A stretch of DNA of 64,000 nt from Nitrosopumilus sp. (GCA_965223425.1 OZ245003.1:2080001-2144000); one strand, 5' to 3'; positions 1 through 64,000 are shown, numbered from the stretch's first letter. The notes: generated by a model from the sequence alone, not told the origin. Made by a program: numbers and translations.

Positions 1-341
1 GTGGTTTTACCACTGCCCTGAATTCCAAGTAAAATTATTTTATTTTGTCTTCCAGGTTTAAAATCAAAATCAGACTCATTTCCTAATAATTTTGAGAGTT
101 GATCATAAAGTATCTTTACGATATGATCCTTTCGTGAAAGACCGGGAGGAGGAGTCTCATTTAATGCCCGTTCTTCAAGTTGCTTTGTAATCTCTAGGAC
201 TAGTCTAACATTTACATCAGACTGTAATAATGCCCTTTGAACGTCTTTAGAGAGATCTTTGATTAGTTCTTCATCTATACCTGAAGATTTGACAATTTTT
301 TTGATTGCAGCACCCAAGCTGTCCTTTAATCCATCAAGCAT
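1..341 (-). CDS. srp54: Signal recognition particle protein SRP54, N-terminal part (runs off window)
   Basis: Manual translation MLDGLKDSLGAAIKKIVKSSGIDEELIK...DVQRALLQSDVNV...LLGIQGSGKTT: N domain plus G1 P-loop of SRP GTPases. Confidence 0.93.
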   Translation of the reverse strand, partial: MLDGLKDSLGAAIKKIVKSSGIDEELIKDLSKDVQRALLQSDVNVRLVLEITKQLEERALNETPPPGLSRKDHIVKILYDQLSKLLGNESDFDFKPGRQNKIILLGIQGSGKT

Positions 342-1023
342 TGTAGTTCAACTCCGCATCCACTATTTCAAACCTTCCTCTATACCCATCCCATGTTTTA
401 TTGGCACGGTTAATTTTGATCGGGGTTGAAAAGAGAGGACAGTCAATCACAAACGTTTCTGCTTCACCTCCTTCAAAATTTAAGTTAAAACCAAATTTAT
501 CAGATAGGGATTGCAAAGTATCAAGATCAGGTTTTGTAACAGATCTGCCAAGCCAAGTGCCATCTAAACCATCAGAAGACACAGTTATCATTATAAAATC
601 AAAATTTGAATCAAGTAGATCATTCATGTATTGCTTTGGCTCGGCATTCCACAATGGAGAGACTGCAGCTAAATTTAATTTCGAGCAAAGAGTTTCAAAT
701 TTTTCTTTTTGAAATTGGCTTTTGATTCCACCATGAACCAATCCCTCAATATGGAATTGTTCTTTAGCATTTTGGATCAAAGTTTCCAGCACAGATAATT
801 CATCATCAGTGTCATCAGAATCAGAACTGATGGTAAGTTGGGGGATCTTCATAGATTCTGATTGTAATTTTGTCCAATGTAAATTTGGATGATGCAGCAA
901 ATGACTTTCCTCAGATTTTGTAAACACACTTAGGAGACACGTTACTTCATGTCCTAGTTTTTGTGCCATATGTATTGCATATGTGCTATCTTTTCCGCCT
1001 GAAAAAAGAGAACCTAATTTCAT
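334..1023 (-). CDS. dph6: Diphthine--ammonia ligase (PP-loop ATP pyrophosphatase)
   Basis: LFSGGKDS PP-loop and FEGGEAETFVIDCPLF motif. Confidence 0.88.
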   Translation of the reverse strand: MKLGSLFSGGKDSTYAIHMAQKLGHEVTCLLSVFTKSEESHLLHHPNLHWTKLQSESMKIPQLTISSDSDDTDDELSVLETLIQNAKEQFHIEGLVHGGIKSQFQKEKFETLCSKLNLAAVSPLWNAEPKQYMNDLLDSNFDFIMITVSSDGLDGTWLGRSVTKPDLDTLQSLSDKFGFNLNFEGGEAETFVIDCPLFSTPIKINRANKTWDGYRGRFEIVDAELNYNA

Positions 1024-1137
1024 GATCTAAAATGTTTGATTCAACAAACCTTTGAAATTTGTTGAAAAAGGATGCCTCATCACTCATAATCCTCATCAAA
1101 AATCAGACGGCTTTTCCGCTCATCATCAGCATCCACA

Positions 1138-1548
1138 TCAGTTCTTAATGCGCATGATTTTAGTTTTATCCATTACAACCCAATATTCTACATTTTGTCC
1201 ATTTTCCAATTTACCGCTAACTTCGTCATCAGTCATGGATACGTCAATTGTTTCAAAAGTTTCAGAGTCCATAACTTGAACTGTGTCACCGTTTATGGAG
1301 ATTATTTGGCCTACTTTTTTGTTAATCATCGGAACATGGATTTGCATGCTGACAGGCCCCACATGAGGTCTTTTTTGACCATCAAAAATTCCTTCTCCAA
1401 CAATTCTGGCTTTTGCTGCACCATGCTTTCCTGGTTTTGATGTATCATATTCAGTGATTCTGCATGGTTCACCACTTGGTTGATCAGAATGTGGTAATAG
1501 AATGTAAGAACCTATCTTCAAAGAACCAAGGTCCGATGGTTTGCTCAT
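1138..1548 (-). CDS. eif5a: Translation factor aIF5A/eIF5A
   Basis: SKPGKHGAAKARI hypusine motif. Confidence 0.97.
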   Translation of the reverse strand: MSKPSDLGSLKIGSYILLPHSDQPSGEPCRITEYDTSKPGKHGAAKARIVGEGIFDGQKRPHVGPVSMQIHVPMINKKVGQIISINGDTVQVMDSETFETIDVSMTDDEVSGKLENGQNVEYWVVMDKTKIMRIKN

Positions 1549-1582
1549 GAAAAAACAGTTTTTCGTCGAATATTTAACTTTT

Positions 1583-2194
1583 CTATTTTAGTTGATCAAG
1601 AATTGAAAGGCTCATCAAGTTAGTCATTATCAATCCTTTCCTGTTTACATCACGTCGTGTTTGCTCACAGTATTTCTTTACGCTTTGATGACTCTTTTCG
1701 CTTGCAACTTCAATGACTACAATATCTTCAGAGTATGGAAACGTGAATTTTGAAGGAGTTAAGCAAAACGTATTCATGTTTCCAAGTCCTGCCTTTTCAA
1801 CTTTTTCTCTTTTTAGTAAAAGATTTGCAATTTCTTGCAGATCTTCATCGTTTTCCCCGTATTCTATGTAGTATATTGAGACAAAATTTGTTTCTCCTTG
1901 GACTTCTCTTTGGAAGAGGTCGTCTTGTATGTTAAACACAAAAGATGTTTTGTCTTGATTATGTTTAGAAAGATCTTTGGATGTCTCCTCGTTGTCCTTG
2001 AATTTGGCTAGAAGATAATGGTTAGTAGAATCAGAAAAGTACGGCTTGCTTTCACTAGAAAATGTACCTGTGACAAAAAATAATTTTTCAATGTTTTTTG
2101 AATTAATCCAAGACTCTTTTAGCTCAACGGATTCATGTGTATGCAAATATGGGGCACAAACATAACCAGAATAGGAGAGTTTTAGCTCAGACAC
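1583..2194 (-). CDS. Hypothetical protein
   Basis: Long ORF in core-gene context; start placed at GTG 2194 because the longer ORF (to 2284) runs into the tRNA promoter region. Confidence 0.6.
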   Translation of the reverse strand: MSELKLSYSGYVCAPYLHTHESVELKESWINSKNIEKLFFVTGTFSSESKPYFSDSTNHYLLAKFKDNEETSKDLSKHNQDKTSFVFNIQDDLFQREVQGETNFVSIYYIEYGENDEDLQEIANLLLKREKVEKAGLGNMNTFCLTPSKFTFPYSEDIVVIEVASEKSHQSVKKYCEQTRRDVNRKGLIMTNLMSLSILDQLK

Positions 2195-2303
2195 AAAGCT
2201 ACAAAAACTTTTGAGGGTATTTATGCTTATAGAGATCCTACGATCAAGTGTGGGAATGCATCTACGATAGTTTTTTAATAGCATAGATCTTCGTTTTCCT
2301 TGT

Positions 2304-2427
2304 CCCGTGGTAGCTCAGCCTGGTAGAGCTTCCGGCTGTAGTTGTTGGCTTTAGATGGCTGACCAAATAACAGCATATCAGGCATACAGAAACCGGGTTG
2401 TCGGTGGTTCAACTCCGCCCCGCGGGA
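2304..2427 (+). tRNA. tRNA-Tyr(GTA) with ~50-nt intron at canonical 37/38 (about 2342-2391)
   Basis: Acceptor CCCGTGG/CCGCGGG+A, D arm TAGCTCAGCCTGGTAGAGC, anticodon TCCGG-CT-GTA, T arm GGTTCAACTCC; CTGTA/TACAG pairing across the intron. Confidence 0.92.
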
Positions 2428-2596
2428 CTCACAATCTGGTCTAAAATAGCCCGTTATCGTTCTTCGAATTCTGGGCGGACTGACTTTCCGTACAATAAAG
2501 CATACCAATAAAGGAACAAACAGGCTCGATGCCACATGGAACAGGGTGGATTGTGTTTTTTGTGACACCAAGTCCTGGTCGGATAGTATTTACTTT

Positions 2597-4276
2597 GTAA
2601 CAATTCGGATTTCTGGAGTGAATTTTGGGGTGCCGAAAGAGATAAAGATCACGGCTAGAACACACATGTGATGCCGGCGGAGTTTGATCCTACCCGCGTA
2701 GACTGGGACAACCAAGACACAAACTATCTCTTTAAGCATTTCAAATCAGTGTTTGATCAGGAGAGAAGAGAGAGAAAGTCGTTGGAAGAAAAAGTCAAGC
2801 AGCAAAATGATACAATCAAGCAGCAAAATGACACAATCAGGCAGCTGGAAGAAGAGAACAGGCAGCTAAGGACAGGATCCGCAACCCAAAAGCCGGCCAG
2901 GAAGGCAAGAAGCTACAATGTGAGAAAATTCAAGGAATATCCGCGGCCAAAAAGCGACAAAAATACCGGGATGCGCGACAGGGAACAGAAGACTGACATC
3001 CCAGTCACAGATCACAGGGACGCAGACATTTCATATTGTCCCGGATGCGGTCTCAGACTTGCAGACAGCAGTACCGATTACGACCGTGACATAACAGACA
3101 TACAGGACGGCAGGGCGCGCCGCATCAGATGGAGCGTGGCGCGCCGCTACTGCAGGAACTGTAAAACGTCACACTCCGCACGCATACCCGGCACCCTGTC
3201 CGGCTCTCAGTATGGAATCACGATAATCTCCCAGGTAGTGCTGATGCGTTGCATGGGCATACCGTTTGAAAGGATAACTGACCTATTTGACATGATATAC
3301 GGGATACAAATCCCGGGTTCAACGCTGGTCTCCATGTGCGAAAAGGCGGCATGCCAGATGAGGCCCGTCTACGACGGACTGCTTGCAGGGATGATTCACA
3401 GGGCTCGCGCCATATACGGGGACGAGACCGGATGGTTTCTCAACGGACTGCATTACTGGGTATGGGTTCTAGTCTCCACGCACGGCGTGATATACCACAT
3501 ATCATCGACGCGCAGCAAGCAGGTGGCAGAGGCACTGGCAGGTGAGTTTGACGGAATTGTAATATCGGACTCGTATCTGGCATGGAGTGGAGTAGGCCTG
3601 CTACACCAAAAGTGCCTGCTGCACTATTTCAGGGACATGTACAAGACCCTGGAGGAGAGCTGCAGTAACGAGTTTGCCACATTCTTCAAGAGACTGCACG
3701 GCATACTCAAGGATGCCATAGACGCACGGGAAAAGTACGACAGTAATGCGGTTCCAGCAGACGTCACACAAAGGCTGCAGGACAGGATAGACGCGCTGGC
3801 ACGGCAGTCATACGACGATGCGGACTGCCGGAGGTACGCAAAAAGGCTCAAAAGGGAGGGGGATCAGCTGCTGACGTTTCTAGAGCACGGCGTGGAATAC
3901 CACAACAACAAAAGCGAGAGGGCCCTGAGGATGTTTGCCACCATGCGCAAGGTCAGCTACGGCAGCAGATCCGAGAAGGGCATGTACATCACAGAGACGC
4001 TGGCAAGCATATACGCCACATGCAGGATGCGCGGTGCAAACCCGTACAGTTTTATCCTGGAATGCCTTGACGGCCGCAGAACCGACGGGATTCCCATGGC
4101 TTGTCCGGACAAAGCTGCGGCAGTAAAGTGTGTCTGTGCCTAAAACGCCGCAACATCGCGCACACATGTATGGGGCTGAGCGGCGTTTTTGCCGATTTTG
4201 AACTGTCACTATATAACGGGGCGTGATTTGTCTGTCAAAATAAATCCCCCACAACTCCACAAATCCGAATAGTTAC
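2597..4276 (+). mobile_element. IS66-family element, single-ORF (TnpC only) type
   Basis: Terminal IRs GTAACAATTCGGATTTCTGGAGT / GTAACTATTCGGATTTGTGGAGT; perfect 8-bp TSD TTTACTTT at 2589-2596 and 4277-4284. Confidence 0.93.
2668..4143 (+). CDS. IS66 transposase TnpC
   Basis: N-terminal coiled coil, CPGC...CRNC zinc finger, DETGW, SDSY, QKCLLHYFR, NNKSERALR motifs. Confidence 0.93.
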   Translation: MMPAEFDPTRVDWDNQDTNYLFKHFKSVFDQERRERKSLEEKVKQQNDTIKQQNDTIRQLEEENRQLRTGSATQKPARKARSYNVRKFKEYPRPKSDKNTGMRDREQKTDIPVTDHRDADISYCPGCGLRLADSSTDYDRDITDIQDGRARRIRWSVARRYCRNCKTSHSARIPGTLSGSQYGITIISQVVLMRCMGIPFERITDLFDMIYGIQIPGSTLVSMCEKAACQMRPVYDGLLAGMIHRARAIYGDETGWFLNGLHYWVWVLVSTHGVIYHISSTRSKQVAEALAGEFDGIVISDSYLAWSGVGLLHQKCLLHYFRDMYKTLEESCSNEFATFFKRLHGILKDAIDAREKYDSNAVPADVTQRLQDRIDALARQSYDDADCRRYAKRLKREGDQLLTFLEHGVEYHNNKSERALRMFATMRKVSYGSRSEKGMYITETLASIYATCRMRGANPYSFILECLDGRRTDGIPMACPDKAAAVKCVCA

Positions 4277-4581
4277 TTTACTTTAAAACAAGTTGTTAAT
4301 TAATTGGATCCTTTTTTTAATATGCGTGAACTGATTTTTTGTGCAGTCGTATATCTTTGAGCGAGTCGCCCTCATAATCACATCCAGGTACGCTACATTT
4401 TGACTTGAAATATTTCAATGAAAAAATAACAAAATGCTAAAATAAAAATCCTGTTTTGTAGGTGCTGTGTAATCTACGGTAGCTGTTTTCTAGTGTGTGG
4501 TGTAGGCAGCTGTGATTTTCTGGCATTTTGAATGTATTTAACCCAATAACCTTTTAAATAAAAAATACAATCAGAATAGAA

Positions 4582-5265
4582 ATGGATTTTATTGATGGAT
4601 TAAAAGAATCAAGAAATATTTATGCTGAATGTCCTCATTGTAATTTTATTTTTTCTTTGTTTAATGCTAGATTAATGCATGGAAAAAATCCACCTAAAGA
4701 CCTATTAGCAAAATCAGAAAAACAAACAAAGATAGCATTAGAGAAATTAGAACAATTCAAAGAAAAATATGAATTTGATTTAGAGGAACTAAACCAAAAA
4801 ATGAATGAATCTACATATAGATTAAAAGATAAAATTAATCTAATGAATGAGGAATACAAAAACAATAAGAGAATGCTTTCTGAAAAAATAAGACATATGA
4901 AATCAGATATTGCATACTCACAAAAAGAAATAATTAAAGAAAAGACACAGTTAGCTTTACTTCGGTCAAGAAGTGTAATAGAGGGTCACATTGCAGAATT
5001 ATTTCCATTTTTCAATAAAACAAACTATAATCCAGCTGATCTATGTGCATTAATGCCAACCCAACCTATCGATTTTATTGTATTTGATGGACTGTTCAAA
5101 AAAGATGTTTCATCCATAACTTTTCTTGATGTGAAAAAAGGTAGATCTCAATTAAATTCAACTCAAAAACAGATTAAAGATGTAATCAAAAATGGAAATG
5201 TTCACATGAAAAAACTTAGAGTGAATTTTGACAATGTTAAAGGAAATGCTAAGGAAGAATCATAA
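4582..5265 (+). CDS. Holliday-junction-resolvase-like endonuclease (Endonuc_Holl type) with coiled coil
   Basis: SRSVIEGHIAE, PIDFIVFDGL, FLDVKKGRSQL...QKQIK PD-(D/E)xK-type motifs; AT-rich. Confidence 0.75.
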   Translation: MDFIDGLKESRNIYAECPHCNFIFSLFNARLMHGKNPPKDLLAKSEKQTKIALEKLEQFKEKYEFDLEELNQKMNESTYRLKDKINLMNEEYKNNKRMLSEKIRHMKSDIAYSQKEIIKEKTQLALLRSRSVIEGHIAELFPFFNKTNYNPADLCALMPTQPIDFIVFDGLFKKDVSSITFLDVKKGRSQLNSTQKQIKDVIKNGNVHMKKLRVNFDNVKGNAKEES

Positions 5266-5332
5266 ATTTATCATCCTAGAATCTGATGATCTACCAGAAT
5301 CAACCCTATAACGAAACATTTTTGATCAAGAA

Positions 5333-5842
5333 GTGTATTTCTACAACCATAATATGAGAAAAATATTTACCAAGACAGCTTCAAAGCGCAATCAAATGAT
5401 CAGAACAAAATCAATCTACAAACAAGCGGATGAAGAAGATGGACTTAGAGTTTTGATCACACGTTTTTATCCAAGAGGTGTTAAGCGAGAAAAATACGAT
5501 ATTTGGGTAAGGTCATTAGCTCCCAGTACTGAACTTCTAAAGAGATACAAAAATACTGAAATAGATTGGGATGATTTTAAAACTACGTTATTTTATGAGT
5601 TAAGAGACAACATAGATAGTGTTGAAGCAATTTACACATTGCAGACAAAAAACATGATGCAAAATGTAACTTTACTGTGTTATGAAAAGGATGGATGTCC
5701 ATGTCATAGACACATGGTTAGGGATTTGATAGAAGACCCTAGATTGTTAGATACCAAGTTTATACCTAAAAACACTGATTATCATAAACCTACTCCTGTG
5801 AAGATTCATGTTACCAACAAGAAACGATTGATCATATCCTAA
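5333..5842 (+). CDS. DUF488 (YeaO-like) protein; true start probably at MIRTKSIY
   Basis: DGLRVLITRFYPRGV, LAPSTELL, TLLCYE...CHR motifs. Confidence 0.85.
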   Translation: MYFYNHNMRKIFTKTASKRNQMIRTKSIYKQADEEDGLRVLITRFYPRGVKREKYDIWVRSLAPSTELLKRYKNTEIDWDDFKTTLFYELRDNIDSVEAIYTLQTKNMMQNVTLLCYEKDGCPCHRHMVRDLIEDPRLLDTKFIPKNTDYHKPTPVKIHVTNKKRLIIS

Positions 5843-6532
5843 TTCATCAATGTGAAGATTCTTCCACATCTGCTCTTTATTGTCATAATCATTGCGTAAC
5901 CATTCATACACACCCCATTCTAAAATTCCTTGCTTGTGGTATTGTTTTTTTGTTCTACATTTTGGACAACTATAAGATACAACAGGACGCACACCATAAT
6001 TTCGTATGGTCATAAACAAATCGTCATTAACTAATGTGGATTGGACAGTGGAATCTACATCTTTTCTCTCTTCAAATTTTTTATCAATTATTTTTGGTAT
6101 GATTATACCTAAACTGATTTTCTGATCATTCATGTCTTCAATACAATCATAACTGTAATTTGTTTTTAGATATTCAACAAGTTCGACCCATTCTTTTCTT
6201 GACAATTTTCTTTTTACTTTGATTTTATCGGATAGTGTATTCCACTCTGCCTTTGAACCTTGAATTTTCCAGCTCTCTGCTCTGCTGTCTCTAGAATTAC
6301 GTTCTAAAGGAATATCAATTACATTCCATCTCTTCATGGGTGAGTTTGGCGGTACTGGATAAATTCTAATCATTCCATGTTCTTTTGAAAAAGCTACTGT
6401 GCATACTGTTTTTCTATTATCGCTAATTTCATCAGGTACAGCATTTCCCAAGACTATAAGATCCTCAAAATATCTTTTCTCTATTTCTTGCTTGGATTCA
6501 GTATCATCATATTGTTTTAACCCATCAGACAT
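5747..6532 (-). CDS. Hypothetical protein of a type I recall next to DUF488 genes
   Basis: VLGNAVP...TVCTVAF...IRIYPVP N-terminus, CPKC...H motif, EWG, FLVGN; start placed at MSDGLK overlapping the upstream stop. Confidence 0.6.
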   Translation of the reverse strand: MSDGLKQYDDTESKQEIEKRYFEDLIVLGNAVPDEISDNRKTVCTVAFSKEHGMIRIYPVPPNSPMKRWNVIDIPLERNSRDSRAESWKIQGSKAEWNTLSDKIKVKRKLSRKEWVELVEYLKTNYSYDCIEDMNDQKISLGIIIPKIIDKKFEERKDVDSTVQSTLVNDDLFMTIRNYGVRPVVSYSCPKCRTKKQYHKQGILEWGVYEWLRNDYDNKEQMWKNLHIDELGYDQSFLVGNMNLHRSRFMIISVFRYKLGI

Positions 6533-6932
6533 GATTGACTCTCCAAATAACGCCATTTGTGTCTCTAATTCGTTTTAATCCAATATCTTTCTCTAGCTGT
6601 CTAACCCATTTGTTGTTTGGTACTATTTGCTCTAATTCCAGTAATTCCTTTAATTCTGTCCATGTCATACCGTTATCTTTATGTTCTAATGCACTCTTGA
6701 TTTTATCTCTAAATTCTGAATAAGGCATCTTCGGTTCTAATGATTTTGGTGTTTTATTTTTGACAGGTTTTGAAATAAAACTAATTTGGATTCCATTACC
6801 TTTTATCATAGCCTCTAATTCACTCCCAGATTCCCATTTTAACTGATTAATCAAATCTTCTTGTAAAGTTACAATATGCTTGAATTGTGGCCTGTCACCA
6901 TAATTATAGGCATGAACTTTTTGCAATTTCAT
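6525..6932 (-). CDS. AbrB/SpoVT-like N-terminal domain fused to winged-helix-like domain; putative regulator
   Basis: IVTLQEDLINQLKWESGSELE AbrB-like pattern; GMTWTELKELL...GLKR wHTH-like C-terminus. Confidence 0.55.
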   Translation of the reverse strand: MKLQKVHAYNYGDRPQFKHIVTLQEDLINQLKWESGSELEAMIKGNGIQISFISKPVKNKTPKSLEPKMPYSEFRDKIKSALEHKDNGMTWTELKELLELEQIVPNNKWVRQLEKDIGLKRIRDTNGVIWRVNHV

Positions 6933-7011
6933 AACATCACTCTTTCTTCCATGTATTTTAAATTATGGTATCACAATGTATATACAATTATGATATCATA
7001 ATTATAACTAC

Positions 7012-7850
7012 AATGAATAAACAAAATTTACGTGAGTAATGAAGCAAAGAAATAACACAAAAGAATAATCAAATTCGTAGAACTACTACATATTACAAAG
7101 TAAATTCCCAATCAAGAGACAAACAGCATGATGTTATTGCTTTGGAATCTGGTTGGTTTTGCTCCTGCGAAGATCATTATTTCAGAAAGACATGCTGTAA
7201 GCACATTCATGCAGTAGAGATTTCAATAGAGATCAGAAAAACAGCAAAACGATAAACAACAATCAGGCCAGTAAATGTAAGCATTTGTCCAAGATGTAAT
7301 TCTAACAACATCAAAAAGATAAGCGTAAGGCACAACAAGAACTATGATATTCAGATGGATGATTACAAGTATTACAACAGAAAATTCTCGATGAATCTAG
7401 GATTTGAGGGGCTAAAGGCAACGCTGAACGGTTACTACATCAATGAATCTGTACTTCAATGGCGAATCACTACGTCATGTTGCAGATTCGAGATTGTTTG
7501 GTGTTGATATCACACACAAGATCATTGAAAACTGGATAAAAAAATACATTAGATTAATAGAGCGGCATATCGAATCCATTACGCTCCAAGTTTCAGAAAA
7601 ATGGAGAACCGACAAGATGTATCTCAAAATTAAGGATAACCGAAAATATCTCTATGCATTGGTTGATGATGAAGCTCGTTACTGGGTATCTAAACAGGTT
7701 TCAGATCACAAGTACACTCAGGATGTAAGACTAATGTTCAAAAATGGCGTTAAAGTTGCAAAAAAGAAACCTGCAATTCTGATTTCAAACGGAGTTCAAA
7801 ACTTTCATGGAGCTTGATGTGATGAAGTGCACTGGCAGAAAACCTATCGC
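7012..7850 (+). pseudogene. Degraded IS6-type transposase with N-terminal SWIM finger
   Basis: CSCEDH...CCKHIHAV SWIM, CPRCNS finger, WRTDKMYLKIK..KYLYALVDDEARYW DDE region; stops and frameshifts. Confidence 0.75.
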
Positions 7851-7890
7851 GGTAAAAGACTCTTGATTCACACTATAGTCATCATTTTGG

Positions 7891-8574
7891 TCAAAGACGG
7901 AATGATGATTTGAAATTACAGTAAAAATTCTCCATGTTTGATTTTACAATTGAAATATTTTCATCAATATCAGAACGGATTTTTTGTGGGTCGATGTATG
8001 GGATTTTTTCTAGTTTTTCTTCTGTGTTGTCAAGCCAAAGATTAGCCATTTCCTCATTTACCTCCAGATGGAATTGTAATCCGACTGCACTTTTGTATTG
8101 AAACGCCTGATTCAGATAATGTTCAGATGAGGCCAATCTGACGGCTCCGTCAGGTAAATCAAACGTATCTCCATGCCAGTGAAAAACAGTGAACGGGTTC
8201 TTGAAGCCAGAAAAAAATGAAGAGTCATCATAAATGGCCAAATCACTGTAAAACCCAATTTCCTTTTGTGATCCAGCGTACACTTTGGCGCCAAAAGTTT
8301 TTGCAATTAGTTGAGAGCCTAAACAAATTCCAAGAACAGGAACACCTGCATCAACACAGCTTTTGATTAATTGCTGCTCTGCTTTGAGATAAGGCAGATC
8401 ATCGTTTGCACTTTCAGGGGCCCCCAGTATTACAACCAGAGAAAAGTCTTTCTCGGGAAGTTGTTCATGTTTTGCATTTATTGATGTGATCTCAAATCCA
8501 TCGTCATTTAGTAACTCGCCTAAATATCCCGAGCCCTCGATGCGAGCGTTTTGTACAAGTAAAACACCAGACAT
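7891..8574 (-). CDS. Class I glutamine amidotransferase (GMP-synthase-like)
   Basis: GICLGSQL, FHWHGD, QFHLE catalytic motifs. Confidence 0.9.
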   Translation of the reverse strand: MSGVLLVQNARIEGSGYLGELLNDDGFEITSINAKHEQLPEKDFSLVVILGAPESANDDLPYLKAEQQLIKSCVDAGVPVLGICLGSQLIAKTFGAKVYAGSQKEIGFYSDLAIYDDSSFFSGFKNPFTVFHWHGDTFDLPDGAVRLASSEHYLNQAFQYKSAVGLQFHLEVNEEMANLWLDNTEEKLEKIPYIDPQKIRSDIDENISIVKSNMENFYCNFKSSFRL

Positions 8575-8623
8575 TGTTTTCCATATGCAAAAGATCTTAA
8601 TATGTTAAGATACATCACAAAGT

Positions 8624-9001
8624 GTGGTTATCTCCGAACAAGAAATTTCCGAGATCAAGAATTTTGTTGTTCAGTTGAACTCTGCAGAAGACAGTGTCAT
8701 TGTAGTTGAAGGAAAAAGAGATTCAGCTGCACTAAAAAAACTAGGATGCTCAGGAAAAATTTTAGAATTTCATAAATTTGGAGGAATGATAAAATTTGCC
8801 GACTCGGTTGCAAAATATAAAAGAATCATCATACTTTTTGACAGGGATAAAAAAGGAAGACATCTCACAGACAAAACAATTCAGTTATTGCAAAGAAGAA
8901 CAAGAGTGGATCTTTCTTTCAAGAGAAAGCTTCGAGAAATAACAAAGGGGAAAATAATTTTTATTGAACAACTAGTTTGCTATGAATCGTATCTGGTCTA
9001 G
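8624..9001 (+). CDS. Small TOPRIM-domain protein
   Basis: VIVVEGKRD and ILFDRDKKG motifs. Confidence 0.85.
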   Translation: MVISEQEISEIKNFVVQLNSAEDSVIVVEGKRDSAALKKLGCSGKILEFHKFGGMIKFADSVAKYKRIIILFDRDKKGRHLTDKTIQLLQRRTRVDLSFKRKLREITKGKIIFIEQLVCYESYLV

Positions 9002-9003
9002 GT

Positions 9004-10302
9004 TTATGGCCAGATTCCTTTTTGGTTAAAGGCCTCTACCACTCTGTCAACAGCTAAAGCCATGGTTGCCTTTCTCATGTCAATTTTGTGTTTCTTGGAG
9101 AGAGCATAGGCATCTTTGAATCCTTTGGTGATATTTTTCTCCATCTTGTTTGCAACCTCATCAAATGACCAATAGTAACCCATATTGTTTTGTACCCATT
9201 CCAGGTATGAAATACAAACACCGCCAGAGTTTGCCAGAATATCAGGAATAACCAAAATGTCCTTTTTGTAGATAATTGGATCTGCTTCGGGTAATGTCGG
9301 ACCGTTTGCAGCTTCTGCAATAATTTTACATTTGAGGTTTTTGGCAACCTTTGCATTGATTTGATTCTCTAATGCACCGGGAACTAGAACATCGCATTTG
9401 GTGGTAAGCAGCTGTTCAGTTGAGATTTTTTTGCTTTCAGGAAACCCAACAACGGAGCCTTTCTTTTGTTTGTGTTCTAAGATTTTACTAACCTTGGCGC
9501 CTTTTGGAATTGAAACAGAGCCTTTAGAGTCACTTGCGCCAATAACTTTTGCGCCCATCTTTTCAAGATACTCGCCTGCAAATGTTGATGCGTTTCCAAA
9601 TCCTTGTAAAACAACTTTGGCACCTTTTAGACTTGCTTTCAATGTCTTTGCGGCCTCTCTTACAGTATATGCTACTCCTAAACCTGTTGCAACATTTCTT
9701 GCAAGAGAGCCTCCCATTGAAATTGGTTTTCCAGTAATTACTCCCGGAGAATATTTGTTATCGTTAAGTTTGCTAAACGTATCCATGATTTGAGTCATTT
9801 CTCGTCCTGTTGTGTAAACGTCAGGAGCTGGAACATCTTTTTGAGGTCCGATAACTTCAGCAATTTTGTATGCAAATCCTCTGGTTAATCTTTCTAATTC
9901 CCCATCACTGAGTTTCTCAGTTTTTGGATTAACATAGATTCCGCCTTTGCCTCCACCTAATGGGATGTCTACTATGGCACATTTCCATGTCATCCAAGAT
10001 GAAAGTGCCATGACTTCGCGTTCCATGTATTCCACTCCGCCTTCGGGGTTGAAGTAACGAATACCGCCTTTGTATGGGCCCCTGTCGTTGTTGTGCTGGC
10101 TTCTAAAACCCATAAAGACCCTAATTTTTCCATTATCCATTTTTACTGGAATCTTAACTCTCAAAACTCTATTTGGTATTGCCAAATATTCACGCAATCC
10201 CTTGTCTTTAATTCCCAGAACATCGCATGCATCATTTACTTGCTTTGTTGCGTTTGCAAAAGGATCATTCTTTACCAAGGGCAATTTTTTCAATGGGCTC
10301 AT
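9004..10302 (-). CDS. gdhA: Glutamate dehydrogenase
   Basis: GPYKGGIRY, GGGKGG, DVPAPDV, QGFGN, EAANGP motifs. Confidence 0.96.
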   Translation of the reverse strand: MSPLKKLPLVKNDPFANATKQVNDACDVLGIKDKGLREYLAIPNRVLRVKIPVKMDNGKIRVFMGFRSQHNNDRGPYKGGIRYFNPEGGVEYMEREVMALSSWMTWKCAIVDIPLGGGKGGIYVNPKTEKLSDGELERLTRGFAYKIAEVIGPQKDVPAPDVYTTGREMTQIMDTFSKLNDNKYSPGVITGKPISMGGSLARNVATGLGVAYTVREAAKTLKASLKGAKVVLQGFGNASTFAGEYLEKMGAKVIGASDSKGSVSIPKGAKVSKILEHKQKKGSVVGFPESKKISTEQLLTTKCDVLVPGALENQINAKVAKNLKCKIIAEAANGPTLPEADPIIYKKDILVIPDILANSGGVCISYLEWVQNNMGYYWSFDEVANKMEKNITKGFKDAYALSKKHKIDMRKATMALAVDRVVEAFNQKGIWP

Positions 10303-10343
10303 TAATTTAAGTTTAATGAAAAAACTCAGATCGCAAAAATTGT

Positions 10344-10733
10344 TTACAGGTAGACTTTTTTGTGATTCAGCTTCCTGTCTAGTTTTTCAATCGCTTCATC
10401 TAGTGCGCCAATATTTATTTCAAGGAAATTTGACAGGTGGAAAATTGCACCATATTTTTCTCCAATTTTTGAAACCATATTATTTCTCCCCAATACTTTC
10501 AGGTGATGTTGAACGGCTTTGTAATCAAGACCAAGCTCCTTTGCCAATTGATGGGTATTGTACGGTTGATCAAGCAAGTGCATAATAATACGCAACCTGG
10601 TGAATCCACCTCTGGTACTTGTAAACAAGTACAACAGCAATTTTCTTGTCTGCTTGTCTGGTTTTCTTTGTTCTGAAACTTGCCTTGATCTAATAATTTC
10701 CTTGAATTCTAAGAGTTGGTTGGACATCTTCAA
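10344..10733 (-). CDS. ArsR-like winged-helix transcription regulator
   Basis: TRGGFTRLRII...HQLAKELGLDYKAVQHHLKVL. Confidence 0.85.
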   Translation of the reverse strand: MKMSNQLLEFKEIIRSRQVSEQRKPDKQTRKLLLYLFTSTRGGFTRLRIIMHLLDQPYNTHQLAKELGLDYKAVQHHLKVLGRNNMVSKIGEKYGAIFHLSNFLEINIGALDEAIEKLDRKLNHKKVYL

Positions 10734-10835
10734 CAGTAAAAAAGCTGATTTTGCTTAAAACTCTATTTCCAGATCATGCCCATATTCAGGCAAGACAATT
10801 ACCCTTAAATTGACTTGGTACAGACTCGTGATATC

Positions 10836-11561
10836 ATGATGGCATCACGCGGTTACGATATGACTCCTACCATGTATTCTCCAGATGGCAGAATATACCA
10901 AGTAGAATATGCCATGGAGACTGTAAAAAGAGGAACCATAGCAATAGGCATTTGCACCAAACAAGGAGTCATTATGGCAGTAGAAGAAAAACCTCGAACA
11001 CTACAAACAACAAGCGTAACACAGAAAATTTTCCAAGTGGATTACCACATTGGAGTTGCCGCAGCAGGGTATATCCCGGATGCACGCGTTCAAGTAGATA
11101 GTGCAAGATTCTTTTCACAAGGAACTAAAATGACATATGATGAATCAGTTGAAGTTTCAACAGTTGCCAAACACTTGGCAGATCAATCTCATCAGTTTAC
11201 TCAATATTCAGGGGTACGTCCAAACGGAGTTTCCTTGATAATTGCAGGAATTGATCAAAAAGGAGAATCAATCTATGTGACAGATCCAAGTGGAACTTAT
11301 GTTCAATATGCAGCTGTTGCAATTGGAGCAAGCTCTGAGGATGTAAATGCATTTTTGGAAAAACATTACAATGCAGATATGAGCTTGGAGGATGCAGCGG
11401 CATTAGCTATTGCATCTATCAATCTAAAAGCTGAAGAAAAAAACGGAGTCAGCAATGTCAAAATGGCAAAAATTACAGCTGAAGAAAAGGTTTTCGAGAA
11501 AGTTTCTGAATCTGATTTACAGAATTATTCTCAGAACACATCAAAGTTTGCTACAGTATAG
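10836..11561 (+). CDS. psmA: Proteasome alpha subunit
   Basis: YDMTPTMYSPDGRIYQVEYA signature. Confidence 0.96.
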   Translation: MMASRGYDMTPTMYSPDGRIYQVEYAMETVKRGTIAIGICTKQGVIMAVEEKPRTLQTTSVTQKIFQVDYHIGVAAAGYIPDARVQVDSARFFSQGTKMTYDESVEVSTVAKHLADQSHQFTQYSGVRPNGVSLIIAGIDQKGESIYVTDPSGTYVQYAAVAIGASSEDVNAFLEKHYNADMSLEDAAALAIASINLKAEEKNGVSNVKMAKITAEEKVFEKVSESDLQNYSQNTSKFATV

Positions 11562-11613
11562 AAGTTTTTGATTTGAAAACTATTCAAACAGGTATATACA
11601 GAGACAATAGATT

Positions 11614-12306
11614 ATGAGTGGTTTAGGAAGTTATTGGGGCGAAGTAATGGAAGTACTTCGAGAGATTATTCCTGTTTATGACAAAGTAAATTCTATAATT
11701 TCACTAGGCAAAGATGTAGAGCATAGAAATCGTGGAATTTTGCAAAGAGTAGTTCCAGGAAATAAAATTCTAGATGCAGGTTCTGGTTTTGGCAACATGT
11801 CAAAGACTGCACTGAAATTAACTGATGGAAAAATTTCAGTTACGCTTTATGATCCTCTTGTGCCCATGCTAAAAAATACTAGCACATATTTTGAAAAATC
11901 CCCAGATATGGCAAACGGAGTTTTTGAACACATTCCATTTAGAGATGAAGAGTTTGATGCAGTTTTGTGTGGATATTCATTAAGAGACGCAATCAATTTG
12001 AGAATTGCAATTTCTGAGATTTACAGAGTGTTGAAAAAGGAAGGCAGATTTGTTATTGTTGATTTAGGAAAACCGGATAATGCATTCAGCAGGGCAGGGG
12101 TTTCATTTTATCTAAGATGTATACTTCCAATTCTTGCATTTATTGCTGGAGGAAGATTAGGATTAAAGTTTGGAACTTTGTACGGTACATTCAAAAGATG
12201 GCCTCAAAACAAAAGACTAGAAGCATTACTATTAGAAAAATTTTCCAGAGTAGAATTTGAGAAAGATCTTATGGGTGGGGCAATAATGGTTGCCGCATAC
12301 AAATGA
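11614..12306 (+). CDS. UbiE/MenG-like class I SAM methyltransferase
   Basis: YDKVNSIISLG, ILDAGSGFG, YRVLKKEG. Confidence 0.85.
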   Translation: MSGLGSYWGEVMEVLREIIPVYDKVNSIISLGKDVEHRNRGILQRVVPGNKILDAGSGFGNMSKTALKLTDGKISVTLYDPLVPMLKNTSTYFEKSPDMANGVFEHIPFRDEEFDAVLCGYSLRDAINLRIAISEIYRVLKKEGRFVIVDLGKPDNAFSRAGVSFYLRCILPILAFIAGGRLGLKFGTLYGTFKRWPQNKRLEALLLEKFSRVEFEKDLMGGAIMVAAYK

Positions 12307-12470
12307 ATAGAATTCTGATACTAGTCAACATTACTGATTTAGTCATTGGAATTTCATATGGATTGCATGCATCAATCAAGCCAGCATCAGAATGGAGAAC
12401 AAAACGAATACCACCAATTGCAAACTTGCCGCTTACTGCTGCATACGCAATGGGTTCTCCTGATTTTTAA
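12303..12470 (+). pseudogene. 5' stub of a membrane protein (MFS-like first helix), truncated at the island border
   Basis: ATG overlaps the methyltransferase stop; MNRILILVNITDLVIGISYGLH followed by unrelated sequence. Confidence 0.45.
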
Positions 12471-12629
12471 TTAGGATACGAGCATCCCTGTCAAACTCGG
12501 CAATTGCTATCCAGTCACCCGTCCATTGATGCCAAGAAAACATCACCCAAAAGTCATGTAGATTCAATCGACCTTGTAGATGACCACACATGGATAAAGG
12601 CCAAATGGCAGATACGTGGAACAAACATG

Positions 12630-13993
12630 TCAGTAGTTCCCAGATGTAGATTTGTGCCCAGATGTATGCTTGTGCCCAGATACTGATGCGTTACCGCATA
12701 TTGCAATGCAAAGATCCAGATTAGGTTACGGTGTGCAAGACGTCATGAGCATCCAAACACACGACGATCTGATCGCACACCAGTACGACATAGCATCAAA
12801 CCGGTTTAAAATCCTGCGCTCGTCGTTTCAAAAGCTTGGCATGCCAATGTCTGAGAGGCACAACGCCGTATACGGATGCGGCGACATACTGGACGTGCCA
12901 ATCAGGGCGTCTGAGAGAAACACGTTTGTAGAATCCCCTGTACGGCGCAACAGGCTTCAAGACACGGGCGCACGTACGCCTGACGCAGACCTGGTCATGT
13001 CTGCAGTCCGTGGCGTCGAACCGGCAGACGTGCAGGACTGGTGTGCAAAGACATTGGCACGCACGGTACGGCACGCCGGCCGTGCAGGAATGCTGCAGGA
13101 CATCGACGCCATTGCAATAGACGTTACGGACACGCCATACCATGGGGAGCAGCTGCAGGAGCATACAAGAAAGTCGCGTCCAAAGGCAGGAACATCCACG
13201 TTTCTCTCGTATGTCGCAGTACACGGAGTCGGCAGGGACTCTTCGCAGGTTGTCCCAGAGTCGAAGCTGCTGCCGGCAAAGGAGAAACTGGCCGATTTTA
13301 TCGCCAAAACACGCACAAAAATCCTCAGAGGAGGCGCATATTCAAAGACTGTGTTCCTGTACGGCCGCGCCTTTTACAACGTTGACTGCATGACAGAGGC
13401 AGGAAAGGGCGGGTGCCGCTACATCATGCCCGTCATCATGAACTCCAAGATCAAGAGGACAGTCAAGATGTACAAGGACGGAAAGGCAAGCCAGGTATCG
13501 CAGCAGTCAATGACTGACAAGGACGGCGTAACTGACCTACAACCTTGTAATTGTCAAAAGAGACAGGAAGAAGAAGGAGAAGAAAAAAGAGGAGGAAGAG
13601 GAGCAATACATTGCGTTTGCAACAAACATTCCCATCAGGAGTGCCACAGAGCCATGACAGACATCATACCGGAGCAGTACCGCAAGATGGGGCATCGAGA
13701 CGGGGTTTCGCGTCATAAAGAAAATCATGGGCAGGACATGCAGCAACTCCCTGTCTGTGAGGCTGCTGATGTTTTATCTGCCGCCGCTGCTGCTGTACAA
13801 CCTGTGGAGGGTTGCCAGGTTCTGCCTTGATGCAGGAAAGATGTATGGAAGAGTGTCTTCTGCGGGGAAAAACTTACCATGGCGTTGTTTATCGTGTACA
13901 TTACAGGCAGGAACGAGCTGTTTGTCAATGATCGAGGCAAGTAGAACCGATGCCAGTTGCGGTTGCGGTAAATCTACATCTGGGAACTACTGA
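12630..13993 (+). mobile_element. ISH3/IS4-like element with frameshifted DDE transposase (about 12652-13930)
   Basis: Perfect 24-bp terminal IR TCAGTAGTTCCCAGATGTAGATTT, flanked by CATG on both sides; IAIDVTDTPYHG and Y-R-x-W-G-I-E-T-G-F-like motifs split over frames. Confidence 0.8.
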
Positions 13994-14268
13994 CATGCCG
14001 TTTCTGCTCATGTACAAAAGAAGCATGGCAGCATCTGCTGAATCATACAGGCCGTTGTATCTGTCTGAGAACCTCATGCCTGTCCTCTTTAATGCGGCTT
14101 GCAAGAAGTTAAATCCGTGCCGTCCATACTCTTTTTGGAGTGCCCCGTTTTGTTGTTTGTAATTCATTGACAGGGCTGGTACTCCTTGCTTTTAGATCAG
14201 AGTGTTGGCAAAATCAGAAGTTATGGGTAATTGTCTTCCAAGACAGGCACACAATCGGAACTACTGAT
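13994..14268 (-). mobile_element. 5' end of a second, related ISH3-like element interrupted by the first
   Basis: End sequence TCAGTAGTTCC on minus strand at about 14258-14268; ORF from 14167 (FNFLQAALKRTGMRFSDRYNGLY) resembles the neighbour's N-terminus (FKILRSSFQKLGMPMSERHNAVY). Confidence 0.6.
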
Positions 14269-14276
14269 AATGCAAC

Positions 14277-14329
14277 CCTAGCGTTACACTTTACCTGCCT
14301 AGCGTTACACTTTACCTGCCTAGCGTTAC
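14277..14329. repeat. 21-bp tandem repeat, about 2.5 copies (CCTAGCGTTACACTTTACCTG)
   Basis: Directly visible. Confidence 0.85.
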
Positions 14330-14419
14330 AGTCAGGTAGAGTCGGGAGAAGCCACCTCATTTACATCAGTGTAGAAAATTAAAAAGTTATTTTTATGATG
14401 ATTTTTAACTAAGAATAGT

Positions 14420-15904
14420 TTGAAATACGTAGGATTTTTTGTAATGATTTTAGTTTTACTGATTGGTTTGCACGCCAACAGCCTAACATATGCAGAAATA
14501 TCATGTGATGATCATGGAGCAGATTTGTATCCTTACCAATCAATCACACCACTTGATTATTCAATTACAAATGGCAAATTTGTTAGCTTATGTGCAAATC
14601 CTGATTATCTATATTATACCATCAATCTTGATACAACAGCAGCAGGAAGTCTAATTATTGAGATACCAAAAGAATCACTTGACTTGAAACAATTTGATTA
14701 TGAATCATGTTTTCCTAACGATTTGAGCACGAATATTGATTTTGATAGAACCACAACAGTAACACAAATTGCACAAACTGACATTTCACGCACTTTGGAA
14801 TTTACTTGGAACGAACCAATAATTCACATAGTATATTTTGGAACATATGCAATTATTGATGGAGTTGATTATTCAGAGCCTAACTATTGTATTGGTTTAG
14901 TTGAGAGTGGAGAGAAAAGTGAAGTAATTGAAAAGGCTACTGATTGGAGAGAAGATAATTATTGTCCAGAAGAACTGAATTATGATTATGAAATTACTAA
15001 TGGCAAAGTTAAAAAAATTTGCTATATTGAAGGCATTTATGAAATTGTTTATTATTTAGACAATGTAACATCACCAAGTATATTGACTATTGATATGCCA
15101 TACACGCATTTTCCAAGAATAACTAAGGATAATTTTTATGATTTTATCATAATGATTGATGGTGAAGAACATAGTTATTTGTCAGAAAATTTACAAAATG
15201 AAAATTCTGACTATCAAACTTATGAAATTAAATTACCAATTAACAGTGAAATTTTAGAAATTATAGGTTTTGTATATACATCTGCTGGTTTAGTTGAGAG
15301 TGAAGAGAAAAGTGCCGAAATTAAAAAAAATACTTGGCAGAATTATGATGATGATTGTATTCCAGAAATAATAACTGATTATACTCTAAATTATGGTAAA
15401 TTAGCAAGAATATGTGAACCAACTAATCAATCTATAATGATAATCACATCAGATATTATTTTTAACAGTATTCTCACTATTGATATTCCATATACTAAAT
15501 TACCTTTAATGACAACCGAGAATTATAAAGATTTTATATTGCTATTTGATGGGATACAAACTGATAATTTTAAAGTAATATATCAATACCCAGAATATCA
15601 AACTTTTGAGATAGACTTGATTTCTGATGTTATTTCCATTGAATTATTTTACAATATGAGTAGATTTTTGGTAGAACATAATTCTAATGAAATAGATCAT
15701 GAATACAATCTAACTACACCATTATTAGATATTGAAAAACCAAAAACAGAATTCAAGATTAAAATTGAAAAACCATCCTGCAAATCTAATCTTGTAGAAA
15801 TTATGAAGCCTGATAGTAGTAAATATGTATGTATAAAACCAACTACTGCAGAGAAATTAATCTTACGTGGTTGGATTAATCCATTAGACTTTATGCACAA
15901 TTGA
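14420..15904 (+). CDS. Secreted/surface protein with three Cys-containing repeats and thaumarchaeal C-terminal C...C...KL..RGW motif
   Basis: Signal peptide; three YxITNGK..xC...LTIDxP units; CKSNLVEIMKPDSSKYVCIKPTTAEKLILRGW tail; very AT-rich. Confidence 0.75.
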   Translation: MKYVGFFVMILVLLIGLHANSLTYAEISCDDHGADLYPYQSITPLDYSITNGKFVSLCANPDYLYYTINLDTTAAGSLIIEIPKESLDLKQFDYESCFPNDLSTNIDFDRTTTVTQIAQTDISRTLEFTWNEPIIHIVYFGTYAIIDGVDYSEPNYCIGLVESGEKSEVIEKATDWREDNYCPEELNYDYEITNGKVKKICYIEGIYEIVYYLDNVTSPSILTIDMPYTHFPRITKDNFYDFIIMIDGEEHSYLSENLQNENSDYQTYEIKLPINSEILEIIGFVYTSAGLVESEEKSAEIKKNTWQNYDDDCIPEIITDYTLNYGKLARICEPTNQSIMIITSDIIFNSILTIDIPYTKLPLMTTENYKDFILLFDGIQTDNFKVIYQYPEYQTFEIDLISDVISIELFYNMSRFLVEHNSNEIDHEYNLTTPLLDIEKPKTEFKIKIEKPSCKSNLVEIMKPDSSKYVCIKPTTAEKLILRGWINPLDFMHN

Positions 15905-15958
15905 ATCGTCAAAATTTTTCCGAAAGATTTAGATCCATTTTGATCGCCGCAACAGGTA

Positions 15959-16572
15959 ATGGAATCTCCAGAACAGACTATACGCAGGCTGCAAAAAGAG
16001 CTCAAGCAAAAGGACACAGCAATCAGCAAGCGCGAGAAGACAATTGGCCTGCTGCGCGAGCAGCTGTTGCGCGAGGACAGCCTTGTGGAACGTGACAGGA
16101 GATGCGGACCGCCTCGAGACTGAGACGGCACTGCTTCACAGCAGGGAGGCAATCCATACCATACTGCACAACGACGCAAAGCTTGCAGGCATTACGTCAT
16201 TTGGAACAGACGGTGCTGTCCAAATTTTTCCCGGAAATTTCCAGAAAAGCTTATAGATCATGACGAAATCCTGCTGCAAGGCTTTTGGATCACGGGCTTG
16301 GCACCACGTCAATGTCAAAACGACGAAAAAAGGGCAGGAAAAACGGACAGCATGACGCCCACGTCCGAAGGTACAGGATCCAGATGTGCCGGAACTATTC
16401 AGCATACGAGAAGAAGTGGAGGGGCGAGGGCAACAAGATAGTGACGAGGATCAAAAAACTCAAAGAAATGATCCCCGCCGTCTTGGAGGGCGCCTCCAAG
16501 GACGAGACATCGGCACTATTGTGCGTGCTGGACATGGTGTTCCGTAACCACTCGTACAGGGTTCACGTCACG
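15959..16572 (+). pseudogene. GC-rich, frameshifted gene remnant, probably mobile-element derived, hit by IS630
   Basis: Coiled-coil start MESPEQTIRRLQKELKQKD, broken frames, composition like neighbouring IS; family not recognised. Confidence 0.35.
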
Positions 16573-17705
16573 TAGTGAATTGGATTAACAATCGCTCACA
16601 AAACAGACAACATTATTCAACCACAAGATCTAGATCCCAGTGTATGGCAGAATCCGCATGAAATACAACGATTCCATAGTAATACCGGCAGACAAAAGAT
16701 TCCTGTCCGGCGTCTCCAGTGTGCGCCTGCGCAGCATGCAAAAAAAGGAGACAGATCCCAGGGCCGCAGCAAGGCTGCTGGCATATGCCATGCGCAAGGA
16801 GGGCATGTCCATACGCCGGATATGCATGGCCCTCAACAGGTCATATTCCACAGTACGGGGCTGGCTTGTGCGCGCCGCACAGCTTGGCACCGACGGCAGA
16901 TACGACATCAAAAATGAAGGCGCGCCAAACAAGCTCGATCCGGAACAGATAGAACAGCTGCGCGCAGACCTGCTGGCAGGCCCGCGCAGTTGCGGCTTTG
17001 AGTCCGGAGTGTGGACGGCACCGCTGCTGGCCGCACACATCAGAAAAAAGTTCGGCGTGCAGTATGCCACTGTCAGCATATATGACATACTGCACAGGAT
17101 GGGCTTTTCGTGCAGAAAGCCGCGTCCAAAGCACCCAAGTCAGCCTCAGAATCAGAGAAAAAAAAGTTTAAAAAAAAGCAGGGGAGGTAATCCGGAGCCA
17201 TCCAGACCATACGGTGATTACAGTTGATGAGGCCTCCTTTATCATTGGGTGGAATACCAAGAACGGGTGGTACCCCAAGGGCAGGCCCGTCACCACTCCA
17301 GTCAGCCTGTCGCGCAAAAGGTTCTACTCGTTTGGGGCGCTGTACGACGGCGGCTTTGACTGCAGGTTCTATGCCAAGGCCAACAGCTACAGCTTTGTGG
17401 ACATGCTCGGACACCTGCATCTCAAGCACGGCAAGATCATCGTCTTTCTTGATAACGCATCGTACCACAAGTCAAAGATGGTCAATGATTTTGTCGACTC
17501 GTATGACGGCGACATAGTCCTTGTTTACTTGCCCGTGTACACCCCGGAGCTGAATACCACGGAGGGGCAGTGGAGGCTGTTAAGAAGGGCCACTGCAAAC
17601 GTGATGTATGAAAGTACAAAGGTGATGAAGGAATCCATATGGACAATGCTGGATAGACGTGAGGTCAGGATAACAAGGATGAGCGGTTATTTATCCTAGT
17701 CACTA
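16573..17705 (+). mobile_element. IS630-family element, copy 1 (transposase frameshifted: 16640-17227 and 17214-17699)
   Basis: Imperfect IR TAGTGAATTGGATTAACAATCGCTCA / TAGTGACTAGGATAAATAACCGCTCA; VDEASF, LDNASYHKS, YTPELNTTE; near-identical to 54104-55235. Confidence 0.93.
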
Positions 17706-18102
17706 CGCCAGACACAGGAATCTTCGCCAAGCAGGTGGAGATCGGACTGTTCGTGATTGGTGGTTCATTGCTACTCCCACAGTTGATTGGCAACCAATCC
17801 ATCCGTGCCAGATACACGTGGTGGTACCTGATACCGATAGGTTTAGGGATACTGATTCTGGCATGAAAACTAATTTAACCGAGAAAAGACATGCCAAATA
17901 TATGAAACCTGATGATGATTCTGACATACTGGAGCTTTACGGGTGCGATGACAATCCGCTCTCCTACATGATAGAGCCAAAGGGTTCAGTCAGAATAACA
18001 AGCAAGGACGACAAGACCACAAAAGAGGATTTGGAGAACATATTATAAAAACCGAGAATCAAACGTTTTGTAAATTTTTGTAGCCAAAAAGCGTTCTGTA
18101 GC

Positions 18103-18390
18103 TCATATTCCTCGGAATGTAAGGTCATCCTCGGCATCCCTGTACATTGACAGCATTTCGTCAACAGTGTACTGGTTGTACTGCTTCATGTAAAAGTCAT
18201 GTCCGGCCAAGATATGCCCCAACCCGAACTGTATCTTGTTTGTCTTGGTTATGAAGTACGAGCGCAGGCCATGGACGTGAACCTTGTACCTGTTTTGCTT
18301 GCAGTGATCATAGTTTGTTGCATAACTTGGATCCTAGGCACGAAACTTGCCCAACTTTTGACTGGCTTAGGCGTGTTATGCAACAAACTA
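18103..18390 (-). pseudogene. C-terminal fragment of a tyrosine recombinase/integrase
   Basis: Manual translation (not in ORF track): RYKVHVHGLRSYFITKTNKIQFGLGHILAGHDFYMKQYNQYTVDEMLSMYRDAEDDLTF, containing HxLR, LAGH and a candidate catalytic Tyr. Confidence 0.7.
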
Positions 18391-18533
18391 AAAGGCAAGC
18401 CAGGTATCGCAGCAGTCAATGACCAACAAAGACGGTGTAACTGTGACCTACAACCTTGTAATTGTCAAAAGAGACAAGAAGAAGAAGAAGAAAAAAGGGG
18501 AGGGGGGAGCAATACATTGCGTTTGCAACAAAC
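18391..18533 (+). repeat. ~140-bp internal fragment of the ISH3-like transposase (matches about 13482-13628)
   Basis: Shared AAAGGCAAGCCAGGTATCGCAGCAGTCAATGAC...GCAATACATTGCGTTTGCAACAAACA. Confidence 0.85.
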
Positions 18534-18632
18534 AGACCTTATGCATAATCGATCAAACTAATATTGCGAGATGATTTTTGCCTTAGTAAACCAATTTGAT
18601 TTTGAATTTTTAGTCGATTACGCATAAGGTCT
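18534..18632. mobile_element. 99-bp MITE-like element
   Basis: 19-bp terminal IR AGACCTTATGCATAATCGA / AGACCTTATGCGTAATCGA (1 mismatch) around a non-coding AT-rich core. Confidence 0.65.
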
Positions 18633-18765
18633 AATACGAAAAATATGCTCCTCGCATGACAAGGACGCATGTGAACCGCGGTGCCGGAATGCTGTTTTCA
18701 AGAATAGACAGGCCAGAAGACTGAAAGACTCTTAAAATCAAACATGGTACAAGAGGTTAGTTCAA

Positions 18766-19479
18766 TTGAAGATTAAGACAATCACAAACAAGCTGGACAA
18801 CTATCAAATCAAACTATCTACTAGTAATACAAAAAATCTTAACTTTATACTTGATGATTCTGGTGCAGGCTCTACATTGTTTGACAAACTCCATTCGTAT
18901 TTTTCCACAGGTCGCAACGATGTCTTGGATCTGGATCTGATTGAGAGAAAAAGATATGACATCAACCTTATGTTTGTAGAAGAATATCTGGATTACCATG
19001 ATCTTTTGGACTATTTTGTCACGATGGGATTTACAGATGAATTTTTGGAAATTTCTGAGAGTGCCAACCAGATATACACTAAAATGCTCTCCGAACACAA
19101 GACCGCAGGATGCGGCGGCTTTCTAAAACTGGAGAACAGCCAGATTATGGTTCCCAGATACCTCTCGGCACCAGAGGCAACACTGGCCTACTATGCACTG
19201 CTAATTGCAATAAGGAAAAGGTACAGAGTTGATCTGCCGTTGATAATTAACAGGTTTGGGCGCTGGGGTCTAAAGTATTGTCCGCTTGTAGTACGCACTC
19301 TTGCAGAGATTTCTCCCCAAACATTGATTTTTACAAGCGAGGGAAATTTTGGCGTATCCATGCATAACTATCGTACAGACAAAAAAATACCCTCGATACA
19401 TCAGACTATCAAAAATAAAACACTGGGTATGGCATATAGGTTGGACAAAGATGGAGTCTCAGAATACGTTCCGTTCTAG
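18766..19479 (+). CDS. Hypothetical protein resembling the C-terminal half of a DndD/SMC-like ATPase (degenerate motifs)
   Basis: LSAPEATLAYYALL (cf. LSAGE signature) and LPLIINRFGRW (cf. LPxxIDTPxGRLD Walker B/D-loop), then QTLIFTS. Confidence 0.45.
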   Translation: MKIKTITNKLDNYQIKLSTSNTKNLNFILDDSGAGSTLFDKLHSYFSTGRNDVLDLDLIERKRYDINLMFVEEYLDYHDLLDYFVTMGFTDEFLEISESANQIYTKMLSEHKTAGCGGFLKLENSQIMVPRYLSAPEATLAYYALLIAIRKRYRVDLPLIINRFGRWGLKYCPLVVRTLAEISPQTLIFTSEGNFGVSMHNYRTDKKIPSIHQTIKNKTLGMAYRLDKDGVSEYVPF

Positions 19480-19480
19480 G

Positions 19481-19790
19481 TCTCCGATATATCTTGATCA
19501 TCATGCAACAACTCCACGAGATCCACGTGCATTAGATGCAGTGATGCCGTCCTTACAGAAAAATTCGGTAATGCGTCAGGCATGGATCATCCTTTTGGAT
19601 ATGACGCATCAGGGGCAGTGGAATCTGCACGAGAAAAGATTACATGTGCAATCAATGCAAGACATGGTGGGATTGTTTTTACGTCAAGTGCCACAGAGTC
19701 AGACAGCATTGCGCTGATTGGGACGATGGAAAATGCAGGTATTGCGGGAATCATCCAACCACATGTGCCACAGAATAGTCAGCTCCTTGT
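19481..19790 (+). pseudogene. Cysteine desulfurase (IscS/DndA-like) 5' fragment, frameshifted and truncated
   Basis: IYLDHHATTP.DPR, then AVESAREKI...IVFTSSATESDSIAL in another frame. Confidence 0.85.
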
Positions 19791-19991
19791 TAAATCGGCC
19801 TATAGCCATTTTGAGCATGTTTTTTGGCCAAGGGATAGATCGCGCCGTACCGGAGAACCCATGAAAAGAAAAACCAACCCGGACAGGGGATCCAAGTTTC
19901 TGCCCGGCACAAGCATGCCCAGTGAAATTGAAAAATTATCAGGTTTGGCGATTTTAGTTGGAAAAAAATAGGGGAATAGCCCCAAGGGCTA

Positions 19992-20825
19992 TTAATTGTC
20001 ATCGACAGGTTTCTGGTCAGATTCGAACTCTTCTTCTAGAATCAGATATTGCTCTTCTAAAGGTGCCAACAGCCGTTCAAGTTCCATCTCTTGTTCTTCT
20101 GTTAATACCGGTTCTGCAATACCGAATTCTTGGAGAATTTTACTGTATTTTGAATCAAGTTCCTCCAGCTCTGCTTCTAGCTTCTGTTTCAGTTGGCCTG
20201 AAGGATCATTGAGAGTCATTTCTGCAGATATTTTTTCATACTGCTCATCAAGTGGAACAAGTCTTTGTGCAAGTTCGGCTTCTTGTTGCTCAGTTAGTTC
20301 CGGAGACGAGAATCCAAATTGCTCTAGAATTGCATGGTATTGCATGTCTAGTTCTTCAAATTTTGCTTCTAGTTCCGGCGGAATCCCATAGTGCTCAAAC
20401 CCGTCTGCTATCTCCCGGTATTGCTCATCTAATGAAGCAAGTTTGGCATCTAGCTGTCTTTCTTGCTCTCCGGTAAGCTCCGGCGTTACAAAGCCATACT
20501 TTTCAAAAATGGCGTCGTATTGAGCATCGAGTTTCTCATATTCTTGGTCCAGCTCCCAATACTTTTCATCTAATGAAGCAAGTTCTGCATCTAGCTGTCT
20601 TTCTTGCTCTCCGGTAAGCTCCGGCGTTACAAAGCCATACTTTTCAAGAATGGCGTCGTATTGAGCATCGAGTTTCTCATACAGTTTGTAAGTGCCAGGT
20701 TCTTCTGTTTCCTGTGCCTGTACTAGCTGTCCTGTTGCTACTGCAACTGCTACAAAAGCAAGCATTACGGCAAGGACAGGAAAGACAAATCGTTTGTTTT
20801 TGGAATATGTTGTGGTCATTTCCAA
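19992..20825 (-). CDS. Secreted acidic helical-repeat protein with four LTxxQ-like modules
   Basis: Signal peptide (KNKR + hydrophobic stretch + VQA); four units LDxQYxxILxxYGFxxPELTxEQExELxxxLxxLDEQY. Confidence 0.85.
   Translation of the reverse strand: MEMTTTYSKNKRFVFPVLAVMLAFVAVAVATGQLVQAQETEEPGTYKLYEKLDAQYDAILEKYGFVTPELTGEQERQLDAELASLDEKYWELDQEYEKLDAQYDAIFEKYGFVTPELTGEQERQLDAKLASLDEQYREIADGFEHYGIPPELEAKFEELDMQYHAILEQFGFSSPELTEQQEAELAQRLVPLDEQYEKISAEMTLNDPSGQLKQKLEAELEELDSKYSKILQEFGIAEPVLTEEQEMELERLLAPLEEQYLILEEEFESDQKPVDDN
20426..20681. repeat. Recent intragenic duplication, 141-bp period (modules 1 and 2)
   Basis: ~115-bp blocks at about 20426-20540 and 20567-20681 differ by only a few bases. 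Confidence 0.9.
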
Positions 20826-20841
20826 AGTCTCTTAGATTAGG

Positions 20842-20880
20842 TTTTATATGGCCTTGCCAATCCTGTTGCGGTATGGCAAT
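20842..20880 (-). promoter_or_regulatory. TATA-like box plus palindromic operator TTGC-GGTATG-GCAA upstream of the secreted repeat protein
   Basis: Minus-strand ATATAAAA at 20842-20849; 20-mer at 20861-20880 matches 24284-24303 at 18/20. Confidence 0.6.
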
Positions 20881-21730
20881 TGTTGATCAGGGTACGCATT
20901 ACGGAAATTTGCTGTCTTACAAATTTTACGTGCTTCCTACTGCAAAGAAGCTTTATGGCACTCTGAAACCAAAAACAAGGCACCACCAAAATATACAACA
21001 GCTGTTACAGGTGCTAGCGTTGCTTGGAACCTCCACTACTTGGGAGATGACAAAGAAAAGATTTCCTAACGATAACTCCAAGGTGCGCGAAAAAGAGAAA
21101 GAGTATCGCAGGCTGCTAGTCGGCAGGACAGACAGAGGAAGGCACTCTTCTGGCATTTTGGAGTTTGGGTTGGTTGTAAAAGACGGCAAAGTTCTGAGAT
21201 ATCCAGTATCTGACAGGTACAGACTATCACTTCACGGGGTGCTGTATTGTCTCAACATTTTTGATCTAAACAAAAAAGACGTTGACATTATTGCAGAAAA
21301 CTATGCCAGTGTGCTGCCCAAAGTTTTTGGCAAATGGAAATTTCTCAAATCAGTGATCGGGGACGACGTTTACAAGATTGGAATTCTGGCCAAAGGACTG
21401 CTTCTTGATAATCCAACGATTGTAAATAATGCAAGTAATCCACTTTACGAGCTGATGTCATATATTCACGTAAAATATCGCAGATATTTTGAGTCTATTT
21501 CAGAAAAGGATCTTGCAGATCAGATATCACTGTGGTTTTACACATACTTTCTTTATTATTCCCCAACGAGCACGAGGGCAAAAAAAGTCCCGCCGGGAAT
21601 TAAAGAATTGCAAGAGGTTTTGAATCGTGATTTTGAACTCAAAGAATGGTACATGAAATTTGTAGAAGAGGCAGGCAAATATTACAGAGACAGGGCAAGC
21701 ACAATCAAAAATTTCGGATTAATGCGATGA
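20873..21730 (+). CDS. Thaumarchaeal hypothetical protein, probable winged-helix DNA-binding protein
   Basis: ATG at 20873 (MAIVDQ) avoids overlap with the divergent gene; LLQVLALLGTSTTWEMTK...GLVVKDG...RYRLSLHGVL wHTH-like pattern. Confidence 0.6.
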   Translation: MAIVDQGTHYGNLLSYKFYVLPTAKKLYGTLKPKTRHHQNIQQLLQVLALLGTSTTWEMTKKRFPNDNSKVREKEKEYRRLLVGRTDRGRHSSGILEFGLVVKDGKVLRYPVSDRYRLSLHGVLYCLNIFDLNKKDVDIIAENYASVLPKVFGKWKFLKSVIGDDVYKIGILAKGLLLDNPTIVNNASNPLYELMSYIHVKYRRYFESISEKDLADQISLWFYTYFLYYSPTSTRAKKVPPGIKELQEVLNRDFELKEWYMKFVEEAGKYYRDRASTIKNFGLMR

Positions 21731-22144
21731 CTATCTGGCATGCCTTTTTATCATCTTTTCAAGACTCTTAAATTCAAGAGGCTTGTTCAGTAAACCTCTT
21801 AGCGATGTCTCTTTTGCATCACTGTACTTTTTGTCGTTTAACGCGTAACTGGACGTAAATACCACCCTTGCGTCTGGATCAAACTTGACTATTCTTGAAA
21901 AGGCCTCATAGCCGTCAATCTCAGGCATCTTTATGTCCATAAACATGATATCAGGCATGATTTCTCGATATCTTTCTACTGCCATTATCCCATCAGATGC
22001 AGTTTCCACATCAAAGCCCTTGTCAAGAAGCATTAGCTGGGTGGCCTCCAAAAAATCCACATCGTCGTCTGCAAAGAGAATCTTCTTGCCAGAATACACT
22101 AACTGCATCTCGCATCTTTTTTTGAGATAAATGTATCGTTGCAT
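21731..22144 (-). CDS. Stand-alone response regulator receiver (CheY-like)
   Basis: ILFADDD, phosphoacceptor in FMDIKMP, KP motif; no output domain. Confidence 0.93.
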   Translation of the reverse strand: MQRYIYLKKRCEMQLVYSGKKILFADDDVDFLEATQLMLLDKGFDVETASDGIMAVERYREIMPDIMFMDIKMPEIDGYEAFSRIVKFDPDARVVFTSSYALNDKKYSDAKETSLRGLLNKPLEFKSLEKMIKRHAR

Positions 22145-22146
22145 GT

Positions 22147-24177
22147 TTAGCCGTGCTGTCTTTTTGGGATACGTACCGTAAACGTTGCAGGATCTTGTCC
22201 CACAGTTATTTTTCCACGGTGCTGTTCTATGATGTTTTTGCAGCTAGACAATCCAAGGCCTGTTCCCTTTAGATGTGTAGTAAACAATGGCTCGAACAAT
22301 TTTGGCATCACATCATCTGGTATGCTTGGACCGTTGTTTTCAAAGATTATACGGATGTCTTGCTCTGCTTCTGCGATTCTGATGCTTACTGTTCCGTCTT
22401 TGCTGTTTCCGATTGCCTGAATTGCATTTAGCATCAGGTTTACAAAGGTAATCTCTAGTTTTTCCTGATCGCATTCTACTGTTATGTCATTTTTTGGAAG
22501 AATAACCTTGATGTTTCTTGGCACATCCACTGAGCCTCTGGCATAGTTTAGCATCTCTAGAATTGAGAACTCGTCAGTAATGAGAGGAGTTGTACGGACA
22601 TAGTTTAGCACTCCCTCCACTTGATGAGACATTCTTTTTACAGAGCGATTAATTCTTTTTATTTCGTCTGAAATTGCTTTATTTTGGCCTTTATTCTGAT
22701 CATGTATTCTTTCAGCCGAGCTTCTAATTGCGCCCAATGGATTTCTCATATCATGTGCGATGTTGGAGGACAAGTGTCCTATTGTGGACATTTGTTTGCT
22801 TTCGCTGATCTTTTGAGACTGCCTGTAGAATATTCTAGAGAACAGCACTCCAAGAATCGCAGCTGCGCCAGTCATTGCTATTGTGAGAAACAATAGCGAA
22901 TCTCTTTGAGAGTTGACGTCTTGCAAAATTTCGTCCATTTCAGTATGAACTGCCAAGATCCAGTCAGAGCCTGCAAAATCATGGTAGCCCCTCTGCCTGG
23001 AATATGAATACAGTATCTCATTTTCTTGATCCGAGTCTACTATTGAGAATCCCTTTTCCCCAAATGTAAAATCTAGATCATATTTTTCGTAGATCTCTTC
23101 ATATTTTGACTCGATCTCAGCTATCTTCTCGTCAAATTCTAGCTGTTTTCCCCCTGATAGTGTCGGCACTACAAACCCATACTCTTGCAAAATCTCATCA
23201 TACTGCAAGTCCAGTCCTAGCATCTGTTCTTCCAGCTGCCTTTCTTGGTTTTCAGCAGTCTCTCCAAATTCGTATTCTTTTAAGATATCTTCATATTGTC
23301 GGTCAAGTGGAAGGAATCTTTCTTCAATCTCTTCCAATTGCTTCTCTGATAGTTCCGGTTCTATGTATCCATATTCGCGTATTGTTGCATCATACTGTTC
23401 ATCTAGTTTCTCCAGTTCTTCCTCAATGTCATGATGAACCCCCCCGAACCCAAACATAAAATCCGAAATGGCATGATCTTCTTGCCCATCTGTTGTAGAA
23501 TAAAGCAAGAATCCCCCATTATCAAAAAGATCAAACTCAGATGAGGCAAATTGTGACTGTTCCTTTGACTCTTCTATCAGCATAATTATCTCTTGGAAGC
23601 TGACTAGAGCATGAAGGGAGCCAATTGCCTGTCCTTTTGTATCTGTGACTAAAATTCCAAGATGATAATTGTCTTCATCAAGCATTGGATCATAGTAAAC
23701 GTCACTCAGAGACATTTCAGACTCTTTGATTTCTTCTATTGGCATCTCTCTGAAAAAACTGGCAACATTATTGTTACCAGACGAGGCAATCGTCTTGCCA
23801 TCAAGATTTAGCAATGTTATGTTTTCATAAGTCCCATAGTCAGATTCTTTATTGTCAATGGAAATCTTTTCGCTTAGTCTGTTTGAAATTATTTTGTTTT
23901 CGGAAGGTTGCTCAGTCCTGTTTGCTAAAATCAGGGCATTTTGAATCACAGGTTCTTTTCCAATCTTGTTCAAGTCAGAGATTTTATTTGCAATTGAGAT
24001 ATCTATCTTGTTTAGTGCATTAAATGCAACAGTAGTGGATTGCCGTCCTACCAACTGGTTGATGGTGTCTTTTGAAATATTTGCCGAAACGTATCCTATA
24101 ATTCCCGTAAACGATGCCATGACAATAAACGAAATCAGCAAGGAAACGATCAGTTTTTTATTTTCTTTGATTTGCAT
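22147..24177 (-). CDS. Membrane sensor histidine kinase; Cache-like extracellular region with inserted acidic repeat
   Basis: Two TM helices; IAHDMRNPL H-box, NLMLNAIQA N-box, FEPLFTT, GTGLGL. Confidence 0.93.
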   Translation of the reverse strand: MQIKENKKLIVSLLISFIVMASFTGIIGYVSANISKDTINQLVGRQSTTVAFNALNKIDISIANKISDLNKIGKEPVIQNALILANRTEQPSENKIISNRLSEKISIDNKESDYGTYENITLLNLDGKTIASSGNNNVASFFREMPIEEIKESEMSLSDVYYDPMLDEDNYHLGILVTDTKGQAIGSLHALVSFQEIIMLIEESKEQSQFASSEFDLFDNGGFLLYSTTDGQEDHAISDFMFGFGGVHHDIEEELEKLDEQYDATIREYGYIEPELSEKQLEEIEERFLPLDRQYEDILKEYEFGETAENQERQLEEQMLGLDLQYDEILQEYGFVVPTLSGGKQLEFDEKIAEIESKYEEIYEKYDLDFTFGEKGFSIVDSDQENEILYSYSRQRGYHDFAGSDWILAVHTEMDEILQDVNSQRDSLLFLTIAMTGAAAILGVLFSRIFYRQSQKISESKQMSTIGHLSSNIAHDMRNPLGAIRSSAERIHDQNKGQNKAISDEIKRINRSVKRMSHQVEGVLNYVRTTPLITDEFSILEMLNYARGSVDVPRNIKVILPKNDITVECDQEKLEITFVNLMLNAIQAIGNSKDGTVSIRIAEAEQDIRIIFENNGPSIPDDVMPKLFEPLFTTHLKGTGLGLSSCKNIIEQHRGKITVGQDPATFTVRIPKRQHG

Positions 24178-24264
24178 CTCTAATCAACATCGACAGTCTT
24201 GGGTTATGCCTCAACGAAAAATGGCAGTTTTGCAAATTCGTTCAACTAAATTTATCTTTGAGAG

Positions 24265-24303
24265 TAATATATCAATTAATGATTCCTCTTGCGGTATGGC
24301 AGT
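24265..24303 (-). promoter_or_regulatory. TATA-like box plus operator TTGC-GGTATG-GCAG upstream of the kinase
   Basis: Minus-strand ATATATTA at 24265-24272; same offset to the 20-mer as at 20842-20880. Confidence 0.55.
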
Positions 24304-24507
24304 TTTTTATTTACAAAACACAAGGGATGCACAGAGGGCTGGACTGATGTGCGTGCTGCTACCAGTTGGCAGTGTATTTCAACTGCATGACTGACAGCGA
24401 CATCCAAGAAGCGCCAAGATAATGGTTTGCAGTTAGAGATATTTTTTGGAAGGAATTATGCCCAATCCTCAGATATCTACAAATATTACCTTTTTTTTTG
24501 GTAGTAT

Positions 24508-24987
24508 ATGGGCGCGCTCAAGAAGGTTGGAATCATACTAGCTGTGATTGTGGCAGTGATAATATCAATTGCAGCTACTGCGTTTTACCTGGCAGTAGAG
24601 GAGGTTAAGAACGTCATGGATCACGTTCCTGCCAATGACGAGCTAGAGCGCACCAGCCTGAAAAGCGTGCCTCACATGGAGCTGCTCGAAAACGTCGACT
24701 TGTACCTTGGGGAGACAGTCCGGTACCAAGGAACCGTCATGCAGTCAACTAGCATCGATGATGACACGTACGCGGTACTTGTGGAGGTCGACGGAGGACT
24801 AGTAGAGCTGATTGTTCAGGGCCAACCGCTGGATAAATACAGTCATGTTGACTTTTTTGGCAGAATCATCGGGAGCAACCAAAGATCCTCATCAATCGAT
24901 CCTGCAGTAGACACACTCAACCTTGACTTGCTGAGCATGATCCGGTACGCAGCACCATTGGAGATGCAGACAGTCCCAGATACATGA
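24508..24987 (+). CDS. Membrane-anchored hypothetical protein (OB-fold-like soluble part)
   Basis: N-terminal TM; YLGETVRYQGTVMQ...VDFFGRIIG pattern. Confidence 0.6.
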   Translation: MGALKKVGIILAVIVAVIISIAATAFYLAVEEVKNVMDHVPANDELERTSLKSVPHMELLENVDLYLGETVRYQGTVMQSTSIDDDTYAVLVEVDGGLVELIVQGQPLDKYSHVDFFGRIIGSNQRSSSIDPAVDTLNLDLLSMIRYAAPLEMQTVPDT

Positions 24988-25159
24988 TGCAACCATACAA
25001 CAAGCCTCTGTCAGCAGACGACAAGATTTAGTCGTAACTGATAACATCTAAGAGTGTCGATATGCCGCTAACTGCAAAGTAAGTTAAGGCATATGATATA
25101 GGTTTCATACTGTGTAGATCTTGAGTCCTATTTTTTACATTTTGGTATTCTGAAGAGTA

Positions 25160-25915
25160 TCCGTGTGCCGTCTTTATAAGAATTCCCAACATTTTTCATC
25201 CTGACAGGTACGGCACAAGCTAGAATTATTTCCAGACCGCAAAGGCCCAAGACAGCAAAGAAGTGAACAGTTATCCATCCGAGGCTATCGCCGGGGCAAT
25301 CCCTCCTCAGCATCATTCTCCATTCTTTTATCAGGTATAATGCAATTACAAGGCAAGGCATACAGCTAGGTCTGTCCCTCAATGACTTCATCGCAATTGA
25401 CATCCTGACTGTAACTTGTAACAAACGCTCTTCTTTCCTTGAGCATCCAATAAATGACTCGCGGCAGTTTTGAGGCAGCAGCTACTGCTACACGTCCCTT
25501 GCCCCTCTTCTTTGCAAGCCTCTTGTAGAATACCGAAATGTCAGACTTGGTGCATACCTGACATGTGACAAAATGCACTCTGTCAGAACCCACCTGCATA
25601 TGTCGCTTCCATGTGCGTTATGTGTCCATAATGTAGACTCGCCGGAGGATCTCACAGACGGGACAACGCCGACATAAGAGCATAGTTTGTGTGAGTTGAC
25701 GAATCTTTCTATGCCGTTATGGTGCATGCAAGACCAGTGCAGAGTATGCCCCGACGCCCGGAATGGTCTGCAGTAGTGCTGCATCCTTGTTCTCTTTTGC
25801 TGCCTGACGTACTCTTGCATCTGACTGGAATCTTGTCGTTTATGCTGTTTATCGTGTCCAGGTACTAGTCTATCCTATAGTCGCTTATCTTTCGAACCTG
25901 TGCAATCCATGCTGT
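25160..25915 (-). pseudogene. IS110-family remnant (C-terminal transposase half, frameshifted) with 3' non-coding region
   Basis: IERFVNSHKLCSYVGVVPSVRSSGE and FYKRLAKKRGKGRVAVAAASKL..IYWMLK. Confidence 0.8.
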
Positions 25916-26124
25916 GTGTTTGTTTGCATTTCTGATCCTTTTAGCAGTGGATCTTTTTGAACCAGAACTGTTCTTATCATCATCTAATTTCCTTGATCGG
26001 CACATAAGATTACTTCTGGAAAGACTGATCATGCAAAAAAGTGGAAATATGAAGAAATTTTATGATGTCCGTTTGCCGGCTTGGACATTTCAATCCATAC
26101 GGCAGGTTTCAGGTAGTGAAGAAT

Positions 26125-29100
26125 CTATCTGTCTCCGTGCACGTTCCCGTATCTTGCATCCCGCAGCTGCTCCATGAGCCTCGTGTGCTCTGCCATATTC
26201 CTGTCAAACGCGTCGCACAGCCTGTTCTCCACGTCGGTACACGCAGTACTTACTATAAATTCGGGGCCGTCCACGTAATACCACGTACCAAATCCGTTCT
26301 TGGTCCAGGTGTACCCGAACTGGTCGATCCACATGTCGTTTATCTTGTCGGTCCTTACAAGCTCGTAGGGTTCTACATCAGACTGGGATGCGAACTTTGT
26401 TATCAGTGTTACAGTCGGTGCCGGGTTCATCGAGTCACCGGCTATTGTTATGCCATCGTTCATGTAGTGGTTTGTGACGCGTCTCTTCGTGTCTACGGCC
26501 TGTATGACAAACGGCTCGTTGTGCATCTGCTCCCGGAATAGTACGCCTGCTATGTCAAGCTGGACACATCTCTCCAGTGTGGAATCAGGCATGCATTTTA
26601 CGGCAGAGACTGCAAACGTCGCGTTCTGGCCTATGACCATGTCTTCGTTCTGGTACGACACGGAATCTATGACATATGTTGATGTGGTGTTATAGTCCCT
26701 TGTCAGATACACCCTGATCAACGCCTCGGCATCATTAAGAGGACTGCCTACGTCAGGCACGCCAAAGCCGATTGAGAAGAACTTCATTCCCTTTGGTGCA
26801 AACGTCTTTAATGTAAAGTTGTGTACAAAGCCAGTTTGTAGCTCTTGTAGTGGATTATCTACAACGTACGATAATACGTCCTTGCATATTCCATCCATAG
26901 AGTAGCCACATGAGACTATCTGTGCATAAGTATTCCAAGACTTGCCAAAAGTTGGGCGAGTTTTGTGCTCATCAGAATTGCCAGATTTGCCTCTAGGAAC
27001 ATCTGACACTGGAACACCATCATCCGAAGGATCTTCTAGATTCTCATTTGGGTTCTCAGGTAAGTTTGGGTCAGATGGATTCTCATTTGGGTTCTCAGGT
27101 AAGTTTGGGTCAGGTGGATTCTCATTTGGGTTCTCAGGTAAGTTTGGGTCAGGTGGATTCTCATTTGGGTTCTCAGGTAAGTTTGGGTCAGGTGGATTCT
27201 CATTTGGGTTCTCAGGTAAGTTTGGGTCAGGTGGATTGTCGACTACGTGGTAGGTTCTGCTCTTTTGCATGGCAGGGTTTGTGCCGTCAGTGGAGTTGTA
27301 GCCGATGACGTAATCGCCCACGACATTAGTGTCGACCGTGCCAGTGGTGGTGACTGCAGAACCGTCGTCAGTTGTGACGCCATCAAGGAGGTCAGGCGAG
27401 TCAGCACCAAGCTCCAGCGTTATCTCGTCTGGAATCACGGTGATCACGGGGGCTGTGGTGTCGACTACGTGGTAGGTTCTGCTCTTTTGCATGGCAGGGT
27501 TTGTGCCGTCAGTGGAGTTGTAGCCGATGACGTAATCGCCCACGACATTAGTGTCGACCGTGCCAGTGGTGGTGACTGCAGAATTATCGTCAGTTGTGAC
27601 GCCATCAAGGAGGTCAGGCGAGTCAGCACCAAGCTCCAGCGTTATCTCGTCTGGAATCACGGTGATCACGGGGGCTGTGGTGTCGACTACGTGGTAGGTT
27701 CTGCTCTTTTGCATGGCAGGGTTTGTGCCGTCAGTGGAGTTGTAGCCGATGACGTAATCGCCCACGACATTAGTGTCGACCGTGCCAGTGGTGGTGACTG
27801 CAGAATTATCGTCAGTTGTGACGCCATCAAGGAGGTCAGGCGAGTCAGCACCAAGCTCCAGCGTTATCTCGTCTGGAATCACGGTGATCACGGGGGCTGT
27901 GGTGTCGACTACGTGGTAGGTTCTGCTCTTTTGCATGGCAGGGTTTGTGCCGTCAGTGGAGTTGTAGCCGATGACGTAATCGCCCACGACATTAGTGTCG
28001 ACCGTGCCAGTGGTGGTGACTGCAGAATTATCGCTAGTTGTGACGCCATCAAGGAGGTCAGGCGAGTCAGCACCAAGCTCCAGCGTTATCTCGTCTGGAA
28101 TCACGGTGATCACGGGGGCTGTGGTGTCGACTACGTGGTAGGTTCTGCTCTTTTGCATGGCAGGGTTTGTGCCGTCAGTGGAGTTGTAGCCGATGACGTA
28201 ATCGCCCACGACATTAGTGTCGACCGTGCCAGTGGTGGTGACTGCAGAATTATCGCTAGTTGTGACGCCATCAAGGAGGTCAGGCGAGTCAGCACCAAGC
28301 TCCAGCGTTATCTCGTCTGGAATCACGGTGATCACGGGGGCTGTGGTGTCGACTACGTGGTAGGTTCTGCTCTTTTGCATGGCAGGGTTTGTGCCGTCAG
28401 TGGAGTTGTAGCCGATGACGTAATCGCCCACGACATTAGTGTCGACCGTGCCAGTGGTGGTGACTGCAGAACCGTCGTCAGTTGTGACGCCATCAAGGAG
28501 GTCAGGCGAGTCAGCACCAAGCTCCAGCGTTATCTCGTCTGGAATCACGGTGATCACGGGGGCTGTGGTGTCGACTACGTGGTAGGTTCTGCTCTTTTGC
28601 ATGGCAGGGTTTGTGCCGTCAGTGGAGTCGTAACGTATGATATATTCACCTACGGTGCCGGTGTCGACCGTGCCAGTGGTGGTGACTGCAGAACCGTCGT
28701 CAGTTGTGACGCCATCAAGGAGGTCAGGCGAGTCAGCACCAAGCTCCAGCGTTATCTCGTCTGGAATCACGGTGATCACGGGGGCTGTGGTGTCGACTAC
28801 GTGGTAGGTTCTGCTCTTTTGCATGGCAGGGTTTGTGCCGTCAGTGGAGTCGTAACGTATGATATATTCACCTACGGTGCCGGTGTCGACCGTGCCAGTG
28901 GTGGTGACTGCAGAATTATCGTCAGTTGTGACGCCATCAAGGAGGTCAGGCGAGTCAGCACCAAGCTCCAGCGTTATCTCGTCTGGAATCACGGTGATCA
29001 CGGGGGCTGTGGTGTCGACTACGTGGTAGGTTCTGCTCTTTTGCATGGCAGGGTTTGTGCCGTCAGTGGAGTCGTAACGTATGATATATTCACCTACGGT

Positions 29101-32100
29101 GCCGGTGTCGACCGTGCCAGTGGTGGTGACTGCAGAATTATCGTCAGTTGTGACGCCATCAAGGAGGTCAGGCGAGTCAGCACCAAGCTCCAGCGTTATC
29201 TCGTCTGGAATCACGGTGATCACGGGGGCTGTGGTGTCGACTACGTGGTAGGTTCTGCTCTTTTGCATGGCAGGGTTTGTGCCGTCAGTGGAGTTGTAGC
29301 CGATGACGTAATCGCCCACGACATTAGTGTCGACCGTGCCAGTGGTGGTGACTGCAGAATTATCGTCAGTTGTGACGCCATCAAGGAGGTCAGGCGAGTC
29401 AGCACCAAGCTCCAGCGTTATCTCGTCTGGAATCACGGTGATCACGGGGGCTGTGGTGTCGACTACGTGGTAGGTTCTGCTCTTTTGCATGGCAGGGTTT
29501 GTGCCGTCAGTGGAGTTGTAGCCGATGACGTAATCGCCCACGACATTAGTGTCGACCGTGCCAGTGGTGGTGACTGCAGAATTATCGTCAGTTGTGACGC
29601 CATCAAGGAGGTCAGGCGAGTCAGCACCAAGCTCCAGCGTTATCTCGTCTGGAATCACGGTGATCACGGGGGCTGTGGTGTCGACTACGTGGTAGGTTCT
29701 GCTCTTTTGCATGGCAGGGTTTGTGCCGTCAGTGGAGTCGTAACGTATGATATATTCACCTACGGTGCCGGTGTCGACCGTGCCAGTGGTGGTGACTGCA
29801 GAACCGTCGTCAGTTGTGACGCCATCAAGGAGGTCAGGCGAGTCAGCACCAAGCTCCAGCGTTATCTCGTCTGGAATCACGGTGATCACGGGGGCTGTGG
29901 TGTCGACTACGTGGTAGGTTCTGCTCTTTTGCATGGCAGGGTTTGTGCCGTCAGTGGAGTTGTAGCCGATGACGTAATCGCCCACGACATTAGTGTCGAC
30001 CGTGCCAGTGGTGGTGACTGCAGAATTATCGTCAGTTGTGACGCCATCAAGGAGGTCAGGCGAGTCAGCACCAAGCTCCAGCGTTATCTCGTCTGGAATC
30101 ACGGTGATCACGGGGGCTGTGGTGTCGACTACGTGGTAGGTTCTGCTCTTTTGCATGGCAGGGTTTGTGCCGTCAGTGGAGTCGTAACGTATGATATATT
30201 CACCTACGGTGCCGGTGTCGACCGTGCCAGTGGTGGTGACTGCAGAATTATCGTCAGTTGTGACGCCATCAAGGAGGTCAGGCGAGTCAGCACCAAGCTC
30301 CAGCGTTATCTCGTCTGGAATCACGGTGATCACGGGGGCTGTGGTGTCGACTACGTGGTAGGTTCTGCTCTTTTGCATGGCAGGGTTTGTGCCGTCAGTG
30401 GAGTTGTAGCCGATGACGTAATCGCCCACGACATTAGTGTCGACCGTGCCAGTGGTGGTGACTGCAGAATTATCGTCAGTTGTGACGCCATCAAGGAGGT
30501 CAGGCGAGTCAGCACCAAGCTCCAGCGTTATCTCGTCTGGAATCACGGTGATCACGGGGGCTGTGGTGTCGACTACGTGGTAGGTTCTGCTCTTTTGCAT
30601 GGCAGGGTTTGTGCCGTCAGTGGAGTTGTAGCCGATGACGTAATCGCCCACGACATTAGTGTCGACCGTGCCAGTGGTGGTGACTGCAGAATTATCGTCA
30701 GTTGTGACGCCATCAAGGAGGTCAGGCGAGTCAGCACCAAGCTCCAGCGTTATCTCGTCTGGAATCACGGTGATCACGGGGGCTGTGGTGTCGACTACGT
30801 GGTAGGTTCTGCTCTTTTGCATGGCAGGGTTTGTGCCGTCAGTGGAGTCGTAACGTATGATATATTCACCTACGGTGCCGGTGTCGACCGTGCCAGTGGT
30901 GGTGACTGCAGAATTATCGTCAGTTGTGACGCCATCAAGGAGGTCAGGCGAGTCAGCACCAAGCTCCAGCGTTATCTCGTCTGGAATCACGGTGATCACG
31001 GGGGCTGTGGTGTCGACTACGTGGTAGGTTCTGCTCTTTTGCATGGCAGGGTTTGTGCCGTCAGTGGAGTTGTAGCCGATGACGTAATCGCCCACGACAT
31101 TAGTGTCGACCGTGCCAGTGGTGGTGACTGCAGAACCGTCGTCAGTTGTGACGCCATCAAGGAGGTCAGGCGAGTCAGCACCAAGCTCCAGCGTTATCTC
31201 GTCTGGAATCACGGTGATCACGGGGGCTGTGGTGTCGACTACGTGGTAGGTTCTGCTCTTTTGCATGGCAGGGTTTGTGCCGTCAGTGGAGTCGTAACGT
31301 ATGATATATTCACCTACGGTGCCGGTGTCGACCGTGCCAGTGGTGGTGACTGCAGAATTATCGTCAGTTGTGACGCCATCAAGGAGGTCAGGCGAGTCAG
31401 CACCAAGCTCCAGCGTTATCTCGTCTGGAATCACGGTGATCACGGGGGCTGTGGTGTCGACTACGTGGTAGGTTCTGCTCTTTTGCATGGCAGGGTTTGT
31501 GCCGTCAGTGGAGTTGTAGCCGATGACGTAATCGCCCACGACATTAGTGTCGACCGTGCCAGTGGTGGTGACTGCAGAACCGTCGTCAGTTGTGACGCCA
31601 TCAAGGAGGTCAGGCGAGTCAGCACCAAGCTCCAGCGTTATCTCGTCTGGAATCACGGTGATCACGGGGGCTGTGGTGTCGACTACGTGGTAGGTTCTGC
31701 TCTTTTGCATGGCAGGGTTTGTGCCGTCAGTGGAGTTGTAGCCGATGACGTAATCGCCCACGACATTAGTGTCGACCGTGCCAGTGGTGGTGACTGCAGA
31801 ACCGTCGTCAGTTGTGACGCCATCAAGGAGGTCAGGCGAGTCAGCACCAAGCTCCAGCGTTATCTCGTCTGGAATCACGGTGATCACGGGGGCTGTGGTG
31901 TCGACTACGTGGTAGGTTCTGCTCTTTTGCATGGCAGGGTTTGTGCCGTCAGTGGAGTCGTAACGTATGATATATTCACCTACGGTGCCGGTGTCGACCG
32001 TGCCAGTGGTGGTGACTGCAGAATTATCGTCAGTTGTGACGCCATCAAGGAGGTCAGGCGAGTCAGCACCAAGCTCCAGCGTTATCTCGTCTGGAATCAC

Positions 32101-35100
32101 GGTGATCACGGGGGCTGTGGTGTCGACTACGTGGTAGGTTCTGCTCTTTTGCATGGCAGGGTTTGTGCCGTCAGTGGAGTTGTAGCCGATGACGTAATCG
32201 CCCACGACATTAGTGTCGACCGTGCCAGTGGTGGTGACTGCAGAACCGTCGTCAGTTGTGACGCCATCAAGGAGGTCAGGCGAGTCAGCACCAAGCTCCA
32301 GCGTTATCTCGTCTGGAATCACGGTGATCACGGGGGCTGTGGTGTCGACTACGTGGTAGGTTCTGCTCTTTTGCATGGCAGGGTTTGTGCCGTCAGTGGA
32401 GTCGTAACGTATGATATATTCACCTACGGTGCCGGTGTCGACCGTGCCAGTGGTGGTGACTGCAGAATTATCGTCAGTTGTGACGCCATCAAGGAGGTCA
32501 GGCGAGTCAGCACCAAGCTCCAGCGTTATCTCGTCTGGAATCACGGTGATCACGGGGGCTGTGGTGTCGACTACGTGGTAGGTTCTGCTCTTTTGCATGG
32601 CAGGGTTTGTGCCGTCAGTGGAGTTGTAGCCGATGACGTAATCGCCCACGACATTAGTGTCGACCGTGCCAGTGGTGGTGACTGCAGAACCGTCGTCAGT
32701 TGTGACGCCATCAAGGAGGTCAGGCGAGTCAGCACCAAGCTCCAGCGTTATCTCGTCTGGAATCACGGTGATCACGGGGGCTGTGGTGTCGACTACGTGG
32801 TAGGTTCTGCTCTTTTGCATGGCAGGGTTTGTGCCGTCAGTGGAGTCGTAACGTATGATATATTCACCTACGGTGCCGGTGTCGACCGTGCCAGTGGTGG
32901 TGACTGCAGAATTATCGTCAGTTGTGACGCCATCAAGGAGGTCAGGCGAGTCAGCACCAAGCTCCAGCGTTATCTCGTCTGGAATCACGGTGATCACGGG
33001 GGCTGTGGTGTCGACTACGTGGTAGGTTCTGCTCTTTTGCATGGCAGGGTTTGTGCCGTCAGTGGAGTTGTAGCCGATGACGTAATCGCCCACGACATTA
33101 GTGTCGACCGTGCCAGTGGTGGTGACTGCAGAACCGTCGTCAGTTGTGACGCCATCAAGGAGGTCAGGCGAGTCAGCACCAAGCTCCAGCGTTATCTCGT
33201 CTGGAATCACGGTGATCACGGGGGCTGTGGTGTCGACTACGTGGTAGGTTCTGCTCTTTTGCATGGCAGGGTTTGTGCCGTCAGTGGAGTTGTAGCCGAT
33301 GACGTAATCGCCCACGACATTAGTGTCGACCGTGCCAGTGGTGGTGACTGCAGAATTATCGTCAGTTGTGACGCCATCAAGGAGGTCAGGCGAGTCAGCA
33401 CCAAGCTCCAGCGTTATCTCGTCTGGAATCACGGTGATCACGGGGGCTGTGGTGTCGACTACGTGGTAGGTTCTGCTCTTTTGCATGGCAGGGTTTGTGC
33501 CGTCAGTGGAGTTGTAGCCGATGACGTAATCGCCCACGACATTAGTGTCGACCGTGCCAGTGGTGGTGACTGCAGAACCGTCGTCAGTTGTGACGCCATC
33601 AAGGAGGTCAGGCGAGTCAGCACCAAGCTCCAGCGTTATCTCGTCTGGAATCACGGTGATCACGGGGGCTGTGGTGTCGACTACGTGGTAGGTTCTGCTC
33701 TTTTGCATGGCAGGGTTTGTGCCGTCAGTGGAGTCGTAACGTATGATATATTCACCTACGGTGCCGGTGTCGACCGTGCCAGTGGTGGTGACTGCAGAAT
33801 TATCGTCAGTTGTGACGCCATCAAGGAGGTCAGGCGAGTCAGCACCAAGCTCCAGCGTTATCTCGTCTGGAATCACGGTGATCACGGGGGCTGTGGTGTC
33901 GACTACGTGGTAGGTTCTGCTCTTTTGCATGGCAGGGTTTGTGCCGTCAGTGGAGTTGTAGCCGATGACGTAATCGCCCACGACATTAGTGTCGACCGTG
34001 CCAGTGGTGGTGACTGCAGAATTATCGTCAGTTGTGACGCCATCAAGGAGGTCAGGCGAGTCAGCACCAAGCTCCAGCGTTATCTCGTCTGGAATCACGG
34101 TGATCACGGGGGCTGTGGTGTCGACTTGTAGATCAAAAAAATCCAAATCAATTATCTGGACGCCGTGATCACCAAAACTAGTAACAAGGGCGTACGTGCT
34201 GTTATCTACTATTGATGTGACAATATCACGCGGATTATTAAGAGTATCAAAGGATATTCCATTAGTGGCTCGACCGTCACGGAACGACGTGACGGGAACC
34301 GGTGTCATGGGATTGCTGATGTAGATTATCTGGACGCCGTTGTCACGAATACTTGCGACAAGGGCGTACGTGCCTGACCCTATTTTGGTAGTGGTAATGG
34401 CATATGAACCAGCAAGCGTATCAAAGGTCTTGCCACCAACCGTTTCGCCGTCAATGGCCGATGCAACCGGAACCGGCTCGCTGGGCTCGCTGATGTCGAT
34501 TATCTGGACGCCGTTGTCACTACCTTGACTTGCGACAAGGGCGTACGTGCTGTTATCTATTTTAATAGTGGTGATGTCGCGTGGAATGGTGAGTGTGTCA
34601 AAGGGCATTCCATTAGCGCCGTTTTGACCATCACGGAACGATATGACGGGAACCGGTGTCTTGGGATTGCTGATGTCGATTATCTGGACGCCGTTGTCAC
34701 TAGTACTTGTGACAAGGGCGTACGTGCCTGACCCTATTTTGGTAGTGGTAATGGCATATGGATCAGCAAGCGTATCAAAGGTCTTGCCATCAATCTCTGT
34801 GCCGTTAACAGCTGACGCAACCGGAACCGGTAAAAGAGGATTGCTGATGTCGATTATCTGGACGCCGTGATCATGAATACTTGTGACAAGGGCGTACGTG
34901 CCTGACCCTATTTTGGTAGTGGTAATGGCATATGGACTAGCAAGCGTATCAAAGGTCTTGCCACCAACCGTTTCGCCGTCAATGGCCGATGCAACCGGAA
35001 CCGGCTCGCTGGGCTCGCTGATGTCGATTATCTGAACGCCGTTGTCAATAAAACTAGTGACAAGGGCGTACGTGCTGTTATCTATTTTAATAGTGGTGAT

Positions 35101-36657
35101 GTCGCGTGGAATGGTGAGTGTGTCAAAGGGCATTCCATTAGTGGCTTTTTGACCATCACGGAACGATATGACGGGAACCGGTGTCTTGGGATTGCTGATG
35201 TCGATTATCTGGACGCCGTGATAATCAAGAATACTTGTGATAAGGGCGTACGTGTGAGAGCCGATCTTGGCGGTGGTGATGCTGTCTGAGCCGAGAAGCG
35301 TGTCATAGGGCACTCCGTCAACGACGTCACTGTTCTCAACCGATGTGGCACCAGTTTTAGTCCCGCTGATGTCGATTATCTGGACGCCGTTGTCACTACC
35401 TTGACTTGTGACAAGGGCGTACGTGCTATCATCAATAGTGGTGGTGGTGACACCCCAAGCTGTCTGAAGCCTCTCAAATGGTATTCCGCCAACTTCGTCA
35501 CCGTCAATGGCCGATGCAACCGGAACCGGCTCGCTGGGATCGCTGATGTCGATTATCTGGACGCCGTTGTCACTAGTACTTGTGACAAGGGCGTACGTGC
35601 TGCCATCTATTTTAATAGTGGTGATGCCGTATGGCTTGCTGAGTGTGGTAAAAGTCTCTTCATTAGTGGCTTTCTCGCCGTTAATGGCCGATGCAACCGG
35701 AACCGGTAAAAGAGGATTGCTGATGTCGATTATCTGGACGCCGTGATCACCAATACTTGTGACAAGGGCATACGTGTTTAACCCTATTTTGGTAGTAGTG
35801 ATGGCATATGGACGAGCAAGCGTATCAAAGGGCATTCCATTAGCGTCGTTTTGATCGTCATGTAATGATATTACAGGAACCGGCGTCTTGGGATCGCTGA
35901 TGTCGATTATCTGGACGCCGTCGTCATTGCTACTTACGACAAGGGCGTACGTGTGAGCACTGAGCTTTGTGGTCGTGATGCCACGTGGACCATCAAGCAA
36001 AAAGGTTTCTTTATTAGTGGCTGTGGTACCGTCACGTAATGATATTACAGGAACCGGCGTCTTGGGATTGCTGATGTCGATTATCTGGACATTATCACTC
36101 TCAAAACTTGTTACAAGGGCATGTATCGTGCCATCAATTTCTACGACAGCGATCTCCCGTGGACGAGACAAATCAAAGGTCTTGCCACCAACCGTTTCGC
36201 CGTCAATGGCCGATGCAACCGGAACCGGCTTGCTGGGATCGCTGATGTCGATTATCTGGACGCCGTTGTCACCGCTACTTACGACAAGGGCGTACGTGCT
36301 GCCATCTATTTTAATAGTGGTGATGCCGTATGGCTTGCTGAGTGTGTCAAAAGTTTTTCCATTAGTGGCTTTGGAACCGTTAGTGGCCGATGCAACCGGA
36401 ACCGGCTCGCTGGGATCGCTGATGTCGATTATCTGGACGCCGTTGTCATTAAAACTAGTGACAAGGGCGTATATGACATCGTCAATAACTACTACGATGA
36501 TGTTGTGTCCAGTCTCAAGCGTATCAAAGAATCCTCCATTAACTTCTTGTCCATCGTAAATTGATGCGACAGGCGACGGTAAATCGATTGTGGCGTCTGC
36601 AGAGATGACATAAAATGGAATCAAGAAAAAAACAAAAACAAGTATTAGTTTCATCAT
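26125..36657 (-). CDS. Giant (3510 aa) secreted/surface protein: 14 LVIVD-like propeller repeats, 31 DUF5011-like Ig repeats, Pro/Asn linker, C-terminal domain
   Basis: Signal peptide; 14 x YALV...GVQIIDIS.P; 31 x 74-aa DTTAPVITV...RTYHVV; 5 x PDPNLPENPNEN. Confidence 0.92.
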   Translation of the reverse strand: MMKLILVFVFFLIPFYVISADATIDLPSPVASIYDGQEVNGGFFDTLETGHNIIVVVIDDVIYALVTSFNDNGVQIIDISDPSEPVPVASATNGSKATNGKTFDTLSKPYGITTIKIDGSTYALVVSSGDNGVQIIDISDPSKPVPVASAIDGETVGGKTFDLSRPREIAVVEIDGTIHALVTSFESDNVQIIDISNPKTPVPVISLRDGTTATNKETFLLDGPRGITTTKLSAHTYALVVSSNDDGVQIIDISDPKTPVPVISLHDDQNDANGMPFDTLARPYAITTTKIGLNTYALVTSIGDHGVQIIDISNPLLPVPVASAINGEKATNEETFTTLSKPYGITTIKIDGSTYALVTSTSDNGVQIIDISDPSEPVPVASAIDGDEVGGIPFERLQTAWGVTTTTIDDSTYALVTSQGSDNGVQIIDISGTKTGATSVENSDVVDGVPYDTLLGSDSITTAKIGSHTYALITSILDYHGVQIIDISNPKTPVPVISFRDGQKATNGMPFDTLTIPRDITTIKIDNSTYALVTSFIDNGVQIIDISEPSEPVPVASAIDGETVGGKTFDTLASPYAITTTKIGSGTYALVTSIHDHGVQIIDISNPLLPVPVASAVNGTEIDGKTFDTLADPYAITTTKIGSGTYALVTSTSDNGVQIIDISNPKTPVPVISFRDGQNGANGMPFDTLTIPRDITTIKIDNSTYALVASQGSDNGVQIIDISEPSEPVPVASAIDGETVGGKTFDTLAGSYAITTTKIGSGTYALVASIRDNGVQIIYISNPMTPVPVTSFRDGRATNGISFDTLNNPRDIVTSIVDNSTYALVTSFGDHGVQIIDLDFFDLQVDTTAPVITVIPDEITLELGADSPDLLDGVTTDDNSAVTTTGTVDTNVVGDYVIGYNSTDGTNPAMQKSRTYHVVDTTAPVITVIPDEITLELGADSPDLLDGVTTDDNSAVTTTGTVDTGTVGEYIIRYDSTDGTNPAMQKSRTYHVVDTTAPVITVIPDEITLELGADSPDLLDGVTTDDGSAVTTTGTVDTNVVGDYVIGYNSTDGTNPAMQKSRTYHVVDTTAPVITVIPDEITLELGADSPDLLDGVTTDDNSAVTTTGTVDTNVVGDYVIGYNSTDGTNPAMQKSRTYHVVDTTAPVITVIPDEITLELGADSPDLLDGVTTDDGSAVTTTGTVDTNVVGDYVIGYNSTDGTNPAMQKSRTYHVVDTTAPVITVIPDEITLELGADSPDLLDGVTTDDNSAVTTTGTVDTGTVGEYIIRYDSTDGTNPAMQKSRTYHVVDTTAPVITVIPDEITLELGADSPDLLDGVTTDDGSAVTTTGTVDTNVVGDYVIGYNSTDGTNPAMQKSRTYHVVDTTAPVITVIPDEITLELGADSPDLLDGVTTDDNSAVTTTGTVDTGTVGEYIIRYDSTDGTNPAMQKSRTYHVVDTTAPVITVIPDEITLELGADSPDLLDGVTTDDGSAVTTTGTVDTNVVGDYVIGYNSTDGTNPAMQKSRTYHVVDTTAPVITVIPDEITLELGADSPDLLDGVTTDDNSAVTTTGTVDTGTVGEYIIRYDSTDGTNPAMQKSRTYHVVDTTAPVITVIPDEITLELGADSPDLLDGVTTDDGSAVTTTGTVDTNVVGDYVIGYNSTDGTNPAMQKSRTYHVVDTTAPVITVIPDEITLELGADSPDLLDGVTTDDGSAVTTTGTVDTNVVGDYVIGYNSTDGTNPAMQKSRTYHVVDTTAPVITVIPDEITLELGADSPDLLDGVTTDDNSAVTTTGTVDTGTVGEYIIRYDSTDGTNPAMQKSRTYHVVDTTAPVITVIPDEITLELGADSPDLLDGVTTDDGSAVTTTGTVDTNVVGDYVIGYNSTDGTNPAMQKSRTYHVVDTTAPVITVIPDEITLELGADSPDLLDGVTTDDNSAVTTTGTVDTGTVGEYIIRYDSTDGTNPAMQKSRTYHVVDTTAPVITVIPDEITLELGADSPDLLDGVTTDDNSAVTTTGTVDTNVVGDYVIGYNSTDGTNPAMQKSRTYHVVDTTAPVITVIPDEITLELGADSPDLLDGVTTDDNSAVTTTGTVDTNVVGDYVIGYNSTDGTNPAMQKSRTYHVVDTTAPVITVIPDEITLELGADSPDLLDGVTTDDNSAVTTTGTVDTGTVGEYIIRYDSTDGTNPAMQKSRTYHVVDTTAPVITVIPDEITLELGADSPDLLDGVTTDDNSAVTTTGTVDTNVVGDYVIGYNSTDGTNPAMQKSRTYHVVDTTAPVITVIPDEITLELGADSPDLLDGVTTDDGSAVTTTGTVDTGTVGEYIIRYDSTDGTNPAMQKSRTYHVVDTTAPVITVIPDEITLELGADSPDLLDGVTTDDNSAVTTTGTVDTNVVGDYVIGYNSTDGTNPAMQKSRTYHVVDTTAPVITVIPDEITLELGADSPDLLDGVTTDDNSAVTTTGTVDTNVVGDYVIGYNSTDGTNPAMQKSRTYHVVDTTAPVITVIPDEITLELGADSPDLLDGVTTDDNSAVTTTGTVDTGTVGEYIIRYDSTDGTNPAMQKSRTYHVVDTTAPVITVIPDEITLELGADSPDLLDGVTTDDNSAVTTTGTVDTGTVGEYIIRYDSTDGTNPAMQKSRTYHVVDTTAPVITVIPDEITLELGADSPDLLDGVTTDDGSAVTTTGTVDTGTVGEYIIRYDSTDGTNPAMQKSRTYHVVDTTAPVITVIPDEITLELGADSPDLLDGVTTDDGSAVTTTGTVDTNVVGDYVIGYNSTDGTNPAMQKSRTYHVVDTTAPVITVIPDEITLELGADSPDLLDGVTTSDNSAVTTTGTVDTNVVGDYVIGYNSTDGTNPAMQKSRTYHVVDTTAPVITVIPDEITLELGADSPDLLDGVTTSDNSAVTTTGTVDTNVVGDYVIGYNSTDGTNPAMQKSRTYHVVDTTAPVITVIPDEITLELGADSPDLLDGVTTDDNSAVTTTGTVDTNVVGDYVIGYNSTDGTNPAMQKSRTYHVVDTTAPVITVIPDEITLELGADSPDLLDGVTTDDNSAVTTTGTVDTNVVGDYVIGYNSTDGTNPAMQKSRTYHVVDTTAPVITVIPDEITLELGADSPDLLDGVTTDDGSAVTTTGTVDTNVVGDYVIGYNSTDGTNPAMQKSRTYHVVDNPPDPNLPENPNENPPDPNLPENPNENPPDPNLPENPNENPPDPNLPENPNENPSDPNLPENPNENLEDPSDDGVPVSDVPRGKSGNSDEHKTRPTFGKSWNTYAQIVSCGYSMDGICKDVLSYVVDNPLQELQTGFVHNFTLKTFAPKGMKFFSIGFGVPDVGSPLNDAEALIRVYLTRDYNTTSTYVIDSVSYQNEDMVIGQNATFAVSAVKCMPDSTLERCVQLDIAGVLFREQMHNEPFVIQAVDTKRRVTNHYMNDGITIAGDSMNPAPTVTLITKFASQSDVEPYELVRTDKINDMWIDQFGYTWTKNGFGTWYYVDGPEFIVSTACTDVENRLCDAFDRNMAEHTRLMEQLRDARYGNVHGDR
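27040..27237. repeat. 39-bp tandem repeat x5 (PPDPNLPENPNEN linker)
   Basis: Directly visible. Confidence 0.93.
27239..34125. repeat. 222-bp tandem repeat x31, identical apart from discrete dimorphic blocks
   Basis: Span/222 = 31; units read one by one. Confidence 0.96.
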
Positions 36658-36816
36658 AAATTCTTATAATTTTAAGGTGTGTGCAGACGCTTACGAGCAC
36701 TGTAATTGTCACAAAAAGTAGTCCGGTAACAGCAGATGACTGGATATGACGACGGATTTAGTAGTATACAGGTTTTATCATAATATACAAAAATGATATT
36801 CTTCTGAAATATCATA

Positions 36817-36832
36817 CCCCCCCCCCCCCCCC
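36817..36832. repeat. C16 homopolymer (G16 on the coding strand) ~160 bp upstream of the giant gene
   Basis: Directly visible; adjacent 8-bp inverted repeat ATGATATT-N7-AATATCAT at 36793-36815. Confidence 0.9.
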
Positions 36833-37347
36833 GCCGAAACAGGGTTAGAGGGGCGGTGGTGGCAGAACTGTAAAACTTTACCAAAATTATCTGTACGCAC
36901 AGGATAATTGGCTGGTTTGTAGACCATTATATCTGCAAACAGATTTTCTTTGTCATACATTACAAACAATGTGTGTAATGAACAACAGTTATTAAAAATC
37001 ATTCTATGAAATATTATGTAATTGTATAGTTTTTTGAAGATATTTTGGATGTTTGTTTAAACCTTTTCCTTTCTATTGTACGGAAATTAGTTTCACCCAA
37101 GATAAAGCATGCAATGAAGGATTGCCTGACGCTATACTGATCACATCACATGGCAAGAAAAAGGCTCACAGGCAGGACGACAAGAGGCATTGTTAACAAC
37201 AGAGGATCTTTTGCCAGATGACATGCTCAATTTGGCATCTCGGATCCTCAAGTCAACAGTACCATGTAGGTATTCAAAGATGGGACTGATTATTCATCCG
37301 CAAGTCTTGAACATTACGTTTAATTTCAAATTAAAGTACTCCAAAAC

Positions 37348-37695
37348 GTGCTTGATTATTCATTAAATATAGCTGGAAGCGAATGGATGATTATTATTTT
37401 TGTTGCGCTAGTATTGATTTTAGGAACAGGAAAGCTGCCAGGTGCTGCAAGAAAGATTGGAAGAGCTGTAAATGAATACAACAAGGCAAAAAATGAAATT
37501 CAAGATCAAGTAAAAGAGGCAACAGAAGAATCACCAAGAATTTCAGGTCCTGTAGAAACCGAACGAAAAAAATTAGAAACAATTGCCAAGTCAATAGGGG
37601 TGAAAACTGAAGGCAAAACAGACGATGAGCTTCGAGAAATCATATCTGGGAAAATAGGTAAGAAAAGAACAAACGAGTCAGAAAAGAATCAATAA
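37348..37695 (+). CDS. tatA: Twin-arginine translocase TatA/E family subunit
   Basis: GSEWMIIIFVALVLILGTGKLPGAARKIGRAVNEY. Confidence 0.85.
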   Translation: MLDYSLNIAGSEWMIIIFVALVLILGTGKLPGAARKIGRAVNEYNKAKNEIQDQVKEATEESPRISGPVETERKKLETIAKSIGVKTEGKTDDELREIISGKIGKKRTNESEKNQ

Positions 37696-37696
37696 A

Positions 37697-38485
37697 TTAT
37701 TTTGATTTCCTGATTCGGTACATGTTTTTATCAAGCCGTTTTTTGGCGAATTTATAATATTCCGGAACAATTTCAAACCCGAGAAACTTTCTACCAAGGG
37801 ATTTACTCACTACTGCTACTTGCCCCGAACCAAGAAAGGGATCAAGTACAATGTCTTTTTTTTCACTAGAGTATTCTAATAACTTTTCAATTAGCTCAGA
37901 AGGGAGTTTCGTTGGAGTTTTTTCATCTCCCGCCCAGTACTCCCTTTTGATATTCCATACATCTTCTTTGTCCTTGTAATGAAGACTTCTTCCATCCTTG
38001 GTCTTTTCATCCTTTTTGAATCGGGAAAACGAAAAGAACTTCCGTTTCTTGTCATTTTTACAGACGTAAATACAATGATAATGAGAAGTGACAAATTTCT
38101 TTTTTGTGACAACGCCAAACTGGTATTTCCAAATTATATGGTTAATAGTGACAAATCCAACATCGTCTAGCGCTCGTAGGATGTCTTTGAGGTTATTCCA
38201 TCCTGAAAAAACATACATGCTTCCTGAATCCTTTAGAATTGGAAAAACTTTACTCATCCATGCAAACGTAAAATCATAGTAATCCTCAGGCTTGATTTCA
38301 TTGTATCCAGGTAACACCCTAGATGGAGTTCGATTATAATTTGCCTTTTTTGCCTTGAAATTGATTGCAAATGGGGGATCAGTAATTACAAGATCAATTT
38401 TATTTTTAGGAATTGAGCTCATTCCTTCAATGCAGTTTAGATTATAAATTTCGTTGACATTGATTTGTTTCATTTTTAAATTCAA
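37697..38485 (-). CDS. Orphan N4/N6 DNA methyltransferase (beta class)
   Basis: ITDPPF catalytic motif precedes VLDPFLGSG SAM-binding motif. Confidence 0.9.
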   Translation of the reverse strand: MNLKMKQINVNEIYNLNCIEGMSSIPKNKIDLVITDPPFAINFKAKKANYNRTPSRVLPGYNEIKPEDYYDFTFAWMSKVFPILKDSGSMYVFSGWNNLKDILRALDDVGFVTINHIIWKYQFGVVTKKKFVTSHYHCIYVCKNDKKRKFFSFSRFKKDEKTKDGRSLHYKDKEDVWNIKREYWAGDEKTPTKLPSELIEKLLEYSSEKKDIVLDPFLGSGQVAVVSKSLGRKFLGFEIVPEYYKFAKKRLDKNMYRIRKSK

Positions 38486-38567
38486 GACTGTTTCCTAGCA
38501 TAATAATGTCATGGATCAGAGTAATTATTAAACAATAAATCACCAGCCATGTCTTACCAGATAGATC

Positions 38568-41078
38568 TTGAAATTTTCATGTCCAAAATGCAAGTCAAAG
38601 ATAGAAATTCAAAAGACATTCAACAAAAAGATGCATGTCTCTTGCGGGAAATGCGGTATTGAGGATCTATTGGAATTTTCAAAAAACATTGACGAGGTAT
38701 TCCTTGAATTTCTTTCAAGATTTGATCAAGGCCTGGTTACAGAAAGAGGGCTATCAGAAGGCCTAAAAGACGAGGGGATTGTCAGGGGAGAAAATGAGAT
38801 AAAACAAATGATTGGTAGCAACAAGCCAGATAAAATCACAGAAGAAATCTTGTTTTCAAAAAAAGACTATGTTTCACAGTACAAGGTTTTGAGCAATCCC
38901 GAGCCCAAAATTGGATGCAAAGTAGAAGATTTAGGACTGGATGAATCAATCATAGAACATCTCAGGGAATTAAAGATTGAACAGTTTTACAAATTTCAAG
39001 AAGAGTCAATCCAAGAGATTACGTTTGGGGAAAACGTTGTAATTGAAGCGCCAACTGCGTCTGGAAAAACAGAAGCGTTTTTGATTCCAGTAATCCAGAG
39101 AATAAAAAAGGAGGCAAACGATGGAAACGTCTTTGCAATTTTTGTGTATCCAACAAAAGCACTGTCACGAGATCAATATCCAAAAATTCAGAAATTTGCA
39201 GAAAAGATCGGAGTAAATGTCAAAGTGTTTGACGGGGATACAAAACTGGCAGAAAGAAGAGAGATAGTTGGGAGACCTCCACATATCCTAGTTACAAATT
39301 TTGATATTTTGCATTACCATATGTGGCATCAAACAAAATTTTCATCGTTATTAACATCGACTAAAATCCTAGTGACTGACGAGGCTCACGTGTATTCAGG
39401 AATTTTTGGCTCCAATGTGCACTATATCGTAAAAAGACTCAAGAGAGTTTGTACCAATAAGTTACAATTTGTAGCAGCGTCGGCCACATTAGATGACTCA
39501 AAAGAATTCTGTCAGAAACTGTTTGGAGAAAAAATGCAGAGGATTCAAGGATCTGGCAAAAAAGGTCAGACGGATTTTGCAATGCTGTTTCCATCACTTC
39601 GAACACAGAGGGCTCTGATGGTGGAATTAACAAAAAAACTAACTCAAAAAAATCACAAGACGATGGTGTTTAACAACTCGCATCTGAATTCTGAACTGCT
39701 GGCAATGCAGGCAAAAAAACAAAAAGTTGGCATCAAGGTTCACAGGGCAGGACTAATGGCAAACTACAGAACATCAGTGGAGAGGCAATTCAAAGAGGAC
39801 AATTTGCAGGCAATCTCATGTACTCCCACGCTTGAATTAGGCATAGATGTAGGCAATGTTGACTGTGTCATATCATCTACCATTCCAGTAAACAGACTGA
39901 TTCAAAGAATCGGAAGGGCTGCAAGAAAGGGACAAAGGGGATACGCATTTCTGGCATTAGGAAACGACCCAATCTCTCAGTATTACAAGAATCATCCTGA
40001 TGACTATTTTGAGGACGTTGAAAAAACATACATCGATCCCAAGAATCCGTTCGTGGAAGAGTTTCAGGTTTTGGCAATGGCATGCGACAGGCCAATTTCA
40101 AAACACGAATTAAGAGAGCATCAAGAGGTAATTGAACAGCACATAGCCAGAGAAAATCTCAAAGAATTCAACAATCGAATAATTCCAAATTTTGATAAAA
40201 TAAACTCTATGCTAAACGATTACAGCATCAGGGGAATTGGCAAATCAATTGACATTTTCCTAAATGATAAAAAGGTGGGAGACAGAATACTGCCAATTGC
40301 ACTAGAGGAACTGCACAAAGATGCAATCTATTTTCTTGCAGGAACAAGGTACAAAGTAAAAGAGTTTGATTATCCAGACAAGCGTTTTGCCAAGATAGAG
40401 AGAATTCCAAGAGGCTATCCATACTATACAAAATCCCTCACAGAGGAATGGCCAACAATTGAGACGGTGTTTGAGAGAAGAAATGCAAACGGTGTTGAGG
40501 TTGCATTCTGTAAATTGCATATTGAGAAAAAGGTATACGGTTATGCCAATATTGAGCTAGGACAGGAAATCACACAGGGAGAAAAAGTTCTATTGGATGC
40601 TCCGCTAGAATATGATTTTGTAACAAAGGGAATTGTGTTTCATGCGCCAAGACCACTAAAAGTAATTGAAGAGTCTGAAGATGAAGATTATGCTGAAGCC
40701 AGTGGGTATCATGCAACAGAACATGTCGTAATTGAGGGCAGTAACATGATTACAGGAGGAGTGTCTCAAGACTTGGGAGGCATATCCTTGGGCACATCAG
40801 GCTTGATTTTCATCTATGACGGTGCAATCGGAGGCAGTGGAGCAAGCAAGGCTCTCTATGATAGGTTTGAAAAGGCCATCAAGCGAAGTATGTGTATTGT
40901 AAAGGAGTGTCCGTGTCAAAGTGAGTCGGGATGTCCAAGATGTACATTTTCGTATAGATGTGGAAACAATAACGAGTACCTGCACAAGTATTCAGCGTTA
41001 GAGATTCTGGAGAGAATCAACAGCGGTGAAAAGACAGAGTTAGTTGATCCTACTGAAGGAGACAAACCCCTAGTATGA
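38568..41078 (+). CDS. DEAH helicase with DUF1998 domain (Hrq1/SftH/MrfA family)
   Basis: APTASGKT, DEAH, QRIGRAAR, C-terminal CPC..GCPRC. Confidence 0.92.
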   Translation: MKFSCPKCKSKIEIQKTFNKKMHVSCGKCGIEDLLEFSKNIDEVFLEFLSRFDQGLVTERGLSEGLKDEGIVRGENEIKQMIGSNKPDKITEEILFSKKDYVSQYKVLSNPEPKIGCKVEDLGLDESIIEHLRELKIEQFYKFQEESIQEITFGENVVIEAPTASGKTEAFLIPVIQRIKKEANDGNVFAIFVYPTKALSRDQYPKIQKFAEKIGVNVKVFDGDTKLAERREIVGRPPHILVTNFDILHYHMWHQTKFSSLLTSTKILVTDEAHVYSGIFGSNVHYIVKRLKRVCTNKLQFVAASATLDDSKEFCQKLFGEKMQRIQGSGKKGQTDFAMLFPSLRTQRALMVELTKKLTQKNHKTMVFNNSHLNSELLAMQAKKQKVGIKVHRAGLMANYRTSVERQFKEDNLQAISCTPTLELGIDVGNVDCVISSTIPVNRLIQRIGRAARKGQRGYAFLALGNDPISQYYKNHPDDYFEDVEKTYIDPKNPFVEEFQVLAMACDRPISKHELREHQEVIEQHIARENLKEFNNRIIPNFDKINSMLNDYSIRGIGKSIDIFLNDKKVGDRILPIALEELHKDAIYFLAGTRYKVKEFDYPDKRFAKIERIPRGYPYYTKSLTEEWPTIETVFERRNANGVEVAFCKLHIEKKVYGYANIELGQEITQGEKVLLDAPLEYDFVTKGIVFHAPRPLKVIEESEDEDYAEASGYHATEHVVIEGSNMITGGVSQDLGGISLGTSGLIFIYDGAIGGSGASKALYDRFEKAIKRSMCIVKECPCQSESGCPRCTFSYRCGNNNEYLHKYSALEILERINSGEKTELVDPTEGDKPLV

Positions 41079-41243
41079 TAAATGGGGCTCTGTAGCGTCT
41101 TGGGTTGTGTTCTTCCTGTTTACTGAACCAACCGCCATGATGCGATTGAAGGTACAAAGGAGAAAAGAACGAACCAGAAACGCGCCCAGAGATTTTTTTC
41201 TCAAAGAATTCCTAGATGGTTTTTATATCATTAATTTTGCATT

Positions 41244-41873
41244 GTGTTTATGAAGAAAATTTTTTTGATGTTTTTTCTATTTTTTATGATCACTATTCCA
41301 ATGACAAGTGTTTTTGGTCATGATGGAATTCCCGGCATGGACAGGGCTCCGCCAATTGGTTTTGAGAACAAAAACGTTACAGTGGAAATCAGAATGAGTC
41401 CAGCAGATATGACAGAAGGGGATTTCTCAAATGCGTTTATGAGTATCGCTTTCCTGGATGATGATACTGAGACGCTGATCCCACAGACAACATACAAGGT
41501 GGATATCTTCAAGAAGGACAAACTGCTTGCAAGAAACATGTTTTATGCAGAAGATGGCAAAGTCACAATTGACATTAGGCCAAATGATGACTGTAGCATC
41601 AGAGAAGAAAAGCCTTGGAAATGTACAGAGTATTATGGAACAGAGCATCCAATAGCAGTAGGAGCATTATACACACTTGGCAAGAACAATCCAGTAATTG
41701 GAGGCCCGATATTTACTGGAGGTGGACTGTATCACATGGATGTAGAGGTCATCAGTGCAGGCAGCGTAAGATCCAACCTGTCAGAGCCGTTGGAATTTGA
41801 TCTTTATGTCACCATTGTACAAGAACAAGTGTTTTACATCACCGTTCCAGACAATTTGTTGATTCAAGATTAG
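41244..41873 (+). CDS. Secreted thaumarchaeal protein (resembles the N-terminal domain of larger surface proteins)
   Basis: Signal peptide ending VFG-H; DRAPPIGF..NVTV and GPIFTGGGLYH..VEV motifs. Confidence 0.6.
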   Translation: MFMKKIFLMFFLFFMITIPMTSVFGHDGIPGMDRAPPIGFENKNVTVEIRMSPADMTEGDFSNAFMSIAFLDDDTETLIPQTTYKVDIFKKDKLLARNMFYAEDGKVTIDIRPNDDCSIREEKPWKCTEYYGTEHPIAVGALYTLGKNNPVIGGPIFTGGGLYHMDVEVISAGSVRSNLSEPLEFDLYVTIVQEQVFYITVPDNLLIQD

Positions 41874-42204
41874 AGTCGTCTGAAGAGATGACAGAATGGT
41901 TTTTTCCAATATGCGAGAAGGTGTTCATGAGGACAAAGCAGGTTTAACTCTCTTTTAGGCCGTGTAAGAAACCCGGATGCCACGGTTTTGTAAAGCAAGT
42001 TTGCAAAAACTTGTGGTTAGGGCATTCTCTAATGTTTGACTTGTTGGAAGCTCTGCTTCTTGATCAAGTGGAAAGATTGTCCACTCAAAGAAGCATTTCA
42101 GGGTCCATGCAACACAAAATCAGGGTGACACCCAACAGCCTCAGAACAACCAAAGACACAACATAACCCGAATCAACATGGGATAAATAGAACAAAAATT
42201 TAAG

Positions 42205-43044
42205 ATGGACATGGAAAAAGCCGTAGCTCTTGTCACAGGCAGTTCATCAGGCATTGGATTGGCAACTGCGTTGGCACTTGCAAGGAACGGATATCACACT
42301 TTTGCAAGCATGAGGAATACCAAAAAATCAGAGGAGTTAGAGCGCGCGGCGAAAAAAGAGAATCTTCCAATTGATGTAATAGAACTAGACGTAGACAAAG
42401 AAGAATCAATTGTTTCTGCCATCAAAAAAATAGTTTCTGATGGCAGAAGATTAGATGTTCTAGTAAATAATGCAGGATATGGACAGTTTGGTTGTACTGA
42501 AGATATATCAGTTGATGATTTTAGAAAACAGTTTGAAACTAATTTCTTTAGCATTGTAAGAATTATTCAAGAAGTTGCACCAATTATGAGAAATCAGAAT
42601 TCAGGAATTATTGTAAACATTAGTTCTGTTGTCGGTAGAATGGGATTACCCGGTTCTCCAGCTTATATTAGCACAAAATTTGCACTGGAAGGACTGAGTG
42701 AGTGTTTGAGGTATGAGCTTGGTCAGTTTGGAATTAAAACCACGTTAATTGAACCAGGAGTTATCAAAACAAACTTTTTCAACTCAATGAGGGTGCCAGA
42801 ATCAAAAACAGATCCCAAATACAAGGCACTGACTGATAACATCCTTGCAGGTTTGAAAATGATGGTAGAAATGGGAACTGCGCCATCTCAAGTTGCAGAT
42901 ATCGTCATCAAGGCAATTAATGATGGTGAGATTTTGCCAAGATATACTGTAGGAACTGATGCGGCCATGTTTATGGAAGCAAAAAAGACGAAAACAGACA
43001 TGGAATTTGAGAAATATATGAGCAAAGAATTGTTCCCTAGCTGA
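42205..43044 (+). CDS. Short-chain dehydrogenase/reductase
   Basis: TGSSSGIG, NNAG, YISTK. Confidence 0.93.
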   Translation: MDMEKAVALVTGSSSGIGLATALALARNGYHTFASMRNTKKSEELERAAKKENLPIDVIELDVDKEESIVSAIKKIVSDGRRLDVLVNNAGYGQFGCTEDISVDDFRKQFETNFFSIVRIIQEVAPIMRNQNSGIIVNISSVVGRMGLPGSPAYISTKFALEGLSECLRYELGQFGIKTTLIEPGVIKTNFFNSMRVPESKTDPKYKALTDNILAGLKMMVEMGTAPSQVADIVIKAINDGEILPRYTVGTDAAMFMEAKKTKTDMEFEKYMSKELFPS

Positions 43045-43119
43045 CATCGTACTTGTACGTTAAATTGATATACACATAGAATCCAGTTTTTGTCAGTCTG
43101 CAATTTTAAAGTGAAAAAA

Positions 43120-44796
43120 ATGACGAAATGGAGAACTCTACAACACAATGGAATCTTGTTTCCACCTCCATATGAAACTCGAGGAATCAACATAAAGATC
43201 AAAGGAGAAAGTGTCAGTCTTGATCTAAGCCAGGAAGAGATGGCATACCAATGGGCAAAAAAGAAAGACACCCCATATGCTCAGGACAAGGTTTTTCAAA
43301 AAAACTTTACAGCAGATTTTGCTAAAACTCTGGATTCAAAATTTAAAAAAATTTCATATGAAGACATTGATTTTTCAAGCGCTTACAAAACAGTTGACAA
43401 GGAAAAAGACCGCAAAGAGACGATGAGCAAAGAAGGGAAGAAAAAACAGGCAAAGGACAGGAAGAAACTACGAGAAGAACTCAAGAAAGATTATGGAATT
43501 GCCACCATGGATGGAAACAAAGTTGAAGTTGGAAACTACATGGCAGAACCGCCAGGAATATTCATCGGAAGGGGCGAGCATCCACTTAGGGGAAGATGGA
43601 AGCCACGTGTTACTAAAAAAGACGTAACACTAAACCTTGGAAAGAAAGCCAAAGTGCCCAAAGGCAAATGGGGCAAAATTATCCATGACAAAGACTCGAT
43701 GTGGCTGGCCAGTTGGATGGATTTTCTCACTCAGAAAAGAAAGTATGTCTGGCTAGCAGATACTGCGGGACTAAAGCAGGACATGGACAAGGCAAAATAC
43801 GAAAAAGCAGTAAAGCTTGCAAATGAAATTGAGAAGATAAAGGATAGAATTGCAAAGGACATGAAAAATCAAAAGAAAAGCAAGATTGCTACTGCATGTT
43901 ATTTGATTTATAGAACTGCAATGAGGGTAGGAGACGAAAAAGATCCAGACGAAGCAGACACAGTAGGTGCAACAACCCTAAGAAAAGAGCATATCAAAAT
44001 TACTCCCAATGCAATAGAGTTTGATTTTCTTGGCAAAGACAGTGTAAGATGGCAAGAAACAGTAAAAGCTGAAGGTCATGACAAACAATTTCACGAAAAC
44101 CTCAAAAGACTAATTGAGAAGAAAAAACCAAAAGACGACATATTTGACGGCATTACATCAAAACATGTCAATGCATATTATTCTGAAATTGTAAAAGGAC
44201 TGACTGCAAAGGTATTCAGAACATACCTGGCAACAACAGTAGTCAAAGACTATCTTGCAGAGCATGATGACATGAAAGAAAAAACAGCAAATGAGAAACT
44301 GCATCATGCAAAATTGGCAAACCTGAAAGCTGCCAAAATATGCAATCATAAAAGAACCATTCCAAAGACGTTTGAGCAGTCATTAGAAAAGAAACGGGAC
44401 ACCCTCAAAAAAGTGGAAAAAGACCGGCCTTCAAAGAAATCCCAAAAGACTCTCAAAAAAGTGAAATCATCTGTGCCAAAAACTGACACTCAAAAGAAGA
44501 AAAAAGACAAGAGAATCAAAAAACTAAATGAGCAGATTAAAAGACAAAAATCAAAACACAGAGAAAGAGTAGAAAAATTAAAGTTACAAATCGAGTTATC
44601 TGAAAAAACCAGAGATTACAACCTTGGAACATCCTTGAGAAACTACATAGATCCCCGTGTTGTCAAGGCATGGACTGACGAGGTAGGTGCAGAATGGGAG
44701 AGACTGTATACTGCTGCACTACAAAAGAAGTTCCTTTGGGTCAAGAACGAAAATGCCGCATGGAAAAATATCAAACAGTCATCCAAAGCGTTTTAG
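43120..44796 (+). CDS. DNA topoisomerase IB (eukaryote-like)
   Basis: KWRTLQHNG, EPPGIFIGRGEHP, RVGDEK, AKVFRTY, CNHKR, GTSLRNYIDPR. Confidence 0.96.
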   Translation: MTKWRTLQHNGILFPPPYETRGINIKIKGESVSLDLSQEEMAYQWAKKKDTPYAQDKVFQKNFTADFAKTLDSKFKKISYEDIDFSSAYKTVDKEKDRKETMSKEGKKKQAKDRKKLREELKKDYGIATMDGNKVEVGNYMAEPPGIFIGRGEHPLRGRWKPRVTKKDVTLNLGKKAKVPKGKWGKIIHDKDSMWLASWMDFLTQKRKYVWLADTAGLKQDMDKAKYEKAVKLANEIEKIKDRIAKDMKNQKKSKIATACYLIYRTAMRVGDEKDPDEADTVGATTLRKEHIKITPNAIEFDFLGKDSVRWQETVKAEGHDKQFHENLKRLIEKKKPKDDIFDGITSKHVNAYYSEIVKGLTAKVFRTYLATTVVKDYLAEHDDMKEKTANEKLHHAKLANLKAAKICNHKRTIPKTFEQSLEKKRDTLKKVEKDRPSKKSQKTLKKVKSSVPKTDTQKKKKDKRIKKLNEQIKRQKSKHRERVEKLKLQIELSEKTRDYNLGTSLRNYIDPRVVKAWTDEVGAEWERLYTAALQKKFLWVKNENAAWKNIKQSSKAF

Positions 44797-44833
44797 AATC
44801 ATTTAATTTCCCAAATTTTTCAGTCATATACAT

Positions 44834-44948
44834 GCCGGGGTAGCTCAGCCTGGTTAGAGTGCCAGTTCGCTTGGTAAACTCTAGCGGTTCTCCAACTAAG
44901 GCAATACTCATAATCTGGAGGTCGCGAGTTCGAAACTCGCCCCCGGCA
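44834..44948 (+). tRNA. tRNA with CAT anticodon (elongator Met most likely) and a 40-nt non-canonical intron (about 44866-44905)
   Basis: Acceptor GCCGGGG/CCCCGGC+A; removing the insert restores CCAGA-CTCATAA-TCTGG. Confidence 0.85.
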
Positions 44949-45115
44949 CACATTTAGATATTAAATTAGACCCATGAAGAGGTGAGTGAGCATTGGATGA
45001 CTACATAGGGCAAGCAGTAATGATCGTACTGATTGTGTCAGCAGTTGGAATTTTTGTAGGATCTAGGCTTTGGATGGTTTTTAGAAAATAAAGAAGAAGA
45101 AATTATAAAATCAAA

Positions 45116-45538
45116 TCATTTGACAGTCAATACAGGAACCCTTGTTTTGTGCATGACGTAGTTTGATGCGCTTCCAAGAAATGCTTCTTTTGCTCCACCC
45201 ATACCTCTTGCACCGATTGTAACCATGTCAAATTTTCCTTTTTGCGCATAGTTGACAATCTCAGAACCGGTTTTGCCACCTCCAGTTTTGTATTTGAATA
45301 GCACATCGGCCTTTTGTGCACGTTTCATTGCAGGGCCAATTGCTGTGACAGCTTTTCTTTGTGCGGCATCTTTCATTTTTTGTGTGTATTTTATTCCTGC
45401 AGTTATAGGTAATTGAAATACATAAAATCCAGTAATTTCAGCACCAGTACCTTTTGCAATTTCAATTGCTCTATCCAATCCCCTAATTGAGTTTGGTGAA
45501 CCATCAAGAGGAACAAGAATTTTTTGTAATTTTGCCAT
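45116..45538 (-). CDS. Universal stress protein
   Basis: KILVPLDGS and GARGMGG...LGSASNYV. Confidence 0.92.
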   Translation of the reverse strand: MAKLQKILVPLDGSPNSIRGLDRAIEIAKGTGAEITGFYVFQLPITAGIKYTQKMKDAAQRKAVTAIGPAMKRAQKADVLFKYKTGGGKTGSEIVNYAQKGKFDMVTIGARGMGGAKEAFLGSASNYVMHKTRVPVLTVK

Positions 45539-45805
45539 AAAGGCCTGCAACAGCAATTCAATATAAAAAACAATGATGATTTTCAAATTTGGTTTTTGGG
45601 TGTTTCCCTAAATCAAACCAAACCAAATCAAATCACGAAAGATTACCGTAAGCCCACCACTTGGAACCAGTCACGGCTTCAAGAAAACCCAAATGCTTCA
45701 GGTTTTGCCGCTTGTCATGTATTTGTAAACAAATGCCTACTTCAGTAGGTCATGAAATGATTTTGGATGTAACATAAGTAGCTCAACACCGCAATAGAGT
45801 TCAGA

Positions 45806-46462
45806 TTGGTACAAACTCACTTTGTCGAAGTGGCAAGCTTTTTAGATTTTGCGCGATTTGTATGCGCATTTAGAGAATATCCTCTGAGGGTTTATGCTCA
45901 TAAGATGCGTGGAAAAATGGTGTTATCTAGCAGCATGGTGTTGCCAAGCTCAATTCTTGCATTTTACACAGACTACAAAAATGGCAGATATATCGAATAC
46001 AGCCCAAAAGGAGGCAAGGAAGCCGCAAGAGCCGTCAGTTCCATGCAAGCAACATCAAACTATGCACCAATAATTCATTTAGAATCCATGCCATTTCCAA
46101 TCAGATCTTACAAAAAAATATCTGACAGTTTCAAAACTTCCAAAGTACTTGATCTTGGAGGCCTTGCCAGATTGACATATGATCCTGAATGGCCAGATGA
46201 GCCAAAGGTAACCCTGTTGTGTTTCCCGCGAAGGAAAAAATGGATTGTAGGATACATGTCCATGATCGAATTCGATGAACTTGTTTATTGTTTTTATTAT
46301 GTAGAACTAGATGAGGAACCTAACAAGCCTTTCTTGAAATATTCAGGACATAAAGGAAGTCCGCCACAGTTTACAGATGTGTTTCAACATGGTTTTCCAT
46401 ATCTTCCCGTTGTCAAACTAAAGAAAGGACACCCCATCTTCGGCTTTAAAGAAGCAAAATAA
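45806..46462 (+). CDS. Hypothetical protein
   Basis: 218-aa ORF with no competing frame. Confidence 0.65.
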   Translation: MVQTHFVEVASFLDFARFVCAFREYPLRVYAHKMRGKMVLSSSMVLPSSILAFYTDYKNGRYIEYSPKGGKEAARAVSSMQATSNYAPIIHLESMPFPIRSYKKISDSFKTSKVLDLGGLARLTYDPEWPDEPKVTLLCFPRRKKWIVGYMSMIEFDELVYCFYYVELDEEPNKPFLKYSGHKGSPPQFTDVFQHGFPYLPVVKLKKGHPIFGFKEAK

Positions 46463-46630
46463 AATTATAAAGTATGTTTTCAACATTTATTACAATGTAT
46501 GCTGCATTACAACTAGGAAATTTATTTTTTGGAAGATTACAGGAATTTTTTGTTTGTAAAGTTTAGTTTTTGTTATAAAATTACCTAAAACAAGTTGTTT
46601 TTATTTTAAAAACGCCGCCAATAGCTAGTA

Positions 46631-47551
46631 GTGATAGTAAATTATTCTAATGATTACGATGTCAAGTGTCAACTAGATGCTTGCAAAACCTATCCTGCAA
46701 TAACTGATTCTGAGAGAGGAGAAATTGTTTGTGGGGGATGCGGTCTTATCTTATTGCAAAATATGGCTGATTCATCATATGAAAGCAGTGGCTACACACA
46801 AGAGGATTTTATGAAATTGGCAAGAACAGGTCCTGCCACATCATTGACAATGTATGACAAGGGACTGTCAACTGTAATTGGTACCAATAAAGATTCTACT
46901 GGAAAAGCATTATCTGGCAAAACAAAATATGAATTCAACAGACTGCGAACATGGGATCAGAGAAGCAAATCAAGAAATACTGCTTCTTTTAGCAAGGCCT
47001 TTACGTTACTTCATGGGATGAGAACAAAATTAGCCATTCCAGAAAATGTTGTAGAAAACACTGCCTATATTTACAGAAAAATAGCGAGTGCAAAACTAAC
47101 CAGGGGAAGAACGATGGCCTCATTGATTGCAGCCTCGTTATACATAGCATGTAGGCAAAGCAGCATTCCAAGAACATTGGATGACATTGCAAAGGCTGGA
47201 AATATCGAACGGAGAACACTTTCAAAGGATTTGAGAACCATAATCAAAAAGCTAGAATTGAATCTTAATCAGTATGATACTACATCATTTATCTCAAAAA
47301 TTTCAAACAACATGAGCCTAAAAGAAAAGACCAAACGAGATGCATTTGACATACTAAAGCGCTGTGAGAAAGAGCAAATCACTGCCGGAAAACACCCTGT
47401 GGCACAAGCTGCAGCTTCATTGTATATTGCATGCATAATGAATGGTGAGAAGATCAGTCAAAAGAAATTTTCAGTAGTAGCTGGAGTAAGCGATGTTACA
47501 GTCAGAAACAGGGCACTCTTAATCAAAAAAACATTAAAGATAATGGAATAA
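46631..47551 (+). CDS. tfb: Transcription initiation factor IIB paralogue
   Basis: D.ERGEIVCGGCG ribbon, RLRTWD, two cyclin repeats, GVSDVTVRNR. Confidence 0.93.
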   Translation: MIVNYSNDYDVKCQLDACKTYPAITDSERGEIVCGGCGLILLQNMADSSYESSGYTQEDFMKLARTGPATSLTMYDKGLSTVIGTNKDSTGKALSGKTKYEFNRLRTWDQRSKSRNTASFSKAFTLLHGMRTKLAIPENVVENTAYIYRKIASAKLTRGRTMASLIAASLYIACRQSSIPRTLDDIAKAGNIERRTLSKDLRTIIKKLELNLNQYDTTSFISKISNNMSLKEKTKRDAFDILKRCEKEQITAGKHPVAQAAASLYIACIMNGEKISQKKFSVVAGVSDVTVRNRALLIKKTLKIME

Positions 47552-47933
47552 CATCTAGTCACTATAATTTCCATAGCAATTTATCTGTGAAGACATAAAG
47601 TTCATTGAACCTGCCAAACCATTCATTCATTTTGTTTATTGCTTCGTGTTGGATGATCCTTATCTAAAATATCTATTTCAGTAACATGGCTTTCTTTTGC
47701 TATTTTTACATCATAAGATTCTGTTTTAGCATATCAAATCAACTTTATAATTTAACGCAGTACGTGAATTGAGCTTCGATTCCATGATGGACAAGATGGT
47801 TTTTTGGTTTTTGAAGAAATTCTAAATCCTAAATTCTCAAGTTGGTACGTAATGTTAACTCGTTAAATGGTTTAGTGACCATACGCTTTTCACGATTTTT
47901 ATTTAACAAAATGTATGTATTTTATACCTAGGG

Positions 47934-48752
47934 TTACCTTCTCTTCAGATAACCTGCCAATATCTTGTCGGCCATGTCTCCAACATCCATATCTTTTCTT
48001 GCAGCCAGACTTTGCAGCTTTCTTGCATTTCCTTTGTTCAATGAGACTGTAACTTTTTGTTGCAGCAGTCCGGATTTTGCCTTTTTGAGCAACTTGGCGT
48101 GAGATGATTTTGGGGAGCGGTTCAAAGCCCTGAGATACTCTTTTCTTAGCTTCTGGTCCAGCGGAACTATTTTTTCTGCAGTCCTTACTGCCTTTGAAAC
48201 GTTTGGAACTGCCCGATACAACTTTACACAGTCATCGCGGGACAGCTCCCTTGGAACAAACTGTCTTAGTCTGTCCGGCACCGCTGCAAACCCCAGATAT
48301 TTCTTTAGAGTTTGGGATGACATTCCAAGGGAACGAGCGGCCTTTGCCTTTCCAACTGACTGGGTTAAAAACACGCATGCTGCAGTCGTGTCCCTTGTGT
48401 TCATCTTGTTGCGGTGAAGATTCTCTACAACAGACGCTGCCTTTGCGTCCTTCAGGTCATACCTTGTAGTGTTAGCAAGCAACAGCGCCGGAATCTTCTT
48501 TGCGCCCAATCTTTTGAGCGCTGCCAATCTCCGCTGTCCTGACATCAGCAGATACTCGTTTTTGCCGTTCTTTTGAACCATAGGCGGATTCTGCAGTCCC
48601 TCGTTTTTGATGGATTTTGCAAGCTCTGCGACCCCATCCCTGTCGAGTTTTCTAGCTTGTGCGTCCTTCCAAACCTTGATGTGTTTTACTGGAATTTCTC
48701 TTAATCGATATTTTATTGGGGAGTTGTATCTTTTGGCCGTGATTATATCCAT
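47934..48752 (-). CDS. ParB/Srx-domain protein, copy A
   Basis: LAKSIKNEGLQNPP, SGQRRLAA, ENLHR; HTH and RHH-like tail. Confidence 0.88.
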   Translation of the reverse strand: MDIITAKRYNSPIKYRLREIPVKHIKVWKDAQARKLDRDGVAELAKSIKNEGLQNPPMVQKNGKNEYLLMSGQRRLAALKRLGAKKIPALLLANTTRYDLKDAKAASVVENLHRNKMNTRDTTAACVFLTQSVGKAKAARSLGMSSQTLKKYLGFAAVPDRLRQFVPRELSRDDCVKLYRAVPNVSKAVRTAEKIVPLDQKLRKEYLRALNRSPKSSHAKLLKKAKSGLLQQKVTVSLNKGNARKLQSLAARKDMDVGDMADKILAGYLKRR

Positions 48753-49002
48753 GGCTGACTTTTGTTAAAAGAAGTAGTGATCAGTAATTGACAAAAAATG
48801 AAAAAAATATTAGCGGATTTTGCATTCGGCAGGTATGCCGGTAGTCAGTCCATGGCAACTGGCAGTTAGACGCAGGAATGTTGGGGGGGATGTCGGCAGA
48901 TTAAAGTTCACTATCAAATGCATCAAAAATCAAAAACCGCTGTACAACACTGACAAATCATGCCTGGCACGGAGATGCCTGGAACTTGAAACAAAACTAG
49001 AG
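47939..49002. repeat. 1064-bp direct repeat, copy A (copy B at 57293-58356)
   Basis: Constant offset of 9354 bp; no differences noticed by eye. Confidence 0.92.
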
Positions 49003-49025
49003 AGGTTTACGGTGTAAAAATGGCG

Positions 49026-49262
49026 TTACAGGCCATACTTGAATGGCCTGGCCAGCCTGTACCGGCCGTCATTGGACCTTACAAAGTAGACCGGCTTTTT
49101 CTGCGGGTTGCCCCTTCTGTATCTGGAAGGGTACCTTGATGCGGCCCTTGCAGAAATACGGCACGCCTTGACCAAGTCATTTGGGTAAAACGGCTCTTTG
49201 AGTCTCTTTGATTTTACTGCCCTGACTATCTTGGAATATGTTGGGTGTGGGTTTTTTCTCAT
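49026..49262 (-). CDS. Small basic protein (78 aa), copy A
   Basis: Paralogue of 58641-58877 with 3 aa differences. Confidence 0.75.
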   Translation of the reverse strand: MRKNPHPTYSKIVRAVKSKRLKEPFYPNDLVKACRISARAASRYPSRYRRGNPQKKPVYFVRSNDGRYRLARPFKYGL

Positions 49263-50022
49263 GTCAGAGGTGGTGGTTTCTGCCTATTTCTTAGTTTTGG
49301 TCTGAATCTTTTCTCTCTATTGTATGGAAATTAGTTCCACTTAAGATAAAGCGTACAATGAAAGCACATGAGAACACCGTCAATACCAATCCAGCCGCGC
49401 TGTACCAACTTTTCAAGTTTCCGGCATTACACAGACTGATGCGCTCTTACCAGGCCCTGAGCATGGTGACGAGACTTTGTCATTGCATTGACTGCTCTCA
49501 AACATTCCAATGATTCTGTCATGTGCAGAGTCCATATTGCCATAATGGCCCAAAAGGGCACCTTCAACCACGAGTGGGCTTGTACACACAAATGTATCAA
49601 GACTGTCGGGGATCAATAAGGTTACCGTAGCAGTCAAAGGAGTATGGCAGAGACGGTAGTGCATGGCAACAGGCCAAAGTCAGCATGGCATCAGATGTAG
49701 GTAAGCAGCAAATTCAACTGAAATATGGCCATCTCCTGGCTCTAGTCTAAAAACAAAGGTTCGGGAGGCAGATGTCTGATTGTAAGCAACGATTCGATTT
49801 GTGTCATCAGAATGATAGTCATCCAAAATAGAAAAACGATCCCTATTGTGTTGGGGTATAGGCGGGGATGCAATGGGTGTAATTTCTATCTTTATTCACA
49901 AAAGAGATAATGTTAGAAAACAAGATAGTCCTAGCAACAAATCAGCAGTTGTGAACTAGTAATTTCTTTGATGCAAAAAAGGAAGATAATGTTAAATGTA
50001 GTATTTCTTGATTTTATGCAAA

Positions 50023-51219
50023 TTGGGAGAATTTGGAGAATTTGCCGAAGCACTATTTGGCCAATTATCAGTTGAAACTAGTGAAGAAAAAGAGATTGCA
50101 GAGTTGGCAATCAAAGCCAAAGATGGGCTTGGAGACAAGGTTCATTTCAAAGAGTTAGAAGACATTGCCAAAGAGATTTTTCCAATTTACAAAGACAAGG
50201 TAGAAGAATTTCTGGGTGTCAAGGTTCCTGACAACCTAGAGTTAAGATTTCCAGAGTTAGGAGATTTGAAAAAAATGAAGGGGGACAAAGTATTTGCAGA
50301 CGGCGAGGCAAAACAGTTCGTAACAGAATTATTTGATGCAGTAGCAAAAGAAGATCCAAAAAAGATTGCAGATCTGATGCAAGAAGACACTGCAAAATAT
50401 TTGGTATATTCAACATATGCAATTCAATACATATCTAAAATTACAACAACATATGGGGATTACCTCGGCTCTGTGATATACCTGAACAAATTCATTTTAT
50501 CAAGATACCCACAGATAATTTTACACAAACAGGGAGAACCGTACGAGTCAAGATTTGAAAATGTGAATTCTGGATATTTGGGAGCCGTAAAGATGACAGT
50601 GCTAGAAGAATTAATTCATTCAGCACAAGAAAATCTGCAGCAAATAAACAAAAATGCCGCAATGCAAGTAAATAAAATCAACGAAGAATTGGCAAATGTT
50701 ATTTTGTCACTTGACACTGAGACTATTGGCAAACTTGCAGAATATTGTCAGCTGCAGGCAGTGCCAGACGATTTCCCATTTGCAAAAAAGGCAAATCTGT
50801 TTTTCTTTTTGAATCCAGATCATTTCTTAATTGAGCAGATAGGGCCAGATGTTATGACATTTACACATGTAGAAATAGATCCTAAGATAGGCGAATCAGT
50901 TCCCCAACTTTTAGACATTTACAAGAGGTGGCTTGTCCCAATTCAGCAACACCATGCAGCATTTACTGCAATGGAAGGAATGGCAGGCTTTGCAATTGAA
51001 AATATCTTAAAAGATGATCAAGATTTTCAGAATTATCTTACTACATTTATGGGCACAGATTTCTCTTCGTATCAGGTCAGAAAAAGCATGGGAAAAGACT
51101 TTACCAAAACCGTGTATGAAAAACTAGGCAGGAATACCTTCAAAAAGATGATCGAAGTTCCGCCAAACACCAGAGAGCTCAAGGATCCACAATTATATCT
51201 CAAAAAAATGAGCCAGTAA
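50023..51219 (+). CDS. Hypothetical protein with zincin-like motif
   Basis: VLEELIHSAQ and downstream AMEGMA. Confidence 0.6.
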   Translation: MGEFGEFAEALFGQLSVETSEEKEIAELAIKAKDGLGDKVHFKELEDIAKEIFPIYKDKVEEFLGVKVPDNLELRFPELGDLKKMKGDKVFADGEAKQFVTELFDAVAKEDPKKIADLMQEDTAKYLVYSTYAIQYISKITTTYGDYLGSVIYLNKFILSRYPQIILHKQGEPYESRFENVNSGYLGAVKMTVLEELIHSAQENLQQINKNAAMQVNKINEELANVILSLDTETIGKLAEYCQLQAVPDDFPFAKKANLFFFLNPDHFLIEQIGPDVMTFTHVEIDPKIGESVPQLLDIYKRWLVPIQQHHAAFTAMEGMAGFAIENILKDDQDFQNYLTTFMGTDFSSYQVRKSMGKDFTKTVYEKLGRNTFKKMIEVPPNTRELKDPQLYLKKMSQ

Positions 51220-51222
51220 TAA

Positions 51223-52041
51223 TTGAATGAAGAGTTTGATCCGTTTGTTGCAGAATGGCTTTCATTTGTAAAAAATCCAAACTTTAACTTGGTTGAAAAA
51301 TGCCTAAAATTTGCTCAGCTTTTAGAATATCCGGATCTAAACGTAGACGAATACATTCAGAAGATAAATAAAATAGGATTGTCATTAAAAGAATCAATTA
51401 GTGATGTCAAAAACCCAACATATCTAATTTCAATGTTAAATGAGCACTTTTTTGAAAATCTAGGTTTTAGTGGAGATGACGATGACTACTATAATCCAAA
51501 AAACAATTTTCTAAACGAAGTAATTGACAAAAAATCAGGTTTGCCAATCACCATTTCAATTCTTTATGTCGAAATTGCAAAATTTATTGGGTTGAGTCTT
51601 CAAATCGCCGGATTTCCAAGTCACATCCTAGTAAAATATAACGAAGAAATGGTTTTGGATCCATTTTATGATGGAATGCTATTAGACATTGATGACTTGC
51701 AGGAAATATTAGACACTAATTTTAACGGACAGTTAGAATTTCAACCGGAGTTTCTCGATGAGATAGAACCAGAACAAGTTCTTGTAAGAATGACGCGCAA
51801 TTTGAAGAATTCATATGTACAGTCATTTGTATATGACAAGGCACTTCGTTGCACTAACATGGTTTTGGCAATTGATCCTGAATCTCCAGAAGACATCAGA
51901 GACAAAGGAATTTTAGAAGAAAGGCTACTAAATTCTGAAACGGCGTTGAGATATTTGAACAAGTATTTAGAAATCAATCCAGACGCAGAAGATATAGATT
52001 TTATTTTAGAGTTGATAAGAAGCATAAAGACAAAAAATTAG
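51223..52041 (+). CDS. SirB1/transglutaminase-like protein with TPR
   Basis: YYNPKNNFLNEV...GLPITISILY, FPSH.LV, RNLKNSY. Confidence 0.85.
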   Translation: MNEEFDPFVAEWLSFVKNPNFNLVEKCLKFAQLLEYPDLNVDEYIQKINKIGLSLKESISDVKNPTYLISMLNEHFFENLGFSGDDDDYYNPKNNFLNEVIDKKSGLPITISILYVEIAKFIGLSLQIAGFPSHILVKYNEEMVLDPFYDGMLLDIDDLQEILDTNFNGQLEFQPEFLDEIEPEQVLVRMTRNLKNSYVQSFVYDKALRCTNMVLAIDPESPEDIRDKGILEERLLNSETALRYLNKYLEINPDAEDIDFILELIRSIKTKN

Positions 52042-52208
52042 TCAATGATAGAGTTGATATCTTGCCCTTTCTTGATCAGTGATATTTCATGACGTGCAAT
52101 TTTATTTCTAAATGCTTTCTTTAGAATATCCAATTCACTTCTGAGTAGTGCAATTTCATCTTCAAGTTTTGCAACTCTCTCATAGATGGTTTCAGCTTCT
52201 GAACTCAT
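52038..52208 (-). CDS. Small coiled-coil protein (56 aa)
   Basis: Manual translation MSSEAETIYERVAKLEDEIALLRSELDILRKAFRNKIARHE... Confidence 0.6.
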   Translation of the reverse strand: MSSEAETIYERVAKLEDEIALLRSELDILKKAFRNKIARHEISLIKKGQDINSIID

Positions 52209-54103
52209 AATTATCTATCAACAAAAAATTGTCTTAAAAAGTTATGGGTAAATATCTTGACTGTGTATAGTCCAAAAAGTAGTTCACCCCTTCTCCGAGT
52301 ATGTAAAGTCGATAAAGAACAGGCGCATCGACCTTACTGTCACAGGAAACAAGGGTGTGTGGGTCTGGAAGAAAAGGCTAGGAAGATACACAAGTTTGGA
52401 ACACCCCAACAACATGAAACTAAAGAAATCACAGGTACATGGATAGTACGAGAAAAGAGAAAGGGCCGTCTTGCCAACACCAGATAGCCCAGTCCATGAA
52501 AGTGTCAGTACGATGGGTCCAAAAGCTGTGGGCCAGGCACAGAAACCACATGATACAGGACATATCACATCCTGCACTGATGGGAAGGCCCAAAAACGGC
52601 ATGCCAGGACGCAGGGAGCATTCTGCAGTCCTTGCCGTACGGTGCCAGGAGCACCTGGGTGCTGCAAACATACAAGATGCAGTCAGGGATCAGACCGGAA
52701 TAAATATCCCCCACAACACCATTCACAAAATATTGAGGGACGAAGACATGGCATCAGAGGAGTCAAGGAAGGGCAAAAAGCGAAGATGGGTTCGCTGCGA
52801 GCGCACCTACTCAAACTCCCTGTGGCATACTGACTACAAGCTGCTTGATGACGGCAGGTGGTTCCTGTGCTACGAGGACGACGCCTCCAGGTTCGTGACA
52901 GGATACGGCATGTTTGATAATGCCACGACAGAAAACGCACTCAGGGTGCTGGATCAGGCCATAAGGAACCACGGCAAGCCTGCGGCAGTCATGACGGATC
53001 ACGGCTCGCAGTTTTATGCAAACGAAAAGGAGGCCAAGGCAAGGGGGGCGCAAGCAGGTTTGAAAAAAGGCTAGTCGAGCTTGGAATAAAACAGATTCTT
53101 GCAGGAGTAGGACACCCGCAAACCAATGGAAAGCTGGAGCGCCTGCACGGCGAGATACAGCGGAAGCTTCCGGAGTTTGTGGCAATCATGATGCGCAAAA
53201 GCGATCCGGTGGACCTGCTCATGGACTGGTACAACAACCGCAGGCCCCACATGTCACTGAACAGAAAGCAGAGGGAAACGCCTGCACAGGCCTTTGTGCG
53301 CACCTATGTTAACCACCGGGCGTGTTGCGGCAACGCATCCCAGTTGTATTTCCGATCCGTGCCTACTTGTACGGTGCAAGATTTATAGCTAACGCTGGAG
53401 AGATAATTTGGTGGGATGACATGCCAATCACCTCTGGCGTGCCTTTTCCATCTTGGCAAGCTTGCGTTTGTACAGTCCCTCGTTTCGGGACTCGTATGGT
53501 GTCCTGGTCTTGAGTATGTGCCACGCTATGGTTATCATCTTGTTGGCGACAGTCACTATGGCAAGTGCATGCTTGCCTGCATGTCTTCTCTTGGAAGACT
53601 CGTATACTGCCTTCATTCTAGTATCATGAATTACCGCCGTGTTTGCAGCCTCGCACATAACCCAGTTGACCAGACTGTTGGTGTCAAGCTTTTTGATTCT
53701 GCCCATGTAGTTTTTGTCGCCTGACTGGTGTATCGCCGGACACAGGCCTGCCCATGAGACGAGATTCTTTGGGGTCTCGAATCTGACAATGTCGGCTATC
53801 TTGACTGCAAGCAGCAGTGCAGAGTAGATTCCCATGCCAGTCATGCTGGCAAGAAGTTTTGCATCCTCGTTTAGCGATGCCTCCTTTTCCAGGTGTTCAT
53901 CCATGTGTCTTATCTCCTCGGTAAGGCTCCTTATCTGCCGGGCACACTGACTCGGTACTATTTCGTCATGTACGGATCCCAGGCTTGCAGACTCCATCTG
54001 TTCTACGGCCTTTATGGCATACATCTCAGAGGCATCGATTTTCACATCGTATCTGTCAAGCAGGCTGTGGACGCGGTTTATCACGCGTGTCCTGTCCTGT
54101 ACG

Positions 54104-55235
54104 TAGTGAATTGGATTAACAATCGCTCACAAAACAGACAACATTATTCAACCACAAGATCTAGATCCCAGTGTATGGCAGAATCCGCATGAAATACAAC
54201 AATTCTGCAATACCGGCAGACAGAAGGTTCCTGTCCGGCGTCTCCAGTGCGCGCCTGCGCAGCATGCAAAAAAAGGAGACAGATCCCAGGGCCGCAGCAA
54301 GGCTGCTGGCATATGCCATGCGCAAGGAGGGCATGTCCATACGCCAGATATGCAGGGCCCTCAACAGGTCATACTCTACAGTACGGGACTGGCTTGTGCG
54401 CGCCGCACAGCTTGGCACCTGCGGCAGGTACGACATCAAAAACAAAGGCGCGCCAAACAAGCTCGATCCGGAACAGACAAAGCAGCTGCGCGCAGACCTG
54501 CTGGCAGGCCCGCGCAGTTGCGGGTTCGAGTCCGGAGTGTGGACGGCACCGCTGCTGGCCGCACACATCAGAAAAAAGTTCGGCGTGCAGTATGCCACTG
54601 TCAGCATATATGACATACTGCACAGGATGGGCTTTTCGTGCAGAAAGCCGCGTCCAAAGCACCCAAAATCAGCCTCAGAATCAGAGAAAAAAGAGTTTAA
54701 AAAAAAAGCAGGGGAGATAATCCGGAGCCATCCAGACCATACGGTGATTACAGTTGATGAGGCCTCCTTTATCATTGGGTGGAATACCAAGAACGGGTGG
54801 TACCTCAAGGGCAGGCCCGTCACCACTCCAGTCAGCCTGTCGCGCAAAAGGTTCTACTCGTTTGGGGCGCTGTACGACGGCGGCTTTGACTGCAGGTTCT
54901 ATGCCAAGGCCAACAGCTACAGCTTTGTGGACATGCTCGGACACCTGCATCTCAAGCACGGCAAGATCATCGTCTTTCTTGATAACGCATCATACCACAA
55001 GTCAAAGATGGTCAATGATTTTGTCGACTCGTATGACGGCGACATAGTCCTTGTTTACTTGCCCGTGTACACCCCGGAGCTGAATACCACGGAGGGGCAG
55101 TGGAGGCTGTTAAGAAGGGCCACTGCAAACGTGATGTATGAAAGCACAAAGGTGATGAAGGAATCCATATGGACAATGCTGGATAGACGTGAGGTCAGGA
55201 TAACAAGGATGAGCGGTTATTTATCCTAGTCACTA
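54104..55235 (+). mobile_element. IS630-family element, copy 2
   Basis: Same IRs as copy 1; flanked by CG on both sides. Confidence 0.94.
54171..55229 (+). CDS. IS630 transposase, intact single ORF (352 aa)
   Basis: HTH region plus DEASF / DNASYH / PELNTTE DDE triad. Confidence 0.93.
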   Translation: MYGRIRMKYNNSAIPADRRFLSGVSSARLRSMQKKETDPRAAARLLAYAMRKEGMSIRQICRALNRSYSTVRDWLVRAAQLGTCGRYDIKNKGAPNKLDPEQTKQLRADLLAGPRSCGFESGVWTAPLLAAHIRKKFGVQYATVSIYDILHRMGFSCRKPRPKHPKSASESEKKEFKKKAGEIIRSHPDHTVITVDEASFIIGWNTKNGWYLKGRPVTTPVSLSRKRFYSFGALYDGGFDCRFYAKANSYSFVDMLGHLHLKHGKIIVFLDNASYHKSKMVNDFVDSYDGDIVLVYLPVYTPELNTTEGQWRLLRRATANVMYESTKVMKESIWTMLDRREVRITRMSGYLS

Positions 55236-55659
55236 CGGTCCTGATCCTCTGTCTGACCATGGCCCGGACTCCTCTTGTGTCAGCTGACGGCACATAACAC
55301 TCTGGTATTGAATCCATCCTCAATACGCTTGCTATCTTTTGTGCGTCAATCTTGTCTGTCTTCTTTCCCGTCTTTGCAATTATTGCCATCTTGTAGGTGT
55401 TGGCAAGCTTTATGTCGATTCCATGTCTCTCAAAGGCGCCGTATGTGATGTTCCACATGTTGCCCGTCGTCTCGCATGCTGCCTGACATCTTCTGGCAGA
55501 ATACCTGAGTGCCGTCTGTTCTGCGAATTTGTCTGCATCTGAGACGGTGTTTTGATACTGGCCAGTATGCAAAACCTTTCCCTTCCAGTCCATGACGCAT
55601 ACGTCACATTTTCTCTTTCCAATGTCTATTCCTATGCTGATTGTTCCTTTGCTCATCCT

Positions 55660-55815
55660 TTCTATCACCTCCTTTCGGATCTTTGACGGATCGGAAGCTG
55701 CATACACCTATCAGGGCGCAAGGCCCAGTCACACAGCAGCTCGGATTGCCCCATTCAAGCTCAAGGGCGCATGGCCCATATGCATACAGGGGTCGATTCA
55801 TCACTACAGCTACGA
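55660..55815 (-). ncRNA. Candidate bridge/seek RNA of the IS110 element
   Basis: Non-coding end with two TGGGCC[A/T]TGCGCCCT motifs, each followed by N6-TG; the second matches the predicted circle junction (ATAGGTG). Confidence 0.5.
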
Positions 55816-55986
55816 CGAGGTGGTTATCATGTGTTCAAGATGCCGCCAAAGGGAGAAATAGTCGTAGATGAGCAGACAGGGGAGGAATATGAAACCAAGT
55901 AGCAGGGGGGTGAACTACTTTTAGAATCCCACAATTACGTAACTACGTAGATAAAAGTTATATGCGTAGACTAGGGATTTTAGATA

Positions 55987-56172
55987 TTGCCCAAATGGAA
56001 GAAAGACGCTAAGGAATTTACAGTGAGTATAAATCATAATGAGTCCCGAGGATATCAAAGCTCTATTCCTAAACCTGTGATTGAAGCATTAGGCGAACCT
56101 GATTATATAACATTTGAGATAAATGGGAAAAATATATGGATTAAATCAGGCACAAGTACAACTAATTCGTAG
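55987..56172 (+). CDS. Small AbrB/SpoVT-like protein
   Basis: YQSSIPKPVIEALGEPDYITFEI pattern. Confidence 0.6.
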   Translation: MPKWKKDAKEFTVSINHNESRGYQSSIPKPVIEALGEPDYITFEINGKNIWIKSGTSTTNS

Positions 56173-56219
56173 AATTTAAAAACACAAAGATTATAATAAT
56201 AATAAGAGAGAAAATTAGC

Positions 56220-56501
56220 ATGGAAACTCAATTAAATTATCTAGACCATCGTTCTCTAGAGAATGTTTTTGAATACAGTAGAAGTCCAGCAGAAGAACAT
56301 CATCTTAGAGATCTTCATCTAGTTACTTTAGAAGAAGGTGAGAATGGAATGATTGTTGCTAAATGTACAGAAATTAATGTCATCACACAAGGCAAATCAT
56401 TTGATGATGCAGAAAGAAATGTTGTCGAAGCAATTAGTCTTATGAGAGAAGAATTAGGAAAAGACAAAGAATTTAGCATATCAGTAAGAAGAATATTTTA
56501 G
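56220..56501 (+). CDS. hicB: HicB-family antitoxin
   Basis: VITQGKSFDDAERNVVEAI. Confidence 0.85.
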   Translation: METQLNYLDHRSLENVFEYSRSPAEEHHLRDLHLVTLEEGENGMIVAKCTEINVITQGKSFDDAERNVVEAISLMREELGKDKEFSISVRRIF

Positions 56502-56713
56502 TGTCTCTTCCTGTAACTTCTGGCGGTGAATTAGTTAGATTTCTTGTTAAACAAGGGTTTGTAATTAAACGACAAAGAGGAAGCCATGTAATTTTAAAAC
56601 ATAGCGACAAAAGATTAACTAGTGTTCCACTTCATAATGAATTAGATAGGGGCACTTTGAGAGGAATATTGATTCAGGTAAACGAATTAGAACACTTTAT
56701 AGAACAGATATGA
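56501..56713 (+). CDS. hicA: HicA-family toxin
   Basis: GFVIKRQRGSHVIL...VPLHNELDRGTLRGIL. Confidence 0.92.
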   Translation: MSLPVTSGGELVRFLVKQGFVIKRQRGSHVILKHSDKRLTSVPLHNELDRGTLRGILIQVNELEHFIEQI

Positions 56714-56726
56714 TAAACAAAACAAT

Positions 56727-57173
56727 ATGTCCGTTATAGATTCAAAAGAAGTTGATTTTGTAGTTTTAAAAGAAGATTATAGTAGATTTCTAGTACATGA
56801 TGGAACTTGCATCAAAGCAAAAATCGTAGTCAAGAAAATTTTCTTTAATCCTCAAAAAACTCCTGAAGGGTACCCTGCAGGTATAGCTGTAGACACATTT
56901 AATGCAATATCTGCAGTAGTGCCTCAATCTCTAAAACGTCAACCTTCAACAGAACAAATGAATCCACAAAAGGATAAGGGTGAAGAAGTAAAGTTTGAAG
57001 AACAAAAAATTGAAATTCAAGAATATATGACTCCTGATGGGTTTAAGATCACTGTAAAACCTATTGTTACAAAAATTCTCAAGTATGACAAATACAATAA
57101 TTATGGCGAACCAACATACAGTGTAGTTTTACAAGCAATAACAAATATTGAAAAAATAGAAAGTACAGGTTAA
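56727..57173 (+). CDS. Hypothetical protein with internal duplication
   Basis: EVDFVVLKEDYSRFLVHDGTCIKAKIVV vs EVKFEEQKIEIQEYMTPDGFKITVKPIV. Confidence 0.7.
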   Translation: MSVIDSKEVDFVVLKEDYSRFLVHDGTCIKAKIVVKKIFFNPQKTPEGYPAGIAVDTFNAISAVVPQSLKRQPSTEQMNPQKDKGEEVKFEEQKIEIQEYMTPDGFKITVKPIVTKILKYDKYNNYGEPTYSVVLQAITNIEKIESTG

Positions 57174-57281
57174 TTTCATGTCCCGACCCTTTACAGGTCT
57201 AGATTATCCACTCATGACCCGATAAGTTGACAGAACCGTTCAATAGGTGATTTTTGCCATATATTTTTAAAATCACGTTAT

Positions 57282-58106
57282 TTATCTCTGTTTTCTCTTC
57301 AGATAACCTGCCAATATCTTGTCGGCCATGTCTCCAACATCCATATCTTTTCTTGCAGCCAGACTTTGCAGCTTTCTTGCATTTCCTTTGTTCAATGAGA
57401 CTGTAACTTTTTGTTGCAGCAGTCCGGATTTTGCCTTTTTGAGCAACTTGGCGTGAGATGATTTTGGGGAGCGGTTCAAAGCCCTGAGATACTCTTTTCT
57501 TAGCTTCTGGTCCAGCGGAACTATTTTTTCTGCAGTCCTTACTGCCTTTGAAACGTTTGGAACTGCCCGATACAACTTTACACAGTCATCGCGGGACAGC
57601 TCCCTTGGAACAAACTGTCTTAGTCTGTCCGGCACCGCTGCAAACCCCAGATATTTCTTTAGAGTTTGGGATGACATTCCAAGGGAACGAGCGGCCTTTG
57701 CCTTTCCAACTGACTGGGTTAAAAACACGCATGCTGCAGTCGTGTCCCTTGTGTTCATCTTGTTGCGGTGAAGATTCTCTACAACAGACGCTGCCTTTGC
57801 GTCCTTCAGGTCATACCTTGTAGTGTTAGCAAGCAACAGCGCCGGAATCTTCTTTGCGCCCAATCTTTTGAGCGCTGCCAATCTCCGCTGTCCTGACATC
57901 AGCAGATACTCGTTTTTGCCGTTCTTTTGAACCATAGGCGGATTCTGCAGTCCCTCGTTTTTGATGGATTTTGCAAGCTCTGCGACCCCATCCCTGTCGA
58001 GTTTTCTAGCTTGTGCGTCCTTCCAAACCTTGATGTGTTTTACTGGAATTTCTCTTAATCGATATTTTATTGGGGAGTTGTATCTTTTGGCCGTGATTAT
58101 ATCCAT
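57282..58106 (-). CDS. ParB/Srx-domain protein, copy B
   Basis: Identical to copy A except the last residues. Confidence 0.88.
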   Translation of the reverse strand: MDIITAKRYNSPIKYRLREIPVKHIKVWKDAQARKLDRDGVAELAKSIKNEGLQNPPMVQKNGKNEYLLMSGQRRLAALKRLGAKKIPALLLANTTRYDLKDAKAASVVENLHRNKMNTRDTTAACVFLTQSVGKAKAARSLGMSSQTLKKYLGFAAVPDRLRQFVPRELSRDDCVKLYRAVPNVSKAVRTAEKIVPLDQKLRKEYLRALNRSPKSSHAKLLKKAKSGLLQQKVTVSLNKGNARKLQSLAARKDMDVGDMADKILAGYLKRKQR

Positions 58107-58356
58107 GGCTGACTTTTGTTAAAAGAAGTAGTGATCAGTAATTGACAAAAAATGAAAAAAATATTAGCGGATTTTGCATTCGGCAGGTATGCCGGTAGTC
58201 AGTCCATGGCAACTGGCAGTTAGACGCAGGAATGTTGGGGGGGATGTCGGCAGATTAAAGTTCACTATCAAATGCATCAAAAATCAAAAACCGCTGTACA
58301 ACACTGACAAATCATGCCTGGCACGGAGATGCCTGGAACTTGAAACAAAACTAGAG
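57293..58356. repeat. 1064-bp direct repeat, copy B
   Basis: Matches 47939-49002. Confidence 0.92.
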
Positions 58357-58542
58357 TCATTATCAGGCAAGAAAAAAGCCAAAACTGTGATATCTGAAAA
58401 TGAGTTGGATAAGATCGTAGTCCAGGCACGTCTAAGGAAATCAGCCAGAGACAGTCATGCCCCCAAACAAAGAAAGATCGTCTCTTGGAAGGCTGTTTGG
58501 CAGAAGGTAGCAAAACAGGAACTGCAAGATTTCTGTCAGTAA
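58174..58542 (+). CDS. Basic hypothetical protein, start uncertain; truncated in copy A
   Basis: ORF continues past the repeat end here but stops 4 codons after it in copy A (48820-49017). Confidence 0.4.
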   Translation: MHSAGMPVVSPWQLAVRRRNVGGDVGRLKFTIKCIKNQKPLYNTDKSCLARRCLELETKLESLSGKKKAKTVISENELDKIVVQARLRKSARDSHAPKQRKIVSWKAVWQKVAKQELQDFCQ

Positions 58543-58640
58543 AATATTGAGATCCGCTAATTTCTGAAGAAGGGCGGGTGAAACAAGGGCAAGAATGATT
58601 CAAACAAAAACTAAAAAACCTACAGAAGCCCATCTCTGAC

Positions 58641-58877
58641 ATGAGAAAAAACCCACACCCAACATATTCCAAGATAGTCAGGGCGGTAAAATCAAAGAGA
58701 CTCAAAGAGCCGTTTTACCCAAACGACTTGGTCAAGGCGTGCCGTATTGAGTCAAGGGCCGCATCAAGGTACCCTTCCAGATACAGAAGGGGCAACCCAC
58801 AGAAAAAGCCGATCTACTTTGTAAGATCCAATGACGGCCGGTACAGGCTGGCCAGGCCATTCAAGTATGGCCTGTAA
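58641..58877 (+). CDS. Small basic protein (78 aa), copy B
   Basis: Inverted paralogue of 49026-49262. Confidence 0.75.
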   Translation: MRKNPHPTYSKIVRAVKSKRLKEPFYPNDLVKACRIESRAASRYPSRYRRGNPQKKPIYFVRSNDGRYRLARPFKYGL

Positions 58878-58914
58878 TGCCATTTGTTGAGTCCACAAGT
58901 GATACAGATATGTT

Positions 58915-59000
58915 TCTTTAGTTGTCATTCTTTGCCGCATCTCTTTAGTTGTCATTCTTTGCCGCATCTCTTTAGTTGTCATTCTTTGCCGCATCTCTTT
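58915..59000. repeat. 27-bp tandem repeat x3 (TCTTTAGTTGTCATTCTTTGCCGCATC)
   Basis: Directly visible, no spacers. Confidence 0.9.
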
Positions 59001-59141
59001 ATTTTTGAATTCCGTTCCACGCAACGCGGTTGCCAACAGTCTATTGCCTCAAGAGTTCTAAACATGTTGGAATGGTTATGTTATCATCACCTACTTTCCC
59101 AACAGTTCCCATATCTAATGCAGCTTTGAGGGATTGAATTG

Positions 59142-59360
59142 TCACTGCTGCTGAATTTTTAGCGCAGTTGTTTGGATCAAATATTTTAGGATTGTCAAGG
59201 GGACATCTGATAATATCTCATGAGGTTCAAATGCCCTTCCTTGTTCTGATGAACAGTTCAGCACGGTTTTGAATTTTTTGGGAATGTGTATTTTGTACGG
59301 AGCGCAGATGTCAAACGGCTTGATTGTCTCGTATTTCACCTTTCGTCTCGGATCTTTCAA
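59142..59360 (-). CDS. Small hypothetical protein
   Basis: 72-aa ORF co-oriented with the upstream zinc-finger gene. Confidence 0.4.
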   Translation of the reverse strand: MKDPRRKVKYETIKPFDICAPYKIHIPKKFKTVLNCSSEQGRAFEPHEILSDVPLTILKYLIQTTALKIQQQ

Positions 59361-59412
59361 CAGTCAAAAAAACCATGAATATAAAAAAAGATATCGAAAA
59401 TGGGCAATTAAA

Positions 59413-59574
59413 CTAAATTTCAAACTCTTGGCGACACTTTTCGCATTTTCCTCTCTCTTTTCCAGGCGGGCCAAGAAGGAATACTTTGCCGATGGTTCTG
59501 CATTCAGGACACATTCCAGTTGTCGCATTTTTAGGACCGGTCCGGATAATTTTTTGAGTTTTTCTTCGTCCCAT
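59413..59574 (-). CDS. Small zinc-ribbon protein (53 aa)
   Basis: Manual translation MGRRKTQKIIRTGPKNATTGMCPECRTIGKVFLLGPPGKERGKCEKCRQEFEI. Confidence 0.7.
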   Translation of the reverse strand: MGRRKTQKIIRTGPKNATTGMCPECRTIGKVFLLGPPGKERGKCEKCRQEFEI

Positions 59575-59616
59575 TGAATAAGCTTCTCGAGTCGTCCTAT
59601 TAAATTTAATTTTTAA

Positions 59617-59703
59617 TGGCGCGGGGAGGGGGATTTGAACCCCCGTGTCCTTGCGGACATAGGATTAGCAATCCTACGCCCTACCAGGCTAGGCGACCCC
59701 CGC
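59617..59703 (-). tRNA. tRNA-Ser(GCT) with encoded CCA
   Basis: TAGGA-TT-GCT-AA-TCCTA anticodon arm, long variable arm, GGTTCAAATCC. Confidence 0.95.
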
Positions 59704-59736
59704 ATAAGGATGCCTAGAATTAATCTGTAAATAAAT

Positions 59737-60483
59737 TCACTCGTCGCCAAATTGGCTATAATTATTCACAATCTCATCAATTGCCACTCTTTTTCCACCT
59801 ACAATTTTCAGATCCACTTGGATCTTTTTGTCAGAAAGGGTAAGAATGTTGTAGGTGTTTTCAAACAATCCACGAACTCGTTCAGATGTTGCAGTTCCAG
59901 CATTTACTACTGTCAGTTGTTTGAAATTCCAAGCCCATGGCCGATGTTTGTGTCCACACAAAACCACGTCAACTTTGGTATCCAAAACTGTTCTTAGCAC
60001 ATCGCCGGCATCAACAACAGTGAGTTGATCAGAGCCGGTATCAGGGATTGCAATTAAGTGATGGTGCATTGCCACGATCTTTATTTTGTCTTTATATTTT
60101 TTCATGGTCCTTTCTAACCACAAGTTTTGCCTGTATCCCACCTCCCCATTATTTCTATCAGGTCGAGCAGTTCCAACAGTAACTAAAACAACATCACCAC
60201 TTAACTCGTTGACTGTTTCAAACGGAAAAAATTTTTTGAACAGCAAATAACCGGTGTTTCTATAATCATGATTTCCGCTAACTGCAATAATTTTTTTGGT
60301 GTTGAGTTTTGTCAGCAATGATTTACATTCCTCATACTCTTTCATCAAACCCTCATTGGTAAGATCACCTGTAATTACAATCACATCAGGATTTAGTTCA
60401 TTTACCTCTTTGACTACTGTTTCAAATACTTTGGGCTGAAACTGGGAACCCACATGGAGATCCGAGAGCTGTACAATAATCAT
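59737..60483 (-). CDS. Calcineurin-like metallophosphoesterase
   Basis: SDLH, TGDL, GNHD, HH, GHKH. Confidence 0.92.
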   Translation of the reverse strand: MIIVQLSDLHVGSQFQPKVFETVVKEVNELNPDVIVITGDLTNEGLMKEYEECKSLLTKLNTKKIIAVSGNHDYRNTGYLLFKKFFPFETVNELSGDVVLVTVGTARPDRNNGEVGYRQNLWLERTMKKYKDKIKIVAMHHHLIAIPDTGSDQLTVVDAGDVLRTVLDTKVDVVLCGHKHRPWAWNFKQLTVVNAGTATSERVRGLFENTYNILTLSDKKIQVDLKIVGGKRVAIDEIVNNYSQFGDE

Positions 60484-60608
60484 CTTCCATCAAAACAAAA
60501 TCAAGCTATGTTAATAAATTGCTCCTATGAGAAACATGCCATTTAAAAAATCAATTTTTGTTTGACAAGGGTAGAATTAAATACGCTCAAGCGACAAATC
60601 TCGCTGAA

Positions 60609-61637
60609 ATGGGTAAAAAAGCAGCAGTGATCAACGGCGATGGAACCGGTCCGGAACTAGTTGATGCCATGATTCATGTTTTAGAGGCTTGCAATACTCA
60701 AACTGAGCTTCTTCGCTGTGAAGCAGGTTCAGAACAATGGGAAAAAAATGGCGGAGCCACATACATTCCTGATGACACAGCAAAAATCATGGATGAAAGC
60801 GATGCCTGCTACAAAGGTCCCACTACAACAATACCATCACCTGATGCTCCTAGAAGCGTAGCCGTTTCTACAAGACAAAAATTTCAGCTGTATGCAAATG
60901 TCAGGCCCATTAAGACATATAACAGACTCTCGCCAAACACGAAACTTGATTTCGTATGCTTTAGGGAGGCAACTGAAGGGCTGTATTCAGGAATCGAATT
61001 TGACACGTCTGAAGATTCTGCAATAGCAATTAGAAAAATAACAAGAAAGGGTTGTAAAAGAATAGTAGATTCTTCATTTGAATGGGCAAAAAAATACGGA
61101 TTAAAGAAAGTAACAGTGATTACAAAAAGAAACATTCTAAAAAGAACCGACGGTATTTTTTGGAGTGAGGCAAAAAGAGCTGCAAAAGAAAATCCAGGAA
61201 TTGAGATTGAAGAATATTACATTGACAATATGACCCAACAATTAGTAAAAAATCCTCAAAGATTCAATAATTCTGTCTTGTTAAGCACGAATCTGTTCAT
61301 GGATATCATATCAGAATGCGCTTCTGGCAACATTGGCTCGATTGGAAATGTTTATTCTGCAAATATCGGTGATGATTATGCCATGTTTGAGCCAGCACAC
61401 GGAAGTGCGCCAAAATACAAGGGAATGGATAAGGTAAACCCCACTGCTGCAGTCTTATCTGGAGCATGGATGGCAGAATATCTGGGCGAGCCCGAAATAA
61501 AGGATGCAGTTTTCAAAGCTACAGATGAAGTAATCAATGAGGGCAAGTTTGTGACATATGATATTGGCGGCAATGCCAAAACAAGTAAGATGTCAGATGC
61601 AATTGCAAAACGTTCTGCTGAATTATTAAAAAAGTAA
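60609..61637 (+). CDS. Isocitrate/isopropylmalate dehydrogenase family protein
   Basis: GDGTGPE, YANVRP, REATEGLY, FEPAHGSAPK. Confidence 0.92.
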   Translation: MGKKAAVINGDGTGPELVDAMIHVLEACNTQTELLRCEAGSEQWEKNGGATYIPDDTAKIMDESDACYKGPTTTIPSPDAPRSVAVSTRQKFQLYANVRPIKTYNRLSPNTKLDFVCFREATEGLYSGIEFDTSEDSAIAIRKITRKGCKRIVDSSFEWAKKYGLKKVTVITKRNILKRTDGIFWSEAKRAAKENPGIEIEEYYIDNMTQQLVKNPQRFNNSVLLSTNLFMDIISECASGNIGSIGNVYSANIGDDYAMFEPAHGSAPKYKGMDKVNPTAAVLSGAWMAEYLGEPEIKDAVFKATDEVINEGKFVTYDIGGNAKTSKMSDAIAKRSAELLKK

Positions 61638-62171
61638 TCACTTTTTTGCTTCAATAATTATTAGTTCCTCAAAAAATAATTTCTTTTTTGCGACAATCCT
61701 TGATGCTAACCCTTGTTTTTTTGTTGCATCAATTAGTGCCTGATAATTTGAAAGTGATGATGTGACAAAAAGAAATTTTCCTATCGTGTTTAGACACGGA
61801 ATAGCTGACTTGACTATGTTCAGAGGTACTTCAAGCCCTTCTGGCCCTCCATCAGTTGCAATATCCAAGATTTCATCAGTTGCAAGATAGGGAAGATTGC
61901 AGACAACAAGATCGAATTTTGTTTTTAATGCATCAGAGCCATTACAGCAAATCAGGTTTTTTGTTTTGTAGGTTTGATGTTTTAACACTTTATAGTTAAT
62001 GTCGGTTCCAACTACAAAAGAAAAATTCTCAGAGAGTAGTTTTGTCAGATATCCGGAGCCACTTCCTATATCCAATGCAAAATCTCCTTTTTCATTTTCA
62101 ATATTTTCTGCTATGAAAAACGTGTCCTCAGATGGAGGATATTCCTCATTTTTCAAGGATTTGATTTGCAA
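61638..62171 (-). CDS. HemK2/Mtq2-like protein methyltransferase
   Basis: YPPSEDTF, LDIGSGSG, NLPY. Confidence 0.88.
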   Translation of the reverse strand: MQIKSLKNEEYPPSEDTFFIAENIENEKGDFALDIGSGSGYLTKLLSENFSFVVGTDINYKVLKHQTYKTKNLICCNGSDALKTKFDLVVCNLPYLATDEILDIATDGGPEGLEVPLNIVKSAIPCLNTIGKFLFVTSSLSNYQALIDATKKQGLASRIVAKKKLFFEELIIIEAKK

Positions 62172-62850
62172 GATTAATTATTTCATCCCCTGAAAGATCA
62201 TCTATTCGCTTGTCTATTACACTTTCTTTGCCAAACTGTTTTAGAATGTTTTTGACAGTTTTTCTCCTGTATGAGAAAATTTTGTTAATAACTTGGATGA
62301 GATCCTTTTTCACGGTATTTTTTTGGATTATTTTTAGAATTACAGAATCAACTTTTGGTGGAGGTGAAAAATTATTCCTTCCCACCTTAGAAACAGTCTT
62401 AATTTCAAATACATGATTTGCAATAATGCTTATCGCTTTTCTCTTTGATGATTTTGCAGACAGTTTGTCGGCAAATTCTTTTTGAACCATTATTACACCA
62501 TGAGAAAATGGTCTTTGAGCAAGCCATTCTATTGCATCTTTGCTCCTAGAGTATGGTAGATTCGATACAAAAACAGAAAAGTAATCTTTATTCTTAAAAC
62601 CATCACCTGGTTTCAAAACAAGGTTATCAATATCAGAAAATGCAGATTTTGCATTGCTAACTAGTTTTTTGTCAGCATCAACTGAGATTACCTTGTTAGC
62701 CTTTTCACACAGTAAGGGAGTCAAAATTCCCAATCCTGTTCCTAGCTCAAATACAACATCGTCTTTTTTGATTTTGGCCTCTGAAACAATTGATTGTGCT
62801 ATTGAATTTGAGCTGAGGAAGTGCTGTCCGAGTTGTTTTCGTTTTATCAT
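62146..62850 (-). CDS. rsmA: 16S rRNA adenine dimethyltransferase
   Basis: LGQHFL, ELGTGLG, SNLPY, FSPPPKVDS. Confidence 0.93.
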   Translation of the reverse strand: MIKRKQLGQHFLSSNSIAQSIVSEAKIKKDDVVFELGTGLGILTPLLCEKANKVISVDADKKLVSNAKSAFSDIDNLVLKPGDGFKNKDYFSVFVSNLPYSRSKDAIEWLAQRPFSHGVIMVQKEFADKLSAKSSKRKAISIIANHVFEIKTVSKVGRNNFSPPPKVDSVILKIIQKNTVKKDLIQVINKIFSYRRKTVKNILKQFGKESVIDKRIDDLSGDEIINLANQILEK

Positions 62851-63413
62851 CTTTTTACAAAAAGATTCATTCGGCTTTGACCGGTAATTTCATCCAAAAT
62901 TCGTGCTGAAATATGTTTTATTGGGTCTTTGAATCCAACTCTTTCTTGTAAATCTTGATAGCTTTCAAACTTTGCCTTTTCTCTTTCATCCAACATTGTT
63001 TTCATGTAGGTTTTTCCAATTCCAGGAATTAATTCAAGTGCATGAATTCTTGGTGTCAAGGGCTGTGCATTGTTTAGATATTCAACAAACCTTGATTCAT
63101 TATTAGTCACGATATTTTCTACAACTGTCGTTAATTCGCTTTGAGCAGATGACGAGATATGATCATAGTCCATCTTTCCCAAAACAGAGAGAACATTGGT
63201 CCGTCCTTCCTTTCCAATATAGATTCTCTCACCTACTTCAAATGTAGAATTAGCAACACCAAGAACTTCTAAAAGAGTCAGACGGTCTTCTCCAATAGCT
63301 GTAACTATGATTCCTTCTCTTCCTCGTACGGTGGATGATTTCCCTCTAGGATTGAAATCTAGAACGTATGCATATTCCTCATATTTCCTAGGAGGGGTTT
63401 GTGCCCTGTGCAA
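62847..63413 (-). CDS. DUF655 putative RNA-binding protein
   Basis: EEYAYVLDF, RIHALELIPGIGK; conserved rpl21e-rpo4-DUF655-rsmA order. Confidence 0.9.
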   Translation of the reverse strand: MHRAQTPPRKYEEYAYVLDFNPRGKSSTVRGREGIIVTAIGEDRLTLLEVLGVANSTFEVGERIYIGKEGRTNVLSVLGKMDYDHISSSAQSELTTVVENIVTNNESRFVEYLNNAQPLTPRIHALELIPGIGKTYMKTMLDEREKAKFESYQDLQERVGFKDPIKHISARILDEITGQSRMNLFVKR

Positions 63414-63433
63414 AATAAAATACCCCTAAAAAC

Positions 63434-63760
63434 TTACGAATGCTCCTTGATAATCTTGAGCATTTTTTCTAGAGTTTCAGCAAGAATTAGTTTTTTCCAG
63501 CCAAATGTAAAGGAACGTAGTTCAGCTAAGCTTGTCGGTCTGATGTTTACAATTTCAACAGCTTCGTTTTCTGTCAGTTCACATTCTTTCATGAGTTGTT
63601 TTTTCATTTCTTTTGCATCTTTAGGATCAGTTGATACAAATTTTGAAACATAATCATAGGTCCAACGCTGAATTTGATCCATCTCTTCAACATCTACTTT
63701 ACCCAAAATTTCTTTAACTTCTGAAAGAGAAATAGCTTGTTTCTTTTTTACTTCTTTCAT
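63434..63760 (-). CDS. rpo4: RNA polymerase subunit Rpo4 (RpoF)
   Basis: AVEIVNIRPTSLAELRS; operon context. Confidence 0.9.
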   Translation of the reverse strand: MKEVKKKQAISLSEVKEILGKVDVEEMDQIQRWTYDYVSKFVSTDPKDAKEMKKQLMKECELTENEAVEIVNIRPTSLAELRSFTFGWKKLILAETLEKMLKIIKEHS

Positions 63761-63762
63761 AT

Positions 63763-64000
63763 CTATACACCGAATGGTTTGATATGATCCAATCTAGTGA
63801 TTAAGGTTTTCGATTTGTCTCCTAATTTCACATCTAGTGTTATAGCACGTCTGCCGACATTTGTGATAAGGCCCACTTTACCGTGGTATCGTCTGTGTGG
63901 CAATCCTTTGTGCTGTCTAGGATCAATGATGACAAGTGCTTGTTGACCCTCCTGGTATTCACGTAACAAGAATGAAACTCCTCTTGGAGACTTTTTCTTC
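63763..64000 (-). CDS. rpl21e: 50S ribosomal protein L21e (5' end outside window)
   Basis: HKGLPHRRYHGKVG. Confidence 0.95.
   Translation of the reverse strand, partial: KKKSPRGVSFLLREYQEGQQALVIIDPRQHKGLPHRRYHGKVGLITNVGRRAITLDVKLGDKSKTLITRLDHIKPFGV

Follow-up and report, generated by a model that had tools for sequence, protein, structure and literature searches.

Among described two-component systems, the closest to the locus reported here are ZraP-ZraS/ZraR and CpxP-CpxA/CpxR of E. coli. ZraP binds zinc and represses ZraSR, and its gene is divergent from the kinase-regulator operon. At the CpxP locus a small exported all-helical protein is encoded beside, and divergently from, the two-component system, and PMC4160245 describes this accessory protein as acting on the sensor kinase CpxA. 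For archaea, the sections of Galperin et al. 2018 (PMC5847659) that deal with sensors report Cache domains to be rare outside Methanomicrobia, and those that deal with response regulators state that ca. 75% of thaumarchaeal regulators are receiver-only and expected to work via protein contacts.

The four genes described here lie in a 64,000-nt stretch of a Nitrosopumilus sp. genome (GCA_965223425.1, OZ245003.1:2080001-2144000), which we call the window. They encode a sensor kinase, a receiver, a divergent 285-aa ORF and a secreted protein, and were all found where the original prediction had placed them, with the stand-alone receiver and the divergent gene between the other two (Table 1). The same four-gene cassette occurs in three genomes of two genera (G000, G022 and G269); these loci have only the cassette genes in common, the flanking genes being unrelated. 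The host range of the cassette is a few Nitrosopumilaceae, marine ammonia-oxidising archaea, and the cassette is probably a self-contained, autoregulated envelope-signalling unit.

The resemblance to CpxP and ZraP is one of circuit layout only. As in the CpxP system, control of the accessory gene and of the kinase operon seems to be common, to judge from a shared promoter element, and as with ZraP our preferred model has the accessory protein and the sensor answering the same cation. In contrast to the CpxP system, however, the sensor ectodomain contains the accessory module as well, the response regulator consists of a receiver with no DNA-binding output, and the host is an archaeon without an outer membrane; the secreted protein is polyanionic and has no detectable sequence or fold relationship to CpxP. 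Nor was a family relationship to ZraP detected. The sigma-54 activator of the Zra system is absent, and the window protein lacks a conserved His-rich site, with His/Cys/Asp/Glu-rich C-terminal tails occurring in some orthologues only (P0006-P0010).

Table 1. Features of the signalling cassette, with positions counted from the first nucleotide of the window.
Feature	Position	Strand	Basis or remark
Secreted acidic repeat protein	19992..20825	-	277 aa counted from TTG 20825
Four strong units of the secreted protein	20541-20690, 20400-20549, 20220-20369, 20028-20177 (span 20028..20690)	-	hmmsearch
Divergent promoter element, secreted-protein gene/285-aa ORF	20842..20878	+	TATA-like box and 13-mer
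Divergent 285-aa ORF	20873..21730	+	conserved start ATG 20873
Receiver-only response regulator, 137 aa	21731..22144	-	Pfam Response_reg
Sensor histidine kinase, 676 aa	22147..24177	-	Pfam HisKA, HATPase_c
Repeat insert of the kinase ectodomain, residues 245-372	23062..23445	-	hmmsearch and model
Two strong kinase units	23275-23424, 23083-23232	-	hmmsearch
Second promoter element, kinase-receiver operon	24265..24301	+	TATA-like box and 13-mer

The secreted protein had been described as four copies of one unit, and both hmmsearch and the alignment agree with this, the unit measuring about 50 aa. The four strong helix-loop-helix units cover residues 46-95, 93-142, 153-202 and 217-266 and score 73-92 bits each per domain; degenerate half-units separate them. 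Unit positions A1, G19, P23 and L25 are near-invariant in the alignment. An AlphaFold model is all-helical with a pLDDT of 70-90 in the mature part (mean pLDDT 69). The likelier start of the protein is ATG 20819, giving MTTTYSKNKRF, and homologues P0002-P0010 begin alike. From there the N-terminus reads as a signal peptide, with a K/R-rich start, some 20 hydrophobic residues and VQA/QE, and this signal-peptide-like character is kept in the homologues. The window protein contains two His and no Cys, and therefore a transition-metal site is not evident.

The kinase consists of TM1 (residues ca. 9-32 in the model topology), a dCache-like ectodomain with the repeat insert, TM2 (ca. 426-450), a DHp domain and a catalytic domain. 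Pfam searches assign it to the HisKA class (HisKA, 7.8e-11; HATPase_c, 1.6e-20), and its H-box SNIAHDMRNPL is invariant across 11 orthologues. No HAMP domain was detected past TM2, where paralogous kinases do have one. The dCache_1 profile (PF02743) gives the window kinase 22.9 bits (E=7e-5) over its positions 21-196 of 240, short of the curated cut-off of 45, and at E≤0.01 it is found in 8 of the 11 orthologues, at best with 3.8e-8. The model shows a dCache-like arrangement of a TM helix, a long helix, two alpha/beta modules and a second TM helix, with a pLDDT of only ca. 61 for the two strand/helix modules of the ectodomain.

Two repeat units had also been predicted between the TM helices of the kinase, which hmmsearch and the model topology bear out. 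The strong units (residues 252-301 and 316-365; 73 and 76 bits) and a degenerate one between them all lie between TM1 and TM2. They form an insert of ca. 128 aa in the membrane-proximal half of the ectodomain, modelled as helices 244-268, 278-304, 309-332 and 342-365, which are flanked by strands 223-227 and 375-381. In ordinary dCache kinases a short helical link joins strands 2 and 3 of this membrane-proximal module; here the acidic four-helix insert takes its place. Ten paralogous Cache kinases without it align along the whole ectodomain and have only ca. 6-8 residues at this site, so the insert is a derived feature. The insert is under constraint, its identity to orthologues (0.68, 0.36 and 0.27) being on a par with that of the rest of the N-terminal ectodomain (0.65, 0.37 and 0.26).

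Sequence comparison shows that one homologous extracytoplasmic module is common to sensor and secreted protein, and the relationship goes beyond composition. Composition-adjusted BLASTP of the secreted protein against the kinase gave E=4e-20, with a second segment at E=5e-18 (36% identity across 107 residues). When an HMM of just the four secreted units was run against all 19,401 stop-to-stop ORFs (50 aa or longer) of the 2.64-Mb genome, it matched two proteins only, the secreted one (2e-108) and the kinase (5e-19). The kinase insert scored 77.5 bits, compared with a mean of -2.9 (SD 3.8, maximum 16.4) for 2,000 residue shuffles. Generic acidic coiled-coil bias, which would have undone the original prediction, is thus not the cause of the similarity.

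The common module raises the question of whether the two proteins bind each other. The secreted protein might dock directly on the kinase insert by repeat-on-repeat hairpin packing, possibly cation-bridged, and switch the kinase in a CpxP-like manner. The module is present in both proteins, in the same compartment, both models show neighbouring units packed as helical hairpins, and the genes appear to be co-regulated via the shared element; the CpxP-CpxA interaction (PMC4160245) provides a precedent. However, the mature secreted protein (240 aa, pI 4.05) carries a net charge of -47 and the insert one of -29 over 128 aa, and since both partners are strongly negative unassisted contact is disfavoured. 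Kinase units are also about as similar to the secreted units of the same genome (0.386) as to those of other genomes (0.362), so that co-evolution is not apparent from this coarse comparison, and the unit occurs in proteins without a kinase partner. Taken together, we consider direct docking unlikely.

The module had further been called LTxxQ-like. As a family statement this did not hold: neither LTXXQ (PF07813) nor Metal_resist (PF13801) was among the Pfam matches of the secreted protein and the kinase at E≤1, and there was no NCBIfam match. The unit profile retrieved only designed coiled coils from the PDB sequences; CpxP, Spy and ZraP were absent from the matches up to E=10. Against a three-sequence template of E. 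coli CpxP, Spy and ZraP, hhalign gave a probability of 2.5% over 17 columns for the units and of 0.4% for the whole protein, with the alignment confined to the LTxEQ helix cap. A Foldseek search of the PDB with the secreted-protein model, itself of moderate confidence, yielded no match at E≤0.001; the best had E=0.88 with TM≤0.2, and Spy, CpxP and ZraP were absent among the best 50 matches listed. What does exist is an L-T/S-x-x-Q/E sequence where the second helix of each unit begins, reading LTGEQ, LTGEQ, LTEQQ and LTEEQ in the secreted protein and LSEKQ and LSGGKQ in the kinase. LTxxQ-type sequence is a common helix N-cap pattern. A very weak transitive link is that the unit profile reaches T9SS-tailed repeat proteins (E=1e-6 to 5e-4), one of which, P0107, scores 30.5 bits on Metal_resist (just over the cut-off of 29.2), and that P0068 and P0102 reach 18.5 bits on LTXXQ, where the cut-off is 24.3. 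Given the lack of Pfam, PDB, hhalign or Foldseek matches and the strong acidity of the secreted protein, it is highly improbable that the protein is a remote member of the CpxP/Spy/ZraP (LTXXQ/Metal_resist) superfamily serving as a chaperone for misfolded or basic proteins.

The receiver gene starts 2 nt past the kinase stop codon and is translationally coupled to the kinase. Its product is receiver-only, with Response_reg (PF00072, 5.2e-20) spanning residues 22-133 of 137, and its translation shows the DDD, MDIKMP, T/S and K positions. Identity to the receivers of G022 and G269 is 75-80%; for the 285-aa ORF the corresponding values are 65-68%. A receiver-only regulator beside a possible DNA-binding partner gene is reminiscent of the archaeal pairs of receiver-only regulators and HTH genes for which Galperin et al. 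2018 (PMC5847659) presume signalling via protein contacts. In the systems described there the neighbour is an ArsR/HTH_20 protein encoded divergently from the receiver gene, whereas here its place is taken by the 285-aa ORF, a member of an unannotated family that is transcribed towards the receiver gene and away from the secreted-protein gene.

The 285-aa ORF belongs to an uncharacterised Nitrososphaerota-specific family of 554 proteins labelled 'hypothetical', and the 120 homologues listed of these 554 have no Pfam domain. Its earlier description as putatively DNA-binding was not confirmed: no HTH or wHTH, no Pfam or NCBIfam family and no PDB sequence match was found, either with the single sequence or with a seven-sequence profile. 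In a protein-cluster atlas it falls into Nitrososphaerota-only clusters, with a weak feature-based lead (0.81) to Penicillinase_R clusters. The family is present in 108 of the 401 family genomes, the majority of these 108 having neither the kinase nor the secreted protein, and is therefore not specific to the cassette. The product of the 285-aa ORF may be a regulator.

Both cassette promoters contain a TATA box followed ca. 17 nt later by TGCGGYATGGC. In the divergent promoter TTTTATAT (20842-20849) is separated by 16 nt from the 13-mer TTGCGGTATGGCA (20866-20878, including ATG 20873), and in front of the kinase operon TAATATAT (24265-24272) is again followed after 16 nt by TTGCGGTATGGCA (24289-24301). 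Exactly two copies of the 13-mer exist in the 2.64-Mb genome, and likewise two each in G022 and G269, always in the two cassette promoters. When the six sites of the three cassette genomes are aligned, TATAT and the 13-mer are invariant and the distance between them is constant. Such a rare promoter element common to the genes points to one regulatory circuit. The element is oriented away from both the kinase and the secreted-protein gene, and at the 285-aa ORF it overlaps the ATG; downstream of the kinase-side copy there is no conserved ORF, the following ORFs being unrelated among the three genomes. The element could be a duplicated promoter bound by another factor, or drive a non-coding RNA.

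Our preferred reading, to which we give somewhat less than even weight, is an autoregulated envelope-sensing circuit in which the secreted arm shares a ligand with the sensor or docks on it. The acidic module would be the sensing surface of the kinase. The phosphorylated receiver would act via a protein partner, most simply the product of the 285-aa ORF, which would bind the shared element, repress its own gene and control the kinase operon and the secreted protein. Once exported, the repeat protein would work in the same compartment as the sensor, where it would most likely compete for or buffer the cation that the sensor binds (a divalent metal, a transition metal or some other cation) or, less likely, dock on the homologous kinase module. 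Either route would complete a CpxP- or ZraP-like feedback loop. The polyanionic nature of both modules and the His/Cys/Asp/Glu-rich tails of some orthologues speak for this reading. A bolder version, which we regard as improbable, makes the secreted protein a diffusible self-made cue, the kinase reading its concentration or cation-loaded state by homotypic docking on the two units of its insert and the circuit amplifying itself via TGCGGYATGGC. If true, ammonia-oxidising archaea would have an autocrine or quorum-type signal made of protein, and the sensor would recognise a protein paralogous to part of itself, the ectodomain.

It is also conceivable that the kinase and the secreted protein never meet functionally. 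The secreted protein would then simply be a regulated product (a cation buffer, a chaperone or a protein of the envelope/S-layer space), and the kinase insert an old domain capture that senses something else. The units do belong to a general secreted-repeat family, in which kinases make up 3 of the 97 cluster representatives at E≤1e-3. One relative bears the units on a secreted M9 collagenase, and five other genomes encode related multi-repeat secreted proteins with no kinase or receiver nearby, which makes the unit a portable extracytoplasmic module that is not intrinsically signalling. The 35-50% identity between kinase and secreted units, without gene conversion, fits an old insertion. Against such separate roles stand the conservation of the insert at the level of a sensory domain, the same promoter element kept on both genes and the joint retention of the two genes, and we consider them somewhat unlikely.

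The joint retention was seen in a family set of 401 genomes, in which the kinase orthologues (E≤1e-12) occur in exactly the seven genomes that also encode the secreted protein (270-340 aa). The predicted pairing thus recurs, with the two genes adjacent in G000, G022 and G269 and unlinked in the other four genomes, all of genus g13. Because the genomes are kin, this co-occurrence corresponds to about three independent lineages. In g13 the kinase has no adjoining receiver gene, and the genes for the kinase, the 285-aa ORF and the secreted protein are dispersed across 0.7 Mb. In two genomes, G037 and G012, each of the three dispersed genes nevertheless carries TGCGGCATGGC ca. 17 nt past a TATA-like box, in the same orientation.

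Four genes occupy positions 19992-24310 of the window, in a genome (G000) of 2.64 Mb on 2 contigs with a GC content of 0.415. They encode a secreted acidic repeat protein, a divergent ORF product, a receiver-only response regulator and a sensor histidine kinase, and this cassette has a GC content of 0.40. Source names of homologues place the organism with the Nitrosopumilus-like ammonia-oxidising archaea. A stand-alone receiver had been predicted between the kinase and secreted-protein genes, and the Pfam assignment of the encoded protein confirms it. For the kinase, Pfam additionally gave a dCache_1 match over residues 57-242 (E=7e-5) with 22.9 bits, below the cut-off of 45.

Features of the cassette and its surroundings, with positions in the window
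Feature	Position	Strand	Remarks
IS630-type transposase	16640-17699	+	split over two overlapping frames; HTH_33, HTH_32 and HTH_29 in frame one, DDE_3 in frame two; 2.3 kb from the cassette
Class-V aminotransferase (cysteine-desulfurase-like) gene fragments	19349-19971	+	two frames; Aminotran_5 E=5e-5, profile positions 35-82 only
Secreted protein, 277 aa	19992-20825	-	ORF; no Pfam or NCBIfam family
13-mer of promoter element, copy upstream of secreted-protein gene	20866		
Divergent ORF, 285 aa	ATG 20873, end 21730	+	conserved start; no Pfam or NCBIfam family
Receiver, 137 aa	21731-22144	-	Pfam Response_reg, 5e-20
Kinase, 676 aa	22147-24177	-	Pfam HisKA 8e-11, HATPase_c 2e-20
13-mer of promoter element, copy upstream of kinase	24289		
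ORF, 159 aa	24508-24987	+	N-terminal membrane helix; no Pfam family
ORF, 3,510 aa	26125-36657	-	signal-like N-terminus
ORF, 2,294 aa	27247-34131	+	mirror of the 3,510-aa ORF on the opposite strand

The original prediction held that the secreted protein and the kinase share one module. The secreted protein contains four strong units of about 50 amino acids (residues 46-95, 93-142, 153-202 and 217-266) with degenerate half-units in between, while in the kinase two units (residues 252-301 and 316-365) enclose one degenerate unit. BLASTP with composition adjustment aligned the two proteins at E=4e-20, and a second segment showed 36% identity over 107 residues at E=5e-18. When all 19,401 genome ORFs of 50 or more amino acids were scanned with a profile made from the four secreted units alone, the only matches were the secreted protein (2e-108) and the kinase (5e-19). 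The kinase insert (residues 245-372, carrying both units) scored 77.5 bits, as compared to a mean of -2.9 (SD 3.8) and a maximum of 16.4 for 2,000 shuffles. Thus, the kinase indeed carries units of the secreted protein. Because of the composition-adjusted alignment, the genome-wide profile search and the shuffle scores, the similarity does not collapse to mere acidic coiled-coil bias.

In an alignment of 39 units from seven genomes over 50 columns, G19, P23 and L25 were nearly invariant. The consensus L..Y..I...YGF..P.LTEEQE.E....LA.L...Y is predicted to form two helices joined by a G-F-x-x-P loop, the second helix opening with a T/S-x-x-E/Q cap. AlphaFold models of both proteins were all-helical in the unit regions, with a pLDDT of 75-83 for the kinase insert and a mean of 69 for the secreted protein (70-90 in its mature part). 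The unit represents a previously unannotated repeat family. Same-genome identity between kinase and secreted units was 0.386, versus 0.362 across genomes, which gives no signal of gene conversion or co-evolution. The insertion into the kinase is old; its units are 35-50% identical to the secreted units, and same-genome pairs are not closer than cross-genome pairs.

The module had also been described as LTxxQ-like, after the bacterial accessory proteins CpxP, Spy and ZraP, and this part did not hold. The literal motif L-T/S-x-x-Q/E is present in every unit, but Pfam gave no LTXXQ or Metal_resist match at E<=1. The unit profile retrieved designed coiled coils only from PDB sequences (E>=8e-4), with no CpxP, Spy or ZraP at E<=10. 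Comparison with E. coli CpxP, Spy and ZraP by hhalign gave probabilities of 2.5% and 0.4% with a shallow template alignment, and a Foldseek search of the PDB with the secreted-protein model found nothing below E=0.88. The only links are weak and transitive: the unit profile reaches remote T9SS-tailed repeat proteins at E=1e-6 to 5e-4, and one of these barely exceeds the Metal_resist cut-off (30.5 vs 29.2 bits). With the Pfam, PDB-sequence, hhalign and Foldseek tests all failing we rejected membership of the LTXXQ family, and true membership of the secreted protein is highly improbable. The circuit layout is similar to that of CpxP and ZraP, whereas the mature secreted protein (net charge -47) and the kinase insert (-29) are polyanionic, both with a pI of 4.05 against a crude proteome median of 6.9. 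Because the family tests fail and both modules are polyanionic, the likeness to CpxP and ZraP is one of layout, not of family.

Six remote matches of the unit profile (P0053, P0059, P0068, P0073, P0091 and P0107) belong to a second, more basic family of secreted repeats of about 40 amino acids with the pattern ...YGF..P.LT.EQR..I......GAS.EEI... and, in some members, T9SS sorting tails; its relationship to the archaeal unit is weak (E=1e-16 to 5e-4). Weak Pfam matches of homologues (EAD9, Unstab_antitox, HMG_box and others) were inconsistent, mostly had no passing domain and were dismissed as helix-cap or coiled-coil noise.

The position of the units in the kinase was examined with an AlphaFold model of mean pLDDT 61, which was used for topology only. 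The model starts with TM1, long helices (36-112), a first strand/helix module (117-207) and strands 214-227, followed by four helices (244-365), strands 375-413 and TM2. Ten paralogous Cache kinases of the same family align over the whole ectodomain, with about 6-8 residues replacing the 128-residue segment, and 8 of 11 kinase orthologues match dCache_1 at E<=0.01 (best 3.8e-8). Based on the model topology, the short paralogue segment and the orthologue matches, the units appear to have been inserted into the membrane-proximal module of a dCache-like domain, between strands 2 and 3 of that module. Identity of the insert to three tiers of orthologues was 0.68, 0.36 and 0.27, and that of the remaining ectodomain 0.65, 0.37 and 0.26. 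The insert is thus as conserved as the rest of the ectodomain and is under constraint.

A search of 5.8 billion proteins gave 11 relatives of the secreted protein (152-485 aa, E<=0.001) and seven of the kinase insert (371-1183 aa), the latter all kinases. The protein atlas gave no usable match for the secreted protein. Searching the unit profile against 1.84 billion cluster representatives yielded 97 at E<=1e-3, of which 56 reach E<=1e-10 and 16 reach E<=1e-30. The 97 are mostly proteins of 140-600 aa that combine a hydrophobic N-terminal segment with 2-10 units; three of them are kinases, each with two units and an unchanged insert position. One homologue from a metagenome contig (P0051, 698 aa) combines a signal peptide and two units with a complete M9 collagenase (Peptidase_M9_N 3e-43, Peptidase_M9 7e-92), and therefore the unit also occurs as a module at the N-terminus of a secreted protease.

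A match to the secreted protein was found in 12 of 401 family genomes, and seven of these 12 (G000, G269, G022, G078, G095, G037 and G012) contain an orthologous kinase ectodomain (E<=1e-12). A secreted relative of 270-340 aa is present in all seven. The 401-genome tallies for the kinase and the divergent-ORF family include a genome flagged unpublished (G206), which no specific claim uses. In G000, G022 and G269, representing two genera, the four genes are adjacent and in identical order, with identities of 45-51% for kinase and secreted protein, 65-68% for the divergent ORF and 75-80% for the receiver; the 3-6 kb flanks have no genes in common. The expected recurrence of the kinase/secreted-protein pair was therefore observed, with both in 7 of 401 genomes and adjacent in three. 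In a third genus (g13, four genomes including G037 and G012) the kinase (~1.03 Mb), the divergent-ORF homologue (~1.51 Mb) and the secreted protein (~1.74 Mb) are dispersed over one chromosome, and no receiver gene was found beside the kinase. No kinase or receiver was found near longer multi-repeat secreted relatives in five other genomes. Equal longest contig sizes of partner proteins suggest candidate further cassettes in metagenome assemblies (P0013/P0123, P0014/P0125, P0015/P0126, P0016/P0134, P0018/P0127 and P0003/P0017).

A repeat search picked out a 27-nt stretch upstream of the secreted-protein gene and a similar one, also 27 nt, upstream of the kinase. Their core, the 13-mer TTGCGGTATGGCA, has exactly these two copies in the whole 2.64-Mb genome, and G022 and G269 likewise have exactly two each, at the equivalent cassette places. 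In the six sites GT, TATAT and the 13-mer are invariant and their spacing is fixed; in the window the gap between TATA-like octamer and 13-mer is 16 nt. At the copy near the secreted-protein gene the divergent ORF starts with the ATG inside the motif, and the secreted-protein gene starts 23 nt from the TATA box on the side opposite the 13-mer. The other copy lies 88 nt from the kinase ATG and points away from the kinase. No conserved gene or small ORF follows it, the next ORFs being unrelated in G000, G022 and G269, and its ATG opens 32 codons, 3 codons and an unconserved number of codons. The 159-aa ORF located 3' of this copy in the window has no counterpart at the equivalent position in G022 or G269.

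In g13, TGCGGCATGGC is found ~17 nt after a TATA-like box at each of the three dispersed genes, in the arrangement seen in the cassette: directed away from the kinase and secreted-protein genes and on the start codon of the divergent-ORF homologue. The 11-mer core (TGCGGYATGGC) has 14 copies in 2.0 Mb, and its presence in 3/3 of the specific 300-bp upstream regions is far beyond chance. We read the element as a putative common operator or promoter tying three transcription units together, a candidate operator of 11-13 bp kept across three genera despite the scattering of the genes.

The 11-mer core has 25 matches in G000 versus 2 for a control. This excess was rejected as a regulon since one unrelated dispersed repeat family supplies 21 copies; two others are isolated and two lie in the cassette. 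The repeat contains TGCGGTATGGC, is at least ~90 nt long and lacks a TATA box; its nearly identical copies occupy 21 places on contig C1 (e.g. 65768, 329816, 368286 and 595949), none in the window, and it is possibly a MITE or the end of an insertion sequence. G037 has three more sites with a TATA-like box and TGCGGCATGGC, at loci L076 (~1535, +), L070 (~1480, -) and L077 (~4349, +). They adjoin a secreted Beta_propel protein (PF09826, 3e-41), an adenylate/guanylate cyclase gene (PF00211, 1e-15) and one unassigned place; they may be further regulon members, but their spacing is less regular and they serve as leads only.

The divergent ORF belongs to a family of 554 proteins without known function, which is present in 108 of the 401 family genomes and frequently multi-copy. 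All 120 members listed are 'hypothetical' or unnamed and none of these 120 has a Pfam domain; organisms, where named among the matches listed, are Nitrosopumilus, Nitrosarchaeum and Nitrosotalea. No PDB sequence match was found. For this ORF the protein atlas returned the ORF's own Nitrososphaerota clusters and a feature score of 0.81 to Penicillinase_R clusters, nothing else, and this score is the sole hint of a winged helix. From the gene position, the operator over the start codon and the need of thaumarchaeal regulators for partners, we infer that the product is a putative DNA-binding output. Thaumarchaeal response regulators are described as mostly receiver-only and bound to act via partners (PMC5847659).

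The sequence work establishes that kinase and secreted protein share an extracytoplasmic module, are retained together and have a promoter element in common, and that the kinase insert is constrained. It is likely that kinase and secreted protein form one regulatory circuit. The acidic module would be the sensing surface, the signal would pass from the kinase via the receiver and the partner protein to the element, and the exported protein would feed back on sensing. This full feedback statement is more tentative, with a somewhat less than even chance of being correct. The favoured mode is that the secreted protein would compete for, or buffer, a cationic ligand, which we prefer because of the charge and because some secreted-protein orthologues have His/Cys/Asp/Glu-rich tails. 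Direct docking on the kinase comes second in our order of preference. A complex prediction of kinase residues 36-415 with secreted-protein residues 44-272 gave, without controls, a score of 0.00 and a mark of 0.32, neither for nor against binding. Docking as the main mode is quite unlikely. Last in order is a secreted protein that is output only and has no functional contact with the kinase, which we consider unlikely. Competition for a cation, or its buffering, remains the preferred mode.

To our knowledge, the signals perceived by archaeal two-component systems and the route by which receiver-only regulators reach promoters are almost entirely uncharted, above all in the ammonia-oxidising archaea, which dominate marine nitrification. 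The cassette offers a compact, testable case in which a defined extracytoplasmic module is present in both a sensor and a probably co-regulated exported protein. We class the architecture as that of a two-component system that comes with its own co-encoded extracytoplasmic accessory protein; its building material is an unannotated repeat family. Keyword searches of the literature, with supplements outside their scope, found no archaeal kinase with an accessory-type module in the sensor and no such repeat family. Should the secreted arm modulate the sensor, the cassette would be the first counterpart in archaea of CpxP/ZraP-type accessory control, achieved via a design with the accessory module inside the sensor that these searches did not find described. 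Of the archaeal systems found, the most recent is QarABC of Haloferax, which responds to a secreted signal of unidentified nature and has an unrelated architecture (PMC13464002).

In the neighbourhood of the cassette, the aminotransferase fragments adjoin the 3' end of the secreted-protein gene and look like a gene remnant. The 3,510-aa ORF contains about nine beta-propeller-like repeats of ~70 aa, then ~35 near-identical tandem repeats of ~69 aa (TTAPVITVIPDEITLELGADSPDLLDGVTTDD...), a PNENP-rich stretch and a C-terminal domain. The 2,294-aa ORF opposite to it is probably a by-product of the repeat, and over the 3,510-aa ORF the GC content rises to 0.56 as compared to 0.415 genome-wide.
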